A program made the translations under genes and the position numbers. The notes beneath the pieces were generated by a model. That model had not been told where the DNA came from. It searched no databases and saw nothing but the letters and a program-made list of their open reading frames with translations. Positions 1-22,011 of a DNA stretch of 22,011 nt are shown one piece after another. The stretch comes from Promethearchaeota archaeon (lineage in GTDB: Archaea; Asgardarchaeota; Lokiarchaeia; Sigyniarchaeales; SOKP01): the NCBI GenBank assembly GCA_008080735.1, contig SHMW01000019.1, positions 33,624-55,634 of the forward strand, written 5' to 3'. Numbering within the stretch: the first letter of the stretch is position 1; the number at the start of each line of letters is the position of its first letter.

Positions 1-44
1 AGAAAAAATACTATCTAATTTAATTATTTTTAATATACTCTAAG

Positions 45-1334
45 ATGAGCAAAGAAAAATTAGCTCGAAATTTAACAATTAGTGTTTTCCTTATTTCTTT
101 AGCCGGTGAAATTGCTTGGGCGGTAGAAAATCAATTTTACAATGATTTTCTTAGTGTAACTTTAAATGAAATGGGATCACCAAAGTTAGTCCCTATTGCT
201 GTTGCGCTTTTAGTAAATATCACAACAATTGTAGGGACAATAGCTACGATAATCATGGGTTCATATAGTGACGTAAGAGGAAAGCGCAAACCACTGCTTT
301 TATATGGTGTTATTTTTTGGGCTATCACAACTGTTTTATTTCCTTTGAGCGCCTTATTTTCATTTCTCGGAGCGGGAATCGTCATATTAACGGCAATTCT
401 TTTCGACTCAATAATGACTTTTTTTGGAGCTACAGTAAAAAATGCCGGATTAAATGCATACGTAACTGATATAACGACTCTTAAAACCAGACCTAAAGCA
501 ATGGGAATAGTACAAATAACTGTATTAATCTCATTTCTCATAGTTTATGGTGCGTTGGGTATTCTCATTGATTATATAGGTTATTATCTATTCTTCATCA
601 TAATAGGAATACTTGTTGGTTTTATTGGATTACTAGGAGTTAGAAACACCGAAGAATCTCAAGATTTAAGACCTATGAATATTTCAGCCTATCAACATAT
701 AAAAAATACCTTTAAAAAGCAATCATCTGTTGATTACAAAAATTTTTTGATTGTACTTTTAATTATATGTGCTTGGCAAATAGGGTTAAATATATTTTTC
801 CCATATCTATTAATCTACCTAAGATATACTGTTGGAGGAGGTAAACTTACTCTTGGATTAGTGATTATGCTAATCGCAATTGGAGTCTCAATTATTCTTT
901 CCTTACCATTGGGAAAATTAACTAATAAATTTGGACGTAAAAGAATGACCTTGGTTTCGACCCTGTTATTTAGTTTAGGAATCTTTTTATTAGGATTGTC
1001 TCAAGAAATAGTTTCCTTGATTTTAGCAGGCACTATTACGTTTATTTTTTATACTGGTCTTTCAATTAGCACCTTCACTTGGGTAAAGGATTTATATCCC
1101 GAAGAAGGGAGGGGGCAATTTAGCGGATATTGGAATCTATTTTCTGGGACTATTCCAATGATAATTGGTCCAATAATAGGTGGAACGGTTTATTTCTTAT
1201 TTGGTATAGAAGCGATATTTGAAGGTGAAGAGGTATTAATTCCTCCAGATTTATTATTTTTTATTGCAGCTTTGGTAACTTTAATAACATTGATTCCCCT
1301 TTTCTTCGCGAAGGAATTAAACACCGAGAAATAG
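45..1334 (+). CDS. Major facilitator superfamily transporter (probably sugar/glycoside-type)
   Basis: 429 aa with about 12 hydrophobic segments. MFS motif-A-like loops in both halves (GSYSDVRGKRKP; GKLTNKFGRKR). N-terminal IAWAVEN motif. Confidence 0.9.
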   Translation: MSKEKLARNLTISVFLISLAGEIAWAVENQFYNDFLSVTLNEMGSPKLVPIAVALLVNITTIVGTIATIIMGSYSDVRGKRKPLLLYGVIFWAITTVLFPLSALFSFLGAGIVILTAILFDSIMTFFGATVKNAGLNAYVTDITTLKTRPKAMGIVQITVLISFLIVYGALGILIDYIGYYLFFIIIGILVGFIGLLGVRNTEESQDLRPMNISAYQHIKNTFKKQSSVDYKNFLIVLLIICAWQIGLNIFFPYLLIYLRYTVGGGKLTLGLVIMLIAIGVSIILSLPLGKLTNKFGRKRMTLVSTLLFSLGIFLLGLSQEIVSLILAGTITFIFYTGLSISTFTWVKDLYPEEGRGQFSGYWNLFSGTIPMIIGPIIGGTVYFLFGIEAIFEGEEVLIPPDLLFFIAALVTLITLIPLFFAKELNTEK

Positions 1335-1352
1335 AAGATGGTGATACTATTC

Positions 1353-1361
1353 TTTTTTTTT
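1353..1361 (+). terminator. Possible archaeal oligo(T) terminator after the MFS gene
   Basis: T9 run 19 nt after the stop codon, in a convergent intergenic gap. The AT-rich background weakens the call. Confidence 0.3.
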
Positions 1362-1415
1362 AAAATATTTAATTATTAGAAAGATATCGAAGAAAGATTA
1401 CATTATACAATTAGA

Positions 1416-2720
1416 TTAATCTGCGCTTGGGATTTTGTGTAAATTTCGTTTGTTTTTAGTTTTTGGCTTCTCTTCCTTATTCTGTGATGATTCCGTATTT
1501 GGGTTTTCTTTTATTTTTTCAGAACCCTTTTGGAGGATTTCGACAGCATCAATCGTCTCATTTTTTTGATTAAAATATAAACGGAATAAATGAGTATCTA
1601 ATACAATTATCTCTTTTGGGACCTTTTCCACTAAGTTCCAGTCCGTTTCAATTTGTTCCTCTCCGAATACTTCTACTTTCTTTGAAATCGCACCATATAA
1701 CTTATGACCAACAATCAAATTTTCTCTCCTATAACCTTCGGGGATTTCTACATTCAAGATCTTATCAAAAATAGTTCCTCCCTCATCTGGCAAGTTAATT
1801 GTACTTTTTTCCATTTTGGAGGGGGTGCTGCTACCTTCTGATTTTAATATTTCAATACCTTCCACCATCCCGGCATCCTTATCCAAGTATATTCTAAAAA
1901 TATAATTTTTTAAGGAGTAAATCCCGTCAGGAAGTTTGGAGATTCTTTCCCATTCTTGCTCCTCAATATCTTCTCCAAACACATTGGTTATTTTTGAGAT
2001 GGCTCCGTATAGAGTTTTTCCTACAAGTAAGTTTTGTATACCATAATTTTCTGGAAGATCTTGTTCTAAGATTTTTTCAATGATTTGTTTAGCGTCAAGG
2101 TGTTTCTTACTCTTTGCTCTCGAACTTGAACGTCCTCTAGGAGGGCTATAAGGTTTTTTAGCTCTACTGACTGAAGCTGATGTTGAGGAAGGTGAACCAG
2201 TAGGTTTTTCAATCTCTGCGGAAATATCAACACCTTTTCTTTTGAGCTCTTCTAGAGCGGGTGAATAATATTCTTCCTCTTTTTCTGATTCGCTCCCAGT
2301 GTCCTCGACCACTTTTCCTTTTGGTCTAGTGGTATCTTTTTCAATGTTCCGAATATACCTCATATCTTGAGGTCGTTCTTTTACCTCCATTGATTCTAAA
2401 TTGAACGTACTTAAAAACTCAACTGGTTCATCTCCTTGATCCACTGATACAATTTTACAGCGATGAAATGCTGCTTCTTTCTGAAGCTCCTCTTGAAGAG
2501 AACTAGCTACCCGAGAACTGATAAATCGTTTTCTCACAGGTGATTTTACACCCTTCCATATGAAGATTCTGCGTACATCTTCCTTTACGATAACGAATAC
2601 TTGTTCGGGAGCAAGAATAGATTGTAAATCGCTCTCATCTACATCAATCCTCTGTTTTTCTCCGCTGTCGAGAAGCTCGAATACCATAAAAAAATCGTAT
2701 TCTTCGTTAAGATCTGACAT
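1416..2720 (-). CDS. Gelsolin-homology-domain protein (Asgard-type) with two copies of an uncharacterised ~81-aa C-terminal domain
   Basis: The N-terminal ~100 aa match the gelsolin repeat pattern (VFVI...IFIWKG.KS...K...S...A..L...KIVSVDQGDEPVEFLSTF). An MRYI motif and a Ser/Pro/Lys-rich linker follow, then a clear internal duplication. Start placed at ATG 2720 rather than TTG 2732. Confidence 0.8.
   Translation of the reverse strand: MSDLNEEYDFFMVFELLDSGEKQRIDVDESDLQSILAPEQVFVIVKEDVRRIFIWKGVKSPVRKRFISSRVASSLQEELQKEAAFHRCKIVSVDQGDEPVEFLSTFNLESMEVKERPQDMRYIRNIEKDTTRPKGKVVEDTGSESEKEEEYYSPALEELKRKGVDISAEIEKPTGSPSSTSASVSRAKKPYSPPRGRSSSRAKSKKHLDAKQIIEKILEQDLPENYGIQNLLVGKTLYGAISKITNVFGEDIEEQEWERISKLPDGIYSLKNYIFRIYLDKDAGMVEGIEILKSEGSSTPSKMEKSTINLPDEGGTIFDKILNVEIPEGYRRENLIVGHKLYGAISKKVEVFGEEQIETDWNLVEKVPKEIIVLDTHLFRLYFNQKNETIDAVEILQKGSEKIKENPNTESSQNKEEKPKTKNKRNLHKIPSAD
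1530..2084 (-). repeat. Intragenic domain duplication in the gelsolin protein (aa 217-297 = nt 2084-1842; aa 321-401 = nt 1772-1530)
   Basis: Ungapped hand alignment gives 34/81 identical residues, including LYGAISK, VFGE, W, FRxY and EIL. Confidence 0.9.
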
Positions 2721-2891
2721 TTTTCCGATCAATCACAGAATGGTTGTTTAGCAAAAATTATTTGTTTATTATTATTTTTATAAAACTTATGCTTTTTATT
2801 ATTATTCTTTTAGCAAGAATATCTTATTTGAAATCAAAAAAAAAATTATATTGCAAAATATCACAAATATCTATAATTGTTTTTATCCCAA

Positions 2892-3584
2892 TTAATTTGT
2901 GTCATGCAATACATTGTCTATACTAAGCACGAATCCAAGCAATATTCTCCGGTCTGTTTCATTATCCAAAATTTTAAGTGCATACGTGTCTTTAAAATCT
3001 AATAACCCATCAAGGAATACATCTCTCCACCTATCAGCTTTTTCCACTTCAGCAACAATCTTACCCGAACTCAAATCTTTAATTTTATAACTCCACCCCA
3101 TGAACTTACCCTGTGCTTCATACCATCTCTGACCGTCTGGTCCTTCCAAATAAAATTTTGGTCTAAAAAAGGACAGAATCTTTTTCTTTATTCGGGCAAT
3201 CATATTTTCTTGAGGATCCTTTAAGTCTTGAGCCCCTCGGGCAGAAATTAATTTAGCATGAATGGTTGCTGCGATGGTTCCATCGACTTCTTGTAATTCC
3301 ACCTTTTTTCGTATACTGAATATTTTTCTATGCATCCGCCCGATTACTTTATTGTCTTGATCGAGGATTTCTCCGCTCCCCCAATCCCAATATCCTTCCT
3401 TTAAGATATAATAATTTCTATTAAGATCAAAAAGACCTCCATCTGAATGATAAGGAAGCTCTTGATTGGATTGAGCCACTTTTTGTTGAGGTTGAGCTTT
3501 TTCTCTTTTTAAAGATCCCCCACAATGCTCACAAAAATTTTGCCCTTCATCTATTACTTCTTCTCCACAATTAGGACAATACAT
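2892..3584 (-). CDS. Zinc-ribbon + LURP-one-related/scramblase (tubby C-terminal-like beta-barrel) protein
   Basis: N-terminal CPNC-x11-CEHC zinc ribbon. Repeated 'I.D..g..ig.i.kK.fs' beta units (EILDQDNKVIGRMHRKIFS; ARIKKKILSFF; AQGKFMGWSYKI). C-terminal DTYAL...DRRILLGFVLSID hydrophobic helix typical of the LOR/YxjI/scramblase fold. Confidence 0.8.
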   Translation of the reverse strand: MYCPNCGEEVIDEGQNFCEHCGGSLKREKAQPQQKVAQSNQELPYHSDGGLFDLNRNYYILKEGYWDWGSGEILDQDNKVIGRMHRKIFSIRKKVELQEVDGTIAATIHAKLISARGAQDLKDPQENMIARIKKKILSFFRPKFYLEGPDGQRWYEAQGKFMGWSYKIKDLSSGKIVAEVEKADRWRDVFLDGLLDFKDTYALKILDNETDRRILLGFVLSIDNVLHDTN

Positions 3585-3717
3585 CTCTTTAATTCACTTT
3601 CCATTTAAGTTGATTATATTTTTGAATATTCTTTTAATAAGATATGAAAAATATTCTAATAAAAACCTTTCAAATCAATTGAGAAATTTTTAAATTTTGG
3701 AATGTATAAGTATTAAT

Positions 3718-4506
3718 ATGTCATTAGGAGAAAGATTAATTGATTTACTTAAGTTAAAGGATTATATCACCATCACAGGCACTTCATTAGGATTACTTGC
3801 GCTGATTTTTGCCAGTATTGGAGGTCGAGCCGGCATTTCTTGGGGCTTCTTTTTTATAGCATTTACAGTTGCCACAGATTTACTCGATGGATATATCGCT
3901 CGCAAAACTAATACGGTAAATGAAATCGGTATTCAATTAGATTCATTAAATGATTCCCTCACATTTGGGATTGCTCCTGCAGTACTCACATTTCTTGCAT
4001 TTAGAACGGGTGAATTATACGACATTTTTTTAATTATTGGAAGCATTATTTTCACATTAGGAGGTATCTTGAGACTAGCGCGCTTTAATATTTCTAAATC
4101 AGAAGGATATACTGGAATCCCAACTCCGATGAGTGGATTAATACTCTTGAATTTTTTTTACGGGAATTATTTTTATGCTGTATTTGAATCTGGTGGAGGA
4201 GCAGCTGCAATTGCATATCCGTTTCCTTCCCTCTCGATTTATATCATTCCATTTCTTATGATTTTCATAGGTTGGACGAATATTACAACATATATCAAGT
4301 TTGGAAAAAAAGGGAAAAAGGTATATATTTTATTCTTGGTATTTGCCCCACTTTGTCCTATATTCGGAATTATTGGAATTCTTAATCCTACGCCCATAGT
4401 TGGATTGAGTGTAAGTATTGTTTTTTTCGTATTTGTTAGTCTTTTAGTCGGTTATATATTTTTTGGACTTTTTAGGACATTAATAAAGAAAATTAGGAGT
4501 GACTAA
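3718..4506 (+). CDS. pssA: CDP-alcohol phosphatidyltransferase, type II phosphatidylserine/archaetidylserine synthase-like
   Basis: Signature DLLDGYIARKTNTVNEIGIQLDSLND (DxxDGxxAR...GxxxDxxxD), plus the PssA-type motifs FGIAPA and LRLARFN...GIPTP. Multi-pass membrane protein. ATG 3718 preferred over TTG 3697. Confidence 0.8.
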   Translation: MSLGERLIDLLKLKDYITITGTSLGLLALIFASIGGRAGISWGFFFIAFTVATDLLDGYIARKTNTVNEIGIQLDSLNDSLTFGIAPAVLTFLAFRTGELYDIFLIIGSIIFTLGGILRLARFNISKSEGYTGIPTPMSGLILLNFFYGNYFYAVFESGGGAAAIAYPFPSLSIYIIPFLMIFIGWTNITTYIKFGKKGKKVYILFLVFAPLCPIFGIIGILNPTPIVGLSVSIVFFVFVSLLVGYIFFGLFRTLIKKIRSD

Positions 4507-4593
4507 ATTACGAATTTTTCGATTAAAAAATCACTCTCAAAAAATCATTATTTATATAAACATAACTAAGAAAAAAGTTGCCTCCTCAATTGA

Positions 4594-6591
4594 TTAGAAT
4601 AGTCTATTCTTCCATTCCTCTATTTTATTGAATATTTGTTCCTTTTCTCCTCCACTTAACACTCCTCTCGCATTTTTATAATCATTAATCGTTCTTCTCA
4701 GATCATGAAGAGTTACAGAAAAACCACGTTTTTCTAAAATTAAATCGGCGATTTTTTCTAATGATTGAGCAAAAGTTTGCCCCGTAAGCTCGTTTAATTT
4801 TTTTAATAATGAGTTAAAGGCAGTATTTATCTCCATGCCAACGGAATCGTCAGGCTTAGGTGTAATTTTCGACTTAAAATCTTGGGCTATCCCTAATCCT
4901 GAGACCTGCGGCTTTTTTTCTTTTTTCATTTTTTCTCTGTCGTTTTTTTCTATGGACGTCTTTAATTCATTCCCTATTTTTTCTGAGAGTTTTTCCTCGC
5001 CCTTGGGTTTTGTTTCTATGGTCTCCAGCTTTTTAGACCTTTCTAAGTCTGTCTGTCTAAGGTTTGGACGACTTTGTTGTGTATGAGATTGTGTATATTG
5101 CTTAGTTTTAGTTGGAGTGGGTGCTGGTGTGGGGCTGGATCTCATTGGTTTTTTAGGAACACCCCCATAATCAGGTTCTGCAGCAGACCATACATTATAT
5201 AAAGCCTTCTGAAAGAGTTTAACCAATTTAGAATTATTAATTCCAATTCCAGTAAAGTTATCTAAAATATCTTCTGGGTCTTGATCAATAAATCCCATAA
5301 AAAGCAAATCCTCGTCGGATTTGAGTCCTATAAAGTTTTTATTTTCATAATTTCGAAATTCCAAATTTTCAATACTTTTTAACTTCATAACTTTACTATT
5401 TACATGAGGATCCGAACTAGCTATTCGTATTCTAAGATTTTTGGGAAGATCTTCTAATAAATCGTTAGATAAATAATCTTTAAGATTTGGAATGATAATA
5501 ATTAATTCTGACGTGGAATTATGGATTGCATTTATAATATGCTCGTTTATAAGAGTAGTAGATTTTATTTTCCAAATATATTCATTTTTTAAGTCTTCTG
5601 TTTTTAGCGCAATCTGCCTATAATTTGACAAGGCTCTCAGAATAGGCTGATTAAGATTTGCTATTTGATCAACAGAATTGCTAATGATTATATTTAGTTT
5701 ACTAAGAATCGTATTTTTCAAAGATTCAATGTTCGGGTCTAAATTATCTTTTTTTTCTTTAATTGATTCACCCAAACGTTTCATTTTCATCTCAAAGCTC
5801 GAAAGAAGATTTAAGAGTAACATTTTAAAATCATTTCTTTGTTGAATTGATGCATTCAGTATTGGTTTTAAAGAAACTTGGTCAAATTCTCTTTCGATTA
5901 AACTTGTCACCCTATTGGTGAAATCTCCCACCGTTTTGTCTACTTTTGCATCAAATACTTCTTCTACAGCCTCAATGACTACTTCTTCTCTCTTTTTAAG
6001 ATTTAGGTCTTGTATTTTACTAATAATGTCTTTCCTCAACTGCCCAATAATTTTTACTAAATTTCCGAATTCAGTTTGAGTAATACCCATGATTCTTTTT
6101 TGGAGTTCCGATACTTCTGTCTCAATATCTTTGATGTTATCCATCTCTTTGGCTATATCTTCAGCATCTTTCTTCTGCAATAGACTATCTTCATCAAAAT
6201 CTTTTTTAATGTCTTTAAAATCATTATAAATACTATCTAACTCTAATTTATTTTCATTTTGAAAGATCTCACCGACAGATTTTACTATAAGGTTCTGAAT
6301 AGCGTTTTTAATATCAGAAAAGCTACTTTCAATATTACTATAATAATTCAATATAGGAGTTATCGGAGGAACCGCATAATATGACTTTAATTTCTTTTTA
6401 TTCTCAGTTTCAAGTGTTATAATGAGTTTATGTTCATTTAATTCTTCCAAAGTATCATTAAAAGTGTTATTTTCAATCTCGGGAAGAATTGCTTTCAATT
6501 CATAATATGTATGTGGTATATCTCCTAATACTTTTAAGTAAATATTTATCGCATTTTCGCTTAAACCTAATTTTTTAAGAAATTCTTTCAT
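4594..6591 (-). CDS. TrmB-like winged-helix + long coiled-coil + degenerate PLD-like domain + C-terminal helical domain protein
   Basis: N-terminus LKKLGLSENAINIYLKVL...YYAVPP matches the TrmB wHTH. aa ~80-335 are amphipathic helical. aa ~338-470 (IWKI...INAIHNSTSELIIIIP...IRIAS...EFR...W) resemble the PLD-like/effector domain of TrmB. A low-complexity linker and an ~80-aa helical C-terminus follow. Confidence 0.65.
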   Translation of the reverse strand: MKEFLKKLGLSENAINIYLKVLGDIPHTYYELKAILPEIENNTFNDTLEELNEHKLIITLETENKKKLKSYYAVPPITPILNYYSNIESSFSDIKNAIQNLIVKSVGEIFQNENKLELDSIYNDFKDIKKDFDEDSLLQKKDAEDIAKEMDNIKDIETEVSELQKRIMGITQTEFGNLVKIIGQLRKDIISKIQDLNLKKREEVVIEAVEEVFDAKVDKTVGDFTNRVTSLIEREFDQVSLKPILNASIQQRNDFKMLLLNLLSSFEMKMKRLGESIKEKKDNLDPNIESLKNTILSKLNIIISNSVDQIANLNQPILRALSNYRQIALKTEDLKNEYIWKIKSTTLINEHIINAIHNSTSELIIIIPNLKDYLSNDLLEDLPKNLRIRIASSDPHVNSKVMKLKSIENLEFRNYENKNFIGLKSDEDLLFMGFIDQDPEDILDNFTGIGINNSKLVKLFQKALYNVWSAAEPDYGGVPKKPMRSSPTPAPTPTKTKQYTQSHTQQSRPNLRQTDLERSKKLETIETKPKGEEKLSEKIGNELKTSIEKNDREKMKKEKKPQVSGLGIAQDFKSKITPKPDDSVGMEINTAFNSLLKKLNELTGQTFAQSLEKIADLILEKRGFSVTLHDLRRTINDYKNARGVLSGGEKEQIFNKIEEWKNRLF

Positions 6592-6743
6592 TCTGGATCC
6601 CTAATCTACAAAATTCTCTCAAATATATAAAAAAACATTATTTAAATATAGAAAAATACACTATTAATCTTTTTGGATAGAAAAAAACATTTAATTACAT
6701 TCTTATTTATTTTAATTAGTAATTGGAAAAATGGGATTGAGAT

Positions 6744-8153
6744 TTGTCGGTAAAAAAAATTGAAGAAGTCATATTCTATCTTGACCTAACCAAAAATTAT
6801 GTAAAAAAAAAGGATTTACTCAAATTATTCGAAAATTATATAGAAAAAAGAAAGGAAGTCAATAGAAACGGAAAATTTGGACTCCTTCTTTTTGATAATG
6901 AGGATTCTCCTATTTTTACCAGTCAAAAAAATAGTTCAATGGAGATAAACAAAATCATTGATGAAAGCTGGGAATCACGTTCAATTAGAAAATCCTTTTT
7001 TGAAAAAGGATTATTTTATATCCTTTCTTATATAACTGAAAGTATTAGGAAGCGTCCAAAAGCATATAGGATTATTATTCTTTCAGATACACCAAGCGGT
7101 CTTTCAGAAGATTACCAAAAATCGCTCTTTGATTTAGTCTCCAAGGTTAAATATTTCCCTACATTTATAGATATTATTAGATTATCGAAAGAAAAAAAGC
7201 GATTTTTTGATGATGAGGTTAAACTAAACATTCTGGTGTCGGATACAAAAGGAGGGATCTTTTATGTAAAAGATAAAAAAGAATTAACCGCAACCTTCAA
7301 TAAATTGATCAATCCTAAAGACCTGGTAAATACTTTTAGACATAAACCAGATCAGATTGAAATTTCGAACGAAGATTTAATGTTCTATAGCAATCTGGCT
7401 AAAACCTTAAAAGAGCCTTTAAATAAGGAAAATCTTGTTTGTTATTTATGCGATAACGAAATTTGCCCTGTGTGTGCTGATGTATATGATATCCCTATGA
7501 AATGCACAGATTGTGGAACAGCATTTCATAGTTGTTGCGTTTTAGATTATTCAATTGATAATAATATTGGAATTCCCTTTATTTTCAGATGTCCAAAGTG
7601 TGGAAGGCTATTAAAACTTCAAAAAGAAGTTATAAGAATGCATAATAAAGGGATAAATCAAGAGGATCAGATAACTGAGAAAGATTCTCCGAAAAAAATG
7701 CAACAAAAAGTTAATCTAGATAGAGTCAAACCCCCAGAACCCTTGGAGTTTAAAAAATGGGAAAGAGGGAGTCAAGACCGAATAATAGATGAGAAGGATG
7801 AAAGAAATGCTAAATATATACGAATTGGGGGTTTTTTTGGAAAAACTTATAAAGTTATAGAAAAAGAAGGTAAAATAGTTTATGAAAAATCAATAAAGCC
7901 CTCCAAATCTAATAATAACCATTCGGCATCAGAAAGCCATTTTGACCATCCTAAAACTGGAAATATCTCTTCAAATGCAAGTTTGAAAAATCCTACCAAA
8001 CCAAATCAAACAAGATATTGGAAACCGAATCTTGAGAGTAATATTATCCAAACAAAAACCAATAATAGAAAAAAATTAAAACTTTGTCCTATTTGCGGCA
8101 AATCACTCCCAAATGGAGTAGATCGCTGTTTATATTGTGGTAGTAAAATATAG
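6744..8153 (+). CDS. vWA domain + Cys-rich PHD/RING-like zinc finger + C-terminal zinc ribbon protein (paralog A)
   Basis: vWA strand pattern VIFYLD, FGLLLF, RIIILSD, IDIIRL, TKGGIFY. Zinc region C233-C286 (nt 7440-7601). C-terminal CPIC-x10-CLYC. TTG start. Confidence 0.75.
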   Translation: MSVKKIEEVIFYLDLTKNYVKKKDLLKLFENYIEKRKEVNRNGKFGLLLFDNEDSPIFTSQKNSSMEINKIIDESWESRSIRKSFFEKGLFYILSYITESIRKRPKAYRIIILSDTPSGLSEDYQKSLFDLVSKVKYFPTFIDIIRLSKEKKRFFDDEVKLNILVSDTKGGIFYVKDKKELTATFNKLINPKDLVNTFRHKPDQIEISNEDLMFYSNLAKTLKEPLNKENLVCYLCDNEICPVCADVYDIPMKCTDCGTAFHSCCVLDYSIDNNIGIPFIFRCPKCGRLLKLQKEVIRMHNKGINQEDQITEKDSPKKMQQKVNLDRVKPPEPLEFKKWERGSQDRIIDEKDERNAKYIRIGGFFGKTYKVIEKEGKIVYEKSIKPSKSNNNHSASESHFDHPKTGNISSNASLKNPTKPNQTRYWKPNLESNIIQTKTNNRKKLKLCPICGKSLPNGVDRCLYCGSKI

Positions 8154-8288
8154 ATTACAACTAGGATACATATAATTGAAGTTTCGATTTGATTAAAAAT
8201 AAATAAGAAATCTATTTTATTAGTTTTAGATTAGTTTCTTAAAATAGATGGAATTTAGAATTTTTAATAACAGGTAAAATCATATCTC

Positions 8289-9560
8289 ATGAATTTTAAT
8301 AATAATAAGTTATCCCAGTCTGAAGAAATCATTTTCTATTTGGATCTTTCTACTGATTTTTTAAAGAGAAAAACCTTGGTTAAAGCATTAGATGATTTTA
8401 TTGAAAATAAAAATGATTTATTTAAAAATATTTCTTATGGATTAGTTTTATTTAAGAAAGCAAAAGAGATCTTTAGTTTATATGACAAAAATGCGGAACG
8501 GATTATAGATACAATTGAAGATATTTGGGATGAGCGAGAGGAGCATGTGAGTTATTTTGAAAATGGATTGTATGAAATCCTTGCTCATATCTTTAAAGTA
8601 AGCAGAAACAATCCTAAAAAATATCAAGTTATAGTGTTATCTGATTCTGTTAGTCATCTGTCAGACGAATACCATACAGCACTCTATAATTTAATTTTGA
8701 AAGCTAAAAACTTCACTACTACAATAAATGTGATTCGATTAGGAGAAGATAAATTTTATGAGGATGATGTTAAGTTAAAGGTAATTACAAGCGAAACTTT
8801 TGGAGCTACATTTTATTGTGATAATAGAAAAAACCTTGATACTTATCTAAATTCACTACTCAAAACCCAAGAAAAAATAAATGTCCTAAAGAGCGAATCC
8901 CAAAAAGTATTAGATGATGATTATACCTTTTACGAAAAATTGGCTACAGATCTAATTTCTCTTTCTTCAGAAGATGAAATTATTTGTATTTTATGCGAAC
9001 AGGAGTTATGCCCGATATGTGAGACCCATAGTGATGAGCTTCATAAATGTTATAATTGCGATGCTCCTTTTCATAGCTGTTGTGCTGCTGAATATTCGAT
9101 TTCAAATCAAATTGGCTTTCCTAATATATTTAGGTGTCCGCGCTGTGGAGCTCTTTTAAAATTGGATAAAAATTTTGTAGACACCATTTTATCAGAAAAA
9201 TCAGAACAAGAAGAAATTGATTCAGAACAGAAAGAAAATGTTCTAGAACAATATATTTCCAATGAAGATTTCAAAGAAGATATAACAGATGATGGAAACA
9301 TTCCGTTGCGACCCCCGAGTAAAAAAAAGGTAAAAGTTGGAGGTTTTTTCGGTACAGAAATAGAGATTAATTCCAATGGGTCCTCAAATAATAAAAGTAA
9401 TCGTGGATTTGCAAAAAATCAGCATAATGATGAGAAAGTGTCAATAAGTTCTCTAAGACCCCCAAGATCTAAGAGCTCTCTAAAGTTGTGTCCTATTTGT
9501 GGAGCAACTGTAAAAGGTTCTGTTTTCTGTCCTATTTGTGGTTCTAAAATTGAGAAATAA
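8289..9560 (+). CDS. vWA domain + Cys-rich PHD/RING-like zinc finger + C-terminal zinc ribbon protein (paralog B)
   Basis: Collinear paralog of 6744-8153: IIFYLD, YGLVLF, VIVLSD, INVIRL. Identical Cys/His spacing (nt 8985-9146). GGFFG motif and a C-terminal CPIC...CPIC. Confidence 0.75.
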   Translation: MNFNNNKLSQSEEIIFYLDLSTDFLKRKTLVKALDDFIENKNDLFKNISYGLVLFKKAKEIFSLYDKNAERIIDTIEDIWDEREEHVSYFENGLYEILAHIFKVSRNNPKKYQVIVLSDSVSHLSDEYHTALYNLILKAKNFTTTINVIRLGEDKFYEDDVKLKVITSETFGATFYCDNRKNLDTYLNSLLKTQEKINVLKSESQKVLDDDYTFYEKLATDLISLSSEDEIICILCEQELCPICETHSDELHKCYNCDAPFHSCCAAEYSISNQIGFPNIFRCPRCGALLKLDKNFVDTILSEKSEQEEIDSEQKENVLEQYISNEDFKEDITDDGNIPLRPPSKKKVKVGGFFGTEIEINSNGSSNNKSNRGFAKNQHNDEKVSISSLRPPRSKSSLKLCPICGATVKGSVFCPICGSKIEK

Positions 9561-9651
9561 TATATTATTAAGAGTATATTTAATAATTTTAAAACTAAAG
9601 ATTTCTTAAACGATTAAGTAGAACTTTAAGATATATTTCTATTTAGTCTTA

Positions 9652-9670
9652 ATGCTATTAAATGTAGCAT
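9652..9670. promoter_or_regulatory. Candidate operator palindrome upstream of the acyl-CoA dehydrogenase
   Basis: ATGCTA-N7-TAGCAT, ending 27 nt before the ATG. Overlaps a TTAAATGTA direct repeat (9658-9666, 9675-9683). Confidence 0.25.
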
Positions 9671-9697
9671 CGATTTAAATGTAAAAGAGGAATTCAA

Positions 9698-11104
9698 ATG
9701 GATTTTACTTTAACCGAGAAACAAAAAGAATTGCAACAGAAAGCTCGTGAATTTGCTGTTGAGGAAGTTTTACCAGTCGCAAGAAGTTATGATGAAAAGA
9801 ATACTATGGCAATGGATGTTATTAAAAGGGCATGGGAAGAAGATTTATTGAATCTGGGAATACCAAAAGAATATGGCGGTCCTGGCTATGGATTAGTTGA
9901 ATCAATCATAGTCGTAGAAGAAATAGCCGCTGCCTGTCCAGGAATAGCCACTAGTATTTTTGATAATAATCTTGGTGCTGAGCCAATAATACTTGGCGGA
10001 AATGATGAGCAAAAGGAACGTATTTTAAAAGAGTTAGTTGATGAATTCAAACTAATTTCTTTTGCTACATCAGAGCCTGGAATGGGTTCAGATGTTGCTG
10101 GAATGCAATGTCGAGCGGAAAAAGATGGGGATGACTTTATTCTTAATGGTTCAAAGTATTGGATAACGAATGCTGGGTATGCAGATTATATTTCAGTTTT
10201 CGCGACAGTGGATCCAGAGAAACGGCATAAAGGGATCTGTGCCTTTATAGTTCCAAAAGATACTGAAGGGCTTCGAACCGGAGCACATATTCCGAAATTA
10301 GGGCAAAGAGCATCAAATACTTGTTCTGTGATATTAAATGATGTCAGAGTTCCTAAAAAAAATGTACTAGCAAAACCAGGATATGGGTTTGTTTTAGCAA
10401 TGCAAACATTTGCGAATACTCGACCAGCAATCGGAGCTTTTGCTGTAGGATGTGCACGCTCCGCGATGGAATATTCGATTGATTATGCAAAAGAGCGAGA
10501 AGCTTTTGGAAGAACTATTGATCATTATCAAGCAATTCAATTTAAAATTGCCGAAATGTATAAAAATATCGAAGCTGCAAGGTTGTTAACTTATAGAGCA
10601 GCTTGGGAAGCAGATCAAGGAATCGATAATAACATAAGTTCGGCATGTGCTAAGGCATTTGCATCAGACGTCGCGATGGAGGTGACTACTGAAGCAATTC
10701 AAATTTTTGGTGGCTATGGATATATAAAGACATACCCTGTTGAAAAATTGTTCAGAGATGCAAAATTATTCCAGATTTATGAAGGAACTTCGGAGATTCA
10801 AAGAATTGTTATTTCTCGACATGCCATGAAAAAATATCAACATGGAATGCCTAATCTCTATGATCTTCCCTCAAGGGAAATTTCAGAGGAACAAGATATT
10901 TCTGAGGTCTCGAAGGAGGAAATAACCAAAACAGCAGAAGAGCTTGGAGGAAAATATAGATGTTCTGTATGTGGTTATGTTTATGACCCAGTCAAAGGAG
11001 ACCCTGACGGGGGAATTGAACCCGGTACACCCTTTGAAGAAATCCCTGATAGGTGGGTTTGTCCCGTATGTGGAGCAGCTAAATCGCAGTTTAACAAAAT
11101 CTAA
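9698..11104 (+). CDS. Acyl-CoA dehydrogenase with C-terminal rubredoxin domain
   Basis: ACAD motifs [35 protein letters not shown] and catalytic [11 protein letters not shown]-terminal [32 protein letters not shown] is a canonical rubredoxin (nt 10952-11101). GAGGA SD-like motif at 9687-9691. Confidence 0.95.
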
Positions 11105-11112
11105 TCATTCAA

Positions 11113-11131
11113 TTTTTTATTTTATTTTTTT
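11113..11131 (+). terminator. Possible oligo(T) terminator after the ACAD-rubredoxin gene
   Basis: TTTTTTATTTTATTTTTTT just downstream of the stop codon. Confidence 0.35.
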
Positions 11132-11324
11132 ATAAAGATGCGTTAATATAATTCAAGTTTTTAAAATATTAATGTCACTAACAGAGAACAAGAGCATATC
11201 ATTATAATTATTTTTTAATCCTAAATAGGAGGATTTCTATTGTTGTATTTAAATATTATAATTTCTTTAAATATTTTAATTAAAAAATAAGCAATTCCTA
11301 CAGAAAGATGGCATATTTTATCTT

Positions 11325-11927
11325 ATGTCGTTAAAACCAAAATTAATTTTAGAGAATTTCAATTCTGGGAAAATATCTAAGGAATTTGCGATAAAGACAT
11401 TAATTTTCCTAATTATTGAGTCTAAAAATGATTTAGTCAGATTTGATTCAATTGAGATATTAGGTACTATCGGGTCTAATCATAAATCTTTATTTCTTTT
11501 ATTTGAAGTCATTCTTATTTCTGACTCTAATGAGAAGATTAGAATTGCCGCATTCAATATTCTAAAGAAATGCTTTCCCATAAAAGCAATTAAACCAATA
11601 TCACATGCTATCGAATGGGAAAATGGAGACTTATTGATCTTTTTAATTGAATTCTTAGAGGAGATAAGATTTCCTAAAAGACGAGAACTTTTAATTAAGA
11701 AAATCAAAACATTGAATAAACGATATTTGAATTTTATAGTAATGGACGCAAATTTGGGAAATCTTCGTTATACTGAGCTGAAAGAAATTATATTAAATTA
11801 TCTCATGTATATGTCGTTTGAGTCTCTCTATTTTCACCGGCACAAAATTCCTTTAGCACTAGATTTTTATGATTTTAACTTTATCTCTAATAAGAAAATA
11901 TTTAGCAAATTTGAAAACATAGAATAA
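11325..11927 (+). CDS. HEAT/ARM-repeat-like hypothetical protein
   Basis: HEAT-like units SKNDLVRFDSIEILGTIG and ISDSNEKIRIAAFNIL...AIKPISHAI. Confidence 0.6.
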   Translation: MSLKPKLILENFNSGKISKEFAIKTLIFLIIESKNDLVRFDSIEILGTIGSNHKSLFLLFEVILISDSNEKIRIAAFNILKKCFPIKAIKPISHAIEWENGDLLIFLIEFLEEIRFPKRRELLIKKIKTLNKRYLNFIVMDANLGNLRYTELKEIILNYLMYMSFESLYFHRHKIPLALDFYDFNFISNKKIFSKFENIE

Positions 11928-11982
11928 GCTATTAGAATATAAATAAATACAAAAAATAACAACATAGACTTGGTGTACTTAT

Positions 11983-13053
11983 TTGCCCCATGTTGAGATA
12001 GATTTGTCTAAAATATATTACAATGCGAAAATTTTGAAAGAACAACTCAATAAAAAAGGAATTAGCATTATGGGGATTACAAAAGTTGTTTTAGGGGATC
12101 CGAAAATTGCTAAAGTAATTCGTGATGCTGGGATCACTTATATTGGCGATTCTAGAATAAGAAATATTAAACGATTATATAACGCCAAATTAGGTGCAAA
12201 ATTAGTATTAATCAGAAATCCGAGCCTCTCTGAGATAAAACAAGTGGTGAAATATGCTGATATTAGTCTTAATTCAGAATTGGAAATTCTAAAAAATCTC
12301 TCCAAAGAAGCAATAAAGCTAAATAAAAAGCACGGAGTAATTATAATGGTTGAAATGGGGGATTTAAGAGAGGGGTTTATGCCAGAAAATCTTGATCTGG
12401 TAATTAAAAGGACATTGGAATTAGAAGGAATTGTTCTCCTCGGTTTAGGAACCAATCTGAAATGTTTTGCAGGAGTAATACCTGATCAAAAGAATATGAA
12501 GAGATTTTCACAAATCGCAGCAAGTCTTCAGCATAAATTTGGCATTAGATTCGAATTCGTTTCCGGAGGGAATTCGGCTAATTATAAATGGGTTAAAAAT
12601 GCTGATGATTTAGGTCTTGTAAATAATTTAAGATTAGGAACTGCTTTAATTATAGGCGCAGAATCAATTGAAGACAGTCCTATACATGATTTAAAGCAAG
12701 ATACAATCAGTCTTATCGCTGAAATTGTCCAAATAAGTAAAAAGCCAAAAAATCCTACAGGAAAGTTTTCAACTAATGCATTTGGTGAACCATCCATCTT
12801 TAAAAATAAGAAATACAGAGGAAAAGGTGTAAGATCTCAAGCTCTTTTGGACATTGGAAGACAAGATATCGAAGAGAAAGGATTGGTGCCCATAGATAAT
12901 ATAGATATTATGGGTGCCTCAAGTGATTATCTCATTTGCGATATTAAGGATAATGAATATAAAATTGGAGAAAAGGTCAAATTTAATATGAGTTATGAAG
13001 CACTACTTAGAGCAATGACTAGTCCTTTTGTTGAGAAGAGATATGTAAAATAA
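11983..13053 (+). CDS. PLP-dependent alanine/ornithine racemase family protein (fold type III, Orr-like)
   Basis: Catalytic Lys in GITKVV. Motifs GDSR, MVEMGDLREG, GTNLKCFAG, SGGNSA, NLRLG, GRQD and GASSDYL. TTG start. Confidence 0.88.
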   Translation: MPHVEIDLSKIYYNAKILKEQLNKKGISIMGITKVVLGDPKIAKVIRDAGITYIGDSRIRNIKRLYNAKLGAKLVLIRNPSLSEIKQVVKYADISLNSELEILKNLSKEAIKLNKKHGVIIMVEMGDLREGFMPENLDLVIKRTLELEGIVLLGLGTNLKCFAGVIPDQKNMKRFSQIAASLQHKFGIRFEFVSGGNSANYKWVKNADDLGLVNNLRLGTALIIGAESIEDSPIHDLKQDTISLIAEIVQISKKPKNPTGKFSTNAFGEPSIFKNKKYRGKGVRSQALLDIGRQDIEEKGLVPIDNIDIMGASSDYLICDIKDNEYKIGEKVKFNMSYEALLRAMTSPFVEKRYVK

Positions 13054-13077
13054 CTAAATAAACCTTCCTTATTGGTG

Positions 13078-14655
13078 TTATTTTCTAAGCACGCGTCCTG
13101 GATATTTTCTTTTAATCTTGCCACCGTTTAGAACTATCTTTCCGTTAATTATTACATATTCTATTCCTTCAGAAAATTTGTTCGGTTCTTGAAGTGTCGC
13201 GTTATCTTTGATCATTTTTGGGTCAAAAATATTGATGTCAGCATAAAACCCTTCTTTTAATAATCCACGGTCTTTAATCCCGAATTTATTAGCCGGGAAT
13301 GAAGTCATTTTTCGAATAGCATCTTCCAATCTCAGAATTTTATTCTCAAGTACAAATTTTTTTAAATATCTGGGATAAGTACCATAATACCTTGGATGGA
13401 TTTTTCTATCCTCTTCCTTACTGACTCCACCATCCGATCCTACCATGGAGAGAGGGTGCTTAGCAATGGTTTGGACGTCATCTTCATTCATACCTTTTAG
13501 TACAACTAATATCGCCAAACCTTCAGAAATGATAACTTCATGTAATGCATCCAATATGTCTATTTGATTTTCTTTGGAAATTTGATATATAGATTTATTT
13601 TTATATCTCATGTTTGTCGCATTAGTTAAAATTACGTTGTCCCAATCTTCGAGAGTAGAAGGTGCTAACATAGAAGTCCCATTTTTATAATATTTCTTAA
13701 GCTTACTTCTATTTTTTTGATCCTTCATGGCCATTTTTACATTCTCTAATCCTTTTTGAAATAACCAATCTGGAAGAAGCGCGTGAAGATTGGTCATACA
13801 AAATGTATATGGATATACATCGGTGGTTACATCTATTCCATTTTCACGCGCTTTTTCTAATTGCTCCAATCTTTGCTCTGCTTTTCCCCAATTATTTTTT
13901 CCGTCCAATTTTAAGTGTGATATTTGAAGGGAAACATTTGCATTTTGGGCTATATAGATAGCTTCATCTACAGCTTCTCCACCTAGATTACCTTCGTCTC
14001 TGATATGTATCGAAAACACACCATCATATATAGCAACCATTTTACATAACTCAATTAACTCTTTAGGTTTAGTAAAAATGCCCGGCATATATTCTAAACC
14101 GGCAGAGATGCCGAAAGCACCAGATTCCATACCATTTTTAACCAATTCTTTCATTTTATCCATTTCAGTATTATTTGGTTTTCCCTTATCAAGACCCATT
14201 ACAGCGATTCGCAATGTTCCATGTCCTAATAAAGGAACCAAATTAATAGTAAATCTTGTTTTTTCCAGAAAATCAAGAAAATCTCCGAAACTCTGCCATA
14301 ATTTCGTTAAGTCTGTATTAATATCAGGAGCTATTAGGGATAATAAATCCCCAACTGTGTTTGGATTTAGGGGGGCTGCACTCCATCCGCAATTACCGAT
14401 TACATTAGTTGTCACTCCTTGAGTTAAATAATTAGAGGCAGCCTTATTTGTAATCGCAGCGAGATCGGAATGGGTATGGGCGTCAATAAATCCTGGGCAT
14501 ACAATCTTTCCATGAGCATTAATTAAGTGTTCACATTCTTTTTCAATATTTTTTTTAATTAAAGAAATTTTGTCATTTTTAATTCCAATATCTCCAAAAT
14601 ACCAAGGATTACCCGTGCCATCAACAATTTTACCATTCTTAATAATTATATCCAT
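13078..14655 (-). CDS. N-acyl-D-amino-acid deacylase (D-aminoacylase, amidohydrolase superfamily)
   Basis: IIKNGKIVDGTG, PGFIDAHTHSD, GVTTNVIGNCG (Cys ligand), HIRDE, ISHLK, GSDG and HPRYYGTYPR. Confidence 0.9.
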   Translation of the reverse strand: MDIIIKNGKIVDGTGNPWYFGDIGIKNDKISLIKKNIEKECEHLINAHGKIVCPGFIDAHTHSDLAAITNKAASNYLTQGVTTNVIGNCGWSAAPLNPNTVGDLLSLIAPDINTDLTKLWQSFGDFLDFLEKTRFTINLVPLLGHGTLRIAVMGLDKGKPNNTEMDKMKELVKNGMESGAFGISAGLEYMPGIFTKPKELIELCKMVAIYDGVFSIHIRDEGNLGGEAVDEAIYIAQNANVSLQISHLKLDGKNNWGKAEQRLEQLEKARENGIDVTTDVYPYTFCMTNLHALLPDWLFQKGLENVKMAMKDQKNRSKLKKYYKNGTSMLAPSTLEDWDNVILTNATNMRYKNKSIYQISKENQIDILDALHEVIISEGLAILVVLKGMNEDDVQTIAKHPLSMVGSDGGVSKEEDRKIHPRYYGTYPRYLKKFVLENKILRLEDAIRKMTSFPANKFGIKDRGLLKEGFYADINIFDPKMIKDNATLQEPNKFSEGIEYVIINGKIVLNGGKIKRKYPGRVLRK

Positions 14656-14867
14656 TCAAAATTCACACTAGTTAGATTAATAAAAAATAAAAAAATCAGT
14701 AATTCACTTCTGATTTTAAATAACATTTGAGATAAATAAGGACTAATTATAAAATTATTTTGTTTTACCTTTTTAGCAAAAAAAAAGGTTAAATAGCGAA
14801 ATTTCAAACCAATAATAACTGATTAATTAAAATCTTATACCTAGATTCATTAGCAAGTATCAATATG

Positions 14868-14887
14868 TTACTAAATGGTCTTAGTAA
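14868..14887. promoter_or_regulatory. Candidate operator palindrome in the divergent deacylase/PNPOx intergenic region
   Basis: TTACTAA-N6-TTAGTAA, a perfect 7-bp inverted repeat. Confidence 0.25.
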
Positions 14888-14919
14888 TGTACATAAAAAT
14901 TTTCATCTATAGCTTATAT

Positions 14920-14926
14920 GAGGAGG
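14920..14926 (+). promoter_or_regulatory. Strong Shine-Dalgarno sequence (GAGGAGG)
   Basis: Lies 8 nt before an in-frame ATT (14935) but 32 nt before the ATG at 14959. Confidence 0.5.
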
Positions 14927-14958
14927 CGAGATAAATTAGTCTAATTAAATTACCAGAA

Positions 14959-15408
14959 ATGACAGATAATGAAATAGAGTTAATTTTAACTGAAAAGAAG
15001 ATTTGTAGAATTGCCTTCTTCGATGGAAAGTATCCATATATCGCTCCATTTCAATATGTTTATGAAAATGGAACTCTATACTTTCATTTTACTGATTATG
15101 GGAAAAAAAAGAAAATTCTCGATAAGAATAAAAATGTATGCGTTTCCATTGAAGACTTGGAACCCGATCTAAGTAATTTCTGTTTCATAACTATTCAAGC
15201 TGAATTAAAGGAAGTCACTAATCAAGAAGAAAAAAACCAAATAGTCGAGAAGATGGCATCTGAAGGGAAAAACAACTTTTCACCAAATTTCCTTTCCGCA
15301 CATGGATTAGAGAAAGAAAAAGGTTGGGATCTGCTGAAAAAACAAAAGGAGATAAATTTATTAAGATTAGTGAATGTTAAAAAGAGAATTGGCTTAAAAT
15401 CAATATAA
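14959..15408 (+). CDS. Pyridoxamine 5'-phosphate oxidase-like FMN-binding split-barrel protein (true start possibly ATT 14935)
   Basis: CRIAF..GKYPYIAPFQY....LYFH....GKK...L..N..VCVSIE is the PNPOx/NimA-like family pattern. Confidence 0.85.
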   Translation: MTDNEIELILTEKKICRIAFFDGKYPYIAPFQYVYENGTLYFHFTDYGKKKKILDKNKNVCVSIEDLEPDLSNFCFITIQAELKEVTNQEEKNQIVEKMASEGKNNFSPNFLSAHGLEKEKGWDLLKKQKEINLLRLVNVKKRIGLKSI

Positions 15409-15551
15409 GGTATAAAAGCGAATACTTCAGAGGGATCTGATTATTGTTCTATCCCCTTCTCTTATTATCATTAATTTGAATAATAATTATTTTAAAAAAC
15501 GGTTGTTAATTTATTTCACTAATTAAAAGAGCTTGGTTTTCAAACTAAGAA

Positions 15552-16112
15552 ATGCCTTTCAAGGAAATTAAGTTTAAAGATTTATTTTTTGATCCAAAAG
15601 TTCAAAAATTCTGTGTGAGTGAAAAATTTCAATGTCCAAATTACAATCATAGTTGGGCATGCCCTCCTGCTGCCCCATATTTGGAAGAAGAAGTCTCAAA
15701 ATTTACTAAATTTTTTCTAGTATATACAAAGTTCAATATGATTGAGTATATCAGGCGGCAAAAACGAAAATACCCCAATCGAAGTGAAAAAAGAATAAGA
15801 AATAATTTGTATTATAAAACTGATATTAGAGAAGATTTAGAAAAAGAAGTAAAATTGTTTTTTGAGGATTTTGATGGACAATATAAAGAAAATTTAATTT
15901 TATGGGGAGGACATTGCCTTGTATGTGAAAAACAAGGATATAAAAATTGTAGTTATGACGATGAAAAACCATGCCGATATCCAGAAAAGATAAGATACTC
16001 TATGGAGGCTGTAGGGATACATGTTACAAATATGGTGAAAGCTCTTGATTTAGATATCGAATGGCCACCAATAAATTATTATTATCGGTTTGCCTTAATT
16101 GCCCTACGTTAA
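15552..16112 (+). CDS. DUF2284-like predicted metal-binding protein
   Basis: C....CPNYNHSWACPP, GGHCLVC, C......CRYPEK.RYSMEAVGI.V. Confidence 0.85.
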   Translation: MPFKEIKFKDLFFDPKVQKFCVSEKFQCPNYNHSWACPPAAPYLEEEVSKFTKFFLVYTKFNMIEYIRRQKRKYPNRSEKRIRNNLYYKTDIREDLEKEVKLFFEDFDGQYKENLILWGGHCLVCEKQGYKNCSYDDEKPCRYPEKIRYSMEAVGIHVTNMVKALDLDIEWPPINYYYRFALIALR

Positions 16113-16257
16113 TCTAATCTATTTCCTCAAATCATTTATTTTTCCAGAAAATAGGCTACAATACAAGAATTGGACTCCAATTTTTTAATATTTAGTTTAA
16201 AATTTCTCCTAATTAAGTTAATTAAATACATAAATAATTATTAAAAGTGTAATCAAA

Positions 16258-16773
16258 ATGGTAGATTGGAATAATTATCAATTTGACTGGTTTGCCGTAT
16301 ATTGGAATGAATTTGTAAATTGGTTCATGATCCAACCACTATATGCTCAGATTCTCGTAATTGCTGGGATATTTGCCATCCTTTCCTTAACGCTAGTTTT
16401 AGCCTATTATATAATCAAAGGTTTGGTATATTTAGTTTATTATATATTTAAAGGTACATACTATCTGCTCAAATATATTGGGGTGGGTATCTATAAGCTG
16501 TTCAAAGCATTATATTATGCAATATCTGGAAAAGAAGATCCATCAAAAATATCTATCCAGTATAATACTGTGAATGGTTCCTCTCAGTCTTATCCTAAAA
16601 AAGAGATAAAACCCGTTTTTTGTTTTAAAGAGCCAGATAAAGTGAAGTTTTGCTCAGAATGCGGCTCTGAATTTTCCGAAAAAGCATTTGACTTACTTAG
16701 TTCGAGAGGTAGCGTTTATTGTGAAAATTGTGGCACAAAATATAATTCCTCTCCAATAGAAGGAATTTCATAA
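16258..16773 (+). CDS. Membrane-anchored protein with C-terminal zinc ribbon
   Basis: Trp-rich N-terminus, hydrophobic helix at aa 28-50, Tyr/Lys/Gly 11-residue repeats, and CSEC...CENC. Confidence 0.7.
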   Translation: MVDWNNYQFDWFAVYWNEFVNWFMIQPLYAQILVIAGIFAILSLTLVLAYYIIKGLVYLVYYIFKGTYYLLKYIGVGIYKLFKALYYAISGKEDPSKISIQYNTVNGSSQSYPKKEIKPVFCFKEPDKVKFCSECGSEFSEKAFDLLSSRGSVYCENCGTKYNSSPIEGIS

Positions 16774-16876
16774 CAATTTTTTCATTTTCTTTTTTAATGA
16801 GATAATAATTTTAGTTTTTATTTCTTTAAACTTCACTAAAGTAATTTTTTAATCTTCTTAATTTATTCAAATTATT

Positions 16877-17848
16877 ATGATCCATGCAGTTTTATTGAAT
16901 CCTACTATTGATTTAATCTATAAAATTGAAAATTTTCATGTGGGGGGTACATTCAAGGTAAATGAAAAGGTAATTTTTCCTGTTGGAAAAGCTATTTCTT
17001 ACAGTTTAGCAGTAAAAGAAATAGATCCCAAGATTAATATTAATATTTATGCTTTAGTAGGAAAAAATGAAATAGTACTATATTCTAAATTCTTAAAAAA
17101 CCATAATCTATCTTTTACATTAATTCCTGTGGAAGGTGAGACTCGCTCGAATAAAACTATTAATGATCCAGTAAGTAAATCAACAACCCATATTAGGGAA
17201 TTAGGATTCTCAGTAAGAGATTCAGATTTGAATGAATTGAAAAATCAATTATCTGAGAACATTAAATCGGGTGATTTATGTGTTTTTTCGGGATCAATCC
17301 CTCCTAATACTAATCAAGATATATATTTCGAATTAATTAAATTAGCTAAAAAGCAAAATACACTAACATGTTTAGATTCCAGTGGAAATCCGCTAATTGA
17401 GGGAATTAAGGCAAATCCTACTATTATAAAACCAAATTTAATAGAGTTAAATCAAATTCTCGATAAAAAAATAATTAAAAATATTGATTTGAATGAACCA
17501 TCAAAAGCATATTCCACGATAATTGAGGAAACTAAAATACTCCTTAATAATGAATTACAAACAATTGCGATTACTTTAGGTAAAAAAGGGGCATTATTAT
17601 TGACTGAAGAATATAGCCTATTTGGGAATGTTTTAATAGATAAACCGATATTAGATACTGTCGGTTCTGGTGACTCATTTTTAGCAGGTCTAACAACACA
17701 GTATATAAAAACTAAAAATATACTTGAAAGTTTTGGTTATGCAATTGCTACAGGTGCGGCAAATACTCTTAAAATAGGACCTGGAATATTAAATTATAAT
17801 GATTTTACGGCACTTTTAGAAAAAGTGGTTATAAAGAAAATTAATTAG
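16877..17848 (+). CDS. PfkB-family sugar kinase (1-phosphofructokinase/tagatose-6-phosphate kinase-like)
   Basis: LNPTID, GETR, SGSIPP, LDSSG, IKPN..EL, TLGKKGA, and the signature DTVGSGDSFLAG. Stop codon overlaps the purA stop (17845-17848). Confidence 0.9.
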   Translation: MIHAVLLNPTIDLIYKIENFHVGGTFKVNEKVIFPVGKAISYSLAVKEIDPKININIYALVGKNEIVLYSKFLKNHNLSFTLIPVEGETRSNKTINDPVSKSTTHIRELGFSVRDSDLNELKNQLSENIKSGDLCVFSGSIPPNTNQDIYFELIKLAKKQNTLTCLDSSGNPLIEGIKANPTIIKPNLIELNQILDKKIIKNIDLNEPSKAYSTIIEETKILLNNELQTIAITLGKKGALLLTEEYSLFGNVLIDKPILDTVGSGDSFLAGLTTQYIKTKNILESFGYAIATGAANTLKIGPGILNYNDFTALLEKVVIKKIN

Positions 17849-19152
17849 AAAATTTCTTTAAGAATTATAGTATCCTCTCGCTCAGGGCCGATCGAAATGA
17901 TAGCAATATCCACATCTAAATACTCTTTAACCGCATCAAGATACACTTTCATTTCATTTGGTAATGCATCATATCCGTTATTTGCTATTGAAGACCATTC
18001 TTCTCTGGAGCGCTTATCCCATCCTTTAAAATTCTTATAGACTGGTCGACATTTTTCTACAATTTCTGGCTGAATTGGCCAACTTTCTAATATCTCCCCT
18101 TCAAACTCATATCCTATACATATTTTTAGGGGATCTATTCCTTCCAAAGCGTCTAATAGCATTACTGCTATATCTTTAACTCCATTAATCATGACAGAAT
18201 ATTTGATATTAAACAAGTCTAACCAGCCAACTCTACGAGGTCTCCCAGTTGTTGTCCCATATTCATGACCTTGTTCTCTTATTTGATCACCTATTTCATT
18301 TTCTAATTCTGAGGGTACAGCGCCTTCTCCTACTCTTGAGGTGTATGCTTTTATTATTCCTAAAATTGGACCGATTTTATTAGATGGCACTCCCGTTCCA
18401 TTTGAAATTCCAGTTGCATTTGCATTCGATGATGTACCAAAAGGATAAAAGCCATGGTCTATACCTAAAAGAGTTCCTTGAGCACCTTCAAAAATAACTT
18501 TTTTTCCAGAATCTATTTGCTTATTCAGATAGTATGCAGTGTCTATTACATATTTTTTTAATTTGACCCCATAGTCTTTATATTCCTCATAAATTTTATC
18601 CAGTTCTTTATTCCATGTAGGATCATAGCAATGGATTATTTTTTTGTTAATTTCATATAGATTTTCTAATTTCTTTTTTAATAAGTTTGGATGAATTAAA
18701 TCATATAACCTCAATCCAAATCTCGCAGCTTTATCTGAATATGTTGGCCCTATGCCTCTTTTTGTGGTTCCCGCTTTATATTCTCCTTTAAATTTTTCTT
18801 CTAGACCATCAACATCTCGATGAAAGGGAAATATCACATGAGCCGTTGAGCTCAATTTGAGATTAACTTTTTTTCCTCCTATTTCTAGATTTTCAATTTC
18901 GTCCAATAATACCTTTGGATCTACTACACAACCATTTCCAATAATAACTTCTTTTTCGAGAACCGCTCCCGAGGGCATGATGTGAAATTTAAATGTATTA
19001 TCATTATGAACTACAGTATGGCCCGCATTGTTTCCTCCTTGGAAACGCACTACAATATCTGCGTTTTGTGCGAGATAATCAGTTATCTTTCCTTTACCCT
19101 CGTCTCCGAATGAGAGTCCCACTATTCCAATAGTATTTGCTTTTTTTTCCAT
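17845..19152 (-). CDS. purA: Adenylosuccinate synthetase
   Basis: GDEGKGK, RFQGGNNAGHT, GTTKRGIGPTY, EGAQG, KAYTSRVGEG and EYGTTTGRPRRVGW. Confidence 0.97.
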   Translation of the reverse strand: MEKKANTIGIVGLSFGDEGKGKITDYLAQNADIVVRFQGGNNAGHTVVHNDNTFKFHIMPSGAVLEKEVIIGNGCVVDPKVLLDEIENLEIGGKKVNLKLSSTAHVIFPFHRDVDGLEEKFKGEYKAGTTKRGIGPTYSDKAARFGLRLYDLIHPNLLKKKLENLYEINKKIIHCYDPTWNKELDKIYEEYKDYGVKLKKYVIDTAYYLNKQIDSGKKVIFEGAQGTLLGIDHGFYPFGTSSNANATGISNGTGVPSNKIGPILGIIKAYTSRVGEGAVPSELENEIGDQIREQGHEYGTTTGRPRRVGWLDLFNIKYSVMINGVKDIAVMLLDALEGIDPLKICIGYEFEGEILESWPIQPEIVEKCRPVYKNFKGWDKRSREEWSSIANNGYDALPNEMKVYLDAVKEYLDVDIAIISIGPEREDTIILKEIF

Positions 19153-19377
19153 ATTTATTATTCCATATCAAATTAGTATATTTTCTACATTGCTAAACAT
19201 GAATTATGATAATCTTAACTAAACACATAACCACATTTCCAAAAATGATTATTTAATAAAATTTAAAAAATTTTGTTATTATCTCTTTTCTTAATTCAGA
19301 TTTTGAATAAAGGATTTTTCAAAATTGTTCTTTTTTTGTTTCAGTATCTAATTTTTTATTTTTTTTCAAATATTTTA

Positions 19378-20843
19378 CGGTGGTCGGTCAACCGACATTA
19401 TTAGTGACTTATCCCGCCACCCCCAGTGATTTTTGTTCCGCTCTAAGAAACAGTTCTCTGAGGGTGTTTTGGTTCTGGTTAAGAGTCCAGCTGCGAGAGC
19501 TCATTTTTCGAGTTCGCTTAAGTTGAATGCGCTTCCTATTCATTTTCCAAGAGTTATAAAGGAAAATCCGTGCAAGCATATCGAGATATCTCACATTATC
19601 GTGGTTCGAGCGCCATCGTCTATTACTCCGATTTAAGTCGGAAAATCCTGTCTCGATAAGCCATCGACGGCGATAAAAGAGGGATGTGCGGGACGCCCAT
19701 GAGCTTTCCTTCCCCTTTGGTTTCTCGGTTGTCATAATCGTAAAAACTCTATGATATGCATCCTTCAGAGGGAGTGTCCCTCTCCGAACATCTCTCTTAA
19801 TAGTTTGGAGAGAAAACCCCCGTTTTGCCCGTATTATGAGGTTAACATCGCTTTTAAAATGGCGCTTTGCTGTGGTAGCGGTAGAAAATGAATACTTTAG
19901 CACTCGCCCCGATTTTCCCTTCAAGTATTCTTTAATAAATTGCTTGATTTTTTTATATTGTTTCGCGGGCATCAATACATTGCCACCTTTTTGTTTTATA
20001 TCATCTATCAATTCAGCTCTATAAAATTCGCGATCCATTAACACATATTTTAATTCAAATCCCAATTCGAGAAGATGAGCCAAGAATGTTTTGATTATTG
20101 GAATCTTAGATTGACCATTTGCCACATGCTCCAATCCTGCATACAGATGGACATTTCGAGAAAGCAATGAAAAGCCGAGATAAGGCGCATTTTTTTTGTT
20201 CCCTTTTGTCGATTAGTCCCCTTGATCATTTTGTCTTCACGTGCTCCATAATAGGGATGTTCTGTAAAATCGATTAATACATTCACCTTTTTTGAGATGA
20301 GGTTAGATCTGTATGCGTCTTGTAATTGTTTATCAAGACATTCACGCAGAATTCTACGAGTTTTTCTAATCCCTATTCTCCGTAAATATTTGTTAACCTC
20401 GGTTTGGTGGGGGACATATCTTTTTTTGCGCCCGTCTGAAAACATTTCCCGTCTTCCCTTTTTATGACTCAATATGTACGCATTAAGCTGCTCGCTGGTG
20501 TCATGAATGGATCTACCTATAATTTCTGAAAAGAAGAATACTCTTAGAAAGTCTGAATCCTCATATTTAGAGTTTTTTGCCCGTTTGATTCGCCATGTGC
20601 GAGAGATGACTACATCACAAAACTTTTTATAAAATAAGAGAATACTATCATTAGAAAGAAGTGATTTAATTCCTAATTTCCGAATAGAAGTGGGAAATAT
20701 TCCATGTACGGTCATACATGAATATAATCACTTCTTTCTTTTTAATCTTGCGGTTATCCGCCAGAGGAATTAAATTTTTAAAAATAATATTTCAAAATAC
20801 CGATTGAGATGTGCTATTTCATAGGATGGCTCAGAGACCACCG
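19378..20843 (-). mobile_element. Insertion sequence, ISH3-like (IS4 superfamily DDE), 1466 bp
   Basis: Terminal inverted repeats CGGTGGTC (19378-19385) and GACCACCG (20836-20843), with scattered further matches. The C-GT terminus and length fit ISH3. Encloses a DDE transposase. Visibly more GC-rich than the flanks. Confidence 0.8.
19409..20715 (-). pseudogene. ISH3-like DDE transposase split by a -1 frameshift (pseudogene or programmed frameshift)
   Basis: ORF 20095-20715 carries the first Asp (LIDFT). ORF 19409-20167 carries the second Asp (LMDREF) and the Glu (YRRRWLIETGF). One -1 shift near 20185-20197 joins them into about 435 aa. Confidence 0.85.
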
Positions 20844-20856
20844 ACAATAATATGAT

Positions 20857-21654
20857 CTACTTACTTTGAGACTGTTTGATTTTTTTTCTTTCCATAATAT
20901 ATTTCATAATAAAAAATAGGAAGAAAGCATATACCATTATCTGGGCGGGTTGGACTGCTTGCCAAATAAATAAGTAGATTTCGGCTAAAAAATTAAGAAT
21001 TGGATTACCAAGATCGGGGAGTTTAACTAATTCTCCTTTTAAACCTTCTAAAATGAACAAATTATTAATATATTGAAAAAATAGATTTGGAAAAATAATG
21101 TAGGGTATTAAAAATAGTAAAAAGGGAGTTATATATCTTGGAATATCCCTTAATTTTAATTTCCTCAGAATAACCCACAAAAGTAGGAAAAGAAAACTGG
21201 TTATTTTAAAACAAGATAATGCAAAAAATATCCCACTCAACCAGATTTTATTCGTATCCAAATATAAATACGATTGAAAGAGGAAAAATAAAATTAAGAA
21301 ATTACTATTTCCCAAGTAGGCATCGAAGAAAAATCCGATATAGCTTAAAAGAATAAAACTATAGACAACAAAATCATCTTTAGAAATTTTTTGAACTTTA
21401 TTTATAACATACAAATATGTTATCAATCTGAATATATCCCATAAATATATTGAGATCTGTGGTGGAATTATATAGAAAGGGAAAAATAAGAAATACCAAT
21501 AATAGAGATAAATTGCAGCTCTAGCTTTGTTTTCATCATAAAAATGATAAAGCCCTCCCTCCATATGATCTCTTAAAATATAGAAGTCGGCATCAAAAGG
21601 ACCTTCCATAAAATATGGAAAATCGAATAATACAAATAAAATTCGAAATATCAT
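20857..21654 (-). CDS. GT-C fold membrane glycosyltransferase, GT87/DUF2029-like (true start probably upstream, ~21729)
   Basis: Polytopic membrane protein with a DADF loop, YLYYW..LFFPF, GNSN, and SGIFFALSCFK (the GN....G......K pattern of GT87). Confidence 0.65.
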   Translation of the reverse strand: MIFRILFVLFDFPYFMEGPFDADFYILRDHMEGGLYHFYDENKARAAIYLYYWYFLFFPFYIIPPQISIYLWDIFRLITYLYVINKVQKISKDDFVVYSFILLSYIGFFFDAYLGNSNFLILFFLFQSYLYLDTNKIWLSGIFFALSCFKITSFLFLLLWVILRKLKLRDIPRYITPFLLFLIPYIIFPNLFFQYINNLFILEGLKGELVKLPDLGNPILNFLAEIYLFIWQAVQPAQIMVYAFFLFFIMKYIMERKKIKQSQSK

Positions 21655-22011
21655 AAATATAATAACTGTAATGATAATTCCAATTGAAACAAGCTTTATT
21701 CTATCGGAAAAGTAGCTTCTGAGTCCTATATAATAATATATGCCTTATTTATTTCAATTTAGCAAATCAATCGTATAAATTTACAATCTTACTTAAGATT
21801 TTTCATTAAAGAAGAGCATTACAAAACAATTTGCTTTTATAAAAATCAGCATAGGTATTTTTTTATAATTGTTTTTTCATTAATGAGATAAATATTAACA
21901 AATTATTTCAGAAATGTCTTTTTCAAATAGAAATAGGATTTTATTCGATTTATCTCATAATGAGATGCTTAACATTTTGGAAAGTGAATATTTTGAATTC
22001 TTAAACCTTTT

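Follow-up and report, generated by a model that had tools for sequence, protein, structure and literature searches.

Asgard archaea encode proteins in which one gelsolin domain is joined to a further, non-gelsolin domain, named X, and these have been published as the 1DGelX or GelX class (PMC7444086, PMC9433394, bioRxiv 10.1101/2025.11.30.690169). Asgard archaea have few actin regulators, and the GelX proteins belong to these few. The member from Thorarchaeota, Thor 1DGelX, binds rabbit actin with a Kd of 7.7 uM and shows severing, nucleation and sequestration without calcium; it forms short bundles in TIRF assays, with bundling not seen by sedimentation, and a GFP-1DGelX fusion associates weakly with filaments in human cells (PMC7444086). 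One-domain Asgard gelsolins are described in the same work as lacking calcium sites (PMC7444086). Loki genomes carry two to three 1DGelX genes each (PMC9433394), and co-precipitation with Lokiactin is reported for five gelsolin-homology proteins of L. ossiferum, a cultured species whose B35_GelX groups with Thor_GelX (bioRxiv 10.1101/2025.11.30.690169). The X domain has been described either as a predicted coiled coil (by I-TASSER) or as disordered (PMC7444086; bioRxiv 10.1101/2025.11.30.690169).

The window, i.e. the whole stretch of 22,011 nucleotides analysed here, encodes a 434-aa protein of this class in which X is present twice. The class of Asgard proteins with a gelsolin domain and domain X is already known; what sets this protein apart is the doubled X that is not followed by the HeH module found in most relatives. 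Read on the plus strand, 1416-2720 is full of stops, and the gene is on the minus strand. Its start is the ATG at 2720, and an in-frame TTG at 2732 would add four residues. As the GelX orthologues begin as in the ATG form, the residue numbers of the first-pass annotation, which were counted from the TTG, are four too high, so that MRYI moves from 124-127 to 120-123 and the repeat from 217-297 to 213-293, with the second copy at 317-397; the features themselves stand as it had described them. Full-length orthologues are 55-87% identical. In ATG-based numbering and in order of reading, the features of the gene are the following:

2775..2785, minus strand: TATA-box-like element TTTTATAAAAA, some 55-65 nt before the ATG, read by eye
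1416..2720, minus strand: GelX-type coding sequence (P0002), 434 aa, with the stop codon at 1416-1418
2391..2693, minus strand: gelsolin-homology domain, aa 10-110, with the invariant W55-x-G57 and an AlphaFold2 pLDDT above 90
2340..2366, minus strand: DMRYIRNIE, aa 119-127, a conserved motif and candidate WH2-like extension
2244..2276, minus strand: EEYYSPALEEL acidic motif, aa 149-159, a short helix in the model (helix 154-161, pLDDT about 76)
2109..2243, minus strand: disordered Ser/Pro/basic linker, aa 160-204, with pLDDT below 50 at 168-186 and 195-200
1842..2084, minus strand: domain X copy 1, aa 213-293, a helix and five strands
1773..1841, minus strand: inter-repeat linker, aa 294-316, modelled as ordered in the full-length protein, strand at 302-305
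1530..1772, minus strand: domain X copy 2, aa 317-397
1419..1451, minus strand: KRNLHKIPSAD at the C-terminus, aa 424-434, with L427 and P431 invariant; degenerate relative to the family motif [KR]RxLPKIP

The TATA-box-like element TTTTATAAAAA is possibly the GelX gene's own promoter; a scan of the region for bacterial-type promoters and terminators gave results at chance level. The three short motifs singled out in the first-pass annotation (MRYI, YYSPALEEL and KRNLHKIPSAD) are all present, within stretches conserved over 100 aligned homologues, and the linker that it had read as disordered is disordered in the model and not conserved among the aligned homologues.

The full-length protein was modelled by AlphaFold2 with a 100-sequence alignment. 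The best structural match of its gelsolin domain is the actin-bound Thorarchaeota ProGel (7c2f_D), with a Z of 14.5 and, over all 88 residues, an rmsd of 1.4 A. Next come domains of human gelsolin (including G2 and G3), villin and adseverin and of fragmin at Z 11-13; the gelsolin-like domains of Sec23/24 reach Z 6.5-9.3, and ADF/cofilin Z 6-7. Foldseek supports the domain model at E 1.3e-5 and returned 28 matches at E<=1e-3, all of them gelsolin-family domains, and the family profile found ProGel (7c2f_B) among PDB sequences at E 7.6e-7. The Pfam family PF00626 scores 18.2 bits for the 434-aa protein, against a gathering cut-off of 21, with 21.7 bits in a six-frame search of the genome and 24.8 bits in the orthologue P0013. 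The single gelsolin domain claimed at first pass is thus weak by Pfam and strong by profile and fold (Z 14.5), and the N-terminus does model as a gelsolin fold; residues 10-110 are predicted, beyond doubt, to have this fold in a form closest to Thor ProGel. Gelsolin-homology domains have three layers, a central sheet being packed against a long and a short helix.

The domain differs from calcium-regulated gelsolins at a defined site. In the alignment with the 2DGel protein of the same genome, the type II calcium site (an Asp before strand B and a Glu that starts the long helix, present in gelsolin G1 and Asgard 2DGel) is absent from the GelX gelsolin domain: the two ligands of 2DGel domain 1, D and E, align to Q40 and K64 of the GelX protein. 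In this region R63 is invariant in the family and K64 is conserved in at least 90%. The type II site is a trait of calcium-regulated members, which the gelsolin fold itself does not need. With Q40 and K64 in place of the acidic ligands, calcium-independent activity is to be expected, as has been reported for 1DGelX. From the closeness of the domain to the ProGel and 2DGel structures solved in complex with actin, we infer by analogy that it would bind actin as well.

WH2/LKKT-type motifs follow the pattern hydrophobic-basic-basic-[TV] after a helix that is seated in the actin cleft. The DMRYIRNIE motif, in which Y122 and N125 are invariant and D119 and R124 conserved in at least 90% of 100 homologues, places MRYI 16 residues past the EFL that ends the domain; the MKIV of the own-genome 2DGel lies 10 residues past its EFL, and the WH2-like motif at the corresponding place in Thor 2DGel is LRRV (PMC7444086). 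The proposal that MRYI occupies the place equivalent to the WH2-like motif is supported by its location within an invariant motif and by a spacing much like that of MKIV, and MRYI is a plausible candidate for a WH2-like actin contact. The long helix of the gelsolin domain would then stand in for the WH2 helix, and DMRYIRNIE would extend along actin behind the domain. In having a hydrophobic-basic-x-hydrophobic stretch 10-16 residues after the fold (LRRV, MKIV, MRYI), the 434-aa protein resembles both Asgard 2DGel and eukaryotic gelsolin G1; it differs from them in having neither a second gelsolin domain nor the acidic type II ligands, and calcium control is therefore not expected.

Two further motifs flank the X-bearing half of the protein. 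EEYYSPALEEL, located about 25 residues past the WH2-like motif, has Y151, S153 and P154 conserved in at least 90% across the GelX subfamily. Its YYSPALEEL part was considered as a degenerate HeH and rejected, as the HeH of the relatives sits after X (aa ~310-345) with YYSPAL co-present. The C-terminal motif belongs to a pattern, [KR]RxLPKIP, found in 212 of 304 family proteins and always 2-6 residues from the C-terminus; the residue after the Leu is Pro in 197 of the 212 and His in 3, and the RNLHKIP of the 434-aa protein is this rare His variant. Class I SH3 ligands have the consensus +xPhiPxPhiP, into which the family consensus RxLPKIP fits and RNLHKIP fails to fit, having His for the first Pro. 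The GelX tail, judged by its family consensus, fits a proline-type, SH3-ligand-like short motif rather than a WH2 motif. The suggestion that LHKI might be a second WH2-like motif is accordingly dropped, given a consensus of LPKIP, no preceding helix in the model and a pLDDT below 62.

The protein is assigned to the 1DGelX/GelX class by architecture, size, taxon and gene counts, Thor 1DGelX being matched by description. As in that class, one N-terminal gelsolin domain is followed by a non-gelsolin C-terminal X, in Asgard archaea only, and the three Gel-X genes of this genome, which stand beside one 2DGel gene, fit the published 1DGelX gene count. Thor 1DGelX was reported to have "migrated at a similar position to actin" (PMC7444086), and the Thor-labelled family members, at 324-360 aa, fit such a migration; a search that started from a Thor-labelled homologue returned no SMTZ1-83 record among its best 120 matches. 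The 434-aa protein shares with Thor 1DGelX and B35_GelX the ProGel-like N-terminal domain without calcium sites, the long linker, the C-terminal X and the restriction to Asgard archaea. It differs from them in having X twice, in tandem, without the HeH/Rho_N-like module present in 65 of 92 single-X relatives. [quoted passage not shown] ProGel, unlike the 434-aa protein, is a bare domain of 88-94 aa with very weak actin binding, beyond which the 434-aa protein has the DMRYIRNIE extension, the linker, two X domains and the tail motif. The basic picture is unchanged, the protein falling within a described class, and the first-pass statement that the architecture was not recognised is superseded, gelsolin plus domain X being already published as 1DGelX/GelX and X being almost always paired with a gelsolin domain, a pairing that the first-pass annotation had itself named as counting against novelty.

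The two 81-aa repeats seen in the sequence are reproduced by BLASTP (34/81 identical, ungapped, E 2e-22). A model of X, built from 148 aligned copies, has a pLDDT of 90.2 and a pTM of 0.78 and shows an N-terminal helix followed by five antiparallel strands. Such a compact predicted fold of a helix and five strands disagrees with the published descriptions of X as a coiled coil or as disordered. The first-pass view that the repeat is not a gelsolin repeat is upheld by a different order of secondary-structure elements and by an hhalign probability of 0.3%, the value by which X as a divergent gelsolin repeat was ruled out. X has no consistent Pfam match in the 148 copies, only noise in NCBIfam and no relative among PDB sequences; Foldseek of its model against the PDB gives a best E of 0.2, and an exhaustive structural aligner a best Z of 3.6, which does not by itself prove the fold to be novel. 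In the ESM Atlas, shape-based and feature-based searches alike lead back only to the protein's own Asgard clusters.

The distribution of X is as narrow as that of the class. An exhaustive search with the X profile through 1.84 billion cluster representatives found 123 clusters only, and nearly all full-length ones carry the same N-terminal gelsolin-like domain, the exceptions being short fragments. A word-indexed search yielded at least 593 relatives, of which all named ones are Asgard and labelled either "hypothetical" or after the HeH/Rho_N motif. Within the phylum, X occurs in 140 of 201 sampled genomes, in 70 of 85 of high quality, and in all 40 of the window's own family. X is thus confined to Asgard archaea and is almost always found behind a gelsolin domain.

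Among 120 close homologues, counted for X copies as had been proposed at first pass, 28 have two and 92 have one. In a tree of all X copies, the 26 first copies of the Lokiarchaeial orthologues form one clade (SH-aLRT 96) and their 26 second copies another (98), the two being sisters (87), while P0070 and P0097 represent a separate, independent duplication (SH-aLRT 100). In the 201-genome sample, two X domains in one frame are confined to two genera of the window's family. The tree gives the doubling of X two origins, one in a Lokiarchaeial sub-clade and a separate one in a second lineage. In single-X relatives, Pfam usually finds a HeH/Rho_N/SAP-like module after X, and a family-specific HeH model matches 65 of the 92 single-X proteins and none of the 28 with two copies; the 434-aa protein itself has no match to PF12949 or PF07498 (HeH/LEM/Rho_N). 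By position, the two-X gene is orthologous to the gene for the single-X protein with HeH. One tandem duplication in the Lokiarchaeial sub-clade would have placed the second X where the relatives have HeH.

What two copies of X might do depends on whether X associates with itself. Homodimer prediction for a single-copy X (P0075, residues 184-296) gave a score of 0.56 against 0.01 for the best control. Of 30 proteins solved as pairs, 20 attain this mark, as does 1 of 23 solved as single chains; such counts serve only as a rough guide when a custom alignment is used. At least 81% of contacts are common to the three runs, partner pLDDT is at least 76, and the predicted interface is symmetric and formed through the sheet. 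In the full-length model, residues 205-400, including the 23-aa inter-repeat linker, have a pLDDT of 92-97 (92-95 for the linker), and the linker residues fall to about 64 when X1 is folded alone. The full-length model has a pTM of 0.53, in keeping with a rigid body some 200 residues long. From pLDDT and pTM we infer that X1 packs against X2 within the chain, and the short, ordered linker within one rigid X1-linker-X2 unit favours pairing of this kind.

Tandem doubling of a homodimerising domain, giving a single-chain pseudo-dimer, is a general evolutionary pattern. The case of X resembles it in the predicted symmetric homodimer, the head-to-tail doubling, the short and ordered linker, and the occurrence of at least two independent events. 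Taken jointly, the observations are best explained by a Lokiarchaeial actin regulator of the 1DGelX/GelX type with a doubled X, whose two X copies pair within one chain, and we regard this reading as probable. The most likely predicted role is calcium-independent regulation of Lokiactin filaments. In the proposed mechanism, a flexible linker of about 90 aa would lead from the gelsolin head to the two X copies. Because X is predicted to be a symmetric homodimer, pairing of single-copy X would make the ordinary GelX proteins two-headed dimers; the two copies of the 434-aa protein would most likely pair in one chain as a pseudo-dimer, and the doubled-X form would be a one-headed, monomeric body that retains the C-terminal tail motif, though degenerate. 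A wider proposal, which we put forward tentatively and hold to be rather less than probable, is that X serves as the dimerisation module throughout the GelX class, and that two lineages independently fused two X domains into a pseudo-dimer and lost HeH. If this were true, two-headed GelX dimers could explain the nucleation and transient bundling by Thor 1DGelX, many ordinary GelX dimers would be tethered via HeH, and there would be a natural one-headed variant, with head number tuning severing versus nucleation at a phosphatidylserine-rich membrane.

The idea of bivalent binding put forward in the first-pass annotation keeps some standing, even though the X pairing prediction and the rigid X1-linker-X2 unit favour intrachain pairing instead. 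On this reading, the X copies would pair between chains or bind separate targets, giving multivalent bundling or cross-linking of actin, or tethering of partners. X is predicted to self-associate, the short Thor 1DGelX bundles were seen in TIRF (PMC7444086), and both X copies have been kept conserved in 26 of 26 descendants, all of which would suit such an arrangement. It is nevertheless unlikely, as the inter-repeat linker of 23 aa is short and, with its pLDDT of 92-95, part of one rigid unit, and the bundling by Thor 1DGelX was absent from sedimentation assays (PMC7444086).

Somewhat less likely again is that X binds the side of the actin filament and that its two copies touch two neighbouring protomers, raising the efficiency of severing. 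Side-binding was the hypothesis of Akil et al. 2020 for the C-terminal extension (PMC7444086). The columns of the predicted X interface and the rest of X are equally conserved, so that the dimer face does not stand out by its conservation, and a strongly conserved surface lies off the interface (K39, F44, G45 and W53 in X-alignment numbering), which hints, by its conservation, at another ligand. This surface outside the predicted dimer face speaks for side-binding, and the near-constant company of a gelsolin domain is in keeping with it as well; on the other hand, X bears no resemblance to a known actin-binding fold (best Z 3.6, no Foldseek match), and GFP-1DGelX was found only weakly on filaments in human cells (PMC7444086). 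It has to be noted that side-binding and dimerisation of X are mutually compatible and not exclusive. The X model, the controlled prediction of its self-pairing and the one- and two-copy variants provide constructs for testing X in severing, nucleation and bundling.

Returning to the preferred reading, that of an actin regulator with an internally paired X, the gene neighbourhood offers an indication of where such a protein may act. The GelX gene lies 0.1-1.2 kb from a gene for a CDP-alcohol phosphatidyltransferase (CDP-OH_P_transf) in 10 of 10 contexts from other genomes, among them some from records with Hod-, Hermod-, Odin- and Heimdallarchaeota labels and the one of the independently duplicated form. 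A gene for a zinc-ribbon protein with a LOR domain usually stands between GelX and the transferase, with a gene for a protein of about 660 aa beyond, and the gene order in the window is the order in those contexts. This conserved Asgard block around the GelX subfamily (2892-9560 in the window, and L010, L011 and L013-L019) is made up of one or two zinc-ribbon proteins of about 445 aa, the ~660-aa protein, which has no Pfam match, the PssA-like transferase, the zinc-ribbon+LOR protein (tubby/scramblase-like) and GelX. A convergent gene for a zinc-ribbon+HEAT protein is next in 6 of the 10 contexts. In one context (L019) the transferase adjoins a phosphatidylserine decarboxylase, which supports its being a phosphatidylserine synthase. 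The genes are partly divergent or convergent, and their proximity does not imply co-transcription. The fixed place near the PssA-like and LOR genes suggests, by synteny, that GelX acts on actin at a membrane, and the PssA-like neighbour, together with the HeH found in most relatives, suggests a cellular site of GelX action. That the protein is not an actin regulator, its gelsolin-like fold serving another partner (cf. Sec23/Sec24) in membrane biogenesis together with the lipid genes, would accord with the invariant synteny with the PssA-like and LOR genes and with the match of Sec23/24 domains to the model, yet is very improbable, as the actin-bound Asgard and eukaryotic gelsolin domains are clearly closer (Z 11-14.5 versus 6.5-9.3) and actin is the target of the one class member that has been characterised (PMC7444086). 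Farther along the window, at 9698-11104 on the plus strand, Pfam identifies an acyl-CoA dehydrogenase with a C-terminal rubredoxin fusion, and the same fusion recurs near the GelX orthologue in L013.

The remaining gelsolin genes of the genome differ from the two-X gene in their C-terminal parts. The 2DGel protein of 344 aa (contig C21, L005:1441-2475, plus strand) has MKIV as the WH2-like motif between its two gelsolin domains, a long acidic linker and a C-terminal zinc-ribbon of the CxxC...CxxC type. A single-X GelX paralogue of 355 aa (contig C1, L003:1243-2310, minus strand) is without the DMRYV and RxLPKIP motifs, and its C-terminus shows, by eye, a helix-hairpin-helix-like segment in place of HeH, from which it appears that GelX subfamilies carry different C-terminal modules of nucleic-acid-binding type. 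The third GelX paralogue, of 286 aa (contig C88, L004:453-1313, minus strand), is more divergent; its linker is rich in Gly, and its tail is short, basic and helical.

Follow-up and report, generated by a model that had tools for sequence, protein, structure and literature searches.

We know of no account of the origin of TFIIH p44, p34 and Rpn10-type vWA proteins, and the literature searched describes no archaeal relatives of them. Intracellular vWA paralogs often heterodimerise, as do p44/p34, Sec23/24, Ku70/80 and INTS13/14. Two adjacent genes of a Promethearchaeota archaeon, each encoding a vWA domain followed by zinc modules, raise the question of whether an archaeal counterpart of the p44/p34 pair is to be found in this lineage and, if not, what such a tandem pair may do in an archaeal cell. 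No paper describing this vWA-finger family was found in literature searches that combined Asgard with vWA/RING/ubiquitin, Ssl1, TFIIH/p44 and Rpn10/vWA.

Results

A tandem pair of diverged paralogs

The window, that is, the whole stretch of 22,011 nucleotides analysed (contig SHMW01000019.1), carries the two genes, here called A and B, on its forward strand.

6744..8153, + strand: gene A, ORF of a 469-aa basic paralog with a TTG start, encoding vWA domain, RING-type finger, tail and zinc ribbon
8154..8288, no strand: A-B intergenic spacer, 135 bp, AT-rich
8289..9560, + strand: gene B, ORF of an acidic 423-aa paralog, which is the conserved core copy

The sequence-only reading had described two co-oriented paralogs, the first more basic and the second more acidic, each with a vWA domain of degenerate MIDAS, an identical C4HC3 ligand array with an extra CxxC, suggestive of a cross-brace, and a disordered tail ending in a zinc ribbon; this architecture was borne out in all its parts, as set out in this and the next three sections. 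The ORFs matched the described positions exactly, and the proteins were 31% identical over 463 aa (BLASTP, E 2e-78). Their isoelectric points were 9.2 (A) and 5.2 (B), and the charge split was kept across 26 tandem loci, with a vWA net charge of +5 in A-type genes (range 2 to 9, n=26) and -2 in B-type genes (range -9 to 2, n=28), the single-copy forms having +2. A and B are real, uncharacterised vWA and zinc-finger proteins of the subunit type, diverged copies of each other.

A vWA fold with a modified MIDAS

6762..7322, + strand: vWA domain of A, degenerate MIDAS DLTKN, positive net charge, aligned to the vWA of B
8322..8882, + strand: vWA domain of B, degenerate MIDAS DLSTD (AF2, VIA, conservation)

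No vWA domain was detected when A and B were searched directly against Pfam; PF00092 was matched by 22 of 36 homologues. The AF2 model had a pLDDT of about 90 over residues 10-195, and its residues 7-205 matched 50 vWA structures with VIA Z scores of 14.5-19.1, the best being ArnB (19.1), p44 (18.3), Ssl1 (18.1), Rpn10 (17.6) and p34 (16.8), so that the predicted model confirmed an alpha/beta (Rossmann-like) vWA fold. The canonical MIDAS (DxSxS...T...D) is absent. A has DLTKN in its place and B has DLSTD, and seven residues are deleted behind the motif. Two of its aspartates survive, the first one and D119 in the beta4 loop, and the modified face of B is conserved at D19, E91-N92-G93 and D119-x-P121-S122.

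The top match, ArnB (8s05_B, rmsd 2.6 Å over 168 residues), is a regulator of the Sulfolobus archaellum and, like A and B, an archaeal cytosolic vWA protein, but sequence similarity to it was not significant. The A/B locus has neither an FHA partner nor a kinase or phosphatase context, and ArnB lacks a RING-type finger; in ArnA-ArnB the zinc ribbon sits on the partner ArnA, according to two reports (PMC6509490, PMC12852372). The Sec23/Sec24 trunk domains also matched the vWA (VIA Z 15.3-16.4). A Sec23/24-like protein was rejected as a reading since a finger behind the vWA is in the wrong order and the barrel, helical and gelsolin domains are missing.

A cross-brace finger with a probable additional zinc site

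7383..7412, + strand: flanking helix FYxxLAxxL of A, on the N-terminal side of the finger (conservation; helix in model)
7440..7601, + strand: Cys/His array C233-C286 of A, C4HC3 cross-brace with extra CxxC and CC doublet (regex match, conserved ligands)
8928..8957, + strand: flanking helix FYxxLAxxL of B (conservation; helix in model)
8985..9146, + strand: RING/PHD-type cross-brace finger C233-C286 of B, with a probable third zinc site (domain model, structure matches)

The array C233-x2-C-x4-C-x2-C-x9-C-x2-C-x4-H-x-C-C-x17-C-x2-C286 occupies the same residue numbers in A and B. Each of its ligands shows little or no variation, whether across 36 B-type homologues or across 59 A, B and single-copy genes. 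It contains in both proteins the eight-ligand C4HC3 spacing C-x2-C-x9-C-x2-C-x4-H-x2-C-x17-C-x2-C. Residues F214, Y215, L218, A219 and L222 of the flanking helix are at least 93% conserved among A, B and the single-copy genes.

The finger domain model of B (pLDDT 88.9) found its best VIA matches in the RING of FANCL (Z 6.2 and 6.0) and in Listerin (5.8 and 5.6), followed by APC11 (5.3), Nse1 (5.0) and Slx1. Nearly all of the best 50 matches were RING, U-box or PHD fingers (top Z 6.2 over 62 residues), with no C1 or FYVE structure among them; Foldseek with the finger alone gave nothing below E 1e-3. Z scores of 6.2 or less are in keeping with the small size of the domain. The finger is accordingly modelled as a cross-brace treble clef of the RING/PHD type. 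A profile search placed the PHD finger of MTF2 first (E 2e-4) and also recovered RING-variant fingers, with RAF C1 domains at E 0.009. The finger cannot be assigned to RING in preference to PHD, the top sequence match being a PHD finger and no structural Z score exceeding 6.2.

In ligand spacing and predicted cross-brace the finger resembles the C4HC3-type E3 RINGs of FANCL, Listerin, Nse1 and Slx1, the type that leads the structural matches, and the three-zinc RING-H2 fingers of APC11/Rbx, and RING-like contact positions are kept in the first ligand pair (C-P-[IV]-C), at Y269 (Trp at that position in paralogs) and in the last pair (R-C-P-x-C). It differs from them in the extra N-terminal CxxC, the CC doublet and the fusion to a vWA domain, and an E3-like role is putative. 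As judged from conservation, the extra cysteines together with D249, itself conserved, probably make up a third zinc site (C233, C236, C264, D249). The residue following the last finger Cys is not basic, hence A and B have no 'linchpin' of the kind present in RING E3s.

Tail and zinc ribbon

7827..7841, + strand: GGFFG motif in the tail of A (conservation)
8085..8138, + strand: C-terminal zinc ribbon of A, CxxC-x10-CxxC
9339..9353, + strand: GGFFG motif of B, predicted beta-hairpin in the tail; G351, G352, F354 and G355 invariant
9489..9539, + strand: C-terminal zinc ribbon of B (Pfam Zn_ribbon_3, E 1.3e-7); C401, C404, C414 and C417 invariant

In both chains the tail is acidic and disordered. 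The tail of B was modelled with pLDDT below 50 at residues 309-346 and 360-394, and the strands at 346-350 and 356-360 around GGFFG belong to a low-confidence part of the model. Conserved motifs nevertheless lie inside this nominally disordered tail, namely GGFFG in both proteins and I-x2-L-x-PP, established for the B family only. The terminal ribbon, CxxC-x(9-10)-CxxC, is common to A and B.

Distribution and history

In the genome survey, members of the vWA-finger superfamily turned up in a single Lokiarchaeial order. The family-specific finger was present in 51/51 genomes of family f1 and 4/4 of f2, as opposed to 0/145 genomes from 23 other families of the phylum. Source names such as 'Hodarchaeota' and 'Thorarchaeota' among the 407 homologues of B had pointed to an Asgard-wide distribution, which the genome searches did not confirm. 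The B gene was carried by 58 of 61 f1 genomes and three of four f2 genomes.

All 26 tandem loci have A upstream of B on one strand, separated by 115-580 bp (median about 150). A and B clades showed mirrored branching in a quick tree, which does not firmly place the genes that g8 and f2 have in single copy. The duplication is lineage-specific and limited to one family of one order. Among close relatives, A survives as a remnant in G006 and is missing from G001, G004 and G005; it is missing from other lineages too, and B persists throughout. The g8 and f2 genomes are single-copy, as is the closed 4.4-Mb genome G026. B is the ancestral gene, kept wherever A was lost; A is a family-confined duplicate that turned basic and was lost or decayed several times.

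Kinship with eukaryotic vWA proteins

It had been proposed from the sequence that the pair is reminiscent of p44/p34 and forms a heterodimeric vWA-RING module, possibly an E3-like adaptor or a relative of the p44/p34 ancestor. The nearest matches of the vWA by Foldseek, by VIA (together with ArnB) and by pooled profile did turn out to be of the Ssl1, Tfb4 and Rpn10 kind, and a remote likeness of fold stands. None of the outcomes named in advance as refuting the proposal was observed. Its ancestral part does not hold, the duplication being restricted to a single family within one order, so that A and B cannot be the p44/p34 ancestor pair.

Among solved structures, Foldseek put Tfb4/p34 and Ssl1/p44 chains on top (best E 1e-10; p44/Ssl1, E 9e-10 to 3e-9), with alignments of about 300-370 columns covering the vWA and zinc region. 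Their rmsd was 11-20 Å, and 17-21 Å for p44/Ssl1, from which it follows that the domain arrangement of A and B differs from that of the TFIIH chains. A vWA profile pooled over the superfamily and run against the PDB ranked Tfb4 (4.8e-6), Rpn10/S5a (5.8e-6), p44 (3.1e-5) and BABAM1 (4.6e-5) above the vWA domains of extracellular and of bacterial proteins. ESM Atlas neighbours included p44 clusters at 0.86-0.88, which are leads only, and the C-terminal finger of p44 matched the A/B finger with VIA Z 4.5.

Narrower searches gave a different picture. An A/B-only vWA profile and a full-length profile of the B family had no significant match in the PDB, and a C20-only profile found just BABAM1 (E 0.013). 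Pfam Ssl1 (PF04056) matched A and B neither at E <= 10 in a search of their own genome nor, by hmmscan, in A, B and 36 homologues. Tfb4 (PF03850) did not match A or B, the C107 paralog alone scoring with 21.3 bits, below the cut-off, and C1_4 (PF07975) gave one spurious match in the whole genome (E 1.96). Given the null result of the A/B-only profile and the missing Ssl1, Tfb4 and C1_4 matches, kinship with TFIIH is only transitive, by way of intermediate paralogs. The kinship to Tfb4/p34, p44 and Rpn10 is remote, at the level of a superfamily and not of orthology.

TFIIH p44/Ssl1 and p34/Tfb4 are, like A and B, cytosolic vWA proteins without a working MIDAS in which zinc modules follow the vWA. 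The A/B finger differs from theirs in being a C4HC3 finger with an extra site directly behind the vWA, and p44/p34 have nothing that corresponds to the long GGFFG-bearing tail and its zinc ribbon. Rpn10/S5a and BABAM1 (MERIT40; BRISC/BRCA1-A) are likewise intracellular vWA proteins, theirs being in ubiquitin-linked complexes; A and B differ in having a zinc finger and in lacking a proteasome or deubiquitinase context. UIMs, which are short and easily missed, had no Pfam match in A or B at E <= 1.

Such paralogs are encoded elsewhere in this genome, on the contigs C107 and C96, after which they are named here. They scored 42.9 (C107) and 36.6 bits (C96) against Pfam Ssl1 and combine a vWA domain, a C4HC3 finger and Prok-RING_1. 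B matched the C107 paralog at E 5e-9 over vWA and finger, and the A/B vWA matched the C20 type with an hhalign probability of 99.8%; the C107 protein in turn matched Rpn10 at 1.3e-5 and p44 at 1.4e-5. C107 and C96 share with A and B the 'RCPxCxxLLK' ending of the finger and the same order-level distribution. Unlike A and B, they have an intact DxSxS and DyxPxRL, a second RING in place of tail and ribbon, and neither the extra CxxC nor the CC doublet. The signature DxSxSM...DyxPxRL is common to C107/C96, Rpn10 and p44 and has been lost in A and B.

Gene neighbourhood

4594..6591, - strand: TrmB-like wHTH/coiled-coil gene, divergently transcribed and, in f1, always close to the vWA-finger gene(s) (weak Pfam TrmB match, E 0.002)

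The TrmB-like gene is adjacent and divergent in nine of ten f1 loci and two genes off in the tenth, with or without A. It belongs to a six-gene block kept in 10/10 f1 loci despite variable flanks on both sides, the block neighbours being the TrmB-like, CDP-alcohol phosphatidyltransferase, LOR-fold and gelsolin genes. The block is not preserved in f2 or f4. No gene for ubiquitin, E1, E2, a deubiquitinase, XPD or XPB lies near the locus or is linked to it; the genome encodes two bona fide E2s (contigs C118 and C21) and, on other contigs, two XPD-like helicases. In the protein P0215, a patatin-like phospholipase is fused to a vWA domain related to that of A.

Discussion

With moderate confidence we read A and B as a cytosolic vWA-RING adaptor, possibly E3-like, in which A is a facultative partner of B. 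The MIDAS face of the vWA would be the docking site for a client or partner. What the finger recruits could be a genomic E2, which would make its role E3-like, or else a partner subunit, and the tail hairpin and ribbon may clamp the vWA of a partner in cis or in trans. B alone would act as a homomer, which A may join as a charge-complementary partner or modulator. A heteromer, if formed, is not essential, since A was repeatedly lost. That RINGs of archaea can function as E3s is shown by the reconstitution of a working archaeal E1/E2/RING cascade (PMC5654768). The RING E3 of Caldiarchaeum subterraneum is, like the A/B finger, a RING-type finger from an archaeon whose genome also encodes E2 enzymes. 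It differs in being small and in having Ub, E1, E2 and Rpn11 as operon partners, a linkage that the large, multidomain A and B do not have. Against the adaptor/E3 reading count the lack of ubiquitin-system genes near the locus, the finger's ambiguity between RING and PHD, the absent linchpin and the null result of the A/B-only vWA profile; synteny with TrmB-like, lipid and gelsolin genes may likewise suggest a role outside ubiquitin.

The importance of the locus is tempered by the finding of the family in one order only, by the local nature of the duplication and by a function that is predicted only. As a model for vWA-plus-RING adaptors the locus is archaeal and tractable, and it amounts to a natural experiment on how a homomer splits into charge-complementary paralogs.

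An obligate, interlocked A:B heterodimer after the manner of TFIIH p44/p34, its vWA and zinc modules gripping each other and together regulating a helicase or other enzyme, is unlikely, if still credible. It would agree with the Foldseek ranking of Tfb4/p34 and Ssl1/p44, with the conserved tandem order and opposite charges, with the two XPD-like helicases of the genome and with the appearance of several heterodimerising vWA paralogs among the VIA fold matches. A strictly interlocked pair is hard to reconcile with the decay or absence of A beside a persisting B and with the single-copy genomes, and the missing Ssl1, Tfb4 and C1_4 matches, the missing XPD/XPB linkage and the high rmsd of the TFIIH alignments speak against it as well.

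A role outside ubiquitin is also unlikely. Here the finger would be PHD/C1-like and recognise a peptide or else the headgroup of a lipid, and A would bind an anionic surface, nucleic acid or a phosphatidylserine-type lipid, acting with the products of the TrmB-like, CDP-alcohol phosphatidyltransferase, LOR-fold and gelsolin genes. The constancy of the block and of the TrmB-like gene, present with or without A, would fit, as would the PHD and RAF C1 hits of the finger profile and the phospholipase fusion. The block may, however, be inherited gene order and not functional linkage, being absent in f2 and f4, and the best 50 structural matches of the finger are RING-type E3s and related fingers and include no C1 or FYVE domain.

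The adaptor reading can be widened to the whole superfamily, which would then be an archaeal sister lineage of Rpn10/p44/p34/BABAM1, with p44-like double-finger members (C107, C96) and p34-like members with finger and ribbon (A, B, C20) in mixed complexes of RING-dependent ubiquitin-ligase activity. This is quite improbable as a whole; were it true, a heteromer of paralogs in the p44/p34 style would have evolved a second time, independently, with A and B. The family is in any case a multi-copy archaeal one whose pooled profile reaches p44/p34/Rpn10-type proteins before any other solved vWA.

That A and B are the direct precursors (orthologues) of p44 and p34 is most improbable: the remote similarity seen by Foldseek, ESM Atlas and pooled profile is set against a finger found in f1 and f2 but in none of the 145 genomes from other families, an A/B split inside one family and the loss of the DxSxSM...DyxPxRL signature, which C107 and C96 keep. 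The better p44-like proteins of this genome are C107 and C96, whose MIDAS is intact and which have two fingers each.

Architecture of the paired proteins

Genes A and B lie on one strand of the window, 135 bp apart, and encode clear paralogs, 31% identical across 463 residues (E 2e-78).

6744-8153, same strand as B: gene A, ORF of 469 aa with a TTG start
8289-9560, same strand as A: gene B, ORF of 423 aa

A script located the Cys/His array C233-x2-C-x4-C-x2-C-x9-C-x2-C-x4-H-x-C-C-x17-C-x2-C286, hereafter the finger, at identical residue numbers in A and B, together with DLTKN (A) and DLSTD (B) at the positions of the MIDAS, the metal site of the vWA domain, and CxxC-x(9-10)-CxxC at both C-termini; A has a pI of 9.2, B one of 5.2. 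ORF coordinates, alignment and script thus bear out what the sequence-only reading had described, namely the two ORFs and their paralogy, the shared array, the altered MIDAS, the zinc ribbon and a basic A next to an acidic B. In A and B themselves, Pfam recognises no domain other than the ribbon at the C-terminus. The vWA call stands on three other findings: PF00092 matches 22 of the 36 B-type homologues, residues 10-195 of B are modelled by AlphaFold with a pLDDT of about 90, and this model matches vWA structures in the structure search VIA (Z 14.5-19.1). Retention of D19, E91-N92-G93, D119-x-P121-S122 and DDVKL (159-163) in both A and B types suggests a conserved, modified binding site on the MIDAS face. 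The tail, called disordered, falls below pLDDT 50 in the AlphaFold model of B and contains an invariant GGFFG, conserved in both types and predicted to form a hairpin, as well as an I-x2-L-x-PP motif N-terminal to the ribbon that is established for the B family only.

Modelled alone from a 47-sequence alignment, the finger reached pLDDT 88.9 and pTM 0.80. Nearly all of its best 50 structural neighbours in VIA are RING, U-box or PHD domains, with RINGs of the C4HC3 type on top (FANCL, Z 6.2 and 6.0; Listerin, 5.8 and 5.6; APC11, 5.3; Nse1, 5.0; Slx1), while the C-terminal fingers of p44 and Ssl1 score Z 4.5 and 4.2, respectively. The best sequence-profile matches are the MTF2 PHD (E 2e-4), Nse1, Doa10, the JARID1D PHD and the RAF C1 domain. 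Neighbours and profile matches therefore support a cross-brace finger on the border between RING and PHD, as the PHD/RING-like reading of the zinc region had proposed. In outgroup paralogs the C4HC3 finger is plain, with eight ligands, and an additional N-terminal CxxC and a CC doublet are found in the A/B clade only; with D249, which at least 93% of members share, these residues probably form a third zinc site, judging by their conservation.

Distribution, divergence and loss of A

At E <= 1e-30, 58 of the 61 f1 genomes carry B-type genes, as do three of four genomes of the sister family f2, and no such gene was found in a further 186 genomes drawn from the phylum; the labels 'Hodarchaeota' and 'Thorarchaeota' carried by some B-type homologues are not supported by this distribution. 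A family-specific finger profile, which takes in all paralog types, matched 51/51 f1 and 4/4 f2 genomes with 2-10 copies each and none of 145 genomes taken from 23 further families. Relatives are also present in f4, another family of the same order. The tandem pair occurs in most f1 genomes, and the 26 loci examined all have A upstream of B on the same strand, separated by 115-580 bp; only one gene is present in genus g8, most of genus g5 and family f2. In a quick maximum-likelihood tree the A clade (SH-aLRT 88) and the B clade (99) mirror each other in internal branching, and the single-copy genes group weakly with B (81), so that the tree does not fix the exact node of duplication.

The two copies have diverged in charge. 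The net charge of the vWA domain has a median of +5 in A (range 2 to 9), -2 in B (-9 to 2) and +2 in single-copy proteins (0 to 4), and the linker and tail are more acidic in B than in A. Nineteen sites are fixed differently between A and B, 15 of which are in the vWA domain.

In the closest relative, G006, A has decayed to a remnant.

L081:2573-3034 (G006:C118), minus strand: remnant of A between intact B and the TrmB-like gene

The remnant comprises about 30 N-terminal residues and residues 254-382, which span the latter half of the finger and a portion of the tail; it has an in-frame stop codon and lacks a vWA domain. No trace of A was found in G001, G004 and G005, where the TrmB-like neighbour directly adjoins B. 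A is dispensable.

We favour a reading in which A and B would act as a cytosolic vWA-RING adaptor, where the vWA face would dock a client, the finger would recruit an E2 or a partner subunit, and the tail hairpin and ribbon may clamp onto a partner vWA. B would be the self-sufficient core unit and A its facultative, charge-complementary partner. Domain identities, relations within the family, distribution, charge split and loss of A are observed directly; an A-B heteromer, E3 activity and the third zinc site are inferred. An obligate heterodimer resembling p44/p34 could draw on the same tandem order and charge split but, set beside the loss of A and the single-gene lineages, is unlikely. The genome encodes two bona fide E2 enzymes as well as two helicases of XPD-like type, all on other contigs. 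Our literature search found no paper describing A/B-type proteins; reconstitution of a RING E3 cascade from the archaeon Caldiarchaeum has been reported (PMC5654768).

Gene neighbourhood

The pair belongs to a conserved block.

1416-9560: gelsolin-domain gene, LOR-fold gene, CDP-alcohol phosphatidyltransferase, divergent TrmB-like coiled-coil gene and vWA-finger gene(s)

The block is kept in 10/10 f1 loci, with variable flanks on both sides and single members absent from some loci; f2 and f4 lack it. A rival reading, in which the proteins would act as readers outside the ubiquitin system and in concert with the lipid, actin and TrmB-like genes nearby, would suit this linkage within f1 and the PHD side of the finger; given the RINGs that head the structural neighbours and the absence of the block from f2 and f4, we consider it slightly less probable still than the obligate heterodimer. 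In this locus and two further ones from f1, the gene directly 3' of B codes for an acyl-CoA dehydrogenase with a C-terminal rubredoxin fusion (9698-11104, plus strand). A 200-aa protein with weak HEAT-repeat matches is encoded at 11325-11927 (plus strand); in two further genera (L021, L022) its homologues adjoin B on the 3' side.

Paralogs in the same genome and kinship with p44, p34 and Rpn10

The Pfam Ssl1 model, searched over the whole genome, matched neither A nor B even at E <= 10, and exceeded its curated cut-off for two genes elsewhere, C107 (42.9 bits) and C96 (36.6 bits), named after their contigs. A third paralog type is found on contig C20.

L001:1462-2664 (G000:C107), plus strand: C107-type paralog, 400 aa, Pfam Ssl1 match
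L002:673-1851 (G000:C96), minus strand: C96-type paralog, 392 aa, Pfam Ssl1 match
L030:8534-9655 (G000:C20:32797-33636), minus strand: C20-type paralog, about 375 aa, vWA, plain C4HC3 finger and C-terminal zinc ribbon

In the C107 and C96 proteins (33% identity) the DxSxS MIDAS is intact, the C4HC3 finger closes with 'RCPxCxxLLK' as in A and B, and a second, C-terminal finger is of the Prok-RING_1/zf-RING_2 kind; B aligns with the C107 protein over vWA and finger (E 5e-9). One of the two genes lies next to a divergently oriented gene for an Arf/RagA-like GTPase, and a Roadblock/LC7 gene follows the other. The C20 type, conserved in f1 and f4 genomes, bridges the A/B and C107/C96 groups in sequence, its vWA domain matching that of A/B with 99.8% probability (E 1.9e-27) in profile-profile comparison. 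In this type even the first Asp of the MIDAS is missing, and degradation of the MIDAS is stepwise from C107/C96 through A/B to C20.

Full-length B retrieved Tfb4/p34 and Ssl1/p44 chains at the top of the Foldseek list (E 1e-10 to 1e-8, 300-370 columns) at an rmsd of 11-21 A, so the arrangement of its domains differs from theirs. The VIA Z scores of B (ArnB 19.1, p44 18.3, Ssl1 18.1, Rpn10 17.6, bacterial vWA 17.1, p34 16.8) are too narrowly spread to discriminate among these matches. After the Asgard paralog clusters, the next in the ESM Atlas are eukaryotic p44 (0.86-0.88) and Tfb4 (0.82), scores that, being below 0.9, serve as leads only. The C107 protein matches Rpn10 (E 1.3e-5) and human p44 (E 1.4e-5), with which it has a DxSxSM...DyxPxRL signature in common. 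A pooled vWA-only profile of the A/B, C20, C107 and C96 types matched Tfb4 (4.8e-6), S5a (5.8e-6), p44 (3.1e-5) and BABAM1 (4.6e-5), with integrin-type domains above 0.1, whereas a control profile from A/B only gave no significant match (Rpn10 at 0.36); BABAM1 (0.013) was the sole match of a C20-only profile. At superfamily level, then, the kinship is real, and for A/B it is transitive only, through the intermediate paralogs. Of the p44/p34 likeness noted from the sequence, the superfamily relationship holds through the pooled profile and Foldseek but a direct link is not supported, with no significant match of the A/B-only profile and A and B outside Pfam Ssl1, Tfb4 and C1_4. True p44/p34 ancestry, to which the Foldseek ranking might point, is most improbable.

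Longer relatives (P0193, P0208 and P0226, about 1,100 aa; G009:C74; G015:C175) have the vWA-finger-ribbon module within their first ~440 residues, followed by ~650 residues without a Pfam match. P0215 (519 aa) combines an N-terminal patatin-like phospholipase domain with a C-terminal vWA domain, a relative of the A vWA (E 3e-11).
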